NCBI GenBank assembly: GCA_009859145.1
Contig: VRVR01000042.1
Span: 62,001-126,000 of the forward strand
Reading direction: 5' to 3'
From: Andalucia godoyi And28
Taxonomy: Eukaryota; Protista; Jakobida
Length of the DNA stretch: 64,000 nt
Of this stretch, positions 1 to 64,000 are shown piece by piece. The notes beneath the pieces are model-generated. The model was not told the origin of the DNA. It searched no databases and worked only from the letters and a program-made list of their open reading frames with translations. The stretch's first letter is position 1; every line of letters begins with the position of its first letter. The translations under genes and the position numbers were made by a program.

Positions 1-16
1 TGTTTTTTTCATCATT

Positions 17-205
17 GAACTCTCAAGCAGCACCTTTCATCAGAGACAAAACATCGCATGGCTCCAAAGAGGGATCTTCCCAGCCAACTCACATCGGCCA
101 TGCTCGAAGATGCTGAGACCCAAGAAACCTGTTGATTCCCCCGTCTCGTCGGAGGCGGAGAGCAACAAGAAGAAGCGATGACCCTTTTGATGCAGAGCAA
201 TCTGT
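17..205 (+). repeat. Dispersed repeat, copy 1 (related to 42190-42572, opposite strand)
   Basis: 17-149 aligns by eye at roughly 80% identity to the reverse complement of 42435-42570. 175-200 (gcgatgacccttttgatgcagagcaa) matches the reverse complement of about 42205-42232. Confidence 0.85.
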
Positions 206-636
206 CTTCGGTGGCAGCTTACCCGATGATGATGATCAATAGTGATTCATGTTTTTGGCAAGTGGCTGGGACTGCGGGTACGCTAGGCAGAGCATCGGGT
301 GTTTGGAAATCTTTAGATGTATTGTATAATAATAATGATTATTATTTTTACAGTATGAAGAATCGTGTCTCAGAGGAAACCAGAAAAGGTGCTGTGATGT
401 GCGTGCATGGGGAAACACTCGGGAGAAATTCGACGTGTGGGTTGGTTTTTCGGAGCGGTTGTTGCGCAAGGGCCGTTCTGCACGGTGCGCCGTCATTTGC
501 ATCTCATGCTTGGTCGCAACAAGGCTCTGGGTGCACTCTGGGTGGTCGAGACGGGGGGATTTGTTTACAAACACGCTTCGTTACTGGTGTGCATCACTAC
601 TACATCAACATCATCTAATGCATCAGAAACGCGCAA

Positions 637-1203
637 CTAGTTGCACAAGGTAGGCTTGGTGAAAAGCGCTGGGTCCGGGATCTGCGGCGCAAAGTCTGCA
701 AAGTCAAACTGAATGGTGCGTTCGGTACTGACGATCGTCTCGCGGACAGGATAGCTTGTTCCCTGCAGAGTGTACAGTGTGAGAGCACTCTGTGTCAGCT
801 CCCATACGTCGCACTTCCGTCCATTGATGTCGATGTTTCCACCAAAGGTTGAAAACGGCACCCATCCAAACAAGGATCCTGGCTTTCCAGTAATGTCGCG
901 AATGTTGCAGCTCTCTGTCGTAACGTCCGCGATGTACTCCTTCATCAGATCGCCTCGAGAAAGATCCGTGCGGATCAGCGTCGTATGCTGAGCAGTGTCA
1001 TAGTAGAACCACACAAACGCAGGAATCGTGGAGCTCTGGGCGATCCGCGTGTAGAACTCCGCAGTGACATTCGGTTGTATCAGCGTAAACGTCACGGTGC
1101 TAGAAAAGTCACTCGGCATCCCGGGCGGCGTCGGCGAGCTCAGCACAGCGCATCCGTTCAGCAACACCACAGCAGCAACCAGTAAAACAATTCTCATCAT
1201 CAT
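637..1203 (-). CDS. Secreted ependymin-related (EPDR/LolA-fold-like) protein
   Basis: Signal peptide MMMRIVLLVAAVVLLNGCAVLS, beta-rich body, G..CDVW motif and C-terminal PDPALFTKPTLC resembling the ependymin P..F..P..C end. ATG at 1203. Confidence 0.6.
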   Translation of the reverse strand: MMMRIVLLVAAVVLLNGCAVLSSPTPPGMPSDFSSTVTFTLIQPNVTAEFYTRIAQSSTIPAFVWFYYDTAQHTTLIRTDLSRGDLMKEYIADVTTESCNIRDITGKPGSLFGWVPFSTFGGNIDINGRKCDVWELTQSALTLYTLQGTSYPVRETIVSTERTIQFDFADFAPQIPDPALFTKPTLCN

Positions 1204-1609
1204 CGACAATACAGGTGATAACAATTCCTTGTTTTTTTTAATTTTTTCTTCCTTCTTAATGAATCAAGTAATCATTTGTGCTGCTGCTGATTATGAAAGA
1301 AATAATGAAGCACTCGAGTGCCGGAGCCGGAGGAGCTGGCAGGGCCCAAAGCCAGCAACTCCTTCTGAGGGGAGGGTCTTGACCGGGCGACAAGCAGGCG
1401 AGCGTTGACATCCATCGCTTTGCATGTATAAGCAAAGCCCCATTGCATCTCCTTTTCTCAATTGTTCCCAACTGGCTGTCCATGTAAACGACGTTCTACT
1501 CTACTTTACCCACTCACCCAGAAATTTAAAGGTAGTGCTATTATGTTCGCCTTTTTGCATTCACGCCAGTCTACCGTCATTCATTTGGGGTTTTTTGTTT
1601 CACCCCAAC

Positions 1610-2135
1610 AAGAATGATCCTGGAATCTGACGACAGACTCGCATCGAAAACTGGCCCCCCAGCGGTTAACGTAAGCAGCATGACTGCGTCCTGTTGCCAA
1701 AGTTTGAGACATCTAGAATGGTCTTGAAAGAAGGACGGCAAATCAACAACAAGACGGCTCGTCAGATGGTGGTGACGTTGAGGGGGGGTGGTGGGTCACT
1801 TCCAATTCCGAAAAAAAGCCTGTTTCATAAGGCGACGGAATACGCGAGCCGCGAGATCCACGTTGTGAGCGAGGAGTACAACTCCAGAACATGTCGTTTT
1901 GGTGGCGCTATTCGTGAGCGGCTAGGCGGAAAACAAAGTGCTCCGATGCCCGGCATGTCCGGCCCGTCTGGATCGAGATTGAAAGGATGCGCGCAAAAAG
2001 TTTCCATTTGAAGAACGCTTCGGCGAACTGGGGCCTTCTCCCCTTCCTGAATTAAATTCACATTCCGTTCGGATGCAAGACTGAATATGGATTGGTCAGT
2101 GCTTAGTCGTTGGGCCCGACGTGGACGATTGCCAT
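1610..2135 (+). mobile_element. Degenerate Fanzor2/TnpB-like element relic A (3' part plus putative omegaRNA/right end)
   Basis: Frameshifted translation NLTTDSHRKLA / HDCVLLPKFETSRMVLKEGRQINNKTARQM...LFHKATEYASREIHVVSEEYNSRTC..G...LGG / NKVLRCPACPARLDRD*KDAR, with TGA at 1980 in place of Trp. The 3' noncoding segment is shared with three other loci. Confidence 0.85.
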
Positions 2136-2163
2136 TTCAGAGTTCAAAAAAGACAGCTACAAA

Positions 2164-2195
<32 letters not shown>

Positions 2196-2872
2196 GAAGA
2201 AGAAGACACAAGGGTACGAGACACGCAAACCAATGCTCCTATTAAAAAAACTAGTAGCCGCACAGCCAAGAAAGCAGTCGCAAACCGTACTTCTTCGCTT
2301 CTAAGCTTCAAGTCGAGGACCAAGGATGCGGAGAAGCTTACGATTTCCAGCGATCCATGAAACCCTACCAAGGAACTCAGCTGCTTCAGAGACGCTTAGG
2401 CTGATGGGCCTGCGGAGAAAGACATCTTTGCAGACGGCGCTGCCCCCCGTACTTGACAAGCACGATTGGCATAGGATGTTATACTTGATAAGCGGCGAAC
2501 AGCTTCTCGGAGTATTTTACAGTCTCGGATGCGATTCGCATCTTCTTCAGTGGACGGGGGTGCGGAGTGGTCGGCACAAGAGCAGGCGTGTTGCAGGATC
2601 TGCTCGGACGGCAATATGCGTTTGAACATCCGTGTTAGCAGAGTGAAAATGCCGCGTCGCTGTTATGTGCCGTGGTAGCCGCGCACTGGAGATATCGCAT
2701 CGGCCACAAAGCGGTTCTACCAAGTCGAAACGGATATTTAAACAATCAACACTCGTGCTCCTGCGATTTTCTTTCTTTCTTTTTTCCACACTCTCTGCAT
2801 CTCTCTTCACAACGCAAGAAACAAACAAACCAGCAAACGATCTTTGTCGAGCCGCATTCCAAACTTCCAGCA

Positions 2873-3700
2873 ATGACTCCATCATCATCAACTGCAACTG
2901 CAACTGCAACCCCGGCCTTCGCTACGAAGCGCGTCCTCGTCACGGGAGGAAACTCGGGCATTGGCTATGCAATCGCCGAGAAGTTCCTGCAAGAAGGCGC
3001 AACTGTTGCAATCACTGGCCGCCGCGAGGACAAGAACAAGGAAACGGTCGACCAGCTGAACAAGGGCGCCGTCGGTTCCGCAAGGGCCCTGTACATCACT
3101 TCAGACCTCTCCAAGGAGGATCAGATCGAGGTTACAGCAAAGAAGGCAGTCGAGCTTCTTGGGGGACTGGACATCCTCGTGCACAACGCAGGTGTCGGTG
3201 GGTTTGCAGCCGTCGACCAGGCTGCTTCAGCGTACGCTGCCATTATGGATACAAACCTTCGTGCGCCGATCTTGCTGACGTCCTATTTGGTTCCCGAGCT
3301 TCGAAAGAGCGCCAAAGACGGTCACCATCCATCCATCATCTTCATCTCGTCGATTGTCACCGCAATACACGCGAAGAACTTTGGAATCTACAGCGCGTCA
3401 AAGGCAGGTCTGACACACTACGCCAAGACCGCGGCTTATGAACTCACCGCAGATGGCGTCCGGGTCAACATCGTGTCTCCGGGTCCTACTCGGACTCCGA
3501 TATTTTCAGCATCCAGCGGGGCAAACGCAGAAAAGGCAAAGGAGATGTTCGACGAAATAGCAGCGAAGAGCCCGGTTGGTCGGATTGGTGAGCCATCGGA
3601 GATTGCGGACAGTGTGCTGTTCCTCGCATCGGAGAAGGCCCTGTATCTAACTGGATCCGATCTGTTCATTGACGGAGGCTACTCGCTCGTCAGCGCTTGA
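2873..3700 (+). CDS. Short-chain dehydrogenase/reductase (classical SDR, FabG-like)
   Basis: TGGNSGIG NAD(P)-binding motif, NAG, YSASK catalytic YxxxK, VNIVSPGPTRT, GRIGEPSEIA. ATG at 2873. Confidence 0.93.
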   Translation: MTPSSSTATATATPAFATKRVLVTGGNSGIGYAIAEKFLQEGATVAITGRREDKNKETVDQLNKGAVGSARALYITSDLSKEDQIEVTAKKAVELLGGLDILVHNAGVGGFAAVDQAASAYAAIMDTNLRAPILLTSYLVPELRKSAKDGHHPSIIFISSIVTAIHAKNFGIYSASKAGLTHYAKTAAYELTADGVRVNIVSPGPTRTPIFSASSGANAEKAKEMFDEIAAKSPVGRIGEPSEIADSVLFLASEKALYLTGSDLFIDGGYSLVSA

Positions 3701-3929
3701 ACGGCACTTGTCGCGTGTCTGGAAAGCCGTTCTTTGTCTGCGCGCTTTGAACAAACCTCAGCGGTGGTGACATGAAGAGCGGGTGGAAGGCATCTCTGAA
3801 ACGAAACAAGTATTTCGAAATAAAACATCCAAAGTGAAGAAAGAAGAAGAAGAAGAAGAAAACGGTTCGTCCGTCGCTTCTTTCTCTCTCCATGTCCATG
3901 AGCATAGCAGTTAAGCAAGCGTTTGTTGT

Positions 3930-4820
3930 TCATGTAGCACCATCATGTGGAAGACGGAAGTCTTGCAATTCAGCCGGTCTTTCGAACGATCCTGTTTTGG
4001 AAGGAACATGAAAGTAAAAAGGAGCATTCACGGCAGTCGAGTACAGAATTCTCCAATCGGTGCTCACTTGAATGGCCTTCTCTGTCGTTACATCATTGGA
4101 TGAGTTTTCTGCCCTATGGCTCGTCGTCGCAGGTGCAGGTGTCATGCAGGATAGAGCGGAGACGCCGTACGCAGCACTGATTTCCTGGTCCAGGCGTGGC
4201 TTCTTTGCTCTGGATCTTTCCAAGTTCACTACTTCATTTGCACAGTCCTGGAACGACCTCGGCCGTCCAGCATCTGCCGCCGCGTTGTACAGCATCACAA
4301 ATTCACGGTGCCGTCTCGCCATGTCTTCCCGATTCCCTCCCGCAGGCACACAATGGTCGGACAGAAGCTTGCGCAGCTGTTTCTCATTCATGATGGAATA
4401 CACCATGTTCGGCAACTTCTTTGCAACAACCGAATTTCCTGCCGCCCCGTGGTTGCTCCCACCGCCCAACATCGCGCCAATCCCAAAACTCTGGGTCGGC
4501 CCTGTGCACTCCGCAGCGTGCTGCTCAATTCGAGACTTGTCAAACTTCTTTCCGCACATTGGGCAGGGAACATACGATAGCGTCCTTAACTGCGCCAAGA
4601 TCTCATCGACCATCTTCACGGGAACAAGCTGGTGATGTGACGTCCGTGACCTGCATACGGGACACTCCGGATGAGCAGCAGAGGCCTCGGCAAGCGCTCT
4701 GCGGATACAGAGTGCACAGAATACGTGCATGCATGGATAAACCGCAAGTGCAGTCTTTACTGTTTCGTGGCAAATCGGACACTCGACAATGGACTGGACA
4801 GCCTCCATTGCTGCGCACAT
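3930..4820 (-). CDS. RAD18: RAD18-like E3 ubiquitin ligase (RING, UBZ4, SAP) with C-terminal WW-like domain
   Basis: C3HC4 RING (CPIC...CMHVFCALC...CPVC), UBZ (VPCPMC...IEQHAAEC), SAP region KKLPNMVYSIMNEKQLRKLL...RHREFVMLYNA. Start at ATG 4820 or 4808. Confidence 0.85.
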   Translation of the reverse strand: MCAAMEAVQSIVECPICHETVKTALAVYPCMHVFCALCIRRALAEASAAHPECPVCRSRTSHHQLVPVKMVDEILAQLRTLSYVPCPMCGKKFDKSRIEQHAAECTGPTQSFGIGAMLGGGSNHGAAGNSVVAKKLPNMVYSIMNEKQLRKLLSDHCVPAGGNREDMARRHREFVMLYNAAADAGRPRSFQDCANEVVNLERSRAKKPRLDQEISAAYGVSALSCMTPAPATTSHRAENSSNDVTTEKAIQVSTDWRILYSTAVNAPFYFHVPSKTGSFERPAELQDFRLPHDGAT

Positions 4821-5126
4821 AGCCGCACAGTGCAGAAGGAGAGGGTGGTGGGAAAGGAGGGGGGAGACTAAAAAGTGAAAAAAGTGAGGAATAAAAATGA
4901 ATACATATACACCTATGTATGTGCACAAATAATGAAAGGCCTACGAATAGTGAATCACAGGAATTTTTCGAGGCAAAAATTGAAGAGTGCGACAGGTCAT
5001 TTGCACGTGCTTGTACCTGCGGTAGCTATTCATCTGTCTATTGCGAATCCACTTATTTTTATTTTCAGCTGTGAGTGGTAAAGGCACACCGCGCACGAAA
5101 CACGAATTACAATACAAAACAGAGGC

Positions 5127-6767
5127 CTACAAGAGGGTCCATTCCGACTTGAACGACAGAATATGAAGAGCATAGACGGCTCCCAATGAAGGGACCACCG
5201 GTTGCGAGCAAATGTCCTCGGAAACATCGGAAAGCACAACACAGATTTTGATCTTCTGCGAGTCGTGCTGCGACACCTCGACGCTGAGAACATAGTCATC
5301 TGTGACCTCGACGTGGACTTTCATCTTGTGCGCATGGGCGATCGCATCTTGTTGCATTCCGGGCTCGGGGACATAGATCTTGAACACGAGAACATCGAGA
5401 TCCGGCCGGGACGTATCGTACATGGGAATCACCGAGCCCTTTTGGACGAACACTGGAAATGAGGTCAACTGCGAATAGTCAAGTCGTTGGGTGGAGCCAC
5501 CACCGTATGACTTTGAAGTATTGAAGTAGTCAACCCAGGAGTCGGCGTGCGTAGGAAAGTACACAGAAATGGATGACGCATCCTCGTCGACAATCGGTGC
5601 AACAAGAATCTGGCTGCCAAGCATGTATTCGTACTGGTAATCGATCGGTTTAACAATCGATGAGCCGTCATACCAAGCTGCGGTGCCGGCTGCATACAGG
5701 TACGGGCTCAGCTGATAATGGATGTCAACAAACGACGCGTAAATCTTTAGCGTTTCTGCATCGAATTCCCACGGTCGGTGCTCGCCAGCCCCGCCGTTCT
5801 CAAACAAGGGGCAAAATGCAGAGAACTGGGCCCATCGCACAAATACAGTCTTTGTCCTCCCAAGAGGGCCATACTTTTCTGTGCTGCTTCGGTATCCGCC
5901 AGTGTCGGTTCCAAAACTCACATAATTATGCTTTGCGGAATCCAAAAAGTTGCCAAGCGCAACTTTCAATCCTCCGAAATCTGGGTCCTGGTCGCCCACC
6001 CAGCCGGAGAACAGTGAATACCGAGGCGAAAACTCAAAGTGGGTAAGCCCCGTTCCCGCAGGAAGGCAGTCCACTGGCCTGCTCATAAGAATGGCACCCA
6101 GCGGCCCACCTTGCTTTTGCGAGACGGTGTAGTTCCACAGTCCCCCATAGTACAAGTTCTTGTACTTATCCCAGGACTCTTTGGCCCAATCTGACGGATA
6201 CAACATAATGTACGGATCGCCCGCGTCTGCTTTAAACCCATCGAGCCCAACATCGATCCCCTTCTGCACCTGCGAGTACCACCAAGCAGCCGCAGCAGGA
6301 TTCTCGAGATCGACAAGATTCCCCGTACCATGCCACCACTTCAGGGGTTCATCCGGCTTGATCAGCACTCCCTTGGCCTTTGCTTCTGCAAAGTTTGGCG
6401 AATCTGTGTCGATAAAAGACGTCAACCACGCAATGACCTTGATTCCACGCGAATGGAAATCCGCAATCATCGACTTTGCATCTGGAAACTTGGTGCTGTC
6501 GAACAAAAAGTCGTTGAATCCAGTTGCCCATTTTGAATCAATGTTGTACAAGCCCACCCGAATGTTGCGCGAGAGGTATCCTTCCACCAAATCAACCGCA
6601 GACTGCTGTGTGTTGTTCGAATTGTGATTCCAGACCCAGTGTGTGTGCACAGTCTCTGAATAAACCGGATCCAAGCACACGGATCCACACGGACGAACCA
6701 AAAAGCCGCGCCCGAGAGCTCCCGAAAACGCACCCACGCACAGCAAAAGACCAAACACCACGCTCAT
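5127..6767 (-). CDS. Secreted glycoside hydrolase family 31 protein
   Basis: Signal peptide; IDSKW, KFPD..M...FH..GIKV..W, nucleophile motif DGFKADAGD, acid/base WVGDQ, GTDTGGY, VRWAQFSAFCPLF, YEYMLGSQILVAP. Confidence 0.9.
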   Translation of the reverse strand: MSVVFGLLLCVGAFSGALGRGFLVRPCGSVCLDPVYSETVHTHWVWNHNSNNTQQSAVDLVEGYLSRNIRVGLYNIDSKWATGFNDFLFDSTKFPDAKSMIADFHSRGIKVIAWLTSFIDTDSPNFAEAKAKGVLIKPDEPLKWWHGTGNLVDLENPAAAAWWYSQVQKGIDVGLDGFKADAGDPYIMLYPSDWAKESWDKYKNLYYGGLWNYTVSQKQGGPLGAILMSRPVDCLPAGTGLTHFEFSPRYSLFSGWVGDQDPDFGGLKVALGNFLDSAKHNYVSFGTDTGGYRSSTEKYGPLGRTKTVFVRWAQFSAFCPLFENGGAGEHRPWEFDAETLKIYASFVDIHYQLSPYLYAAGTAAWYDGSSIVKPIDYQYEYMLGSQILVAPIVDEDASSISVYFPTHADSWVDYFNTSKSYGGGSTQRLDYSQLTSFPVFVQKGSVIPMYDTSRPDLDVLVFKIYVPEPGMQQDAIAHAHKMKVHVEVTDDYVLSVEVSQHDSQKIKICVVLSDVSEDICSQPVVPSLGAVYALHILSFKSEWTLL

Positions 6768-7208
6768 TCGCAATGTCTTTTTTCAAAATTCTCTGGCCTT
6801 TATTTATTATTATTTTTTATTCGATTCCAAAACCAAATTAATTAATTATAATAAATCCAGGATACAATCAAAGAACGGGAATGAATCACGGGAGGCAAAC
6901 CCAACCACAGAACTCGGAAAGCAGGACAGGAATGCTTCCAGTCGTAGTGTAGGACTGGATACTCGAATGCAACGAGGAGGGCCCATGCGTGTGTGTGGTC
7001 AGTGTCTTGTTGCTTGGTGAGAGGGGAGAGAGAGAGAGAGAGCGACTGACTACAGACTAGATAATGAGTTGCGAACTGCAAAAGCACTCCGCTCTCGGGT
7101 CGGTAATTTCTTGTTGGGTTTTTTAATTCTTGTTTTTTTTTTTTTTTTGGTTTGACGGTTCTCTCATCTTGTCTTGTGTTTTTTTGCGAGTGAGTGGGAG
7201 AGAGGAAG

Positions 7209-9992
7209 ATGACGAATGGAGGTGATTTGATGGTTGGAGAAAAGTTTGCGTCCAACATGCTTCCGCCGACTGCGCATTCGCAGACTGTTGAGCCTCGGTC
7301 ACTGTTTAATGCGTACTTGGCGGCATGTTCCGAGAACAATGCTGTTGCAATTGAGCGGGTAGCTGCGCAGCTTGAATCGAGTGTTGATCAAAACACTCCC
7401 TTGGACAATCTTGACCTTTCGTCGCTTTCGATCCAGTCGATGCGGGACATGAAGCCGCTGTGTGCGCTTATTCTCTCGAATCCATATTTGCTCAAGGTGG
7501 ACCTGTCGAACCTGGAGCTTCCGAAACTTGATTGCTGGTTCGATATCGCAAAGGCAATCGCACAGAATGGAACTGTTCGGAACATTGTGCTCGATAATTC
7601 GACACAGCTGAACGCAAAGTCAGTTCTCAAGTTTTTCGACATCCTCGAGCGAGATTATGAGAAGATCGGGCAGACGCTCCAGTCTGTGCACTTGGTTGGT
7701 CTGTCGCTCCACGCTTCAAAGTCTCTCTCTAGGAAATTAAGAACAGTGCCTATCTTCTCTCTTCATATCGACAATGCACAGTTTGACTTGTCGACGTATT
7801 TGGAGAAGCTGGACGCATCCCAGTTTGAATTGAAAACAGATTCGTCAGGGGCCATCCAAAACTCTCGTGCACCCATTTCCCTGCTGTCGAAGATCAGTGC
7901 TGCAAAAAACGACTTTTCACATGCAGACGCATCGCCGATTTCGAAACTCTTGAGCTTAAGCACGTGTCTTGTGTCGCTTGATTTGAGAGACAACTACATT
8001 GCCGATAGCGGTGCGGTGCTGCTTGCACAGGGCCTTTTGCAGAATTCTGGTCTCGCTTATCTTTCTTTGTGGAACAACAGGGTTGGGAGGGACGGCTTAA
8101 CAGCAATTTTGGAGAACACCATGACCCATCCAACGCTGACTACGTTGGAACTCGGCTGCAACGACTGCTCGTGGGACACAGATGGTGAAGTCGTCAAGCG
8201 GTATCTGTGCACGAACCGGAAGATTGGCTTTTTGGGTCTTGCGTGCTGCAAAATTCATGATGCGGTGCAGTCCATCTCTGTTGCCGAAGGCGTAGCAGAC
8301 TGCCGATCATTGTGGGGAATCGATTTGCGGGAAAACTCCCTGGGCGGCATTGCCGGATTCATGGCTCTCTTCAAGGCTGTCGAAGTCGCAATGAACGATG
8401 CGGACCTAGAAAAGCGCGTTCGTCTGGAGCAGTGTGCGCTGACGTATCAGGAGGGCACAGAGGAAGAAGAGTGGGTCCGCAAAATTGAAGAGCGCGTAAT
8501 GAGCGCAACTTCGCCTCGGTCCGCGGACGGTGATGCCGCAGAAGGCCAAGTCAACCAGGAGGAGACGCATCGAAGGACCTCTTTGCAACGAGTTGCTCCT
8601 GCCGGCTCGGCATCCAATGAGTCGCCGGTTTCCCATTCTGACTCTTCCGAAAGTGTAGAGTCGGAGGAGTCCTTTGAAAGCGCTGAGAATCTTGAGGAAG
8701 CGAATGATCGTGCAGAAATCGATGTGCAGGGTGGCGCCGTCGTGGAGAATGCGTCCCATGCACCAGTTGTTGCACACGAGTCTCTCGGGGATGCTGCTCC
8801 GATTGCGACTTCCCAAGCGCCGGTCTCTGCTGTGCAGCAGCCCGCTGTCGCTCAGAGTACTGCTGCTGTTGCACCGGCTGATGAAGATCAGATGAGTGTC
8901 GGTGATGAGCTGTCTGCCGAGGAAGTCCCGACTTCCAATTTGGACATGAGCTTTGAAGAGTCACGGGCTCAGCAATTTCACGTGGACGAAGAGGCGGCGG
9001 CTGAATCGATCTCTCCAAACAAGGCTGACGAGGAAGAGCAAGAAGTCGTCGAGCAGAAACAAGATGTTCCAGTCGTCCCCGAATTCCAATTGGAAACAGA
9101 CCCGGTTGCGGGGCATGTGGACACCAATTCTGAAGACAGTGGACAACAGATTTCTGTTCCTGCGGATGATCTTCCCGCGTCTGCACCGGTGCATGATGCA
9201 CACGACAGATCGGTTGCTGCGGCGGACTTTGTGGCAGCAGCCCAAGTTTCCGAGAACAACGCGGAACCAATGCACGCGACGGACACTCCTGAGGAGGCCG
9301 TCCCCGCGTTAGAAGGCATTGCGAAAATGGACGAGACCGTTCAGGATGAAGCGAACACCAATCCTGCAGAAGATCAGTTCCCGGCTGCAGAAGCCGCACG
9401 CGAATCATTGCCTCAAGAACCCGAGAGCCAACACTCGTCTCTAGAACAACCGACGACCATTGAAGAGCAATCCGTGAACGCAGCTGCTGAACACGAATCT
9501 CAAAGTGCGGCGAACACCAATGATCCTTTTGGCGACGTTTCTGTCCCGTCTGCTGAATTCGGCTCGTCAAACACCGAAGCTTCCACCGATGCTACGGATC
9601 CTTTTGGATTTGAAATTCCGCCGCCCCAACTCCGTTCGGAAAACGCATTTAATGACGCATTTGATCCTGCTCCGGCCAGCACAGCGGCAGCAGCAACAGC
9701 AGATTCGTCCGCATCCATTGATGACATGTTTGCTGGACTGTCAACGCAGTCTGTGACTTCCTCGTCGAATCCGTTTGAGGAAGACCCAAGTAAGAACGAA
9801 TTCAGCGAGAAGGACAATGCTGCTTCGCCAGCGTCCTCGTTGTCTGCTGGCGAGCAGAGCCTGCCAGAGGCAGATTTGTTTGACTTTGGAGATTCGAGAG
9901 TTCACTCTGCTCCGCCTGCGGCAACTGAGCACGACGTTTCTGCGTCAGAAGTGAAGCCGGCGGAAGGAGATCTGTTTGACTTTTTGCAATAA
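7209..9992 (+). CDS. RNI-type leucine-rich-repeat protein with long acidic disordered tail
   Basis: LRRs such as LVSLDLRDNYIADSGAVLLA, LAYLSLWNNRVGRDG, LTTLELGCN, LWGIDLRENSLG. The C-terminal ~500 aa are E/D/S/A-rich with DPF/NPF/DLF motifs. Confidence 0.85.
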   Translation: MTNGGDLMVGEKFASNMLPPTAHSQTVEPRSLFNAYLAACSENNAVAIERVAAQLESSVDQNTPLDNLDLSSLSIQSMRDMKPLCALILSNPYLLKVDLSNLELPKLDCWFDIAKAIAQNGTVRNIVLDNSTQLNAKSVLKFFDILERDYEKIGQTLQSVHLVGLSLHASKSLSRKLRTVPIFSLHIDNAQFDLSTYLEKLDASQFELKTDSSGAIQNSRAPISLLSKISAAKNDFSHADASPISKLLSLSTCLVSLDLRDNYIADSGAVLLAQGLLQNSGLAYLSLWNNRVGRDGLTAILENTMTHPTLTTLELGCNDCSWDTDGEVVKRYLCTNRKIGFLGLACCKIHDAVQSISVAEGVADCRSLWGIDLRENSLGGIAGFMALFKAVEVAMNDADLEKRVRLEQCALTYQEGTEEEEWVRKIEERVMSATSPRSADGDAAEGQVNQEETHRRTSLQRVAPAGSASNESPVSHSDSSESVESEESFESAENLEEANDRAEIDVQGGAVVENASHAPVVAHESLGDAAPIATSQAPVSAVQQPAVAQSTAAVAPADEDQMSVGDELSAEEVPTSNLDMSFEESRAQQFHVDEEAAAESISPNKADEEEQEVVEQKQDVPVVPEFQLETDPVAGHVDTNSEDSGQQISVPADDLPASAPVHDAHDRSVAAADFVAAAQVSENNAEPMHATDTPEEAVPALEGIAKMDETVQDEANTNPAEDQFPAAEAARESLPQEPESQHSSLEQPTTIEEQSVNAAAEHESQSAANTNDPFGDVSVPSAEFGSSNTEASTDATDPFGFEIPPPQLRSENAFNDAFDPAPASTAAAATADSSASIDDMFAGLSTQSVTSSSNPFEEDPSKNEFSEKDNAASPASSLSAGEQSLPEADLFDFGDSRVHSAPPAATEHDVSASEVKPAEGDLFDFLQ

Positions 9993-10110
9993 TGAATAAC
10001 GTTATTACCTATTTTCATGTATACATACATATTATGGAGCGCCTCTCTTTTTATGAATGTCGGAAGGAAAAAGACAATGACAATGGTACGAATTTATGAT
10101 CCAGTGTTTT

Positions 10111-11514
10111 CTACGATTTCGAGACTGCGGAGTGAGAAGCAGACGTGATGTGACAGCTTTCTTGGTAATCGTCGATATCCGGATCAGCTATCCGGATGAA
10201 ATCATCGGGATGCTTGCGGAAGTAGGGAATGGTGCACAAAAGGGCTGCAAAGAGCAGCACTCCAGAAACAGTCCACACCAGCCATGGCAGCGATGGCCGG
10301 AGGGAAACGGAAAAGGCAAAAATGCCGGACATGATAAGTATGCCAAACCCTTGAGCAACGAGCGCAACGGCCAGTCCGCCGGATAGAATCTCAGCCTGCC
10401 GCGACGGAGTGATCTGTCGGGACACAATGGCAAGGTACGCCGGATACGCAAACATGATGAATCCAAACAGAAATACAAACAGAAAATACACAAGCAATGT
10501 TGAAGCAGCAGAACACCCAAAGGAGGCCAGTGCACCGCAGCACAGACCCAGTTGAAGCACAAATCGTTCCGACGTCTTCTTGCAAATCCATGGAGAAACC
10601 GCCGACGAAAACACGGCAACGGATGCCCACAAAACGAGCGACATTCCGTACTCGGATACGGAAGCATCATAGCGCTCTACCATGTAAAAGTATGAAATGG
10701 AATTGAAGCACGCCAGGGCCATCGCAACCACGATAAGAATGAACAGCACACCAGAAATGAATGGCGTTGTAAACAGAATTTGAAATGATCCAACAGGGTT
10801 CGCTTTCTTCCAGTCAATGGGCCTTCGCTTGTGTGACTGCAAGGTTTCTCTGACAAACACCAACAGGAAGACCACGAGCAGCAGCTCGATGCCAGCACTG
10901 ATGAGCATGAGCACATTGAAAGAATATGACGTACTTGCAAGCAAGCCTCCAGAAAACGCACCCAGGATAATGGCAACTGCATTTCCAAAGACTGTCAACG
11001 CTCCGTAGTACGACGATCGATCATCCGGCGTGCTGATATCCGCCATTACGGACTGCGCAGACGGCTGGAATCCGCCGCAAAAGCCTTGGATGGATCGTCC
11101 GATAAACACGAAAAAAACGGTAGACTTTGATAAAACGAGAGACGCCAAGCAAGCGTCCGCAAACATTCCAAATGCCCCAAGCAGCAGCATCTTTTTCCTG
11201 CCGAAGCGGTCCGCCCAAACGCCCATCAGCGGCAGAAACGCAAACTGCAGGAAAATGTTGATGGCAGAGATCGACGCGAAAACAATTGTTGCCTCACTTG
11301 TGGACGAATATACGGACCTGATAAGAGCCGGAAGAAGAGTCGTGTAGATGACTTGTCCGTAAATGTACAAAAACGATGAAAAGTGAAATCGACCTCCAAG
11401 CCACGTTGCTTTCCAGAAGCTCACGGGTTGTCTGTGATTCAGGTCTCGGGCTTCGGTTTGTGGAGCATCCATCAGACCGCCACTGCTGTTCGCATCGCAG
11501 TACGAATCCGCCAT
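10111..11514 (-). CDS. MFS transporter (DHA1/TetA-like)
   Basis: About 12 hydrophobic segments, motif A GVWADRFGRK, GRSIQGFCGG, ADISTPDDRSSYYG. ATG at 11514. Confidence 0.9.
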   Translation of the reverse strand: MADSYCDANSSGGLMDAPQTEARDLNHRQPVSFWKATWLGGRFHFSSFLYIYGQVIYTTLLPALIRSVYSSTSEATIVFASISAINIFLQFAFLPLMGVWADRFGRKKMLLLGAFGMFADACLASLVLSKSTVFFVFIGRSIQGFCGGFQPSAQSVMADISTPDDRSSYYGALTVFGNAVAIILGAFSGGLLASTSYSFNVLMLISAGIELLLVVFLLVFVRETLQSHKRRPIDWKKANPVGSFQILFTTPFISGVLFILIVVAMALACFNSISYFYMVERYDASVSEYGMSLVLWASVAVFSSAVSPWICKKTSERFVLQLGLCCGALASFGCSAASTLLVYFLFVFLFGFIMFAYPAYLAIVSRQITPSRQAEILSGGLAVALVAQGFGILIMSGIFAFSVSLRPSLPWLVWTVSGVLLFAALLCTIPYFRKHPDDFIRIADPDIDDYQESCHITSASHSAVSKS

Positions 11515-11829
11515 CGATTCTCCGTGTGCGTATTGGAGAGTACAAAAAGGAAAGGGAGATATATATATATATATAAATGATAAACTACAAATTAAAAATG
11601 AAAATAATGAATTTATTATATATTTTTTTAATAACAACACACAGACTTTGTGCCGCAGTGCATTTGATGCAAGAACAAATCCTTTTTTGGAAGACCGCTG
11701 ATTTATAACACGTCATTGTCATGCATACGGAAGGAAGCACACACATAAACAGACACGATCGATACTGGCCGACACCAGCACGTTTGTTTTCACTGGGAAC
11801 TCGTGCTTACGCACGCTCGGCCAAAATTC

Positions 11830-12146
11830 AGCCTGCGACACCAGTTCGAGACATCTCAGATGGTACTCAAACATCATCGTCGAATCCGCTGCAAGACTGC
11901 CAATCCCAGCAACGTTTGTTCCGTAAGACGACCGAGTATCGCGAGCGGCGGAAGCAAAATGTTTGCATGTCCCGCGTGTAGCTCGCACATTGATCGAGAT
12001 TGGGAACGGAGCGCGGAGCATTTATATGAAGAACGCCGTGAGGCGTGTTAAGATCTATCCCCTTCCCTGGCAACGGGGTGCAAGGATTGAATATGCATGT
12101 CCATTCGTAGATATGCATGTTCAGTGCATAATGTAGGCGTTGCAAG
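11830..12146 (+). mobile_element. Degenerate, internally deleted Fanzor2/TnpB-like relic C
   Basis: FETSQMVLKHHRRIRCKTA / QQRLFRKTTEYR / GGSKMFACPACSSHIDRDW / NGARSIYMKNA, followed by the shared 3' segment ending aatgtaggcgttgcaag. Confidence 0.85.
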
Positions 12147-12458
12147 CAAAACTGATTAGCCCACCCTTGCAAGACATGAGTGCCCGCTTCCGCTCTACGG
12201 CCATCACGCCCCATCAACTGCCAAAAAAAACCATCCGCCCCGCTCGTTTTTCTTTTTCCCGAAACTGCCGGAGAAGTCGGGGATTCTCGCTTCTCGAACG
12301 GAAGTCCAAAAATGCGTACTCGACCACTATTGATGTTTTTGAACCGCCAAGAAGACGTCCTTTTCGTAGTCCAAGTTTTCCAACGAGGCGGAAGAAAGAA
12401 AGAAAGGAAAAAGAAGAGAAAGCAGGAACAGCAGTAAGGCGAAAGAGCAAATATACGT

Positions 12459-13991
12459 ATGGAACACAACGACCCGGCAGCAGCGAGCGGCGATGGTTCG
12501 GAGAAAGGGAAGGTTGCTGAAGTAGAGGACGTTTTGGTGGTGTTGGGAGCGAATGAGAACTCGATGGTCTCCAACCATGACGGACCGGACTTTGTGATTA
12601 CCTCGTCGTGCGAAGAATCAGTGGGAAACAACAAGGCTGTGAAGCTGGCAAATGGTGAAATCGGCGATATCCAGCAGGAAGATGAGGACGGTCACGATGA
12701 AAATCACTGCTCGACTGCTCGAGACTCGTCAATGGCACTCATGCCGCTTGCGGATATCTCGTCGTATTCTCTGCATCAACACTCCAATTGTAAGATTTCC
12801 GAGTTGGACAACAAAATCGACTGCGAATGCGACTGCGAAAGAAAAATGGACAGGAATGAGCGTGGGCAGTCTTCTGCTGCGGACTCGAGTCGTACGGCCA
12901 GGTTGCACAAGATCTTATTTACTGTATTTCTGTACATTTGCTTGACGATCGCAGTGGTTTTTTGCGCATCATCTGGTATCGTGATCAAGATGCTGCAGGA
13001 TAAAGGATACTCCAGCATGCTGAGCATGGCCTGGCGCTTCCAAATCATGTTAATTGTCTTTGTGCCGTGCGCAGTGATCTTTGTGCGTTCGTTTCCACCC
13101 AACTATTTTCACTGGAGGACCGTTGCTCGTCTGTTTGGGATTGGAGCTTGCTTCTGGTTCTGGGTTGCAACGTGGGCATTTTCTCTCAACTACACCACAG
13201 TGACACTGTCGTTTGTGTTTACGAGTTGTCACGTTATTTTCATTGTTGTTTGGAGGAAGATCAGTCGCCAGCCGGTTTCGTGGGGAGAGATCATCGGTGC
13301 TGTCATTGGGTTTATCGGGCTCATTCTAAGTACTCTCGAGTCACTGATGGCGTCTGGGTCTGGCGATGGAACTCGAGTGCTGATCGGGAATTTGATCGCG
13401 CTCTCAGGCTCGATTGTCGGAGTCGCATACTTCCAGCAGCTGTCCTTTCGCGCACAGATTCCGTTCTTCCACTTTGTAATCCCTGTGCAGCTCACGGTTT
13501 GTGTGCTGTTCACGGTGTTTGCCTGTGCGGCGGAGGGCTATTCTGCAGAAGCAATTGGTGAGTGGACCGACCCGAACATTGTGCTGTACACGCTTTTCCT
13601 GGGTTTGGTGACTGGGGTTGCGGGCATTGGAATTTACCAAGTGATTAGCAGATACATTTCTTCAGTAGTGATTGCAGTTTCGACTTTGCTGCAGACAATT
13701 GCAGCAACGTTTTTGGCTTGGTGGCTTGGTGTGGAGCCCAATCCTACCGCGCTTGTCTGGACTGGATCAGTTGTCATGATTTTTGGCTGCTCCGTTGTTA
13801 TATACTATTCGAACAAACTCAGTCAGCTGCAAAGCGCTTCTGCAGGCCCGTCTGCTGCGGATGGCCAGCATTCCGTCCTGGCAGCGTCGGACAAGGTGGA
13901 CTCGAAAATGGACGCCAATGTGTCTCCTGAGCAAATGCAAGACAGTGAGCAGCGCGATAGCAGAGCCACCGATGCAGCGATTGCGGAGTAA
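12459..13991 (+). CDS. EamA/DMT superfamily transporter
   Basis: About 10 TM segments in two EamA repeats: AWRFQ, SLNYTTVTLSFVFTSCHVIF, GNLIALSGS, LLQTIAATFLAWWLG. Confidence 0.88.
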   Translation: MEHNDPAAASGDGSEKGKVAEVEDVLVVLGANENSMVSNHDGPDFVITSSCEESVGNNKAVKLANGEIGDIQQEDEDGHDENHCSTARDSSMALMPLADISSYSLHQHSNCKISELDNKIDCECDCERKMDRNERGQSSAADSSRTARLHKILFTVFLYICLTIAVVFCASSGIVIKMLQDKGYSSMLSMAWRFQIMLIVFVPCAVIFVRSFPPNYFHWRTVARLFGIGACFWFWVATWAFSLNYTTVTLSFVFTSCHVIFIVVWRKISRQPVSWGEIIGAVIGFIGLILSTLESLMASGSGDGTRVLIGNLIALSGSIVGVAYFQQLSFRAQIPFFHFVIPVQLTVCVLFTVFACAAEGYSAEAIGEWTDPNIVLYTLFLGLVTGVAGIGIYQVISRYISSVVIAVSTLLQTIAATFLAWWLGVEPNPTALVWTGSVVMIFGCSVVIYYSNKLSQLQSASAGPSAADGQHSVLAASDKVDSKMDANVSPEQMQDSEQRDSRATDAAIAE

Positions 13992-14619
13992 CGCTGCGTC
14001 TTGTAATATCTCGGTGTCTTTTCACGTTGATTTTCACTGTCTCGCCTTTTGTCCGTCTTATAGTGGTGGTGATGCTGGTCTTTTGCAGCGTCTGCGTGTC
14101 TTTTGTTTCAATTGCAGAGAGTATTTGTTTGTGCGTTTTTCTTTGGCCTCACCTCGGCTTACAGTTTCTTTTAAAATTCGTGCATTGTAGCGCATATATA
14201 TATATAAATGTGTGTGTGTGTGTGTGTCCATTACCATCGTTTTCCCACAGCATCAATCGTTTTGCAAATTTCATGCACAGAGGAGTAGTTGAAAAGAAGT
14301 GAGAAGGTAAATCACCGAGAACACGCACAAAAGAAGCAAATGAATTCTGGCAAAAAAAAATGCCGTTGCCACTTATTGCGATATGATGAAGCGATCTAAA
14401 GCGCACGCAAACAGAACCACTGCCACGCGCCATGCGCATGCGTCTGCTATCTTGACAGCTCCGTCACACGATGCCCGATTCGTTTCGCCCCATTTTGATC
14501 ACTAAATCCCTATACACACGCCCCCGCGTTGCATTCTCACACAGCGACGCTCTTTTCTTATTTTTATTGTCCATGCAATGCACCATGTAAGTCACGCCCG
14601 GAACGCTGCGCAAGACCCG

Positions 14620-15032
14620 TGACAATCTCCACCGCCACCTTCCAGCGCTGGGCCGCCGCCAGGAAAGATCGCCAAGGCGACAACTGCGCGGCTGCGCTAC
14701 TCGACGAGACGCGCGAATTCGCGGGGCGGCAGGTGTCGATTGTGACTTGTGACGGAGGAGTACACGTCTAAAGCGTGCGGCCGTTGCGGGGGGAAATGCA
14801 TCGCAAGGTGTATGGCAAGGTGTGTTTTGTTGCCCATCGTGCAAATGCACGGTCGACCGCGATTGGAACGGCGCGCGCAACATCTACATCTATCTTAGGA
14901 ACGTCTCTCATGCCGAGGGGCGTGTTGGGGCCTACCCCCTTCCCAATCATGATATGCATGTTGGGTTGCATCATTGATTATGGGGAGTGATTAGCGATGA
15001 TTATCCGTGTTTAGCGTACAGTGTAGGCGTTC
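14620..15032 (+). mobile_element. Degenerate Fanzor2/TnpB-like relic B
   Basis: LLDETREFAGRQVSIV / VTEEYTSKACGRCG / FCCPSCKCTVDRDWNGARNIYI, with a perfect RuvC-III motif, followed by the shared 3' segment ending agtgtaggcgttc. Confidence 0.9.
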
Positions 15033-15060
15033 TACTGAAAAAAAATCCCGTCAGATGCAT

Positions 15061-16005
15061 TCATCTGGATGTAGCAGAGCAATTAACACTTGTTGTGGTT
15101 ACGTAATCCCCCCAGTTATAATCATGCTCGCGCACGATGCCCTTGTTCGTAACCAACATTTTGTTGGCAGACCATTGCAGCAAGGAACTAGGGCCGTGAA
15201 ATGACTCGCGACCACTTTCTGCCACGATCTTCCAGTCTTGCATATCAAGTAAAAAGACAGAGCCACGGAATATGTCGCAAACGCCAAGCAACTCCGTGCC
15301 GTCGGGGGTCGACCAGAATGCAATATCGTCGAACATGGTTTCCTCCAAATGGAACACCTCAGATGCTGCCGTTGCTCTTCCAGACGCAGGATCAACGTCC
15401 AATCTCACAATTTTTCCAATGTCTGTGGCAAACAGCTTTCCATCTTGGTATTTCAGACCATTCGGATGCATAACCATGGGTTTGGCTGCAGCTTGTTCAA
15501 CAAGCGAGACGTTGCCAGTCTCATCAAGAGTTACAACTAGGACTTGACCCCCCGAAATCAAAGAGTCGTACTGAGAGTCGGCAATCCAAAGCCGACTGAG
15601 CCCGTCTGTCGCAACTCCGTTCGGCAGTGACACCGATTTTCCAAACGTATGAATTTTCTGAAAAGAAGGAAGTCTCCCAGAGGCAATGACGCTGTCCACA
15701 TCATGCTCAATCGATACATACAAGTCGCTTTCTGAAACTGCATACAGGCGAGACTGGATGAAGGACATTCCCAGCATGTACGTGTTCTCATCGAGCAATG
15801 GAATTTGCGGCTGACCTGTCGGAATGTAATACAGGTTGTCTCCGCCCGTAACGAACAGGTTTTTGCGCGGAGACAAGATTGAATTTTCAGCATCGTACAG
15901 CTTCTCTGCAATTTTCACAGTGTCGGAAAACGAACATGCAGCCTCCGCGAATGAAGCAGCAATGAGGAAAAAACAGGCGACAGCATATAAAGTCGAGGCT
16001 ACCAT
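15061..16005 (-). CDS. Secreted six-bladed beta-propeller (SMP-30/gluconolactonase/NHL-like)
   Basis: Signal peptide; repeated PNGVATDG..RLWIADS, PNGLKYQDGKLFATD, FDDIAF, GPSSL blades. Confidence 0.75.
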   Translation of the reverse strand: MVASTLYAVACFFLIAASFAEAACSFSDTVKIAEKLYDAENSILSPRKNLFVTGGDNLYYIPTGQPQIPLLDENTYMLGMSFIQSRLYAVSESDLYVSIEHDVDSVIASGRLPSFQKIHTFGKSVSLPNGVATDGLSRLWIADSQYDSLISGGQVLVVTLDETGNVSLVEQAAAKPMVMHPNGLKYQDGKLFATDIGKIVRLDVDPASGRATAASEVFHLEETMFDDIAFWSTPDGTELLGVCDIFRGSVFLLDMQDWKIVAESGRESFHGPSSLLQWSANKMLVTNKGIVREHDYNWGDYVTTTSVNCSATSR

Positions 16006-16162
16006 CCTTTATGCGAATTATCAGGGTCACCGTCGAAAAAGGGTAACAAGAAAACAAGAAAACAAGAAAACAAGAAAACAAGAGAAAAAGAGAAAAAGAG
16101 AAAAAGAAAAAAAGAGAAAAAGAGAAAGAAAGAGGGAAACACGGTGTTGTAGTACAGACTTT

Positions 16163-18172
16163 TTAATCTGCAGAAGCGAAGAAGTCGATTTGATGACCGA
16201 GGCTGGCGAGCTTGTCTGAAGGACGAAGTCTGCGACAGTTCGTATCGAACAACGGTTCGGCTTCCGCAAGTCCCATCGTAATTTCCTTCCTGTGGAGCAC
16301 GGCATCGAGCACACGTTCTGGAAACGGTTCTGGCGGTTGCACAAAAGGCTCGGACGTACTGAACGAAACATACTTGCTTGTGGGTCGGAAGTTGAGAACC
16401 ATTTGAGGTTGCAACACCGAAGAGCCATGACTAGCGGCGTTGTTGGACACCTCGTTGGTACCCTCATCAACAACGTCTGCTGCTGCAGACTTGTGCACCG
16501 AGTTTTGCGTGGCCCACATCTTCAGATCCAGTGCGCTCGGCAAATGAAACGTGGTTACAAAAGGAATGGTCTTTTCTGCATCTGCAATGGGATCCGAAGT
16601 AGTGGACTGTGGCTCTCTGGCGAGCGTTTGGTGCAGAGAAGCTTCAATCTTGGACTCGATCAAGGTAGGCACCTTGAACTTGGTGATGAAATCGCTACGT
16701 GCTGCATCATCATCTTCTTGTTGATGTTGTTGTTCTTGTCCTTCTTTTGCAGGTGACTGACCAACGAACAGCGGGGCAACCGGTGGCAATGGGTTCTTCG
16801 GAGCGTGCAGAGGACGGCGCAGCACAGGAGTCTTTGGATGCGGAAGGAAGGACTGGAACATCGAACGAGACTCGAACGATACCAAGACTGGTCTGTCTGC
16901 GCTTGATTCGATTATTTTGGGTCTTGCAAACGACGATTCGTTCATGGAAATGTTTTGCGCACTCGTGAACGACTCGGAGAGTTGATTGCCGGATGCATCC
17001 GCAGTGCACACCGATAAGACAGAATTGTCAGCGTTCACAACGGCGCTATCATTCTTCAATGTCGAATTCAACAGAGTCATCTTTGCATCTGCCTCGATCC
17101 CTTTTCGCGGGGCAGTTCGAGGAGGCTGCACTTCTTGCACCGCAACTGCATCTCGCCGGTACTGTCGATCAGGGACATTCGGATGTGTTCCCGCAGCTTC
17201 AAAGCTGTTCGGATCCGAGAGCGACGGCCTTCGCACAATCTTTGGTTTTAGCAGCTCCGATTCGCGCGACGGGAGCCTCTTCTTTTGTGCATCTCTTTTG
17301 CACAAGCTCTTTTCCAACAAGAATCCGGGATCTCGGTTACGAAAAGTGCAGGTTTTTGTTTCTGAAAACAACTGCAATTCTCTTCTTGTCAGCGCCACTT
17401 GATCATTGAAAGCTCCATCAAACGCTACGGAGACCAAAAACACCCAAGAAATCGCCAACTTTGACTTTTCAACTGGTCTTGGTAGCCTGCAGTCGCAAGC
17501 AGTGTATAGATCATCAACGGTTACCCGACGTCGTGATTTTCTTCCATTCAAAACAAACAAAGAAATGAGTAAATTATTGCACTAGTAAGCATCCCGTCCT
17601 TTCTTTTTTTTTAAAAGTTGCACATACCGATCTGCAAACGAGAACAAGGAAGGCCCGTCAAGAAGCAGCAACACATCATTCTTCGATATGAAAGCGCAAA
17701 CATCCCCTTCATCCACATATGCTTTTCTGCTGAAGTCGAGAATCCAGATTAGCTTCTCAAGAACTGCCTTCTCTATATGTACATCACACTGGAACATTGT
17801 CCGCAAAATTAAAATAAAAATAAAAATAAAATAAGGTAGCTCGCTCGCCGTTCTCTTGTTCTTTTCTTTTCTCTCTTTTTCTTTTTCTCTTCTTTTTTTT
17901 CTTTTTCTTGTCGTTTTTCCGTCGATGAAGGAGCGGTTTGCGATGAAGCTGCGCGCACACAAAGGAACGTTGAGGTTTTTTGCTTCAGTTGCAAACAAAC
18001 GTTGTACCTCGTGTAAGAGTGGCCACATGAGTCGTTGAGACCATTTGGGGAAAATTCGAGGGAACGCATCATCTACAAGCGACAGCGGACTGTCCTCCTC
18101 ACGCTCGAGCACACTCGCAAGAGAGGGAGGGAGAGATTCACAAAAGGCAATTTTTATTCCAAGAACCGACAT
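16163..18172 (-). CDS. Hypothetical protein, three exons (18172-18008, 17788-17628, 17486-16163)
   Basis: Introns GTACAA...TTCCAG (18007-17789, phase 0) and GTATGT...CTGCAG (17627-17487, phase 2) join three ORF pieces in frame. No family recognised. Confidence 0.6.
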
Positions 18173-18445
18173 CCAGAACGCACAGATAAACATGCCAAAA
18201 GAGAAAACATTCGGATTTAAAAAGTCCATACCTAATCGAAATGATTGCACGAAAAGAAAAAGGACAGAATGCGAGGACATCGCAGCAATGAGAAAAAGAC
18301 AATTCAGCAACAACGATATTAAAATTAAAAAAAAGAGAGAGATCTGGAGAAGAACTTCAGAAACATAAACATGAGTGATACTAACGTAAAGCAGCAACAG
18401 CAGACATCAGCGTCTTGGAGGCCCCTCAGAGGCTCTCGAACTTCC

Positions 18446-19423
18446 TCACAGCGTGTCATTCTCTGCAGCATCGCTGTTGGATCGCCGCAAGGGCAGCATG
18501 TCCTCGGATTCGGGCTCGTCACCATACTCTTCCATCTCTGTGTACATGTACGACGGCACGCCAGGACTAGCCGCGACGATAGCACTGGAAAACACGTTGA
18601 TCCAGGCGCCTCGCGCCTGGTCTCGGAGCTCCTCGGATGCGGAGCTCATCAGCTGGTTTTGCTCTTCTGCTTTCTTGGTCACATGCACCTTGCGCAGTTT
18701 TCGTAAAAACGCAATCATAATAACCCACGATATGGTAGACAGCGACAGAGAAAGAAGAGTCAGCTTTCCACACAGTGCGAACGAGTTGAATGCGTTGTGA
18801 TAATCATATGTCACATGCTGCCCATCGTTCGTCACGACATGAAACTGCCCACGGGGACGAAGAAAGGGATACGTTACGGAAGGAATGAAGAGCAGAATGA
18901 GTTGCATCGTTCCAGCGAATAGTATTCCCAAAAACGACTTGAATGTAAGTCGAGGTTCCTTAGACCATGTTAGTACGATAATGATGACGACTGTGATGAG
19001 CTGGAACCCAAACGCACATCCAGCGAGAACCAGACATGCGTACGTCCCTTCGCGAAACGACCTCCACGCATTCAGCCACTCGTCGTAATCCCCTTGACCG
19101 TGCTGAAAACCGGACTTGATGTACTCGTGAGTGTACGAATAAAAGTAGTCCACAATGAGCTCTTCATCAGCGCAAATGTCGGAATCTCCTTCCTGCGAAG
19201 TTTCCGTTTCAGGATTGCAAAACTCTTTCTGCGCAACACGTAAGCCGACATTCCTGTAGTAATTGCAATCTTCAATCGACGGAACGCTGTACGTCTGCGT
19301 CTGCCTGTCAAAGGACCATGGATACTCGTACGACCATTGATCAACAATCAGCACTCCAATGAAGATGAGCATGGAGAGGATTAACAGATATTGAGATACC
19401 TTCACCCACAAAAGGTAGCGCAT
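18446..19423 (-). CDS. Four-TM membrane protein (claudin/PMP22-like topology)
   Basis: TM1, then a large Cys-containing extracellular loop with W, then three further TM segments and an acidic cytosolic tail. Confidence 0.65.
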   Translation of the reverse strand: MRYLLWVKVSQYLLILSMLIFIGVLIVDQWSYEYPWSFDRQTQTYSVPSIEDCNYYRNVGLRVAQKEFCNPETETSQEGDSDICADEELIVDYFYSYTHEYIKSGFQHGQGDYDEWLNAWRSFREGTYACLVLAGCAFGFQLITVVIIIVLTWSKEPRLTFKSFLGILFAGTMQLILLFIPSVTYPFLRPRGQFHVVTNDGQHVTYDYHNAFNSFALCGKLTLLSLSLSTISWVIMIAFLRKLRKVHVTKKAEEQNQLMSSASEELRDQARGAWINVFSSAIVAASPGVPSYMYTEMEEYGDEPESEDMLPLRRSNSDAAENDTL

Positions 19424-19733
19424 TTTCTTCGTTCTTGATAACCGAGCTGCTGCCTTGTTGTTCCTTCTTTTTGAACAGTCTCTGGAGAAACGTCAGAGGA
19501 AAAATGCAAGCGCTCTCGGCACAGAACGTCCATTTTTGACTCGTTGAAGTCCAAGATCTACGATACGCAGACGGTGCCGAAATTGCGAAAATTTCCCCGA
19601 TTCTTTTGGCATTGAGAGCGAAAGAAAGAAACACCGTGCTGCTACTTGCTCCGAGAGTCACCTACCAAGGCAGCCGTCTTTGAATTTTTATTCACGTATT
19701 TTTTGCCCCTCAGCAAAAGTGCGATCATTGGAC

Positions 19734-20741
19734 ATGGAGGGGGCAGATCGTGTGGAACTTGGCGGCAACACAGCTCCCAGAGATCGCCGAGGGTGGAGGT
19801 ACAAGAACAAGAACAGAGAATACGCATTCTTTGAGAATACGGGTTGGACAGAGAAGCCAAATGTCAAAATGGTGGATTTCCACACTTGTGATTTTCCTTT
19901 TGAAGAGGCCAAGGAAGCCTTTCTTGCAGAGTTTCCTTACTGGCCGTCTGTGCGGCCTGCGGAGGTAAGAGAGCAGCCACCTGTTGGTGCAGAGTTGAAT
20001 GTTGAATCTGCGTGGAACAATCTGTATCTTCACCATGAGCACGGTGGCTATTTCCCTCCCAAATCCTATCTGTTCAAGGCATTTCCAGAACTTTTGGCAC
20101 TTGAAGATGAAACCCGTGAGCCGTCGGTGCTCGTGGACATTGGATCTGGTCCAGGCGCCTCTCTTTACCCTGTGATCACGACGGTTTCATCGAAGCACGC
20201 GTTCGTGATGACAGATTTTTCTGCTCAGGCGTTGGCAATCGCGCGCACAAATGAAGGATGCAAAGGGAGGAATGTCTCATTTGTCCAGTTTGACCCTACG
20301 AAATCAGATGCTTCAATCGAGTTTCGGGGAATGAACAGCAACTTCGCCGATATCTTGCTGTGTGTCTTCATGTTGTCTGCGACGCCGCCGTCGTCAACAG
20401 ATGTCGTGCTGAACCATTTTGCAAACGTTGTCAAGACTGGAGGCTACATTTTCTTCCGGGATTTTGCAGCTTTTGATATGATTCAAGCACGATACGAGCG
20501 CAAAGGTGGACGGATTTGTTGGACAGAGGAACTGAGTCTCGATACTGGATATTACGCAAAGGGAGACGGCATCACGGTCCGCTTTTTTTCAGTTGATGAA
20601 GTTGTGAACATGTTCAGAAGACATGGGTTTGAATGCATTGAATGCGTGTACCACTGCAATCGCCAAAATAACAGAGCCAACGGCATACGAATGGACCGCG
20701 TGATGGTGAATGGACGCTTTCGAAAGATGCAGGCGGATTGA
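19734..20741 (+). CDS. METTL2/METTL6-like (Trm140-type) tRNA m3C methyltransferase
   Basis: WNNLYLHH...Y...YLFKAFPEL, SAM motif VDIGSGPG, TDFSAQA, VFMLSA, GGYIFFRDFAAFDMIQAR, DGITVRFFS. Confidence 0.8.
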   Translation: MEGADRVELGGNTAPRDRRGWRYKNKNREYAFFENTGWTEKPNVKMVDFHTCDFPFEEAKEAFLAEFPYWPSVRPAEVREQPPVGAELNVESAWNNLYLHHEHGGYFPPKSYLFKAFPELLALEDETREPSVLVDIGSGPGASLYPVITTVSSKHAFVMTDFSAQALAIARTNEGCKGRNVSFVQFDPTKSDASIEFRGMNSNFADILLCVFMLSATPPSSTDVVLNHFANVVKTGGYIFFRDFAAFDMIQARYERKGGRICWTEELSLDTGYYAKGDGITVRFFSVDEVVNMFRRHGFECIECVYHCNRQNNRANGIRMDRVMVNGRFRKMQAD

Positions 20742-20821
20742 ACCAATTGTTTTCGTCGTTGTTGGTTTGTTGATTTGTTTTTGTTTGCGTTTTGATTCTC
20801 TCTCTCTTTTTTTTTTTTTTT

Positions 20822-21568
20822 TCATTTTGGCACCAAGTTTTGATGCTCCCATTTCCAAGTCAGTGATTCCAGCTCGGTTACCTGTGATTCCGAAGCACCG
20901 CCAGTCTTAGGCACTATCGACAATGTCCACATGCCTGTGTACCGACAAGCATTCGGCGTGTTGGACCTCTTCTCGAGGAGATTCACGAGCTCTTTAATCC
21001 ATCCTCCATGGGAAACGACCAATAAGTGATGATCTTCTTGCTTGTGCACGATCGGAATGATCGTGCTTTTCAAGAATAGCCGAACTCGTGATTGTACGTC
21101 TTCCCAGGATTCGCCGCCTTCTTCTTTGTAAAATCGCTCATACTCGCCAATTGAACCATACTTGTTTCGAAGTTCGCCGTCGGAACTCCAGACGGCTTCC
21201 ATGGTCCTTTTTCTGAGATCTTTCGGCTTCCCTTCGAAATCCACGCCTGCTTTGCGTTCTCTCAGCAGCTGATCGTACACACACGGGATTTCTGGATCCA
21301 AGTTCAGCAGTGCAAGAGTCTCCTTGGTGCGATGCAGGTCCGAGCAAAATACTCTGGAAAACAACGTCCAATCATCGGCATCTGCAGACGGATCCAATGG
21401 GAAGCAACAAAACTCGTGCGGATCGTCCAACTGAACGCCATGCAAAAACTCTCCAAGCCGAGCGCATTGGCGGCGACCAGCAAGAGTCAATGGAGAATCG
21501 GACTGGCCTTGAATCACACCTTTTACATTCCCCTCTGTTTCGCAATGTCTGATAAACGTAATCTTCAT
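20822..21568 (-). CDS. Histidine phosphatase (PGAM/TIGAR/PhoE family)
   Basis: FIRHCET catalytic motif, SDLHRTKET, LRER, GGESWEDVQSRV, VVSHGGWI. ATG at 21568. Confidence 0.9.
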   Translation of the reverse strand: MKITFIRHCETEGNVKGVIQGQSDSPLTLAGRRQCARLGEFLHGVQLDDPHEFCCFPLDPSADADDWTLFSRVFCSDLHRTKETLALLNLDPEIPCVYDQLLRERKAGVDFEGKPKDLRKRTMEAVWSSDGELRNKYGSIGEYERFYKEEGGESWEDVQSRVRLFLKSTIIPIVHKQEDHHLLVVSHGGWIKELVNLLEKRSNTPNACRYTGMWTLSIVPKTGGASESQVTELESLTWKWEHQNLVPK

Positions 21569-22643
21569 TGAGAAACTTGGGCACTGGCAGTCTCTCCTTG
21601 TCCCTCCCCAACTGACCGGCAAGAAGACTGCGATTCTTTTTCGCAGAAACTATCGATTCGGCTTCCGGCTTCCGGCTTCCGGCTGAAGTCGGTTTTGCCC
21701 AGACTCGCTAGCATCAAAGCCGAACAAAAACAAAGCACACCAGGCGGAAACAAATATTTGGTTTTCTTCCACGAATCTGCCCGATCCCGGAGAACCACGT
21801 AGATCGTGTGGCGCAGCGAGTGTCAGTCGTTATCGATACTTCGCTGTTATTTGTTCTGTGCGCTTCATCGTCAGCATCATCATCATTGTCGTCGACGTCG
21901 TCATCATGATCATCTTTTTCCGTCCCATCAGACGTATGCTCCTCCGGACGCAGCCATTGCGGCTGTGCAGGGTTCGGCACACAAAGACGAATGTCCAGAG
22001 CAGCGTTTCCGTCACGTGAGACGAACCGACATTTGCGACGTCACCACTCCTGCTTCTTCTATCAATGAATTCAATCCGTTAGCGTCAATACGCGCGGATG
22101 CGGAGTTCGGGACCCTTGGCCTATGAAGTGGAAAACGTTCACGTCTGCAAGAAACACAGAGTCAAAGAACGAAGCGTTCGTGGACTACGAAAAAAGGAAG
22201 ATTCCGACGACAGCTCTCGACAGGAGGTTTTTTCGTCTGCGGCGTGTCGGCATCGCCAATGTGCGAGGGAAGAAACAAGACCACAAACAAAACAAAAAAG
22301 AGGAAGAAGAAGAAACAAGTAAGGAAACCGAGGATTTATGTATTTGCATGTTTACACGGAGGACTGTTCAAACCTTCATGGTCGAGTAGTGTTTTTTAAA
22401 TTTAATAGTAACATTAAATATTACACTTGGTGCTCACTCGCTGTGGAGAGAGGGTTGTGCCCAAAAATCAAAACAAGAGTCGACTATAAAACTCGAACAG
22501 TCGCAAACGATTGAATCTTTTGCTCACGCGGTTTCTTGCAATTATTATTATATTATTATATTATTATTATTATTTTTTGTTACTGTTTGATTTGGCAATT
22601 GGAATTTGTGTGGCTCGCTTATCCATGTTTTGGCAGGATCGCA

Positions 22644-25451
22644 ATGAAGACACTGTCCGTGTTGTGCCATAGATTGCACTTTAGTGCTTTTGATTACAGA
22701 GAACCCACTGATGAACATCAGGAACTGGTGTCGGAAGTCCGATCTCTCATTGCGGTTTCGCCTGTTGATGAGTTGCAAAGCTGTATGCAAGGACTTGCAA
22801 TCGATGTTGGAGCTTCGCCCTTTGTAGAAACTCGTGCAAAGTACTCCATCCTGCTGCTGTTTTCTTCCATCGTTGACTTCTCAAAGTTCGCCAGTCCTTC
22901 TAATAAACGAGAGATCCTTGGATGGATGAAGTGGTGTCGCTGGTGGATTCAGCCTGTTCTGACGGACATCCAACAGCATCCGCCCGCTGTGCACTGTTCT
23001 CTTGTACCATATCTGCGCACCATGCTGGTAGCGTTCCCATTAGCAACCACGACATCCGCGTCCGTTCTGAGCATTGCTTGTGCAGATGCCGCTGTGTCCC
23101 TCTACCTTGCAGGGTACCTTGAACACCACGAAATTTGCTTATGGTTGGATGCGTTGTCGCTCTGGAACAGTTCCAGAAGACCTCTATATGCACATGGCTT
23201 AGGGCTTATTCGACTCTGGCTTCATGAGCAGTATGTCAGGCAGCAGAATGATGCGCTGCTCGCCAAGGTTGCGGAACGCCAACAGTTGATTGTGGAATTT
23301 GATTCGACAGACATGGGTGCGCCGTCTTCGTCAAATGCCACTGCGATTCCTCCAAGTGGATCTCATTTGCTAAAATTTTGCATGGAAGATCCCAATTACC
23401 GGAAGGAGCTTTTTGGCACGGCAAACGACATGTTCGCTGGTTCCTTGTCAATTTTTGCAGAACAGCATCCTGACGAAGTCAAAGTACAAGCGTCCATCTG
23501 CTTGTATTTGGTCTTCGAAAGGTTTTTAGACGAGAAGAAGAAACTGTTCGTTGCGGAGAATGCTCAGAACTGGATGATGGAGTCGTCAACTGCTGGGAAC
23601 AAAGATGGCAAGTGTGAAGAAGAAATCAAGCAGTACGAGAGATGGAGACGTGCGATAGTGCGGGACGTGATTCAGATCAGTTGGACGCGAGAGTGGGCCC
23701 GCTTTCTCGTTAGCGTATGGATCAGCCATTTGGTAAGCGTTTTGAAGACTCCCGAAAGGAAGGATGTTGTTTCTGACAAGATCGGTGCCATGATAGATGG
23801 CATCTCAATTTCATCTGTGGAGGACTTGGATGAAGGCAGCGCGTCTATCCTGAGCGCATTGTTCATCCAAGCCCTCTCCGTGGATCCCGAGAACAAATCG
23901 TTTGCAAATCGACTGTCCAGCATGGCACAAAAATCCTCTGTATTTTTGTCGTGCTTCATTTCGTCATGTGCGTCTATGAGAGACGTAGTCCTGCCCCGCG
24001 ATGTGTTGGTGTGTATTCGCCAGCAGTGCAGCCTGCAGATAATCTCCCAGGATGCTGTAGCTTGGAAGCGCATGCTTGTAGGGATTTCTTTTAACATTTT
24101 CTCGGATGCTGTGCAAAAACAGAAGAAATTAACGGAAGCGATTGTTGTATTGGGCGTTAGCGAGTGGGATGTCTTGTTGGATGTCATTTCAGAGCATAAG
24201 ACTGTGTCCGGACTTGAAGAAAAGGAAGGAGTCAGCTTGAATCCCTCGATGTTGATGCAATCTGTGACTTCTACGCCGGAGTCTGAAGGCAAGAAACGAT
24301 GGATTGTTCGAGAAGTTTGCGCCGCGTTTCAGCATTTTGTAGATACCAATGAACCACAAGTAGACCATTGTTTTGTGGCGCTTGTGCAGAAGTGGAATTC
24401 TCGAAGTCGATCTGACACTTTGATTTCAGTGGTGGCTGCGCTAGCAAGCTTCATGTCCGCTGCTTGCACCGCGAATGTTGTTGAGCTTTGTGTTCGCATA
24501 CTCAAGCAACGGATGGCGGTGGAACACATTGTTGACCAGGTGGATGACCAGCTATTCTCAGTTTTGGCGCCTCTGCTGGTGCTCAAAACCATTCCTTTGA
24601 CGCTGTTTGCAGATCTTCTTCCTGCTCTACGTCTGGATCTCTTCTCATGCTTGATCAAGTTGACAAAAGATGTCCGACAGCATGTCAGACGAGTGGCGAG
24701 CGAGGTCCTTGCGCGTTCCTCGGATTCGTCATCTCTTCTCGAGTTTCTGGCCTCTCTGGATCCTGTCGTGGATTGGAGGCTGCGCTTGTTTCTTACTTGT
24801 CAGATTCTTTCGACTACCCCTGCGATTCTTCCTCAAAGTCATTTTGAATCCCTGATTGGAGAACGTCCGATGTCGGATGAACTTGCAGCTGCCCATTTTG
24901 AGACCATCAGCCTTTATGTTGTCACTGTACTGCAAGGTTTTCTTGAGCCCGAAATGATGCATGCATTGTGGACGTTCCCCACTGCTGCAGGAGTTTGTGG
25001 CAGAGCGGTTTCGCTCATTCTATCTCAGCGCCAAAAATTGTCCGGAAGTCAGCAACCCGTTTCTCTTCAAAACTGCCTCTCCCTTCTGCACTCCATCATG
25101 CTCCATGTTTCTGCATGCAATGACTCAACATCATCTCAGTCCGGTTCAATCGAACGATGGCTTGAAGTCGTGTTTCACTTGTCATTTCTCATCTCGTCTT
25201 TGATTCCCTCCGATTTTGAATCCTCTATCATTTTGGATGTGATGCAGTGGTGCCTTAAGACACTGCGCTTTCAGCAACAAGATGGCATTCGCTTCCAGGC
25301 TCTAAAGATCACAGGAGCTTTGGCATCTCACATCGCGGATGAGGCGGTGGTTGAATCGGTACAATCTATTTGGACGTCGCTGGCGAGAAATGCATCACCT
25401 CTTGGTGCACTCGCACAGCAGCTTTTGTCAGCCATCATCACTGCTTCCTAA
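22644..25451 (+). CDS. Large alpha-helical ARM/HEAT-repeat-like hypothetical protein
   Basis: 936-codon ORF, Leu/Ser-rich amphipathic helices, e.g. HVRRVASEVLAR and IRFQALKITGAL. Confidence 0.7.
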   Translation: MKTLSVLCHRLHFSAFDYREPTDEHQELVSEVRSLIAVSPVDELQSCMQGLAIDVGASPFVETRAKYSILLLFSSIVDFSKFASPSNKREILGWMKWCRWWIQPVLTDIQQHPPAVHCSLVPYLRTMLVAFPLATTTSASVLSIACADAAVSLYLAGYLEHHEICLWLDALSLWNSSRRPLYAHGLGLIRLWLHEQYVRQQNDALLAKVAERQQLIVEFDSTDMGAPSSSNATAIPPSGSHLLKFCMEDPNYRKELFGTANDMFAGSLSIFAEQHPDEVKVQASICLYLVFERFLDEKKKLFVAENAQNWMMESSTAGNKDGKCEEEIKQYERWRRAIVRDVIQISWTREWARFLVSVWISHLVSVLKTPERKDVVSDKIGAMIDGISISSVEDLDEGSASILSALFIQALSVDPENKSFANRLSSMAQKSSVFLSCFISSCASMRDVVLPRDVLVCIRQQCSLQIISQDAVAWKRMLVGISFNIFSDAVQKQKKLTEAIVVLGVSEWDVLLDVISEHKTVSGLEEKEGVSLNPSMLMQSVTSTPESEGKKRWIVREVCAAFQHFVDTNEPQVDHCFVALVQKWNSRSRSDTLISVVAALASFMSAACTANVVELCVRILKQRMAVEHIVDQVDDQLFSVLAPLLVLKTIPLTLFADLLPALRLDLFSCLIKLTKDVRQHVRRVASEVLARSSDSSSLLEFLASLDPVVDWRLRLFLTCQILSTTPAILPQSHFESLIGERPMSDELAAAHFETISLYVVTVLQGFLEPEMMHALWTFPTAAGVCGRAVSLILSQRQKLSGSQQPVSLQNCLSLLHSIMLHVSACNDSTSSQSGSIERWLEVVFHLSFLISSLIPSDFESSIILDVMQWCLKTLRFQQQDGIRFQALKITGALASHIADEAVVESVQSIWTSLARNASPLGALAQQLLSAIITAS

Positions 25452-25669
25452 GTGCAAACCCCAGTTTTCCCGCCAGCGTACTTCGAGAGCACAACAGTGC
25501 TTTTTCCGTGAGATGTTTACTTTCGGCTTCCACTTCAATGTTTTGCAAACTGCCGTAGGTCTCGTTTGGGGAATAAGAGATTTGGGGTGTTGTTCTTTTG
25601 GTTCGTGTTGGGGACACTCTTTTTTCCACTTGTTGCTTGTTCTCCTTGCTTGTTTTGCACAGCAAGCAA

Positions 25670-26544
25670 ATGAAGACCAAAGGTGTATTTGTGCTGTTTG
25701 AAGACGGAAACGTTTCGGCTTTGAGCCAGGGGTTTCGTTCTGTTGTTAAAGAGAGCGGATGCGGGTCGTTCGTCGTAGAGAGTGGTGACGTGCTTTCTCA
25801 AGCGTTGTGTCCTTCAGGAGTTGTATGGTCTTATTCTGCATCTCAGAAATGTTTTTTTGTTTAATTATATTTTTTCTCATTTTTTGTCGGTCAACATCTG
25901 TGTTTTGCTTATCTCTAGAATAGAGCCAATCTTTAAGCAGTCGCTTCAGACGGATTCAATCTCGAATCGTTATTTTGTCCCATGACGCTCCAGATGCATC
26001 TTTGCAACGCTGCATGTCGCTGTTTGATTCTTGCGAGGTGACGTCTTCTGTTGATGGTTTTTTGATGGAGTTGTCACAGCATGCTGCTCTTCAAGAATCG
26101 CCTGCAGCTTCATCAAACGATCTGATGTTTGTCTACGTTGCAAAAAACATGTTCAACACGATTGTCAGTCGACTGGATGCAGTAAGCGATGTCATTCATC
26201 GCAGTTCTTGTACTCGGAATTCGGTTCTTTCTGTAATTGCGAACATTTCGTCGGACCAGATGGAGCTTGGGTCTGCAGTCTTGGAGGTTTTTGAAAAGTG
26301 TGCGTCCTCCACCCTGTGTCCATTTCGTCCGCGCCAATCGTGGCAGCTCGTGGACTCGACTGTTGACAAGACGCGTATCGGCACGTTCATCATCAGCGGC
26401 CGCAACTGGGTGCGCGTGGATGAATGCGATTCGCTTTCAGTGAAGGACTGTGTGGCACGTGGTGCTTATCCTCCCCATGCACTCCGCTTTCTGCTTCCCG
26501 AACTCGTTTACAAGATGGGCTTTGCTGACAAGTACGGAGCCTAA
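25670..26544 (+). CDS. Hypothetical protein, two exons (25670-25822, 25924-26544)
   Basis: Phase-0 intron GTATGG...AATAG (101 nt, T-rich) joins MKTKGVFVLFEDG...GCGSF to the ORF ending FLLPELVYKMGFADKYGA. Confidence 0.65.
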
Positions 26545-26861
26545 CAGCTTCCCAGTTTTGTACAAAATCACACACTGTAAAGATGATCTTGCTTGTTTGT
26601 TTTTTGTTTTGTTTCGCCAGAAAAGAAAAGGAAGGGGGGGGGGGGGGGGGACGGCCCACACAACAGACCAAGAACAAGGCATTGAGAGTTTATATAAGAA
26701 GAGAAGAGATCGCAGCAACAAAGCAAGACAAAAAAACAGGGAAACAAAAAGAGAAAACGGAGGACAAAAAGATCTATGTGGTAATTCAAAAGCACTGCAA
26801 AATCCTAGACAGAAGAAAAAGAAAAGGACATGCAGAAACAGCAGATTTTTTGGACTTCGGT

Positions 26862-27071
26862 TTAGTGCGCATGTGTATGGTCCTTCTGCGCAGCCTGCTG
26901 TTCATTCTTGAGTTTTTCTAATTGCTTCTTGTGGTGCAAACACTCGAAATAATCCTCGCGGAGAGCAGCACACGGACCGATCGAGTTGTTCTTTGACATG
27001 CATTCGCTGAACGTCATCCACGCGGTGTAGCACCGGCCCTGTGTTCCCTTGACTCCGAATCCAGAAGACAT
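26862..27071 (-). CDS. NDUFS5: Complex I 15 kDa subunit (twin CX9C)
   Basis: MSSGFGVKGTQGRCYTAWMTFSECM...C...REDYFECLHHKK, a classic NDUFS5 pattern. Confidence 0.92.
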   Translation of the reverse strand: MSSGFGVKGTQGRCYTAWMTFSECMSKNNSIGPCAALREDYFECLHHKKQLEKLKNEQQAAQKDHTHAH

Positions 27072-27541
27072 GCTTGATCTTGAAGATTGAGAAACGCCCA
27101 GATAGATATGTCCCTTTCTGCACAAATCCAATGTCGACGACGCTAGACGGCGAGTGTGCGTTTTTTCTGGGTCTGTTTTTTGTGGGTTTTTTTTTTTAAA
27201 AATAAATTGTGAAGGACGACGCCTTATGTTGTTTTTTTCAGTCGCTGGCTTTTTGCTGCACCCCTCTCCCACACAGCAGCATCAAAGAATCAAAACGAGG
27301 AGTGGGGGGAGCTGACTACAGTCCGTTTTCTCTTTATGCTGGATTGCCGCACGATCGGCAGATTCGACACTTCCAGTGGGGTTGGGGAAGTTGGGGCGAT
27401 AAGGATGTGACAACTCGCACACACACGCAACACACACACAAATACACAAACAACAAGTCACGCAACAGCAACCACCCGGGTTCGAGACGGAATCTCCGAA
27501 GAAAGACAAGCGAAAACTCGGCTGTTTTGTTTACTCCTCTG

Positions 27542-28801
27542 ATGAACAAGCCTCTGATGTCAGAATCCAGTGTACCAAAGGATCGAAGCGCAACTGCAGT
27601 AGGATCGAGCGCAGCTGCGTCCCCCACACTCCCTCCATCTCGAACACAGCCAAACAGTGGAAATCTCGGAACAGCTGCGGATCCACCGACACGAAAGCGA
27701 GACCGAGCGACACCGGCGTTTGCAAAGTCATCCTTCTTTTTGTTGTTTGCCATTGGTGTCATCCTGTGTATAGTCGCAAAATCCAATGCTTTTTCATTTC
27801 TGAGCAGCGTTCCTGCCATGGATTCGTGCAATGACGACGGTTGTCGTGGGTTATTTGCAGTGTTTCGCATATGTTGGGCAATGTTCATTTTCTTCGCAGT
27901 GCATTTGATTCTCACTCTCATGTTCAAAACGAGCCCAGAGTTCAAAGTCAGTGTCCAAAGGGACTGGTGGTTTTTCAAGATCATCTTCTTCTTTGGGTTG
28001 ATTGTCGCTGCGTTTTTCATCCGGAATGGCGTGTTTGTCGGATTTGCATATCTGTTCTTGATTCTCGGTGCTTTGTTTGTGGTGATGCAAGTTCTTATTC
28101 TTATTGACTTTGCCTATGACTGGAACGACTCGTGGGTGAAAAAAGAGAAGAATTCATATCTCGCAGGTCTTCTGGCGGTTTCTCTGCTCTTGTTTGTGGC
28201 GGGCCTGGTGGTTGTCGGTTTCATGTATTACTGGTTCACAACAGATGGAGCTTGCCACCTCAATAAGTTCTTCATCTCCATGACCTTGATTTTCGGAGTG
28301 GTTACCACAATATTGTCTCTTAGAGTCAAGCACGGAGCTCTGCTGCCTTGTGCGGTCGTGTTTGCTACCACAGTTTACTGGACGTGGTCTGCTATATTTT
28401 CTGAGCCTTCGTCTAGTGGCTGCAACTCGCTGCGAGGGTCTTCCAGATTTGAAACAGCGCAAATTGTTATTTCCGTCACTCTTGCGTGTTTGTCGATGGT
28501 TTACACAGTGATGAGAACCACTTCGCAAACGCAGGCGTTCTCCACCGAAAAGCCCGAGGAAGAGGAGCTCAAGAAGGAAAAATACTGGCTGTTTCATACG
28601 ATCATGGTCGTGGCCTCTGGCTACTGTTCAGCAGCATTTTCGAATTGGTCTTTTGACGGGTCGACAGACGTATCGTCCATTGATGAAGGTTGGGTGTCGA
28701 CGGGTATAAAGATTGCTGCTACGTGGCTGGCGGCGCTTCTTTATATCTGGTCATTGATTGCACCGTATGTCTTCAAGAATCGCGATTTTGGTTGGGACTA
28801 G
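27542..28801 (+). CDS. SERINC: Serine incorporator (SERINC/TMS1 family)
   Basis: AVFRICWAM..FF..H, QRDWWFFK, QVLILIDFAYDWNDSW, ALLPCAVV..T.VYWTWSAIFSEP, FHTIM..AS.Y....FSNW, KIAATW...LLYIWSLIAP. Start uncertain (27542 or 27557). Confidence 0.92.
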   Translation: MNKPLMSESSVPKDRSATAVGSSAAASPTLPPSRTQPNSGNLGTAADPPTRKRDRATPAFAKSSFFLLFAIGVILCIVAKSNAFSFLSSVPAMDSCNDDGCRGLFAVFRICWAMFIFFAVHLILTLMFKTSPEFKVSVQRDWWFFKIIFFFGLIVAAFFIRNGVFVGFAYLFLILGALFVVMQVLILIDFAYDWNDSWVKKEKNSYLAGLLAVSLLLFVAGLVVVGFMYYWFTTDGACHLNKFFISMTLIFGVVTTILSLRVKHGALLPCAVVFATTVYWTWSAIFSEPSSSGCNSLRGSSRFETAQIVISVTLACLSMVYTVMRTTSQTQAFSTEKPEEEELKKEKYWLFHTIMVVASGYCSAAFSNWSFDGSTDVSSIDEGWVSTGIKIAATWLAALLYIWSLIAPYVFKNRDFGWD

Positions 28802-28961
28802 ACTGATCAGCCAATTCGTGGACTACAATTTACTACAGATCGAATCCTGAACATTGTCCGACGGAGGATGTTGCAAGAAGGAGTGGGAGAGACAGAAACG
28901 AAATAAACAGCGAAATATTGATACAAGAAAAAAGAAAAGAAGAAGAAGAAGAAGAAGAAAA

Positions 28962-30842
28962 TTAAGGGGAAAGCTTCTTTTGCAAGTCCTTGGAAGGGCT
29001 TGAGTGGCGCATGACAAATGCTTCGCGCTTCGAGAAATCACGCTGCTTGGACCAAGCATCAGTCAACGTTTGAGTGGTCAGTTCCTTTTTCCTACGGACT
29101 TCTTCCCTCTCGGCTAACAATTCGCGACGAGCTCGTTCTGTCGCTTCTGCCTGGAACTTGCGCTCTGCTTCCATCTCCTGTCGCTTCAGGAGTTCGCGTT
29201 CAGACATTTGTTCGTCAAGACGATCACGGAAAGCAGCCTTGTTCCGGTGATCCTGCTCGCGGGTAAGGTAGGATTCTGGTCGAGGAAAGGGGGCATCCAC
29301 TGGAGCTCGAACAAAGTCAGTTTCGCGCTCTTTACGAGACTTTGCTTCCTCCATCTGTTTCTGCAGCATCCTTCGCATTTCGGCCATCTCCATGCGGTGT
29401 TCCTCTCTATGAATTTGCTCCAGTTTCTTGGCGTTGACCACTTGCGCATCAAACTCCAATTGCCGAGCATCCTCGGCAGACCGACGAACTTCGAGATCGC
29501 GGCGGTATCGATCAGCGGCATCTGCCATAGCATTTTGCAATCTCGCTCCTGGCGGCATGTTGATTGCATTGAAAGCAACATCAGGCGATGCCGTCAGAAA
29601 CTTGTAGGACTCTGGAGATGTTGGCATTGCACCCAGCGTCGCGTCCAACGAAGCATGTGGAGAATCAATATCTGCACGGTGAGATTGCACTAGGTTTTCA
29701 GCAGCATGCTGGACATCGAAGAGAGAATCGCGCGTGCCCTTGTATTTTGCATACCGTACGGCGCTGCGCCGCAGCTGTTCATTCTTCTCGATAATTTCTC
29801 GGCGCGGATCATCAGCAGCAAGTTCATCAATGTAAGAGACTTCCGGTTTTTTCAAAGGTCGCTGGTTCGCAATGTTTCCGCCGTCAAAAGCTCCTTCAAC
29901 CAACATGGAGTTGGAATGAGAAGTCGCGTCGCGATAGCCAAGGCGCGCAGGAACAGTCTTTGGGCTCAATGTGGCCGATTCTAATCCGAACAACACAGAA
30001 GGTGACATGGCAGAGGCCGACAATGGACGGTCGGCTGTTGCTGAAAAAGGCATCGGAGAAACAATTGACGGAGTGTTAAGACGGTTCGGCGACACTGGTC
30101 GGAACTTGGACGTCGGTGCTGAAAGCGTGCCATGGCTAGACGAGAGTGCTCGTGTCTCTTGTTCAATTTCTGTCAACGAACCCACAACATGTCCATTTTG
30201 CGCAACTGCAGGGGGTGCGGCTGGAGAGGCAGTTGAAGAGTGCTCAATCTTCATGACCTGCACATTTGAAGACTTGTGGTTCTTCGAAAAATGGAAGTGC
30301 AAAATCTTCTTGTCAGACAATAAGCGACCAAAACCAAAAGAGACATCCACGGCAAAACCAGTGCCAATGGCAACTCCCAGTTGATCCACGAGGTGCTTGA
30401 TAACATTCTGCACCCACTCCTTTCGCGCTTGCATATTCTGGACGATAATCGACACATTCACCTCCACTGTCGAGACCAACTGCCTGTTCGCAGACTTTTG
30501 CGAAGTTCTGATATCGTTTGCTCGAAGAAAGATGTCTGCAGGAACAAACATCGGAACATGAGTTTCTTGAACACCCAACGTACCCAAATCACGACGGTCC
30601 ACACGCAGCGTAAACTTCCCAAATCCAGCAATGCTCGTTCCTTTCAAGGCAGCATAGTTCTGGGAAATCTGATCACAGATTGCATTGAACACAGACTCGA
30701 TAAATGACAGCGGCAAAGGATGGTGAAGTCTGGACAAACGACGTTCACAGTCAGCAAGCAGCTGCCCAACAGCGTACGCTGACGAAGCGGATCGCGGTGG
30801 AGGGCTGCCCGGAGTTAAAGGCGTCTGTGGAATTGACGACAT
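28962..30842 (-). CDS. CCDC81-like protein (two HU-like domains plus coiled coil)
   Basis: VFNAI...ISQN....KGTSIAGFGKFT...PMFV....F and second repeat V.NVIK.LV..LG.AI......DVSFGFGRL, then a C-terminal E/R/Q coiled coil. Confidence 0.75.
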   Translation of the reverse strand: MSSIPQTPLTPGSPPPRSASSAYAVGQLLADCERRLSRLHHPLPLSFIESVFNAICDQISQNYAALKGTSIAGFGKFTLRVDRRDLGTLGVQETHVPMFVPADIFLRANDIRTSQKSANRQLVSTVEVNVSIIVQNMQARKEWVQNVIKHLVDQLGVAIGTGFAVDVSFGFGRLLSDKKILHFHFSKNHKSSNVQVMKIEHSSTASPAAPPAVAQNGHVVGSLTEIEQETRALSSSHGTLSAPTSKFRPVSPNRLNTPSIVSPMPFSATADRPLSASAMSPSVLFGLESATLSPKTVPARLGYRDATSHSNSMLVEGAFDGGNIANQRPLKKPEVSYIDELAADDPRREIIEKNEQLRRSAVRYAKYKGTRDSLFDVQHAAENLVQSHRADIDSPHASLDATLGAMPTSPESYKFLTASPDVAFNAINMPPGARLQNAMADAADRYRRDLEVRRSAEDARQLEFDAQVVNAKKLEQIHREEHRMEMAEMRRMLQKQMEEAKSRKERETDFVRAPVDAPFPRPESYLTREQDHRNKAAFRDRLDEQMSERELLKRQEMEAERKFQAEATERARRELLAEREEVRRKKELTTQTLTDAWSKQRDFSKREAFVMRHSSPSKDLQKKLSP

Positions 30843-31115
30843 GAAGAAATTCGAAGTTCTAAACGGGCGGTCTTCCGAATAGAAAACGGAGAAAGGGCGA
30901 AAGATCAGAAGACGTGAAGAAATCAACAACCAACAAGAAAATTGACAACCCCCGAAAAGGCATTCTGGTACGGATTTACGGAATTCGACGGTTGCATTGA
31001 GGAATGACAGGGCTGACAGAGAGACTGACTGCCACACGGCGGAGCACTCAACTAGGTTCAGAACTCAATTTGCATTGCATTGTTGCGAACCGGAAGTTGC
31101 GGAAGTTTCGTTTCG

Positions 31116-31150
31116 TTTGGTTTGGTTTGGTTTGGTTTGGTTTGGTTTGG
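31116..31150 (+). repeat. (TTTGG)7 microsatellite
   Basis: Seven perfect pentamer units seen directly. Confidence 0.9.
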
Positions 31151-31198
31151 TTGGGGGGGACAACAAACGACATCGACCACATCTTCGAAAAATGTTTA

Positions 31199-32257
31199 CT
31201 ATGTCAGATGAATGCGCAAACCAGCTGCCGTGAGCTTCCCACTTTCATAACGATTGCACACATGCTGTCCGACTCGCGCCCACTGCTCATGCGAGACAAG
31301 ACCTTCCTGCACCACATCGACATCAAGATCGCTGAGATCCCCGGATTCCAAATCCTGTCTTCTAGATTCAATCTCGCGATCAATGAATTTTCTGCAGGAT
31401 CGGGCCAAGCGACTTAGACAGAGCAACTCGTTCACTTCCTTCGCTTTCTCCGCAGATTCTGGAGAATCCGGTGGAATGCATAGCCCACCGTCTGGAAAAC
31501 AAGAAGCGGTGGTGGATGCGCTGGAAGGACCTGCCGAATGAAGCGCGGGAGAGTGCGCATCGCCATTCTCAATCTGCTGTGCTGACAGTGTCTCGACAGC
31601 TGCAGCAACCGCGTCGAGACCATGAAACAGATCCTCCATTGCGTTTTTCTTCTTTGGCAGTTTGTTTTTCCTTGAATTTGGGTGTTTGGGTACTGATGGA
31701 CGTGGAATGGCAGAAATGAACGGAGGCACTGGCTCCGTAGGCATCGGGAAATCGTCGACTACTAGCGAATCCTCCTTGACTGGGGGACCGGTTGCGACGG
31801 ACACGGCATCTGCCTCACCCCAGTCCGGAATTCCATTATGAGCCACAGTTGCTCTTCGGACGTTGGCCTCAAAATAAAATAGTTCTTCAGAAGGTATTGT
31901 CCAGCCATTTCGTTGCACCTGAGCAGTAATCATAGCGAAAATACTGCGCACATGCTGGTATCTCTGCACAGCATTGTCACCGAATATCCGAGAATGTGAT
32001 TTTCCAGGGACGTACCATTTCCCAAGTCCAGAACGTCTATAGATCACTCCATCTCGGGTGATAAATATCCATCCCTTTGGACGTTCTGCCTCCAGCCAGC
32101 CTGGAAGAACAACTGGATCCGTCGTTATCACTCGCCTGTACAGTCTATTTTCCGGAGTATTCAAAAAGGTTCCAGCAGGGGAAGCAGCGCATTGATCATC
32201 AACCAGGTCGTCATTCCCTGCCTGAAGGAGTGAATTCGGCTTCCACTCCCGATGCAT
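31199..32257 (-). CDS. Hypothetical protein
   Basis: 352-codon ORF with protein-like composition. No family recognised; the ends may be spliced. Confidence 0.55.
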   Translation of the reverse strand: MHREWKPNSLLQAGNDDLVDDQCAASPAGTFLNTPENRLYRRVITTDPVVLPGWLEAERPKGWIFITRDGVIYRRSGLGKWYVPGKSHSRIFGDNAVQRYQHVRSIFAMITAQVQRNGWTIPSEELFYFEANVRRATVAHNGIPDWGEADAVSVATGPPVKEDSLVVDDFPMPTEPVPPFISAIPRPSVPKHPNSRKNKLPKKKNAMEDLFHGLDAVAAAVETLSAQQIENGDAHSPALHSAGPSSASTTASCFPDGGLCIPPDSPESAEKAKEVNELLCLSRLARSCRKFIDREIESRRQDLESGDLSDLDVDVVQEGLVSHEQWARVGQHVCNRYESGKLTAAGLRIHLT

Positions 32258-32698
32258 GTAGGCTGCGCTGAGGTACCTGCCGTGCGTCCACGCTTAGCAG
32301 AAAAAACAACGCTGGTTTCCAAAGAACGTCAGGACGTTCGCAGGGCTTCCTTTACAGCTGGCCGGAAAGGAGGGCCAGCTGCCGTTGGGCAGGTTGCATC
32401 AAGCATCACGTTCGCCGGATCAGCTCAGGAAAAAAAAAACGCCAATAAACGGTGGAAGCTTTCACAGACAGAGGAATTCCCCAGGAATTCTTGACCACGG
32501 ATGGAGTGTACGGGGTAAGTGTACGCGGAGAATATCGCTGTTCCGTGGCCTCGAAGATTTGACCTTGGCGCACCCCAACGCCACCGTTGTTTCTCCTGCT
32601 CTTCACTTCTCTTGTTCATTTGCTTTTTCTTTCTGTTCTCTCTTTTTCTCTTTTCCGTTTTCCTCATTTCTTCGTTTCTCTTCTCACATTTCCAAACA

Positions 32699-33712
32699 AT
32701 GAAGGTCCTGTTCATCGCCTGCGTTGCGGCTCTCATTGCCTGCGCCGTTGCCTCCTCGCTCTCCGACCATGAGGCCGAGTTCCTGTTCAACCAGTGGGCT
32801 GCCAAGCACAGCAAGGAGTACAAGTCCTTGTCTGAGCGTGCATACCGCCAGCGGGTTTTCCGTAAGAACATGGATTTCATCGTTTCCGAGAATGCCAAGG
32901 GTAACTCGTACTCTCTTGCCATGAACGAGTTCGGTGACATGACCAACGTCGAGTTCCGCGCCAAGTTCACTGCACCCCTCAAGAACACCCCCAACATGTT
33001 TGCCAACGCCGCTGGACTCCACAAGTACAACGGAGAGGCGCTCCCGACTTCTGTTGACTGGGTTGCAGCCGGAAAGGTCAACCCCGTCAAGAACCAGCAG
33101 CAGTGCGGATCCTGCTGGGCGTTCTCTGCAACTTGCGCCATCGAGTCTGCGTGGGCCATTGCCAAGAACCAGCTTGTCTCGCTCTCTGAGCAGCAGCTTG
33201 TCGACTGCTCTGCAAAGTACGGTAACTCTGGATGCGAAGGTGGACTTATGTCTCAGGCTTTCGAGTACGTCATTGCAAATGGAGGACAGGACAAGGAGTC
33301 CACTTATCCGTACAGAGCCACTGACGGATCTTGCAAGTTCAAGTCGGCCAACATCGGAGCCAAGATCACTTCGTATGTTAACGTCACTGCAAACTCGAAT
33401 GCTGACATGATGTCCGCTGTTGCAAAGGGACCCGTTTCCATTGCCATCTATGCTGCTGGAACTTCTTTCCAGTTCTACTCGGAGGGTGTCTACTCGGACC
33501 CGTCGTGCTTGGAAGACATTTCCGACCTTGATCACGGAGTTGTTGTTGTTGGATATGGTCTTTCGGACAACAACAAGCCGTACTGGAAGGTTCGTAACTC
33601 CTGGGGTCAGTCTTGGGGACAGTCTGGATATATCTATATGGCCCGTGGTACTGGAGCATCTGACTCCAACACCTGCGGACTCCTTGATATTCCGTCCTAC
33701 CCTGTCGTTTAA
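32699..33712 (+). CDS. Cathepsin L-like cysteine protease (papain family C1A) preproenzyme
   Basis: Signal peptide, ERFNIN-like prodomain (E...R..VF..N...I), MNEFGDMT, QQQCGSCWAF, LDHGV, VRNSWG. Strong codon bias. Confidence 0.97.
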   Translation: MKVLFIACVAALIACAVASSLSDHEAEFLFNQWAAKHSKEYKSLSERAYRQRVFRKNMDFIVSENAKGNSYSLAMNEFGDMTNVEFRAKFTAPLKNTPNMFANAAGLHKYNGEALPTSVDWVAAGKVNPVKNQQQCGSCWAFSATCAIESAWAIAKNQLVSLSEQQLVDCSAKYGNSGCEGGLMSQAFEYVIANGGQDKESTYPYRATDGSCKFKSANIGAKITSYVNVTANSNADMMSAVAKGPVSIAIYAAGTSFQFYSEGVYSDPSCLEDISDLDHGVVVVGYGLSDNNKPYWKVRNSWGQSWGQSGYIYMARGTGASDSNTCGLLDIPSYPVV

Positions 33713-36402
33713 GTTTGGAATGTCTGTTCCGTCCGTTGAATCGGCGTAAATTTGCTCGACTATATATCCACCCTTACTTTTCCTGATTATTTAATTATTA
33801 TTATTGTTCTTTTTGATAAAAACAATATTCTCTTATTCTTACAAATTTGCTGCGCAATCGGTGTCGTCAAGACCGAAAAGTCATAAAAAGTGTAAGACAA
33901 GAACAGGCGCAGTCCACTTGCACGGCGTTTCAAAGCGATTTGAGCCATTTGAGAGAGACACACATGCACATGATCCAGATCAATACCCGACCGATACACA
34001 GCATCGCAAACGCAACGGAGCAGGGTACACGCGCTCAGCACAGGACGGGTGTGAACCACAGAGGAGCGCGAAACGCTGAGAATGCACGTCTGGCATTCCG
34101 GGCAAGATACAGACATCATAGAGCATACAGATGAACTCGAGAGTTTAGACATGGAGGTGGGGGGTGGGAGCAATATGTCATTCCAAAAAACAATCGGAAG
34201 ACATAAAACGGCCCAATAACTGTCCATTTTGAAAGCATGATTTGCTGAACATCGGTTTTCATCCGTTTGAGCTGTCTCAGATAATTGGAGGAGATACTAA
34301 ATCTGCCTTTGCCGCAAGAAACTCGCTGGTGAATACCGAGGAACACCTATGCTGAATCACCGTCCGCAAGGTCGTTCAGAGACAACCGGAGCTCGGGAAT
34401 ACCGGCCAATCTAAAAGAGGTCGCAACAGGGCATTCCAGGCACACACATGCACTCCTGGCAGCTGCGTGGTCCTCGAAGGGAACCTCATTGACAAGAATG
34501 TGCAACAGCAAATCGGGAAGCGATTAAAAATCACGAAACTAGTCTGCAAACGCGGATCGGAGAACACCATCTGGAAGCTGCAGCGGTGGTTCTGTTCAAA
34601 ACGTCGGTAACTGAAGGTGTACGAAAACTGACACATTGTACTTGCGACTGCTGCAAACCGCAATAAGTGCATCTGCTCTTCTAAACCATGCTGCCGACGG
34701 ACTGCGGTGGGTAGATTTGTCAGAAAGCTTGTCAGAGGGAAGCAATGAATTGACGTTCTCTTGAAACCCCCGGGACTGTCTGCAACTGTGGCGTGCAAGG
34801 AACACTCTTAAAAATCAGCATAAGGCTGTCGACGATTCTTGCCTTGTTAGAATAACTCAGTACAGTCTTATATCCAAATCTGTCAGATATTAGTGCATTT
34901 AGCTTTACGTCGCAAATTTTCCCTGCGGTGTTTGGCAAATGGTTACAGGAATATGTTAGGTATCAAATGGAAAAACATTCTCATATCATGGGTGATTACC
35001 TTTCAGGATGAAACAAACCAGATCCCAGGTTGATTACGCAAAAACACCTCCGGAAAGAAATAAAATGTAAAGCAAAGTGCTTTCCTATCCTGAAAGAAAT
35101 AGCTGCAACGCAGACATCACATGGACATATTCTGACAGGTTGCAGGTAACTCACCGAACAGAGAGCGTCTTGACCACCGTTCGTGGATCAGTAAGATTTG
35201 AATGCGAGTCTGTGGCTTCTGACATGGCGATTCTCCAAAACTACTCTCTTGTCGCCTCTCCGTCTCACAACCTCATCAGTTGAAAAATTGGTAAGCTTAC
35301 TTTATCCAGTGTTATCCATCGTCCGGCGGAGTCTCCGAACAAACATCCTCAGTGGTCTCCACTTGTCACGAATTGTCTGATTATTCAGAAAAGATATCGT
35401 TTGCATTCATCTGCGATGTATGGTATTTGAGTCATCATGCTGTTTTGCACAAAGAGAGCGCAAGCGCCGGGTTCCACACCTCTAGCTTTCGTCGAGCTGC
35501 TCGCTGAGTGTGCAATTCTGAATGTGTGTTTCCGCATGAATCTGAGCTGTTCACTCTTTTTGCGTGAAGAGAGTTTTGTCTTCTTGTGGAACACCACCAG
35601 CCAAAATCTCGTCACTGCGTGCCTGTTGTGCCGCGTAATCAGCATTTCTTGATTTCTGCTTCTTTCGGATTCCCCCCTTTTTAGGAATTGTTTCGTGATC
35701 ATGTTCGAGTTTCATTTTCCCGCCGGCATCTGAAGTCCAGCCTCCAGCCAGTCAGTTTCTCTTGGTGGTAATGCACGTTGAGGCACTCCACGGCTGAGTA
35801 TTCGATCTTCTGCTACAGAAAGACGTGTCGTGTTTTTAATGCTTCTGGACTACTCTTCATCTGTCCTTCTCATTCCTTTTCCTTTCGGTTTCTCCTTTGA
35901 ACGTCATTGTTTTTGGCTTTACAATGTTGTTTTCTCCCGCCCCCATCATGTACTGTTTTGCATTGATATGCCGAAAATCTCGAATGTCGCGCCTTGAACG
36001 TTGCAGCTCATGCATGGAGGGAAGTGACTCAGGCGCTGCCCGTTCCTAACCAATCGTTTGTGCACGATGTCGCGGTTTTTTGTTTGTTGACGAAGCATTG
36101 CGCAATGTTTCTCTCGTTTGCAGAAAATCAGGATGGGCAGTTCTCTTTTGGGTGTTATTACCACTTCCGGAGTTCGTCAGTTCTGTAATGGAGGGGGGGG
36201 GGGGTGTTCCGGTTCGATGTGTTGTTGTTCTTTGGGGGTTTTTGCGAATCGGATGTCCGTCCCTGCCGTACTTGTCAACCCGTTGTCGACATGTGTCTAT
36301 CTGTGATTCTCTTCATTTCTTTTTGAGCCAACAAAAAATAAATAAATCACAGCCAGGTTTGTGGAAATAGATCGGCTTTCTCACAAGCAAGGTTGGCAAC
36401 GC

Positions 36403-38274
36403 ATGTCTCGGTCTTCGCTGAGTGATTTCGAAATCCTTCGAGAAATAGGCCGTGGATCGTATGGTGTTGTTTTCAAGGTGCGGAGGAAAACAGACGGGCT
36501 GATCTATGTTATCAAACAGATCAACATTTCACAGTTGTCTGAAAAAGAGCAGCACGATGCCGTGTCCGAGGTGAAGATTCTGGGGTCCATTTCGTCCCCA
36601 CATGTCGTTAGATACTATGATTCGTTTATCGACGATGGGAAACTGAATATTGTGATGGAAATCGCAGAACACGGCTCTCTACATGATTTGATCCGTCGAT
36701 CTCAAGGCAAAAAGCTGTTGGAGAACACTATCTGGAATTTTTCGATCCAGATCTGCATCGGGCTCTACCACATCCATACTAGCAAAGTTCTCCACAGAGA
36801 CATCAAGTCAATGAACATATTTCTGGATTCGAAAGACCAAGTGAAGATCGGTGACTTTGGTGTAGCAAAAGTGTTGGAAACAACTTCCCATATGGCCGAC
36901 ACACTCGTCGGCACTCCGTACTATCTTTCTCCCGAGCTGTGCGAGAACAAGCCGTACAATTCCAAGTCCGATGTGTGGGCGTTGGGTTGCATCCTATATG
37001 AACTTACAACCCTCAAGCATCCTTTCGATGCTGCTAATCAAGGGGCCTTGATTTTGAAAATTGTCCGTGGAAAGTATCCTCCCATTCCGTCTGTGTACAG
37101 TGCGGAGCTTCGAGAACTGGTGGACATTTGTCTTTCCAGAAATGTGGCCAAGCGGCCGACCGTGGAGGAGATTCTGCGCAAACCTTCTGTCATTGCTAAA
37201 GCAAGGGCTCTCAAGATATCGACGTTTCCATCCGAATTACTGACCCGGAATTCAGCGCCACCGAGTTCATCAAGACTTGAGGGATATGATGCAAAGGTCG
37301 ATACTGGTGCTAGCGGACCTCGCGATAATGTGAACAATGACCGTCCACCTCGTCCAGCATCGGCCTCCAGACGACTGCCACCAGGGTCGATTTCGCATCA
37401 ACCACGAGTGCGGGCGCGCCCCGGTTTGCGAACCACGCAGATGTCGCCTCCGGCAAGAGCTCCGGTTCCAGTTCATATGCCGCCAGCACCAAGTGCTGTG
37501 CTGCCACCCTCTGCTTCCTCCTCCAATGTGCCTGTTGTCGCCGTACCTCCTGCTGGACACAAAGTGTATCGAGAAGATTCATCCGTTTCGAACATCAGCG
37601 GTTGTTCCACACAGAGAAACCGGGTGAGCATCCGCGATCTCCAGCGCGAAGAAGCGAGATTTCAAGACATTGCGGACGTTGGTCGCCTTCCGGATATTCC
37701 TCATGGAAAGGTAGCATCCGTTACAAACAATGCACTGGAAAGTGAGAAGTCGGACAGCGATTCTTTTGTAGAACTCTCTGACGATGACGTGGAAATCTAC
37801 GAACCTCCTTCAGATGGAATTGAAGGCCAAGTAATTGAAGGGGAGGATGTGAAATGGAACGTATCAGAAGATCCTAGTCATTTTGGGGCACTCGAGCGAA
37901 AGCGACTGAGGGAGATCAACGCACTTCTGGATAGGTGTTCGGAATTGCGAGGGACGTTAGAAGAATCGCTTCTCCTGTGCCAAAAGCGGATCGGGGTGGC
38001 GAAGACGAAGGAAGTGTTGGATTTTTTGCGCAGCATTGCCGATGAAAACGATGCTAATGACGATCTGCAGCTGGACGAGGAAGCTCTCGAGCGACGAGAG
38101 AGGGCTAAAGCCGAAGAGGTGCATCGTTTTGTATTTGGCCGTATCGCTTTTACAGATGCAGATCTTATTACCATGTTCTACAAAGTACTGTATTGCGAGA
38201 ATGAGATGCGGGACACTGAGTGTCAGATTACAAATTTAATACCTTCCAACGCAAGTCTCTCCAAAGTCTTATAG
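36403..38274 (+). CDS. NIMA-related (NEK) Ser/Thr kinase
   Basis: IGRGSYGVV, VIKQI, HRDIKSMNIFL, DFGVAK, GTPYYLSPELCENKPYNSKSDVWALGC, with a C-terminal coiled region. Confidence 0.95.
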   Translation: MSRSSLSDFEILREIGRGSYGVVFKVRRKTDGLIYVIKQINISQLSEKEQHDAVSEVKILGSISSPHVVRYYDSFIDDGKLNIVMEIAEHGSLHDLIRRSQGKKLLENTIWNFSIQICIGLYHIHTSKVLHRDIKSMNIFLDSKDQVKIGDFGVAKVLETTSHMADTLVGTPYYLSPELCENKPYNSKSDVWALGCILYELTTLKHPFDAANQGALILKIVRGKYPPIPSVYSAELRELVDICLSRNVAKRPTVEEILRKPSVIAKARALKISTFPSELLTRNSAPPSSSRLEGYDAKVDTGASGPRDNVNNDRPPRPASASRRLPPGSISHQPRVRARPGLRTTQMSPPARAPVPVHMPPAPSAVLPPSASSSNVPVVAVPPAGHKVYREDSSVSNISGCSTQRNRVSIRDLQREEARFQDIADVGRLPDIPHGKVASVTNNALESEKSDSDSFVELSDDDVEIYEPPSDGIEGQVIEGEDVKWNVSEDPSHFGALERKRLREINALLDRCSELRGTLEESLLLCQKRIGVAKTKEVLDFLRSIADENDANDDLQLDEEALERRERAKAEEVHRFVFGRIAFTDADLITMFYKVLYCENEMRDTECQITNLIPSNASLSKVL

Positions 38275-38808
38275 CATGAGGAACAGCAATGTGGCAGTCA
38301 GCTTGTGACTTTTTTTTTGGTGTCAAAACTTTTGTTCTGAAAAGTCGTTGGAATCTTGCTCCTCACGGTTCACAGACTGCACAAATTCGGTGTGTGTGCG
38401 TGCATTCAGGTCATTTTTTGAGCACCGGGTGCTGTCGCTAACGTGAGATCCACGCACGCCACCTCTGTGCGTTGACATTTTTATTTCCAATGGACGTAAC
38501 TGGAGTCCGCGGAAGTCCTGAGACTATCTTGAATGTGGGGGGTCGTCATCGGGGGATGGGGAAACGATAAATCCCCTGTTTCCTTGCAGATGATTCCGAG
38601 CCTTGAGATGCTCCGACGCAATAAAGTATTAATGCAGCCAATCATAGCGCACACCCCGTTGTCGATGGCGACTTTACAGTTTTGTGGCTTGAGTCCGCTG
38701 TGTGCTTTTCCTTTATGAAAATCCATCTCTTGAAAATCCGGAATCGCTCTGCGCTGTGCAATTCTTGTTGTGAATTTCTATCTCGTTCCTTGCGAGAATT
38801 TCTTCATT

Positions 38809-40422
38809 ATGTCTTCTCACCGTCTTTTCGGAACCTCAGTATCGTCGTTGCAGAATTCTGCAGTTTTTCGAATTCGAGGAGCTGTGCTGAAGGAGGATTT
38901 TGAGAATGCACACCGAATTTTCCAACATACCGTTCAAAAGTGTCGTGCGATTCGCAGTTCTGCGAATGTCACGTTTTCCCCGAAACAAAGTCTCCTATGT
39001 GCTGCCTCCACATACGCCAAGTTATCAGGGGACGATAAATATATATCAGAAGTGAAGAAGCTGGTATCATCATTTGGAATTCCGAAACTGCAGCACGCCT
39101 CTTCAATTGAATCAGAGTTGTTTCTTGCTTGCTCTCGGCAAGAATTTCATCTTGCCTGCAGCCTTCTTGACAAGCTGGAAGACAAGGCACCTGCTGTGAA
39201 AATTCTTTTGTCTGCTCTATCATCATCACTGATTAGTGTGTTCAACAACGAGAGCATACTCAATTCCGTGGGCAAACGGACAGCTGCGACAGTTGCCGGT
39301 TCACTGCGCGTTTCCGAGAACATGTCCTGGACTGATGCTCGAGAATTATACAAATCTGTGCGCGCTCATCATTCTTCCTTGTCGGAACAGATTGAAAACA
39401 CAGACATGATTGTTTTGTTTGCCGACGTCTTGCACAATTTGAACAGTCATCGAGACGTCTATGTGCAACGCATCGAATCATTTATTGTTGACCATCCACA
39501 AGCACAATATATGAACCTCTGGAGACAGTTTCCACTGCCTCTCATGAAATCCGTTCCTTCCTTACTTGATCGCCAAGTATTCGCTGGAATCATCAGGTGC
39601 TTGGAATTGTTGCGAGCTCCCTTGCAAACGAAATGTTCCGTTCTACGAGACGCCTCTCATAAGGCTGGGGGCATTTCCATTTGCACTGCATTATTCGATT
39701 CTAGTATGCAGCAGTTCCGTCAGATGCAAAACTCTGGGACCGAAGCTGTGAACGACGAGTTGCATACATTGTTTTCGTGTTTTCGGTTTTACATGCGTAG
39801 CATTGTGCGTGCTCGACGTTGGGAGGCCGCCTTAGAGCTTGTGGACCATTCTTTCTTGCAGCAGTCGGAGAGTTTAGACCTGTTAGGAACCCAGTTTTCC
39901 CTTGCATCGTATCTGATCAAACATTCCATTTTGCGACCGGATTTCAAGAATCAGTCCGTCTTCCCCGATCTGACTGCAATGTCTCGTGTTGCAAATGACA
40001 TGCTGAAACAGGCGTTCTTGTATCCGGCGGTGTATCCACATGCAATTGGACCTGGCAGCGAGATCTCCTCGGAACTTCAAAGTGGATATCCGTGGAGACG
40101 GACAGAAATGCTGTTGGTTCTGTTTTCATTTTACTCCAACACTGAAATCCAAGACTTCTCAAGGGCGATTGAAACACTTGATGTTCTGCGGACGAGCGCA
40201 TCTGCAGTTCAGCCATCCGAACGGGCATGTGCCAACCTCGTTTCCGGGGTTCTCCAACGGATGCAGACCGAAACTGCGCGATGTGCCGTGCATGAGAGGC
40301 TGCTTGCGGATCCGCAGAAGTTCCTGAGCGGTCCGCACTGGGACTACACATACCTTATGGATTCAGGAGCGGGCACGCGTTCTATTCCATCCTTATTCAA
40401 TTTTGAAGAAGACGAAGACTAG
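38809..40422 (+). CDS. Hypothetical alpha-helical protein
   Basis: 537-codon ORF; N-terminus is R/S-rich with few acidic residues (possible mitochondrial presequence); helical composition. Confidence 0.6.
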   Translation: MSSHRLFGTSVSSLQNSAVFRIRGAVLKEDFENAHRIFQHTVQKCRAIRSSANVTFSPKQSLLCAASTYAKLSGDDKYISEVKKLVSSFGIPKLQHASSIESELFLACSRQEFHLACSLLDKLEDKAPAVKILLSALSSSLISVFNNESILNSVGKRTAATVAGSLRVSENMSWTDARELYKSVRAHHSSLSEQIENTDMIVLFADVLHNLNSHRDVYVQRIESFIVDHPQAQYMNLWRQFPLPLMKSVPSLLDRQVFAGIIRCLELLRAPLQTKCSVLRDASHKAGGISICTALFDSSMQQFRQMQNSGTEAVNDELHTLFSCFRFYMRSIVRARRWEAALELVDHSFLQQSESLDLLGTQFSLASYLIKHSILRPDFKNQSVFPDLTAMSRVANDMLKQAFLYPAVYPHAIGPGSEISSELQSGYPWRRTEMLLVLFSFYSNTEIQDFSRAIETLDVLRTSASAVQPSERACANLVSGVLQRMQTETARCAVHERLLADPQKFLSGPHWDYTYLMDSGAGTRSIPSLFNFEEDED

Positions 40423-40461
40423 AGAAACCCCCTCTTCCCTTCCCTCCTAGAGAGCTGTTGT

Positions 40462-40782
40462 TCACATTCCAATTTTCTGTCGCTTCGGTTCGGGCATTTC
40501 AAATGCAGAAACTAGCTCTTCAAAGTGCTTGCGCTGTGACTCGGTATCTTCGAAACCGTCTTCCGCATCATCGTCTGTCTCCACTTTTTCGGGCATTGCA
40601 ATAGACGAGTACTGTGCAATAAATGTTGTTAACACGCTGTTCACAGCTACGCGCATCAAGTTCGCACTCTCTTGCAGGCGAACAATACCCGACGACAGAA
40701 TGGGCTTGTCATCCGGAAGTCGCACTTGGGAAATGCCATCGGGAGCCACTACAAATCCCCGGACAACAGGCACTAGACTCAT
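40462..40782 (-). CDS. Small protein, candidate GON7 (KEOPS/EKC subunit)
   Basis: 106 aa: VRGFVVAPDG hairpin, one long amphipathic helix, acidic DDDAEDGFED tail and terminal PEPKRQK. Confidence 0.5.
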   Translation of the reverse strand: MSLVPVVRGFVVAPDGISQVRLPDDKPILSSGIVRLQESANLMRVAVNSVLTTFIAQYSSIAMPEKVETDDDAEDGFEDTESQRKHFEELVSAFEMPEPKRQKIGM

Positions 40783-41169
40783 CAGATCCAAGCTACTCGG
40801 GAGAGACCGATGGAGACCGATGGAGACGAATGGAAGCAAAATCTCCCAATACCCTTTTGGATTTTTTGAATTTGGTTTTGCAAATGTGTGTGGGAGAAGA
40901 TGAGGTGTTTTCTTTTTTGTTTTTTCGCATTTAACGGATTGGAATCACTTGATGCAAGCTGCCTCGGGCTTTCTTTGCAGTTTTTTGCTGCTTGTTAGCC
41001 TAACGAACCTGAAATCCGGCACAAAGCTAACCCTAGCTCCCCAATAGCCATTTTTTCCCCTGCAAGCCCAGTTTTTTTTTCCTTTGCTCAATTTTTCAAT
41101 TTTGTTCGTCTCGAATCTGGTTTTTTTCTTTTTCTTTTTGTTGTGACCGAGCACCTATACTCCTCAAGC

Positions 41170-41805
41170 ATGGCAGACAAGAGCACTAAGTTGGAGGAAC
41201 TTAAGAAGAAGCGTACCTTCCGCAAGTATTCGTTCCGTGGAGTCGAACTCGACAACCTCCTGGATCTCAATGACGAGCAGTTTGCCCAGATGCTTACTTG
41301 CCGCCATCGCCGAAAGTTCAACCGAGGCGTCAAGCTTGGAGTGCAGACCCTTCTGAAGAAGTGCCGCAAGTCCGTATGTGTCTTTTTTCGTTTTTCTTTC
41401 TTTCTTTTTTGCAGATTGTCAACGAGATGACATACTATATGGGAATCTCTCTGAGTCTTTTGATGATTACTTTTACTTCTGATTGGCAAATCTGTTTCTG
41501 GTTTTTGTTTATGAACTTGGTTACTGATGAGGTGTTTTGTTTTTCCACATGTTTAGAAGAAGGACCTCAAGATTGGTGAGAAGCCTGAGCCCGTGAAGAC
41601 TCATCTTCGTAACGTTACCATTGTTCCCGATATGATCGGCTCTGTCATCGGAGTGTACAACGGAAAGGGTTTTGTTGCAGTCGATGTCAAGGCAGACATG
41701 CTCGGATACTACCTTGGTGAGTTCGCACTTACCTACAAGCCTGTCGGTCACGGTCGTGCTGGTGCCGCTGCCACTGCCGCCGCCGCCAAGTTTATGCCGG
41801 TTTAA
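41170..41805 (+). CDS. RPS15: 40S ribosomal protein S15 (uS19), two exons 41170-41373 and 41557-41805
   Basis: [20 protein letters not shown]...; intron GTATGT...TTTAG (41374-41556); exon 2 [12 protein letters not shown]...GVYNGK...[14 protein letters not shown]. Confidence 0.97.
41414..41493 (+). ncRNA. Intronic box C/D snoRNA (U79/SNORD79-like guide plus second guide)
   Basis: Terminal stem gattgtcaa/ttggcaaatc, C box (A)GATGA ~41426, guide TGGGAATCTC + D' CTGA 41451, C' TGATGA 41461, guide ACTTTTACTT + D CTGA 41479. Confidence 0.8.
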
Positions 41806-42189
41806 GAATGTTTTAGATTGGTTCTGTTTGTAAATCAAGCGTTTTCTTTTCTTTTCGTCGTTGTGCGCGTGCTCTTTTCTTCTTTTCTTCGTTCACATTT
41901 TCCTTTTGGATGTTGCGGGGCGTGCTCTCCGTCTCGGCCTTGCAGTGCATTGCACAACCGACGCATCGCATTGCAGCTCGGTCATCCATTACTGAGCGGT
42001 GATTGGGGGAGGTGATGCGGGCCATTGGCCCATTGCGACCATTTGCAAGCGGCCAGCAGAGAGCTGCTCTCCCTACTGTAGTCAAACGAAAACGGACCGC
42101 TCGCCAAATCATGAATCATTATTGACCACCGGATAAGGACAGATCCAAGCCACATGCCTTTTTGTTTTGTTTTTCATTTGAAGGCGAGC

Positions 42190-42572
42190 ACCAACTCTTC
42201 AATGCAGTTTGCACTGCATCAAAGGGTCATCGCAGCCAGCATATTCTCCCAGTCGATTCAACATTCATAAAGGAACGTTGGAGGAACAGAATGTAGTCGG
42301 CGAACGACGCCGCGCCTGACGACGCTTTTGTCTTTGCTCCTTCTTGTTCTCTGACTTGAAAAAAAAGTGCATTCCGAACGCAATTCGATCTCACATCTTC
42401 GTGATGTGATGATCATCGGCTTGCTCAGCAAGTTGCGACGAGAGGGGAATCAATGGGTTTCTTGGCTCTCGGTATCTCCGGGCACGGCCGGTTTGAGTTT
42501 GCTGGGAAGACTCCTCTTTGGAGCCATGAGATGTGCCTCGTCTCTGATGAAAGGTGCTGCTTGAGGGTTCGA
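42190..42572 (-). repeat. Dispersed repeat, copy 2 (related to 17-205)
   Basis: Two colinear blocks match window positions 17-149 and 175-200, separated here by about 190 extra nt. Confidence 0.85.
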
Positions 42573-42808
42573 TAAAAGACAAACAGAAAATAATTGAATG
42601 AAAGAAGAAAAAAATGTGAAGAATGAAGAAAATTCTGGACTTGACTACGGTAGGAAACATTGTACTGTTTGATGCTCAATGTTGATACACAAAACGGTCA
42701 ACCGTTGTTGATATCTGATTTTTCCCCTCCGGTTTCCGCCACCAGTCAAATTATTTATTTCTCCCTCCCTTCCTTTTTTGTGTTTTATTTATCGATTTAG
42801 AAAGCTAG

Positions 42809-43786
42809 ATGACGTCCAAGACAGCCTTGCAGTTCGCCCCTCCAGCAACCATAGCGGTCGATAAACAAGAACCACAGACACCGCAGAGCGAATCCTCTGG
42901 CGGCGGTCCTCGCTCCCCGACGCTGAGACTTGTTCAGCTGCAAGAAGAGGAGACGACTTTGGTGAACCGTATCGACGAATCCGAACAAGCAGGAAAGTTT
43001 ATTGATGCTCAGAGCGCGATTACACGTCTTAAAGAAGTTCGTATTGGAATTGTGAAGCTTCAACAGGAGATTTTGTCGTTGGAGTATGACAAAAAGATGG
43101 GTGAGCTGCGATCCAAGCAGCAAGAGGAAGTTGCTGCCTTCCTTGCGGCTTGGGACAGAAAAATGCGAGATTTTGATTGCCAAAGTGAGCGCATTCTTGA
43201 AGCAGCGAAGGAACGCCTACGAGCAGAGTATGAAGAAATAGAGAAGCAACACGTTCACCGATCAGAGTCGGAAGCCCAAACACCGCGTTATTCGGGCAAA
43301 ATTCTTTCCATGAAGAAGTCTCTTGAGCTGCTTGTGAGAAATCGGGACTATCTCGGAGCAGAGAACATGAGAAGATGCATTCTGGAAGCCGAGAAGCAGG
43401 AATTGGCGCGCAATTCGGCGTCGAACAAGGATGCCTTGCAGCGAAAAATGTCGGCAATTGTGCTCAAGCAGAAGACGGAGATGAAAGCTCTTGCGCAAAG
43501 AATCAAGATTGGAAAAGATGATCTCCTCAAGCAGAGGAGAGATGAATTGGACCGATTGCTCAAATCTCACCAGATTGTGCTTCAGGAAATCGAATCTGCA
43601 AAGAAGGTTGGCGAGGCCAAGACTGCGATTGTTCTGGATCGACAGGGACATGCCGTGGCGACCACACCACGCAGACTTGCTTTTGATGGATCCTTGTTTA
43701 GCAAAGCACCTGCGTCTCCCCGACCAGTTTCTCTCGACGTTTCTCAACGAACCGCTGCCCGCCCGCAATCCGCCAAGACTCGTTGA
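42809..43786 (+). CDS. Coiled-coil hypothetical protein
   Basis: 325-codon E/K/R/Q-rich heptad ORF with motifs F...WD.KM..F and S..IL..KK..E.L....DY..AE. Confidence 0.75.
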   Translation: MTSKTALQFAPPATIAVDKQEPQTPQSESSGGGPRSPTLRLVQLQEEETTLVNRIDESEQAGKFIDAQSAITRLKEVRIGIVKLQQEILSLEYDKKMGELRSKQQEEVAAFLAAWDRKMRDFDCQSERILEAAKERLRAEYEEIEKQHVHRSESEAQTPRYSGKILSMKKSLELLVRNRDYLGAENMRRCILEAEKQELARNSASNKDALQRKMSAIVLKQKTEMKALAQRIKIGKDDLLKQRRDELDRLLKSHQIVLQEIESAKKVGEAKTAIVLDRQGHAVATTPRRLAFDGSLFSKAPASPRPVSLDVSQRTAARPQSAKTR

Positions 43787-44175
43787 GGAAATGTCATTTT
43801 GGCTAGCGACTGATTATAGTTTCAGTCTATGTATTCTTGACTTTTCTCGTATCAGGGGCTTTCTTCGAGTCTCAGAAATGTAAAGTAGTGTTATTGCGGT
43901 CTTATTGTCACTTTTGCAACGGATCGTGCCTTTTTTTTGTTGAAAAAGTCCGTAATCCACCGAGGGGTGACGGCGTCTCACTTCTTCAAGTCTCGACAGA
44001 AGTGTTTTCTTCTTCCGTCTTTTCTTTGCACGCCTCCTGTCCCGACTTCATTTGTCCGTTCTCTCCAACATCCAACATTCAGCACTGACCTCCCAAGGAT
44101 TTCAGTATCTCATAATATACTGATCCTGCGTGTTATTCTGCTGATCCGAGTTTCGACGAATCAATGTTTTGAGAA

Positions 44176-45381
44176 ATGATCTACACGGAAACGCCGGAAA
44201 CTGAAGCTTCGGGATCGTTTCATGGTGACGACAGCTTGTCTTTGCTGCCTTCTTCATCGGATCTGCTGTCCGATCAGGACGCAAGTCTGCCTCACGACCT
44301 ACCGCTCCCTTCGGATGCCAGTTTTTATGAGACCGAGCAGAAAACCAAGATCTCTTCGTACTCCTATGTCTTGCTCTGTGTGTCACTGCTTGCGGTCTCG
44401 TCTGCGGGGGTGGTGTTCCTCTTGATCCGCGACGTGTCGCCTTTCTTGCGGGCGGCGTGGCGTATGCAAGTGACGTCGTTTGCTCTGCTTCCGCTGACGA
44501 TGTACAATGCGGCTACGTTCTTTTGCTCAAAATCATCTTCTGGACCCGAATTGCGATACAGAGAGTATCGACTTGATGACCACGAGGACATTTTCGATGA
44601 CCGATCATCGCCTGTCGCAAAAGCCACCGCAGTTACATTTTTGTCAAAGTTGTCTCTGGTTTTCTTGACTGTGCTGAGTGGCGTTGCACTGGGTCTTCAT
44701 TTTGGGACCTGGATCTGGTCACTTGACCACACATCCTTGTCTGCATCCCTCCTGTTTGTGACCGCACATCCCATTATTTTATCGCTGTACAAAATGGCAA
44801 AGCAGCATTACTGGGATTCAAAGGAGTTTGCTGGATGCTGTATTGCGATGATTGGGCTTGTCATTACTTGTCTGGACGGCCTGCTTGAGGATGACTCCGA
44901 AATCACCTTCTCCGGGAACCTTGTGGCGTTTGCTGGTGCTGTACTCATGGCCGTCTACCTCACAATTGGCTCGGCGGTTCGGCCGCAAATTCCAAAACTT
45001 TCGTTCTACGTGTTTCCCATCAACTTCATCGCAATGACAGTGCTGTGGATTGCTTCCTGCGCTGCCGAAGTGCCCTGCGTGGCCTGCCTGGGGGAGTGGA
45101 CAAGTCCAACCAACCGCATGCTTGCAGTGCTTTATCTGGGACTTGTGCCCGGCATTCTCGGGCACACGATCATCAACTTTTTATTGAAACGAGTCCCCCC
45201 TTTGATGATTTCTGTCACTCTCTTGTTTGAACCACTGATTGGCTCTGTGATGGGCTGGGTTGCAGGAGTCTCGCCGGTCCCGGGGCCTTTTACGTTGATA
45301 GGAGGGCCGATTGTGCTGGCGGGGTTCGTTGTCGTTAACGTTCGTATGTCGAAGCATGATGCCCCGTCAGCTGGTACTTGA
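44176..45381 (+). CDS. EamA/DMT superfamily transporter (paralog of 12459-13991)
   Basis: AAWRMQ, LHFGTWIWSLDHTSLSASLLFVTAHP, GNLVAFAGA, GILGHTIIN, LLFEPLIGS. Confidence 0.9.
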   Translation: MIYTETPETEASGSFHGDDSLSLLPSSSDLLSDQDASLPHDLPLPSDASFYETEQKTKISSYSYVLLCVSLLAVSSAGVVFLLIRDVSPFLRAAWRMQVTSFALLPLTMYNAATFFCSKSSSGPELRYREYRLDDHEDIFDDRSSPVAKATAVTFLSKLSLVFLTVLSGVALGLHFGTWIWSLDHTSLSASLLFVTAHPIILSLYKMAKQHYWDSKEFAGCCIAMIGLVITCLDGLLEDDSEITFSGNLVAFAGAVLMAVYLTIGSAVRPQIPKLSFYVFPINFIAMTVLWIASCAAEVPCVACLGEWTSPTNRMLAVLYLGLVPGILGHTIINFLLKRVPPLMISVTLLFEPLIGSVMGWVAGVSPVPGPFTLIGGPIVLAGFVVVNVRMSKHDAPSAGT

Positions 45382-45612
45382 CTTAATTAGAGGATCGCTT
45401 GTTAGAGCGTCTTTTTCCCTCATCATTTTTTTCCCTGGTGAGCCTAGGGTTAACAGGGTTTTGGCGCACGCATTCCTTGAAGGGCATTAATTTCCTGCGT
45501 TTTGCCTTTTCTTCATGCCTTGTCTCTTTTATCTCGTTCGATTCCTCTTGTTCGGATAGATTTCGAGTGTTCCTGCCCGCCGTGCTTAGATCAGTCACTC
45601 GTCTCCCTTATC

Positions 45613-45948
45613 ATGAAGACCCTCTCTGCGTATCTCCTTTGCATGCTCGGTGGCCAGAAGCAGCCTACTGCTGAGTCCGTCAAGAAGGTTCTTGCCTCAG
45701 TCGGAATCTCCGCTGATGAGGACCGCATTAACACTTTGATCTCCGAGCTTAAGGGTAAAGACATCGAGGCCGTTATTGCCCAGGGTAAGACCAAGATGGC
45801 ATCTGTTGCCGTTGCCGCCGCCCCTGCCGCTGCTGCCGCTCCAGCCGCCGCTGCCGCCCCCGCCAAGAAGGACGACAAGGCCGCCAAGAAGGTTGAGAAG
45901 AAGGAGGAAGAAGAAGATGGTGATATGGGATTCGGTCTCTTTGACTAA
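45613..45948 (+). CDS. RPLP2: 60S acidic ribosomal protein P2
   Basis: AYLL..LGG...[17 protein letters not shown]...LISEL.GKDI, Ala-rich hinge, [14 protein letters not shown]. Confidence 0.97.
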
Positions 45949-46240
45949 ATTCTAGATGAAGTCATTCCTGTCATGCGTCGGATGGACTGCATTCGCATTC
46001 TGACGGCGGTGTTTCGTTTGTAAACGTCTAGATTGTTCCAGGTGTTTTTTAATTTTTTATTATTACCAGGGTGCTTCTCGCCTCCCCTCCTCTCGTGTTC
46101 TCGCTGTCGCTGCGTGTCGGTCTTTCGATCGCGCTCCATTTTCTACACAAGTGCACCAAACGGGGCAGCCACCAGCACTTCTCTTGACACACAAAGAACG
46201 AGGCCTTTCTCCATTTCATTAACAGACTTTTAAAAAACAA

Positions 46241-48139
46241 TTATTGCTGATCCTTAATCGAGGATGATCCTTGTGCCCAGGCATTTTGAACCGGACGAGA
46301 TGCCGGTCTTCCGGGAACGTACATGTTCCATTTGCCTGTTTTCGACTTTCCATTGTCCTTTTGTTGGAAGGAATTCCTGTCGTGTGGAGACGAATTCGTA
46401 CTCGAAGACGGCGCAACCGCAAGAGAAGGGAAGTCGGAAGCAGAATGAAACACCGGATACGAACCTTGGGGATCCGCAGCGGAAGAAGACGGTGCAGTGC
46501 TCTTACCAACCACCTGTGACACCCATGGAGACGGCGACTTGCCAGCTTCCGAATTCGAATTCTTCCCGGCTAAGGTAGGCCACGCATCTATGTTGGAAGA
46601 CGTCGCTCCTGAGCGAACGGTATTCCCCCAAGGCCCAGAAGTTGACTGTTGCGCGACAGAGCTGCCAGTCGATGAATTGGTTGCAACGACTGAAGGAGCC
46701 AAAGGAGGATGGTCCGCAAGACGAAGAACAGCGATCCCTTCTCGAGCCCGCTGTTCGCGTTCTCTGCCCTTCAATTCCTTCTCACGTTCCTCCTCGATAA
46801 CAAACTTCAGGTCGCCTCGTTGCTGCTCATTGGGACAGCTGTCAGCAAGGTCTCTCAGGATTTCAAAAGAAATTCTTCCATCAAACGACTCCTGCACAGC
46901 CTTGAGGAAGGTGAGAGCATTACGAACACCCCGTCGGTAGTCGGCCGCAAAAGCTTGAAATCGCTTAAATTTTGCTTCATCGTTGTCAAGAGCGCTGCGA
47001 ATCTTCTGCGACAATGAAGAGCTACCGTCTGCATCTGACGTTGCACTGTGGGGTCCTGCACTGTTAGAAGAAGCTGTGGCGGTTGAACGTTTCTTGTGAG
47101 ATTTGGAAGACGGGGCAACAGCATCTCGCGACTGGGACTCAAAGTTTCGCGCAGACGCATCCTGAGGAGTAAATCGATCTCCCGCTACAGGTGGCTGCCG
47201 AGACATCATGGATCGATGAATGTCTTCGCGGGACCGCATGGGCATGTTCAGATTCGCTACCGACGTCAGATCTACAACATCGTGGCTATTTCGATTTGTT
47301 CTCCTCTCACGCCGTCTTTGAGAGTCATCGGCCGAGTCGGAAGACGATACGATAAATCCCAAATCCAACTTGTTTCCAACACGTCCTTCATCATGGACAA
47401 CAGCCATGTGCGTACGCAAATCAGCTTCCGACGCAAACACACTGAACTTGTCATCCTGACAGCTCTTGACTGGGCATGGAAAGTGATCCTCATTAAAGTG
47501 CTTTTCAAGCTCCGGAAAGCCTCTAAAGTACAAGAAGTGTACATTCTGTCGTTGGCATAGGAAACACTGCTCATGCTTTCGGTTCATGTGCTCAAACAAC
47601 TCATCCTCACTATAAAAATATTCTCTGCAAAACTTGCACTGGGGATGACCCTTGAAGGACGTTTGCACAGACTCATCTCCACGATTTTTGTGATGATTCA
47701 ATTCCCGGTCATTGAACAAAGGAAGTTCGCAAATGAATTTCTTTGACGAGCGAGCACACAATTCGCAGTACTGTTTGTGGTGCACAGCCTTAACATGATG
47801 CTTGAGACCCTGCACACCCTCTTGCTTCTCGTGGCACTCTGGACAAGCAGTAGACTTGAGTTCCTTCACCAGATCAAAAATCTCTCTCGAGTTGCAGTAA
47901 ACATTAAAGCTGCGCTCATGAATGAGGGAGGGCAGTTTGTATGATGCAAAGAGTGCAGATTTGTCTGCAGAAAGCACCACAACAGGAAGATCTGCCTTGC
48001 AAATGCAGCATTTCGTATCTCGAGATAGGATGCGAAGACGAAGTGAACACTTGTAGCAAACTGAATGGTGGTTGCATGGTCCGACAGACACGATGCTCAT
48101 TTCCTCACAGCAAACAGAGCAGTGTGTAAGGTCTTCCAT
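46241..48139 (-). CDS. ZNF598: ZNF598/Hel2-like RING E3 ligase (ribosome quality control)
   Basis: CSVCC..M......PCNHHSVCYKCSLRLR.L..D..C.ICK, multiple C2H2 fingers (GHPQCKFC...FY..DELFEHM...HEQCFLC; LEKHF...HF.C....C...KF.VF....DL..H....H). ATG at 48139. Confidence 0.92.
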   Translation of the reverse strand: MEDLTHCSVCCEEMSIVSVGPCNHHSVCYKCSLRLRILSRDTKCCICKADLPVVVLSADKSALFASYKLPSLIHERSFNVYCNSREIFDLVKELKSTACPECHEKQEGVQGLKHHVKAVHHKQYCELCARSSKKFICELPLFNDRELNHHKNRGDESVQTSFKGHPQCKFCREYFYSEDELFEHMNRKHEQCFLCQRQNVHFLYFRGFPELEKHFNEDHFPCPVKSCQDDKFSVFASEADLRTHMAVVHDEGRVGNKLDLGFIVSSSDSADDSQRRRERRTNRNSHDVVDLTSVANLNMPMRSREDIHRSMMSRQPPVAGDRFTPQDASARNFESQSRDAVAPSSKSHKKRSTATASSNSAGPHSATSDADGSSSLSQKIRSALDNDEAKFKRFQAFAADYRRGVRNALTFLKAVQESFDGRISFEILRDLADSCPNEQQRGDLKFVIEEEREKELKGREREQRAREGIAVLRLADHPPLAPSVVATNSSTGSSVAQQSTSGPWGNTVRSGATSSNIDAWPTLAGKNSNSEAGKSPSPWVSQVVGKSTAPSSSAADPQGSYPVFHSASDFPSLAVAPSSSTNSSPHDRNSFQQKDNGKSKTGKWNMYVPGRPASRPVQNAWAQGSSSIKDQQ

Positions 48140-48489
48140 TCCTATTCTTCTTTGTAAAATATAACCAGCCTTGGGGATTCGGTTTCGACACAAGTACTTT
48201 GAAGCGGTGTAGCGAAAGGGGGAAAAAAAAGAAAACGGAAGCAGAAGTTGTAAAGCACGCAAAGCTATGAGATTTTCAGACTATAGAAAATCTGCAATCC
48301 AAAACACGCCTTTCCCCTTTGTTTTTGCTTTCTCATAATGATTCACATTGGCAGCATCAAGGCTCAAGCACCCCGAGTGTTCAAGTCGCTCGAGCACTGT
48401 CAGATGTCAAGTCCGATTCTAGACCATTCGAACCTTCCATTTCGGCTGTCAAAAGAAACTGCGAGCTCGGAGCGTTTGGAGTTCAAAGA

Positions 48490-48572
48490 CAAGGAGGCAA
48501 GGAGGCAAGGAGGCAAGGAGGCAAGGAGGCAAGGAGGCAAGGAGGCAAGGAGGCAAGGAGGCAAGGAGGCAA
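48490..48572 (+). repeat. (CAAGGAGG)10 tandem octamer
   Basis: Ten perfect units between divergent genes. Confidence 0.95.
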
Positions 48573-48686
48573 AGGGATAAAGGAAACTCGCTGAGCATCC
48601 CAGATTATCCGGTGTACTGTTGTGAAATACGGAAACCGCACTGGCCGAATGAATAGAACAGTGATCGTGAACGGGCGGAGAGTAGA

Positions 48687-49424
48687 ATGAAGGTGATGAT
48701 GTTTACATTTATTCGCAGACGTTCTGCGTTGTTCTGGCTGACGGTATTGTGTGTCGTTCAAATTGCACTCGTTGCTGTTGCGTTGGGGACTTCGCAATGG
48801 TTTGTTCGCGCGTCTTTGAAACCAATGAGCTCAAAAGCGAATGTTTACGAGGCGGACGACGGTTCTCGGGCGCAAAATCAAGCGATCGGTGTTTTTCGAG
48901 GACAGTCGAATCTCGGTTCATCAGAGCTCATTTCCACGACATTGGCAATCGACAATATGAAATCCAATTACGATTCTTTGTTTGAACGCGGTGTCTTGGA
49001 CAGCGATTCGTTGCTGAATGACTGCGATCGGATCCGCGATGCTTCTGTTTTCGCCATTGTAATGTGTCTTGCGGCAATTGTTTGCTGGGTTGCGACCCTT
49101 GTCTTTATTACCATGTCGCACTTCATCGTGCGTCTGAACCACATCAAGGTGTCTTTGCTTGCCTCTCTGACGCTTTTTACTTCTCTAGTGATTGTTCTCA
49201 TTACTCTCATTATTTATAGCGGAATGTTTCCTCGTAGAATATACTCTTTTGTGCAGGTTTCCACGAATATTCCAGTACAGGTCGATTTTGACGATGTGTT
49301 CTTTGCTGGTTATTCGTTTTATCTTGTTTGCGTCGCCTTCTTCTTGTCTGCAATCTCATCCACTATCGCATACGCATGGTATCGGAACCACATTTGGATC
49401 AGTAAGGGATCTCCCCTTCAGTAA
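48687..49424 (+). CDS. Four-TM membrane protein (claudin/PMP22-like topology)
   Basis: TM1 followed by ALGTSQW, extracellular loop with Cys, three more TMs, GYSFYL before TM4. Confidence 0.7.
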   Translation: MKVMMFTFIRRRSALFWLTVLCVVQIALVAVALGTSQWFVRASLKPMSSKANVYEADDGSRAQNQAIGVFRGQSNLGSSELISTTLAIDNMKSNYDSLFERGVLDSDSLLNDCDRIRDASVFAIVMCLAAIVCWVATLVFITMSHFIVRLNHIKVSLLASLTLFTSLVIVLITLIIYSGMFPRRIYSFVQVSTNIPVQVDFDDVFFAGYSFYLVCVAFFLSAISSTIAYAWYRNHIWISKGSPLQ

Positions 49425-49489
49425 TATAGAAAAAAATAATAATCGCACTATTATAGTTTAAACGTTCTGCACACTAGTCTCTCGGTTCA

Positions 49490-51688
49490 TCAGGAAAACA
49501 TGTCCTTGTACGGCTCTTCAGAAGGTTTCTCGCTATCAGACATTCGTCGAATATCCTGTCCGTCCCTCAACATGGAAGCCCGGTCCATTTGATCCAGCAA
49601 CTGCATCCACTCCGGTACACTCGATGATGCCGCAGCAGCGGCGGAAGACGCCGAGGTCGACTCCCGCTCTGCCGTTGCATCCTGTTTTGGTGCCGATGGG
49701 GGTGCCATTCTCGGTTGAGCAGCTTGCGACGGTTGCACTGCAGAGGGGGCTGGCGTTGATGGCGTGGACGCAGCCGGTTGGGTCGATGCAGCACGCGGAG
49801 CCACTGCAGCAGGCGCCGCCGCGGGCAACGGACTAGAGGATGCAGATTCGGCATTCAGCGTGTTGTACTGTCGCAGAAGGTCATGGTCGTCGGACATGCA
49901 AGGCGGATTTCGTGCACGAGGGAAGTCTGCAACACGCTGCAGCGTAGCGGAAAAGGAGCGGAAACCTGCCATGAACGGCGATGTCGCAAGCGTGACGCCC
50001 ATCATGGACTGCAGCATGTTGTCAAACAATGTTTCCAGGAATAAAACAAATCGATCACGACCGACTTCGTCCCGAATTGCGGAAATCAATCCAAAGAGTT
50101 CTGCGTTCAATTCTTCCAAAAATGATGCATCGTCCATCTCTCGAGCTCGATTGACAAACAAGGAATATACGTTGTACAAACCACCGGTGAGAAGACCTCG
50201 CACGCGGGCTCGATTGAACCAAGAATACGCGTACACAGAAGATCCCGCAGGAGGAAAGAAATCCTCAGCAGCCTCACGAGCCGCAAGAGCAATTTGTTCA
50301 TTGGTCATCGAAGCACGATTTCCAAGAATCGTTTCACGCACTTGATTTCGCACACGTGCTAGCGGCTGGAGGTTACCTTGAACCACAGAAAACAAATCCG
50401 ACACGGTCAACGAGCCGTCAGAGATCATGTTCATCAGACCTGGGGGTAAAATGCCGGATCCCTGCAGCCCTTGCAGTACAGCGTTCATTGGGTTGACAGC
50501 GGTCATCCCAGGAACATTCAAAGGAACCCCACCAGCAGCTCCAAAACTCTGCGCAAACCCTTGCATAATTTGCTGCAACGGCAACTGTTGCATGATGCCC
50601 GTTAAGTTGGGGATCACAGCGGCAAGAGGATTCGATTGCTGCTGTTGCTGCAGATTTTGTTGCCCATGCGGCGCGGGGGGTTGCCCTTCGGCATGCATCT
50701 GCATTGATGGATTCTGAGCACCTCCAAACATCTGATTCATTGCATCCATTAGCGGGCCCTGGACAGCAGAGAGAATCGAACCCAAGTCAGACGCATTTGC
50801 ACCATTTGCCACAATTGCAGCTCCTGCTGGTATCTGGAATGCCATCATTGAAGGAGCCTGCTGCGGTTGCTGAGGCTGAGGCTGAGGATGGGGCTGAGGC
50901 GGCTGTTGCACATTGCCGCCGTGCATCGCTTCGAATGGCGAGACCGGATGTTGTGACGTAATGAACGACCCTGGGGGCAGACCAGAGTTTGCAGGTGCAG
51001 GCATTTGCGTTCCTATCCACGGCGAATTCCACACTCTGACCATTCCAGCCATCCGATACGGCAACTGATCCAGCTGGTCTTGGGTTCCATGAAGATGTAG
51101 CTGCACGCCGGTGATGGGTGGTAGCGAAATAGGTGGCAAGTTGATTGGTTGGCTCGCATTCTGCGGAGGTCCTTCGAACCTGAATCGAACCTGAGCAGAC
51201 GGTTGTTGTTGTTGTTGTTGTTGTTGTTGTTGCTGCTGCTGCTGCTGTTGTGTTGGATGAGACTGCTGCTGCTGCTGCTGCTGCTGCTGCGGCTGAACAG
51301 GTCTGACATTCACGTTCACATTCAGTGCTGCAACAGGGCGTGCCGACTGGGCAACATTTCCGAGACTGGAAGATGCTGCAGGCGCAGGTGCAGGTGTGGG
51401 CGCGGGTGCGGACGATGATGGCGCAGAAGAAGACGAAGAGCCCGGCTTCGAGGTATCGGCGCGAACAACAAGATGCACCACCTTGCCATCCGAAAGGCTG
51501 GGATACGACGAAATAGGCTCATCGTCCTGGAGCACCTTTCCCTGGAAAATAAGACGCTGCGACTCGATGGGAACTCCTGATGGACCAGCAATCAGACGCT
51601 TCAGCTCCGCAACACGCATTGCCGATGCGACCTTCTGGTCGAACGTACGACCATCAATGAGTTTCAGCTTGATGGAAAACTCGGACAT
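49490..51688 (-). CDS. Ubiquitin-like domain protein, BAG6-like
   Basis: N-terminal UBL (IKLKLIDGRTF...SQRLIFQGKVLQD...GKVVHLV), polyQ/Pro tracts, C-terminal VPEW...D...PY resembling the BAG6 end. Confidence 0.75.
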   Translation of the reverse strand: MSEFSIKLKLIDGRTFDQKVASAMRVAELKRLIAGPSGVPIESQRLIFQGKVLQDDEPISSYPSLSDGKVVHLVVRADTSKPGSSSSSAPSSSAPAPTPAPAPAASSSLGNVAQSARPVAALNVNVNVRPVQPQQQQQQQQQSHPTQQQQQQQQQQQQQQQQPSAQVRFRFEGPPQNASQPINLPPISLPPITGVQLHLHGTQDQLDQLPYRMAGMVRVWNSPWIGTQMPAPANSGLPPGSFITSQHPVSPFEAMHGGNVQQPPQPHPQPQPQQPQQAPSMMAFQIPAGAAIVANGANASDLGSILSAVQGPLMDAMNQMFGGAQNPSMQMHAEGQPPAPHGQQNLQQQQQSNPLAAVIPNLTGIMQQLPLQQIMQGFAQSFGAAGGVPLNVPGMTAVNPMNAVLQGLQGSGILPPGLMNMISDGSLTVSDLFSVVQGNLQPLARVRNQVRETILGNRASMTNEQIALAAREAAEDFFPPAGSSVYAYSWFNRARVRGLLTGGLYNVYSLFVNRAREMDDASFLEELNAELFGLISAIRDEVGRDRFVLFLETLFDNMLQSMMGVTLATSPFMAGFRSFSATLQRVADFPRARNPPCMSDDHDLLRQYNTLNAESASSSPLPAAAPAAVAPRAASTQPAASTPSTPAPSAVQPSQAAQPRMAPPSAPKQDATAERESTSASSAAAAASSSVPEWMQLLDQMDRASMLRDGQDIRRMSDSEKPSEEPYKDMFS

Positions 51689-52172
51689 GTCCAGCTTCAA
51701 TCGCGCACTATCTCTTCAGAACTCTGAGAACCTGAGACACCAGTTATAAAAAAAGAAGAAGAAGACGAAGGAGAAACAAACAGAATTAAAATAATAAAAA
51801 AAAAAGAAACTGGAAAACAACAACAAAATCCTTGGAAAGTCCAAACAGCAAAAGCATTCTTCATGACCTCATACTGTATACACCCTGCACACATGAAGAT
51901 TGAAAGGATGTGCAACGTGGGGGTTTTCCAAAGGGAAAAGAAGCTCCAGTTGATGCTTGATGCTGCAAACTGGAATTTTCACTTCAAGTGACACCATTTC
52001 GCTTGCTTCCTTGGAGACAAAAAACCAAAAACAAACGCACCTCTGATAAGCATTCAAAAGTGTCCAATATGCTCATCTCGTTGTCGTTTAATTTATTTTT
52101 ATTTTTATTGCATTTATTTTTCTACAAACTCATTATCAGTGTCCTTATTGGTACTGTTTTTGTCACCATCCC

Positions 52173-52204
<32 letters not shown>

Positions 52205-52425
52205 GTAATATTAATATTCGCCAGCAAAGCCATTGTGGAACGCTTTCTGCAGTGTTTCCTGTCGACGTCTGTGCTGCACCGTCATTCTTTTTTCTTGCTT
52301 TCCCCTTTCGATCACTGAACAGAAATTGATACATTCGCCAAACGAGAAGGCAGTCAAATCTGGACCGGAATAGGCACCAGGCACCGGAATTACAGAATAG
52401 GAAAGGAGAAAGAAAAACAGCAAGA

Positions 52426-52893
52426 ATGTCACAGTTTCGTAATATTTCAGATCTCGTGGATCCGTCGCAGCTTTCGTGTCTGAATTGCAAACAGCAGCCG
52501 ACATCGTCGACGCTTTCTTGTGTGTCGGATGTTGATGAGCAATTGCTATTACATGTACCTTTTCAACAGTTCGTCAAAGTCCATTCGTTTGTTTTCTCTG
52601 GAAATGCTCGAACAGTGCAAGTGTGGGTGAATAAGATGAATATGGGTTTTGAGGATGTCGACCGAGACCCCCCGTCGCAGGAGTTCTTGCTGTCAGGAAA
52701 GTCAAACGAAGAGGTTCTCAGCGTCTTTGTTCGGTTCCAAAAAGTGAGTTCTCTGACATTCTTCTTCAAGGATAATATAGATGACTCAGAAGTCACCAAA
52801 GTGGACAGAATCATCATCAAAGGAACACCGGTTGACACGACAAGCATGAAAGACTTCAACAAACAGCAACCGAAAGCACCGGGACAGGAATAG
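52426..52893 (+). CDS. Stand-alone PITH-domain protein
   Basis: SDVDEQLLLHVPF, V.V.S, NMGFEDV, VRFQKVSSLTFFF.DN..D.EVT.VD.I...G.PV.TT.M.DF. Confidence 0.9.
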   Translation: MSQFRNISDLVDPSQLSCLNCKQQPTSSTLSCVSDVDEQLLLHVPFQQFVKVHSFVFSGNARTVQVWVNKMNMGFEDVDRDPPSQEFLLSGKSNEEVLSVFVRFQKVSSLTFFFKDNIDDSEVTKVDRIIIKGTPVDTTSMKDFNKQQPKAPGQE

Positions 52894-53723
52894 CCAGCAG
52901 AAATCTCTCTCTCTCTCTCTCGTTTTCCGCCCCGGCCACCGTCTGTTTCATTCAGTGTTCATGCATCAAAAAGATAAAGAATTATTTCAACCCCCCAAAC
53001 CAACAACAACAATAATAATAATAAATGCAAATGAAAGTGAACAGCAATTTTGCAGCTTTATACCTTTCCTCCCTCCCTCCCTCCGGTGGCATGGGCGTTT
53101 CTCTGCAGAGCACTGGTGTTCTCCTGTGAAACCAAGCGCGGTGAATCTCAGCACGCACAGCGAAGGAAAAAAGGCCTCTTTCCATGTCGAGCATCCTTCG
53201 CCCTTCTCGTCAGAGATGAGTGAGCTGGACTGCGAGCTGCGTGATCCCAGGCTGGAAAAAGTGTGCTGCGGAATGCGGGGGTCGGCGGACACACAGGCAA
53301 GGAAGAAAAATAAGACAACGACCGTCGACGTCTGTCGAGCGACATCACATGCGACAATGTTTTTGTTTGTTGCACAAGAAAAAATAATGCTTGATGCTAG
53401 CAATGCAGGAGCCTGAATGGAAACAGCTGTAATGGATTCCTAGATTGACCGTTATTTTCGTATCCCCAGATTCCCTCTCACGGTCTCACTCCAGTTTCTG
53501 CTGGTTTCACCAATTCCATTAGCAATTTTTTTGCACAGTGCGTTGAACATTGACCCCATTCTTCGTATCGTGAACATTCACCAACCGACGTTTTGCGTGA
53601 TTGTGTTTGATATTGTGCGTGTGTGTGTGTGTGTGTGTGTTTCGCTCCATTCCTGTTTCTTTATTTTTTCGAATATTCGCTTGGAGAAGAAGCAAAGCAA
53701 AAAAGGAGCAAAGAAGGCGGAAG

Positions 53724-55484
53724 ATGAGTGTTCTTCAGCATTCTGAAAAAGAGAACATCCTGTTTGAAGCAGATGAAGAAGTGGTGATGTTCCGAAGAGT
53801 CCGCCAGAGCAGTACGAATGTCGTTGTCAGTTCTTGTCCGTCAACAGGAAAAGATCCGTCGACTCCAGTGCAGATCCGTCCTCGTGGGGCGTTGCGGCCG
53901 CTGAACCAAATTACTCCGTCGGTCTACGATTTCATCCATACTCCGAAACGGTTTTGTTCAAAGGAGCCAAGAAGAATAATTGAAGAAGCAACATATTGGC
54001 GTTCCACATTGTCGATTCAAAGATGGTTCCGGCAGCGATTACTTGTTTTGAGCTTGTTTCAAAGTATGAAACGGTCTTTCAAGACATTCAGAAAGTCGAT
54101 CGTTTCCATGCAACGGATTTGGAAATCAAAGCTGATGGTTCGGAATCTGAGGATTCAGCGTCGCAAAGAGCTGGATTCATTCATTGCACTTGAACGTCAG
54201 CAACAACGAGAGCGCTGCGTGTCTCTCATTGCTGCTCTTTGGAGAGGCAGGGTTGCCAGGAAGGAGGCTCAGCGGCTGAAAGATTTGAAGTCAAAAATGA
54301 GGAAAATCGAGACGCTAAGGGAAAAGATCTCGAGAGCTGGAGCAGCCGCACCTCTGGTTGCACCACAGCCGTTTCCTACGTCCACTGCGACCTCTCTCCC
54401 AACCAGTTCATTCTTGAGCATCGACACTGGCAGTAGTAGCAGCGGTTCGTCGTTCAACGCCGCAGACGATCTTGCATCGAAACGCGCAGAATTAGCAAAA
54501 CTTCGCGAGAAGAGGCTCATGCTTCGAGCGATGCGTTCTGGAGATGGCGGATCCGCGTTTTCTGCGTATCAGCCTGCATCTTCTTCAGCCTCCTCCTCCA
54601 CCTCCTCTTCATTGCCGTCCTATTCGAGCATCTCAGACATAGCGGTTTCGTTTGGGTCTGCCTCTGACTGTACCAATGCGTCTCCTGCTTCCTTCCATGA
54701 TGACCTTTCTGCCAGCTCTTCGTCCTGTCTCGTCACAGCGGCTCCTGCTGTTCTGATGCCTGCGTACAGAACCGGTGCTTCGTTGCTTACCTCTGGTGCA
54801 TCGCCGTCTCGAACCTTTGGAGGTGTGCGCATTGTGTTCATGAAGGATTCTTCCAACGGATTGCTGTCTCCGGTGTCATCTCAAGAAACAAGTTTGACCC
54901 CACTCGCAAATGCACTCTCACTTCATCAAACCCCGATGTTTGCAGTAGCCCAAGCTCCTGAAATGGAAAACGGATCGTTCGGGGACGATCCCATTCTTGC
55001 GTCATCACCGACACACGGCGCAAGTCCCATGGATCTCGATCCGCTTGAAGTCCCAGCACTGTCAAGCTCTGATGCAGTGTATGGTTCTTCGAAGAAGCGT
55101 TCGAAAAGCAGTGGCAGAAGAGTTCGATTCAACGACAAGGAACTTGAACAAGTGCAGTTGTACTCGTTATATACAGATCCGACCGTTGCTGGCTACGAAG
55201 GATCCAAATTGTCCACTCCGAGCAAGAAGAGTTTGAAGCTGGTGGAGCGGAAGGACGTCGCAAGTGTTCCGAGAGCGATTTTGCGCCATCTTTCGCAGAG
55301 CGACCACGACATGCTGTCACTTGCAAACACGATCCATAACAAGAAGTTGATCGCTATCGAAGCGGATCACGTGGCGTTTGGAGTTCCAGACAAGGACGAC
55401 GAGCTACGATTTCTCCGAAACACGTTCCAGAGAAGGAGATCGCTTGTCGGCGAAATCCTCGATCACATAGAGGACTTTTGGTGA
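53724..55484 (+). CDS. IQ-motif-containing low-complexity protein
   Basis: IQRWFRQ, MQRIWKSK, IAALWRGRVARK IQ-like motifs; Ser-rich middle; KEN and RVRF motifs. Confidence 0.7.
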   Translation: MSVLQHSEKENILFEADEEVVMFRRVRQSSTNVVVSSCPSTGKDPSTPVQIRPRGALRPLNQITPSVYDFIHTPKRFCSKEPRRIIEEATYWRSTLSIQRWFRQRLLVLSLFQSMKRSFKTFRKSIVSMQRIWKSKLMVRNLRIQRRKELDSFIALERQQQRERCVSLIAALWRGRVARKEAQRLKDLKSKMRKIETLREKISRAGAAAPLVAPQPFPTSTATSLPTSSFLSIDTGSSSSGSSFNAADDLASKRAELAKLREKRLMLRAMRSGDGGSAFSAYQPASSSASSSTSSSLPSYSSISDIAVSFGSASDCTNASPASFHDDLSASSSSCLVTAAPAVLMPAYRTGASLLTSGASPSRTFGGVRIVFMKDSSNGLLSPVSSQETSLTPLANALSLHQTPMFAVAQAPEMENGSFGDDPILASSPTHGASPMDLDPLEVPALSSSDAVYGSSKKRSKSSGRRVRFNDKELEQVQLYSLYTDPTVAGYEGSKLSTPSKKSLKLVERKDVASVPRAILRHLSQSDHDMLSLANTIHNKKLIAIEADHVAFGVPDKDDELRFLRNTFQRRRSLVGEILDHIEDFW

Positions 55485-55736
55485 GCGAGCATGCAGCCCA
55501 TTCTTTTTACTTTGACCCGCAAAAAACACTCATCTGTACAATACTAGCAACAAGAATAACAAAAACGAAAACAAAAAACTAACAAACAAAAAAGCAACAG
55601 CAACATTTTAGGAAAACGACTGCGTACTCCAGGAGTGAAAATGCTATCTTTTTTTAAAATCAAATGTATGTACAGCGCACACGGTGAACGATGGCTAATG
55701 AGCAGTCAGTGTTTTCTTGAAAGTACTGCCACGGAG

Positions 55737-56021
55737 TCACAAACAGTCATTTGAAATATACCGATTTCCTTCTGATAACGATCCCTTGTACATCCTGCTC
55801 GTTGTCGTAACAAACAGCTTTGGTTTTCCAATGGGCCGAGAATCAGGAAGCAAATCATCTTTGAAGATCTTTTGTGGCGTGTGCTCTCCGATTTCCTTGA
55901 AACCGTGCGGAACGGATTTGCATGCAACAAGGTTGCGACTGCCGAGTGTAATTGTGGAAATGGCTCCTACCCCTCCCATCAGCACGGGAACTGGCTTTGT
56001 GTTTTCCTTATTGTCTGTCAT
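55737..56021 (-). CDS. Small hypothetical protein (94 aa)
   Basis: ATG at 56021 after a T-rich leader; protein-like composition; flanked by AT-rich UTR-like DNA. Confidence 0.45.
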   Translation of the reverse strand: MTDNKENTKPVPVLMGGVGAISTITLGSRNLVACKSVPHGFKEIGEHTPQKIFKDDLLPDSRPIGKPKLFVTTTSRMYKGSLSEGNRYISNDCL

Positions 56022-56900
56022 TGTCACGTCGATTGGGAAAAAAGTACGATGTGAATTTTGAATTACTTCTTCCCTCATCAGAAAAAACAAATGCACAAAC
56101 AAGCAGACTATCGTCCCCCACACTGTTCTTGTCGGTTTTGATTGTGCAAAATGTGAAACTGGTTGGCAAATTCTAGCCTTCGCCGGACTTTTTCTTATTC
56201 GCATTTTTTTTTCCTGCATCGGAGAGCAGTTGGACCTCCGCATTTGTGACCGTTGTTTTTTGTTCTATTTTTTACGTACGTTTTACAATCCATTTAATAA
56301 ATATAATTATGCAGTCTTTGCAACTTCTAATTCTTTTCCACAATAAAACCTGTACGTCTTCTCTATGTTTGTTTGTTTGTTTTCTCTTTTTCTTTCGTTG
56401 TGCTTAAATATTAAATAAAATACCGTGTGTTTTATTTATTTGTTTATAATCCAACATCAAAGCAGCTGGAATAACAGCAAACAGTTCTGCAGCACTTCGT
56501 CGCAGCCGTTCTGGCAGACAACAGACTCGAACAGAAAGGGCGTTGGAAGGAGAGATCAATGATACTCACATGTTATGATGTATTTCAAATTTTGTAACTC
56601 GTAAAAATAAAACGAGAAAGCAGCAACAGACAGAGACACGGGTCGAGAAAAAATGGAGGGAAATGAGGGGGAACGAGGCTTCAACGCGGTTTACTGTAAA
56701 TCGTGTCAAGCAGCATCCACCGTCGACATTCGTCTACTATTGCGGTTTTCTTCAGACTCGTTGTGTGTGCATTGTGTTTCTCTGTCGTATATCGGTGCTC
56801 CCTGCACCAATGGCCAATCTGTCAGCTGAGTGTGTGAAGGACGACCGAACGCGAACTGCGGCTTTTTCGAACGTTCGACGCTGTACACCCACACACGCTC

Positions 56901-56924
56901 AGAGAGATAGAGAGAGAGAGAGAT

Positions 56925-57019
<95 letters not shown>
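56901..57019 (+). repeat. (GA)n microsatellite, about 120 nt
   Basis: Seen directly; ends 20 nt upstream of the CTD-phosphatase ATG. Confidence 0.97.
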
Positions 57020-57021
<2 letters not shown>

Positions 57022-57038
57022 ATTTAGACATTCGCATA

Positions 57039-57944
57039 ATGTTTGATTTGCTATCATATTTGATTTCAGTAGTTGCGATTTTTGCTTCGAGACTTTCGAT
57101 TCTTCGACGCATTTTTGGAATTGGGCATTCGTCGAATGACATTCCGTTTGCACTCCACAAACACTCTCTTGTTCCGCCGACCGATACCGCAGCCGTCAGT
57201 CACCATTCCCCTTCTCACTCCGGTTCCCGTTCGCGCTTTCATGAAGGTCGAGACTCGGATCGATCGATGTCTACGCTTGGTCCTTTTGCATCTTCCTTTC
57301 TGCAACCCGATGAACCAGAGTGTCATCTGATCAGCAGCCTTCCTCCTCCACCCTCTCTTATCAAGTCCATTTCTCTCAATGCTGCTGCATGCGATTCACC
57401 AAAAAAGATTCTCTTTCTTGACCTTGATGAAACACTCATTCACTCTTCTATCAATCCCGAGAGTTCCACGAAGGCGCACTATAAGTTTACTGTCACGCTG
57501 GATGGGACATTATGCGATTTTTACGTGTTTGAAAGGCCGTTTGTGGACGCGTTTCTGCAGCAATTAAGCTTTTGGTATGAATTGTGGATCTTTACAGCCT
57601 CGCTTCCGGAATATGCCAACCCCGTGATTGATCGACTCGACCGAAAAAGACTGATTTCCAAGAGATTGTTTCGACAGCAGTGCACTCTACGTGGCGAAAC
57701 GTTCGTCAAGGACATCAAATTGTACACGCCGAGGCGAGATCTGGACTTGTCAAGAGCTGTCCTCTTGGACAACTCGCCACACGCGGGAATGGTTTGCGAA
57801 GACAATCTGGTTCCGTGCATCTCATTCTACGGCGATTACGACGAGGAGTTGCTCGATTTGATTCCATTTTTCCATGCTTTGTGGTATGTACAGGATGTGC
57901 GATCCGTTATCCGTCTTCGCAAGCAAGTGACTTCAAGGCGTTAG
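57039..57944 (+). CDS. FCP1/SCP-family HAD phosphatase, CTDNEP1/Nem1-like
   Basis: KILFLDLDETLIHS, ERPFVDAFL, IFTAS..EYA..VID.LD, RLFRQQC, LLDNSP; hydrophobic N-terminus as in CTDNEP1/Nem1. Confidence 0.88.
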   Translation: MFDLLSYLISVVAIFASRLSILRRIFGIGHSSNDIPFALHKHSLVPPTDTAAVSHHSPSHSGSRSRFHEGRDSDRSMSTLGPFASSFLQPDEPECHLISSLPPPPSLIKSISLNAAACDSPKKILFLDLDETLIHSSINPESSTKAHYKFTVTLDGTLCDFYVFERPFVDAFLQQLSFWYELWIFTASLPEYANPVIDRLDRKRLISKRLFRQQCTLRGETFVKDIKLYTPRRDLDLSRAVLLDNSPHAGMVCEDNLVPCISFYGDYDEELLDLIPFFHALWYVQDVRSVIRLRKQVTSRR

Positions 57945-58188
57945 CAAGTCGAAATCACACCACGTCGATTCCTATGGACGTGTGTATGTACCATTGTGCA
58001 CTGGCTTTCCGCTTTCCCCCTGTGTTTCCCCCGCATCGTGAATAACAAGCAGCGTGCAACGATCGGCGCTCTCGTTTCTATCCTCTAGACAATACACCCA
58101 ATACTCGAACATGCACACAGCCACTCAGCAGAACTTGCACACACAAAAAGGGACCAGGTTGCTGTTGATCATCATTTATTTACAGAGA

Positions 58189-58524
58189 TTATCCCCAATA
58201 GGTGCGTTGGACAACGTTGTGTTCATCGACAACGACGTTCAGTCGTTCTGGACGGTGGTCCATTGTTCCGATGTTGTGGGTCGGCGTGAAGACTCGGTGC
58301 GAGTGCGGCAGAGACTCCTTTTTGAAGTGCTTCACATGGTCAAAAGTCATTGACGACAGTTCGCTTTCCGAAACCAGCTTCTTCCCAACGAGCGAGTCAG
58401 CATCAAAAGAAGGCTCTGGCTGTCCAGACCCGCCGATCTTCACTCGCTGAATACCTCCGAAACCACCGGGCAACATGTACGCAACAGACAGAGCAACCAG
58501 TAAAAGCCCAATGAAGTAACGCAT
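58189..58524 (-). CDS. Secreted protease-inhibitor-like protein (I78/potato-inhibitor-I-like)
   Basis: Signal peptide MRYFIGLLLVALSVA; C-terminal TMDHRPERLNVVVDEHNVVQRTYWG. Confidence 0.75.
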   Translation of the reverse strand: MRYFIGLLLVALSVAYMLPGGFGGIQRVKIGGSGQPEPSFDADSLVGKKLVSESELSSMTFDHVKHFKKESLPHSHRVFTPTHNIGTMDHRPERLNVVVDEHNVVQRTYWG

Positions 58525-58925
58525 AAATAAGCGGATTCGATTGATTCGCAGAAGAATAAGTTCCCAAAAGACGATTCCCTTTTCTTTTCGCAGTAGCCGT
58601 GCTTCTTTTTTGGCTTTCAGATTCGAAAAATAATAATAATATATATAATAAATATATAATTTAAAAAATAAAATTAAAAAACAATTCTGAAAGAAGAAAG
58701 AAGAAAGAAAGGAGGAGAGCTTTGTGGAGTTGCCGACTGCTGAGGAACGACAAAGAGGAAAATGGTCGACATCATTGCCAACTGCGATTGAAGTCGACCA
58801 CGCTCCAAAGTGAGCAAGCTGACCACATTTCCCCAAAGGCCAAAAAATGGGTCAGTTTCATCTCGAAGTATCACTTGACGTCCCACTTCCCCCTCCCTTC
58901 GTAGCGCCACACAATAAAGCAGAAG

Positions 58926-59245
58926 CTTGCGAGCCTGTATTGTACACCAGCCGTGGCGAATCATTGCTAACCAATCCATGCTGAGTCATGCATCCTGAAC
59001 CGAATGCGAATTCAATTCAGAAGGGGATGCGGCCCCAATGTGTCGCAGCGTTCTTCAGATAGATATTACACGCATCTTTCCAATCTCTCGATCCAGATGC
59101 GGCCGGACATGACGATCCCTGACCCCCGCCTGACCCACGAACCCCGTGATTTCCCAGACGTGGCGCAGACGACTCGCAGCGAGTCGTTAAATAAAATGTG
59201 TCCCCCGTGACGTCCATGAATCACGCAAACCTGGCATCGAGACTC
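58926..59245 (-). mobile_element. Degenerate Fanzor2/TnpB-like relic D
   Basis: Minus strand: GGGQG..SCPA / LDR / DWKDACNIYLKNAA, then ttggggccgcatccccttctgaattgaattcgcattcggttcaggatgcatgact...gtgtacaatacaggctcgcaag, close to relic A. Confidence 0.8.
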
Positions 59246-59460
59246 GCCGTCGTTGACAACGGGACTATTTGCCTGCTGTAATTTGCGTGTGCGACGGCCG
59301 TTGCAGGACTCAATCTTTCTTTTTCGTTCTTCATCATCTTTCGGTTTTCCATTGTTTCACATTTTCATTTGCTGCTGCTGTTGTTGTTGTTGTTGTTGTT
59401 GTTGTTGTCAATAGCCGCATATAGTTACACTTGGAAAAAAGCGGAATTCCGAAAAGAACA

Positions 59461-62334
59461 ATGGCTTATTACTCTGACGATCCAAGGGTTTCCGCCTTTG
59501 AGCCTCTTCCAGCACCGTGGTCCGCGACGAATAATCACAATCATAATTACAATATCAATAATGATCATCTTTATAATAATGATGATAATGATAATGGCGA
59601 TGATGATGCTGCTGCTGCTGTTGTTGTTAACGAAGGTCGTGATGATGATGCGGACTGGAATCGATTGCTGCGAGATTCCATGACCATTCGCGTTCCTGCC
59701 CACACGCTGTCTCCGTCGTCGTTCCAGGTGCAGCAATTCAAAAAGATCGTCGCAAGTGCACAGAGAGAGATTCCTTCGTTGCTGCAGAAAAGGACTACCG
59801 AGGGCGCGTCTCCGTTTTCACCGAACAGCAGACACGGCGGCATTCGACACGGTGAAACTGCGATTAACAAGCAACGAGCTGTGATGAACTCGGAAAGACG
59901 GAAGCATATGGAAAAGGCAGAGAAGAACTCAAAAGATAGACGAACGAGAATTATGGAGTCGACTTCGTTGCATGGGCTCTATCATCACCCGCTTCCAAAG
60001 TTTTATGAATCCAGACCAAGACCAAATGTTGCGCATCAGTACACCGCAGACGAGTTTCTTAGACGCGTTTCATCGGATAAACGCGACTCTCCGAATTCAA
60101 GTACGCGGTCACCATCATCTGCTGCTCCCTCGAGGGAGATTATCGAACCGGTGGACCAAAAAAGTGGAACAGAAACAGAAACAGAAGAAGAATTGCATGA
60201 AATGAGTACCAAGCTGATGTTCGTCACTCCGGACAAGACTCTGCCGCCGCCTCCAATGCCTCCTGCGCCTCCTTCGTCTGCTTCTTCACAAGATGCCTCT
60301 ACATCGTCGTCTAGCCCCCGAGCGGGTGGTCGAGTCATGCGTCGTGCCTCCGTGTACTCCTTGTTCTCTCCTCGAAGCGCACTTGCCAGTCCTGGAAGCC
60401 AGACGCTTCCTCCGCCGCCTTTGCACCCAGTCGAGAATCCAGCTACCGATGCCTCGTCGCAACGTTCTGCAGTGTCTCCTGTTGCAGTCCGAACTTTCCG
60501 AAATAACGATACACGATCCGATGATGCTGCGCTGGTGTCGTCATCTCACTCGGATCAGGGAAACGTTGCATCCTCCAATGTCAAGGAGGAGCCGCTCGGG
60601 CCGGTCTCCCCTGTTCTGCCGGTTCCAACGCGAGCCGCTCCATTGCCCCCACCGGCGGTTCCCGTGCACGATGCACATTCCTCCTCGACCCATCCGGCTG
60701 TTGCATCTTTTGCAAAGCCCACAGAACAGCTCACAGAGCAGCCCGCAGAGCAGCCCGCAGAGAAGCCTGCAGAGAAGCCTGCAGAACAGGTCACAGAGCA
60801 GCCCGCTGAGAAGCCTGCAGAGAAGCCTGCAGAGAAGCCTGCAGAGAAGCCTGCAGAGAAGCCTGCAGAGAAGCCCGCAGAGAAGCCTGCAGAGAAGCCT
60901 GCAGAGAAGCCTGCAGAGAAGCCTGCAGAGAAGCCTGCAGAGAAGCCCGCAGAACAGCCCGTGGTTCGTTCTCCAATTGCTGTGGATTCCGGTTTTATGT
61001 CAGCTCGAACGGGAAGTGAAGGCCCACTTTCCATGCAAATGGTATTGCCAGCAACCCAGAATGTCGTCATTGCGAGTTCACCACCCATGTCTCCCATGAT
61101 TTTATCTGGTCCCTCTTCTCCGTCGAGTTCGCTTGCTTCTCCTCGCTCTTCAGATGCTGCAGACATTCCCACCGCACATTTGAATCTTGCGGACACGCAG
61201 CCGAGTCTTTCCAGCGACGCCTCCGAGAAGGTGGCAGATTTCCCAGATCATGGGGCATCCGAGAGCAACCGTAACCACATTGGCGCATCACCAAACATCC
61301 CGTCCGTAGACATCGATCCTTTTTTACCGCCCGATCAGCTTGACAGCATAGCTTCCTACTCGCCCTTGGCATCGCCTGTGTCGACACCGACAGCAGTGCG
61401 GTCTTCATCTCCGGAAGTCGAAAGCACGGCTGTTGTCCAGACTACTTCATTGCAAGAGTGTGATTCCATACTTTCAAAAGAATCGACGACGATGACAAAT
61501 GGACGTGCTGCGTCTCCTTCTCGTCCTCTTCCTTGTCCTTCTTCTCCTTCTGCTTCTGCTTCTTTGACACAGTCTGGATCTCATTTCGCAGTGCCGTCTC
61601 CTTTGACTGTTCCCGTTTCTGTTTCCGAGGATTCCGAACTTCTTGTCCAACACGCTCCGTTGTTGCCACACACTGTATCCTCGTTGCTGCCCCCGCCGCC
61701 CATGGTGCCGTCTGTTGCCGAGGATGCTTCAACTCTTGCTCCAGCTCCAGCTCCAGCTCCAGCTGCAGCTGCAGCTGCAAGAACAACTCATGCTTCTGCT
61801 TCCTCCTCCTCCTCATCATCATCATCAGCCTCCGCCCCTGTCGAACCGTCAAACGATGTTCTGAGCGAGGTTGACATGTCGAAGTTGTCTGCCAAGGACA
61901 GAGTGCGTCTCCGACTCGAGCAACGAAGAAGAAATCGCACGGACACAGTGTTTGTGGAGGAGTTCAAGATTGAACAGTCAACAGGAACTGCTGCCATCTC
62001 CAATCCAGCAGACACGACGCCGTCCTCCACGGATAACCGATCCTCTGCATCCCGCTTGGCGACGATTACGACGGCAACGGCTCCTGTGAACGGTTCGGAT
62101 GTTGTCGACCCTGCAGAACTGAAGCGTCAAGAATTGCGACAGCGAATTCGCGATCGAGTGTCTTCCAACGTTCCTGCAGCGCCTACAGATCGGTCTGAAA
62201 CACCTCCGCGGTCTCCAAGATCAGTCTCGTTTCACTCTCCCGAGTATGTTGTTTCTCCGGCAGAAACTACACGCCGTGGCTCTCCGCTCTCTGATCGACA
62301 CATTTCTTCACCTGTCTATACGAGCACTGATTGA
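59461..62334 (+). CDS. Pro/Ser-rich low-complexity protein with PAEK tetrapeptide array
   Basis: 957-codon ORF; polyproline stretches; basic helical patches near both ends. Confidence 0.7.
60718..60960 (+). repeat. Coding 12-bp minisatellite encoding about 20 PAEK/PAEQ/xTEQ units
   Basis: Unit gcagagaagcct, including 12 consecutive PAEK units at 60802-60945. Confidence 0.95.
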
Positions 62335-62591
62335 TTGATTGTCCATCCGAAATTGGACTGAAGTGAAGTGAACTGAACTGAACTGAACAGACGCAATGTA
62401 ATTTTCCACACACAAATAAAACATAGCATCTAATACGATTTTATTGTTTTGTACAGTCAAAAACAAACAATGAAGACATTTCCTCACAATGCAAAAAAGA
62501 GTGCACCAGAGAAAATGAACGGGGGAATTCGCCACGCACGAACATGAAAGAGAGAGAAGAGATATTATGAAAAACTGTCAATGCACGGTGA

Positions 62592-64000
62592 TCATTCAGC
62601 ATCATCATATTCCGTCGTTGTCTTTGCTTTTGCTTTTGCCTTGCGCTTTGGAGGAGCCGAAGCAGCAGCCGGCTTCTCATCCAAATTGACGTCTTCCATC
62701 TTGGCTGGTGAATATCCCCGTTCGACATCGTCATCACCTGCGACTGCGGACGGTTCGCGCATCCGCTGTTCAGCACTCACTTGCGGACGAGTTTCGGAGC
62801 GGACACGAGCACCAGATTCCTGACGGGGTCTGAATTCCGCGCCAGCCTCAGGATCTTCAGATGTCACAAACAAACCGCGATTTTCTTCGCGTGCAGTTCG
62901 AGCAGATGCATGCGAAGATGGATCAGAAGGAGATTCAATTCCAGTGTCTGTAATCTGAGCAACCATTCCCGGAGTTTGGCCATAATCTTTGTGCGCCTTA
63001 CGCTTTGAGGGAAGATAAAAGTACGCGAGGACATACACGTACAAGTTGATCACAGTCCAGAACACCAAAAAGGTAGCAGAATTGCCCTGATTTTCGTTGC
63101 CGTCTCGTGTGACATAGACCGAAAAAATGAGTCCGCCGACGACAATCATGAACACAATAAACGACAGTCCAAAAAGGGCCTTGAAGCGCCTGCGCATTCC
63201 GACCTTGACTTGGAAGTCTTCATCGTCTTCGAGGTTTCCCTGCAAATTGCGGTCGTCCTTGTGCTGCTCCTTGAGTTCTCGCAGACGACGTTTGGCGGCT
63301 TCCTTTTGAGCAGCCGAGGCACCAACAGCACGGAACACGCTGTACATGAGGTAGAAGACGTAGATAAAGGCGAGGATAATGCCAATTACGCGGATAGCAA
63401 CATACGAGTTCACCGAGTCTTTCGCAGAGTCTGTGGTGGGGTCATTCACAGCCTGGTAGCGTTCCATGATGTACCACGCTGTCACGAAGGCGAAAATCAA
63501 AAGCATCAAGAAGATCTTGGGCGCGTAGAAGAAAAAGCCACGGCGGCTTGGCGGGACATACACCATGTTGAGCATGACAAGCCAAAAGAGGAGCAGAGAG
63601 CACACAAAGTTGACGATCAAGAAGATGTCCAAAATGGGAAACGCAAAGCCTTCGACGAAGAAGTTTGCAGCGAAGAAGGGGTTGTTGAAACCAATCAATG
63701 CAATCAGCAGAAACAGAATCCACTTCTGCTCTGTCTGTCTCACATGGCGATACTTCCAAAGCTTGGCAGAAGTGTAGAACAGCGACAGCAAGTTAAACAC
63801 GAGGAACGAGTATCGGAAGCCAATTTGGAACACCGAGAAGTCCGCGCGATAGTATGAAACCTTGAATGTCAGATCTCCCACGTTGGAGCCGAGAGTGTCC
63901 AGAGTCCGAAAGCCAAAGGTGGTCCATACCTGATAATGCGAGTACTCCAGAAACGGCTCAAACGCAATATCCACACGCTCGCAGCTCGATGCACCGTCGT
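62592..64000 (-). CDS. TMEM181-like (Wntless-related) multi-pass membrane protein, 5' end beyond window
   Basis: YSHYQV, VGDLTF, F...QIGFRY.FL, EQKW...LL..LIGFNNPFF, F...LLLFWL, FYAPKI, FL.F....NLYV..LAY.YLPS. The frame stays open to the window edge. Confidence 0.85.
   Translation of the reverse strand, partial: DGASSCERVDIAFEPFLEYSHYQVWTTFGFRTLDTLGSNVGDLTFKVSYYRADFSVFQIGFRYSFLVFNLLSLFYTSAKLWKYRHVRQTEQKWILFLLIALIGFNNPFFAANFFVEGFAFPILDIFLIVNFVCSLLLFWLVMLNMVYVPPSRRGFFFYAPKIFLMLLIFAFVTAWYIMERYQAVNDPTTDSAKDSVNSYVAIRVIGIILAFIYVFYLMYSVFRAVGASAAQKEAAKRRLRELKEQHKDDRNLQGNLEDDEDFQVKVGMRRRFKALFGLSFIVFMIVVGGLIFSVYVTRDGNENQGNSATFLVFWTVINLYVYVLAYFYLPSKRKAHKDYGQTPGMVAQITDTGIESPSDPSSHASARTAREENRGLFVTSEDPEAGAEFRPRQESGARVRSETRPQVSAEQRMREPSAVAGDDDVERGYSPAKMEDVNLDEKPAAASAPPKRKAKAKAKTTTEYDDAE

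Follow-up and report, generated by a model that had tools for sequence, protein, structure and literature searches.

A short segment at positions 14924-15031 of the DNA analysed here, a 64,000-nucleotide stretch of the genome of the jakobid Andalucia godoyi (hereafter the window), overlaps the broken end of a Fanzor-type nuclease gene and resembles the tails of three other such remnants. An earlier note on this DNA had proposed that the segment is the scaffold of an omegaRNA, shared by four Fanzor relics that could still make guide RNAs even though the nuclease is dead. The locus raises two questions: what kind of element the segment belongs to, and whether it may still have a function.

Four Fanzor2 relics and the right end of the element

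The window is gene-dense, with a G+C content of about 49%, and EukProt holds exact entries for six of its ten long ORFs. ARAGORN detected no tRNA gene in the 64 kb and a search of the whole window gave no Rfam match at the gathering threshold, the omegaRNA-like sequence belonging to a family without an Rfam entry. The A. godoyi genome is about 20 Mb long with very short spacers, and its assembly left out subtelomeric scaffolds described as 'transposon/viral-like' (PMC7050145); a literature search combining Fanzor and Andalucia found nothing.

We searched the window by tblastn with L001, the closest near-intact relative, which comes from a Logan sequencing run and has HTH_OrfB_IS605 and TNB domains, and we also compared a family profile with the six-frame translation. 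Both searches gave exactly four TnpB/Fanzor C-terminal relics, the number claimed earlier: A (~1624-2133), C (~11842-12141) and B (~14573-15031) on the plus strand and D (~59220-58931) on the minus strand. Their conceptual translations match PF07282, the Cas12f1-like TNB domain. The coding remnant of B (14573-14977, plus strand; PF07282 58 bits, and a profile match) has a broken frame and an internal deletion, and the region of the RuvC-I Asp is gone; RuvC-II (EEYTSKACGRCG) and the Zn ribbon with RuvC-III (FCCPSCKCTVDRDWNGARNI) can still be read. That of A (1624-2045, plus strand; tblastn, PF07282 32.6 bits, profile 64 bits) is frame-broken and spans residues ~14-148 of the C-terminal half. 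In C (11842-12067, plus strand; tblastn and profile) a large internal deletion took RuvC-II, and the short remnant of D (59020-59220, minus strand; tblastn, profile 13.4 bits) is limited to the Zn ribbon and RuvC-III. All four copies thus carry frameshifts, stop codons and deletions, the RuvC-I region is gone from every one of them, and RuvC-II is also gone from C and D. By tblastn and the profile search of the six-frame translation, we detected neither an intact nuclease ORF in the window nor the N-terminal half of Fanzor2 at any of the four relics, and the profile search found no TnpA remnant in the window. The 3' half and the RNA gene are kept in all four relics, an asymmetry for which random deletion is not an obvious predictor.

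The surroundings of the relics also show some peculiarities. The spacers holding B, C and D measure about 625-1,070 nt, several-fold above the 217-nt mean reported for the A. godoyi genome. Microsatellites (window 2160-2205, 11555-11575, 59360-59420 and 59560-59640) adjoin three relics, with (GAA)n directly past the end of A, (TA)n upstream of C, and (AAC)n/(CAG)n together with AT-rich triplet runs beside D. Next to copy D, the protein encoded by the long ORF 59431-62334 is of low complexity and contains PAEK(P/Q) repeated in tandem, (AEKPAEKP)n at window 61100-61400.

A paralogue of copy B was found in EukProt, protein P0012 (ANDGO_08534), with 84% identity over the aligned part. This protein joins a fragment up to and including RuvC-I (LDPGVRTFATGY...) straight to the Zn ribbon and RuvC-III, and then translates the region of the first two stem-loops (SL1 and SL2) of the RNA gene as coding sequence (...RVRGLAPFSIMLCMLLGCSIDYG; compare window 14573-14985). 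Annotated as a 'hypothetical protein' of A. godoyi, ANDGO_08534 is a gene model placed on a paralogous Fanzor2 relic, probably an annotation artefact.

With a profile built from a few protein matches we collected 160 related loci, from metagenomes and giant-virus contigs. Among solved structures, the mimivirus Fanzor2 (9b0l, 'TnpB-like protein L79') is the best match to the family protein (E=1.9e-13). Two of the loci, L008 and L018, are insertions of one 2,054-bp element; they are 99.6% identical and diverge directly past TGTAGGCGT, so this motif marks the right end of the element, and the earlier claim that copies end at the terminal motif holds. Upstream of the nuclease gene, this element carries a gene with a MerR-like HTH and a Resolvase domain (TnpA), which makes it an element of IS607 type. 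An IS200/IS605 right-end DNA hairpin, the site of a Y1 TnpA, was considered and rejected, the only transposase in the complete relative being a serine recombinase. The element begins with ACGG... and ends with ...TAGGCGT, and B and C retain ...TAGGCGT. By analogy with L008/L018, the right end of copy B (...GUAGGCGU) would lie at 15029-15030 (plus strand), where identity with the flanks of the other copies is at background. Past the terminal motif the flanks of the four copies do differ immediately, as had been noted, identity dropping to a background of 22-42%. With the element boundary at the terminal motif, any guide would be flank-derived; in copy B the would-be guide, if an RNA were made with the known reRNA layout, is 15031-15050 (plus strand), and this flank heads toward the 3' end of a convergent gene (15061-16005, minus strand).

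Two features of the L018 surroundings were also noted. A Tc1/mariner-type transposase ORF (L018 143-1102) adjoins its IS607-type Fanzor2 element, in keeping with a eukaryotic host and with surroundings rich in repeats. The flanks of L015 are the same as those of L018 on either side, so that these loci represent one insertion in related genomes, or lie within a larger repeat.

RNA structure and covariation in related loci

In many of the 160 relatives, an intact ORF is followed by a GGGRNC...CCC hairpin, then by 60-170 nt and by ...UUUAAUGUAGGCG. The hairpin GGGGCCUACCCC is SL1, and in intact relatives its loop pairs with the terminal GUAGGC, which gives a pseudoknot around two or three variable hairpins. 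The first motif had been described as a sequence that follows the RuvC-III codons; this is correct, but the motif is more than that, because base pairing of the SL1 loop GCCUAC with the terminal GUAGGC makes the first and last motifs the two strands of a single helix.

Covariation was tested on ten relatives simply aligned by MAFFT, without any window sequence. In this alignment, 94.4% of the cells of SL1 and the pseudoknot are paired, against 76.6 ± 2.7% in shuffles (none of 500 as high), and slid registers pair only 39-61%. Changes on both sides were observed in six of the nine pairs, that is in four of six in the pseudoknot and two of three in SL1. Among 20 distinct model-aligned sequences, the pseudoknot helix alone is 94.2% paired with 32 double-sided changes. 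Its covariants include GCCUAG/CUAGGC (L112), GCCUGG/CCAGGC (L003, L009), GCUACA/UGUAGC (L024, L132), GCUACC/GGUAGC (L025), GCCUUU/AAAGGC (L020), ACCUUU/AAAGGU (L059) and CUUACA/UGUAAG (L016), and the SL1 stem also covaries (GGG/CCC, GAG/CUC, GUG/CAC). The tails of the relatives fold with a negative z in 16 of 16 cases (-1.0 to -7.5 against shuffles), and for ten of these 16 the minimum-energy fold closes on the pseudoknot helix around two or three hairpins.

A covariance model located 24 relatives with the same layout, each directly 3' of the ORF. The long-tailed L002, L028 and L047 and the register-shifted L024, L025, viral L117, L128 and L132 were dropped from the seed of this model, because MAFFT misaligned the anchors when long-tailed or register-shifted relatives were included; inspected by eye, the dropped relatives keep compensated pairing (GCUACA/UGUAGC, GCUACC/GGUAGC). 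A hand-written scan for a hairpin with a complementary 6-mer downstream was uninformative, with 108 loci against 104.6 expected from shuffles.

Two further observations were made on these relatives. A second motif, AUAGGUUUAA, stands just upstream of the terminal GUAGGCG in L008 (2170-2192), L012 (875-899) and L015 (2389-2411); it can pair with the SL1 loop too (ACCUA/UAGGU), so alternative pairing partners are possible. In the metagenomic loci L012 (~796-830) and L024 (~1345-1380), the reading frame continues beyond an in-frame TAG into a conserved tail (...GAYSL and ...GATPL), which could be due to a recent nonsense mutation, to stop-codon read-through or to a host with a reassigned TAG.

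The architecture can be compared with that of characterized guide RNAs. The reRNAs of IS607 TnpB and of Fanzor2 have three stem-loops and a pseudoknot from the SL1 apical loop to about 5 nt beside the guide (Yoon et al. 2023, PMC10711439); in ISXfa1 the pseudoknot is required for activity, and the IS607 crossover takes place at GG dinucleotides, with the right-flanking nucleotide forming part of the scaffold (PMC10711439). In the cryo-EM structure of the mimivirus ApmFz2, the 5' region pairs with positions -4 to 0 in a pseudoknot, of which the pairs G(-192):C(-2) and C(-191):G(-3) are read by the protein (PMC11832414).

The segment belongs to this known Fanzor2/IS607 kind of omegaRNA (reRNA), an assignment that holds for copy B as well as for the family. 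Like the reRNAs of IS607 TnpB and Fanzor2, it is specified by the 3' end of the nuclease gene, where it overlaps the last part of the ORF, it combines about three stem-loops with a pseudoknot from the SL1 loop to the last nucleotides before the guide, and it shares with these systems the GG in the right end, a guide derived from the flank and, in relatives, a serine-recombinase TnpA. As in ApmFz2, G:C and C:G pseudoknot pairs stand at about -2 and -3 from the end of the scaffold, and the pairing register would fit that of ApmFz2 (GC...GGCGU) if the scaffold ends at ...GGCGU. The scaffold is shorter here, about 105 nt from SL1 to the end compared with about 150 nt in ISXfa1 and 205 nt in ApmFz2, and, unlike the IS607 TnpB and Fanzor2 systems, the elements of the window have no TnpA and no N-terminal half, their frames are broken, and one scaffold of the four is intact.

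The omegaRNA of ISDra2 TnpB (IS200/IS605) also has a guide-adjacent pseudoknot core and overlaps both the 3' end of tnpB and the right end. The ISDra2 family, however, uses a Y1 (HUH) transposase and single-stranded DNA hairpins, whereas the relatives studied here have a serine recombinase, and the ISDra2 scaffold ends exactly at the transposon boundary while the conserved sequence here runs 2-3 nt past the GG. Fanzor1 omegaRNAs (SpuFz1 and the Fanzor1s of insect viruses) likewise serve a eukaryotic TnpB-derived nuclease, are encoded 3' and are broadly three-stemmed, but they have no pseudoknot and contain TIR/TSD sequence in the scaffold; the strongly covarying pseudoknot shows that the RNA is not of the Fanzor1 type.

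By analogy, the RNA would work as those of ISXfa1 and ApmFz2 do. In working relatives, the guide RNA of the TnpB-like RNA-guided nuclease Fanzor2 starts inside the last codons of the nuclease gene, the loop of SL1 (GGG-GCCUAC-CCC) pairs with GUAGGC two bases from the end of the element in the pseudoknot that encloses the two or three variable hairpins, and the guide would be transcribed from the host flank just past ...GUAGGCGU.

State of the four copies and the question of function

We then examined how much of this RNA is left in A. godoyi. The motif strings reported earlier are all present where they had been placed. The TGGGGCC...CCCC motif starts at 2029 in A, at 14926 in B and at 59037 (minus strand) in D, and its counterpart in C is degraded to aagatctatcccc at 12050. 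TGCA...TGA(A/T)TATG is found in A, B and C, and D has TCAGCATG at this place. For the terminal motif, the window has only two matches at no more than one mismatch, a perfect one in C (ATGTAGGCGTT, 12131-12141) and one with a single mismatch in B (15021-15031); in D the motif reads ATACAGGCTC, with two core mismatches, and in A it is barely recognisable (GACGATTGCC). The 19-mer TTGGGGCCTACCCCCTTCC occurs once in the window, with none expected by chance. In all four copies the module begins in the last codons past RuvC-III, in agreement with the published Fanzor2/IS607 layout of an RNA that overlaps the end of the ORF, and it stops where the homology between copies stops.

A covariance model built from relatives only, R1, was run over the whole window with filters off. 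Copy B was matched end to end (14924-15031, plus strand) with 38.7 bits and E=2.6e-7. Its scaffold, apparently intact from this match and from folding, has the SL1 stem at 14927-14929 with 14936-14938, the 5' strand of the pseudoknot (GCCUAC) at 14930-14935 and its 3' strand (GUAGGC) at 15023-15028, all six pairs being formed. By folding and inspection, SL2 (CCCAA/UUGGG) pairs 14942-14946 with 14961-14965 and a 12-bp SL3 occupies 14969-14999; UGCA stands at 14967-14970. This match, together with the covariation, the insertion boundary of L008/L018 and the published architecture, bears out the earlier reading of the segment as omegaRNA (reRNA) scaffold and right end, by homology with an element of Fanzor2/IS607 type.

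The other three tails are decayed. Copy C (12047-12141, plus strand) gave an R1 match at the expected coordinates, but with a score no better than noise (9.7 bits, E=3.6). SL1 has lost its 5' arm (GGGG to AAGA), the pseudoknot is weakened to five pairs of which two are G-U (UCUAU/GUAGG), and SL2, a 16-bp SL3 and the intact terminal ATGTAGGCGTT are kept, with the end of the element at about 12140. Neither A (2027-2133, plus strand) nor D (58931-59038, minus strand) was reported by R1 at E<=10, and R1 found no extra copy in the window. By inspection, A keeps SL1 (GGGG/CCCC) and SL2 (CUGAA/UUCGG), its terminal motif is degraded to GAUUGCC and its pseudoknot is lost, with four of six pairs left, non-contiguous. 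In D, SL1 and SL2 are kept, the terminal motif is ACAGGCU and three of the six pseudoknot pairs are left. The claim that the structure is shared by the four copies is therefore true of B, which retains SL1 and the pseudoknot, marginal for C, and wrong for A and D as far as the pseudoknot is concerned.

RNAalifold on the four tails showed that the SL2 stem is kept in every copy with some compensatory change (CCUGA/UUCGG in A, CCCAA/UUGGG in B, CCCUG/CGGGG in C, CUGAA/UUCAG in D). On the other hand, the compensatory outer stem suggested earlier (attca/tgaat in A, aatca/tgatt in B) did not stand, since the 5' halves fall in non-homologous columns and C and D lose the pairing. As single sequences, the tails are not clearly more stable than their shuffles (z = +1.2, +0.06, -2.1 and -1.1 for A, B, C and D). 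At the position of SL3, copy C has a near-perfect 16-bp hairpin (12086-12125, UUGAAUAUGCAUGUCC...GAUAUGCAUGUUCAG), far longer than the SL3 of the others, and this hairpin is the sole reason why C outfolds its shuffles.

Could these loci still make guide RNAs, as was suggested? Pairwise identity between copies is 37-74% in the body of the tail, 55-80% in the dead Zn-ribbon/RuvC-III coding part and 22-42% in the flanks, and the state of each tail tracks that of the adjacent coding remnant, both being well preserved in B, intermediate in C and poor in D and in the 3' part of A. The tails are thus no better conserved than the dead coding sequence, and with no intact nuclease in the window the suggestion is not supported; four copies only give rough decay rates. 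As the tails decay alongside the dead coding sequence, neutral relics with no present function are the likeliest state, and we infer that they are now inert. Altogether, the four loci are very probably the decayed right-hand ends of IS607-type Fanzor2 transposons, and the segment the remnant of a guide-RNA gene, surviving as neutral debris. Two observations sit less well with this conclusion: the scaffold of B is fully intact beside a shattered ORF, which could mean selection and not youth, and the 3' half is kept in all four relics with no N-terminal or TnpA fragment.

The main alternative is that at least copy B is a working guide-RNA gene, transcribed and processed to a scaffold with its flank-derived guide and used in trans by an intact Fanzor2 encoded elsewhere or exapted as a regulatory or antisense RNA against its convergent neighbour. 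Copy B alone in the window appears to have the whole scaffold: it matches the relatives-only model from end to end, with a perfect 6-bp pseudoknot and SL1 to SL3, and the RNA-coding end is the part retained in all relics. A near-intact close relative, L001, exists in a Logan sequencing run, and, since subtelomeric scaffolds rich in transposons were omitted from the assembly, intact Fanzor2 copies could be acting in trans from there. Against this, each of C, A and D lacks SL1 or the pseudoknot, the pseudoknot being necessary for the activity of ISXfa1 (PMC10711439), and the preservation of the tails follows that of a dead ORF. The presumed guides of A to D have no second site with fewer than three mismatches in the window. 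Moreover, no EukProt protein is among the best 120 of 1,493 family-profile matches, which is weak evidence given that it covers these 120 matches and that the annotation was made after repeat masking, on an assembly lacking some scaffolds.

Bacterial TldR proteins, nuclease-dead TnpB-like RNA-guided repressors, offer a precedent for a guide RNA that is useful past the loss of the nuclease. TldR genes retain an intact and conserved protein ORF from which the catalytic residues alone are lost; here, by contrast, the ORFs are shattered by frameshifts and deletions, and no protein partner is encoded in cis. We consider a working copy B unlikely. Somewhat less likely still is the specific case in which copy B (14924-15031) is a functional orphan guide-RNA gene beside a dead nuclease gene, its scaffold being kept because the RNA is loaded in trans by intact Fanzor2 copies located in the unassembled subtelomeric repeats, or its RNA having been exapted as an antisense or regulatory RNA that reads into the 3' end of the 15061-16005 gene. 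Were this the case, guide RNAs would have outlived their nuclease in a eukaryote.

Level of the constraint and significance for the family

The conservation might not act on RNA at all, the first motif being GAYPLP codons and the last a DNA site of the transposase at the right end. Indeed, the first motif does encode G-A-Y-P-L-P in B, P0001 and L002, and the terminal motif, which falls on the boundary of the element, includes the GG that an IS607 crossover site should have. However, GGGGCCTACCCCC, which is translated G-A-Y-P in B, P0001 and L002, is read W-G-L-P-P in L028 and G-P-T-P-P in L047, and in L012, L020, L024 and L059 it lies past the stop codon. The same nucleotides in three reading frames or past the stop indicate that the constraint acts on nucleotides and not on protein. 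In addition, the two motifs covary across about 100 nt (for example GCCUAG/CUAGGC and ACCUUU/AAAGGU), which a peptide and a protein-binding DNA site would not predict. The non-RNA explanation is thus largely refuted and we consider it very improbable.

The homology of the strictly non-coding tails was tested against 500 dinucleotide shuffles. The pair A-D gave z=18.7 with no shuffle as good, and these two tails are 78% identical over 153 nt (BLAST E=5e-26). A-C and B-C were each equalled by one shuffle of 500 and B-D by 11, whereas A-B (37) and C-D (79) are not significant alone. We conclude that the tails of the four copies, to judge by their sequences, are homologous but far diverged. An nhmmer search with a profile of the four tails gave weak matches only, which provided the first lead to L059 and L047; exact 16-mer scans (TGGGGCCTACCCCCTT), with matches in viruses and in a bacterial and archaeal genome collection, gave apparently only chance matches, and no viral match among them fitted the RNA model. 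Chance, or low-complexity hairpins in AT/GC-balanced spacers, as the source of the similarity can be dismissed: although the single-sequence folds of A and B are no better than shuffles and two tail pairs are not significant alone, it is refuted by the A-D match, by the shuffle results for A-C and B-C and by the independent model on B, and the distance from the RuvC-III codons to the motifs is as expected in all four copies.

These results place decayed IS607-type Fanzor2 elements in the compact genome of the jakobid Andalucia godoyi, and at least one annotated 'hypothetical protein' of this organism (ANDGO_08534) is a gene model on such a relic. Within the window these are ordinary transposon debris, and the remaining interest lies in a possible expression of the one intact scaffold, B. 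For the family, the results provide a covariation-backed model of a Fanzor2-clade guide RNA, with SL1, a loop-to-3'-end pseudoknot, variable SL2 and SL3 and the end ...GUAGGCGU. Giant viruses and metagenomes of soil and water commonly contain the Fanzor2 clade modelled here, and the model could help to locate the guide RNAs and the element boundaries of compact nucleases.
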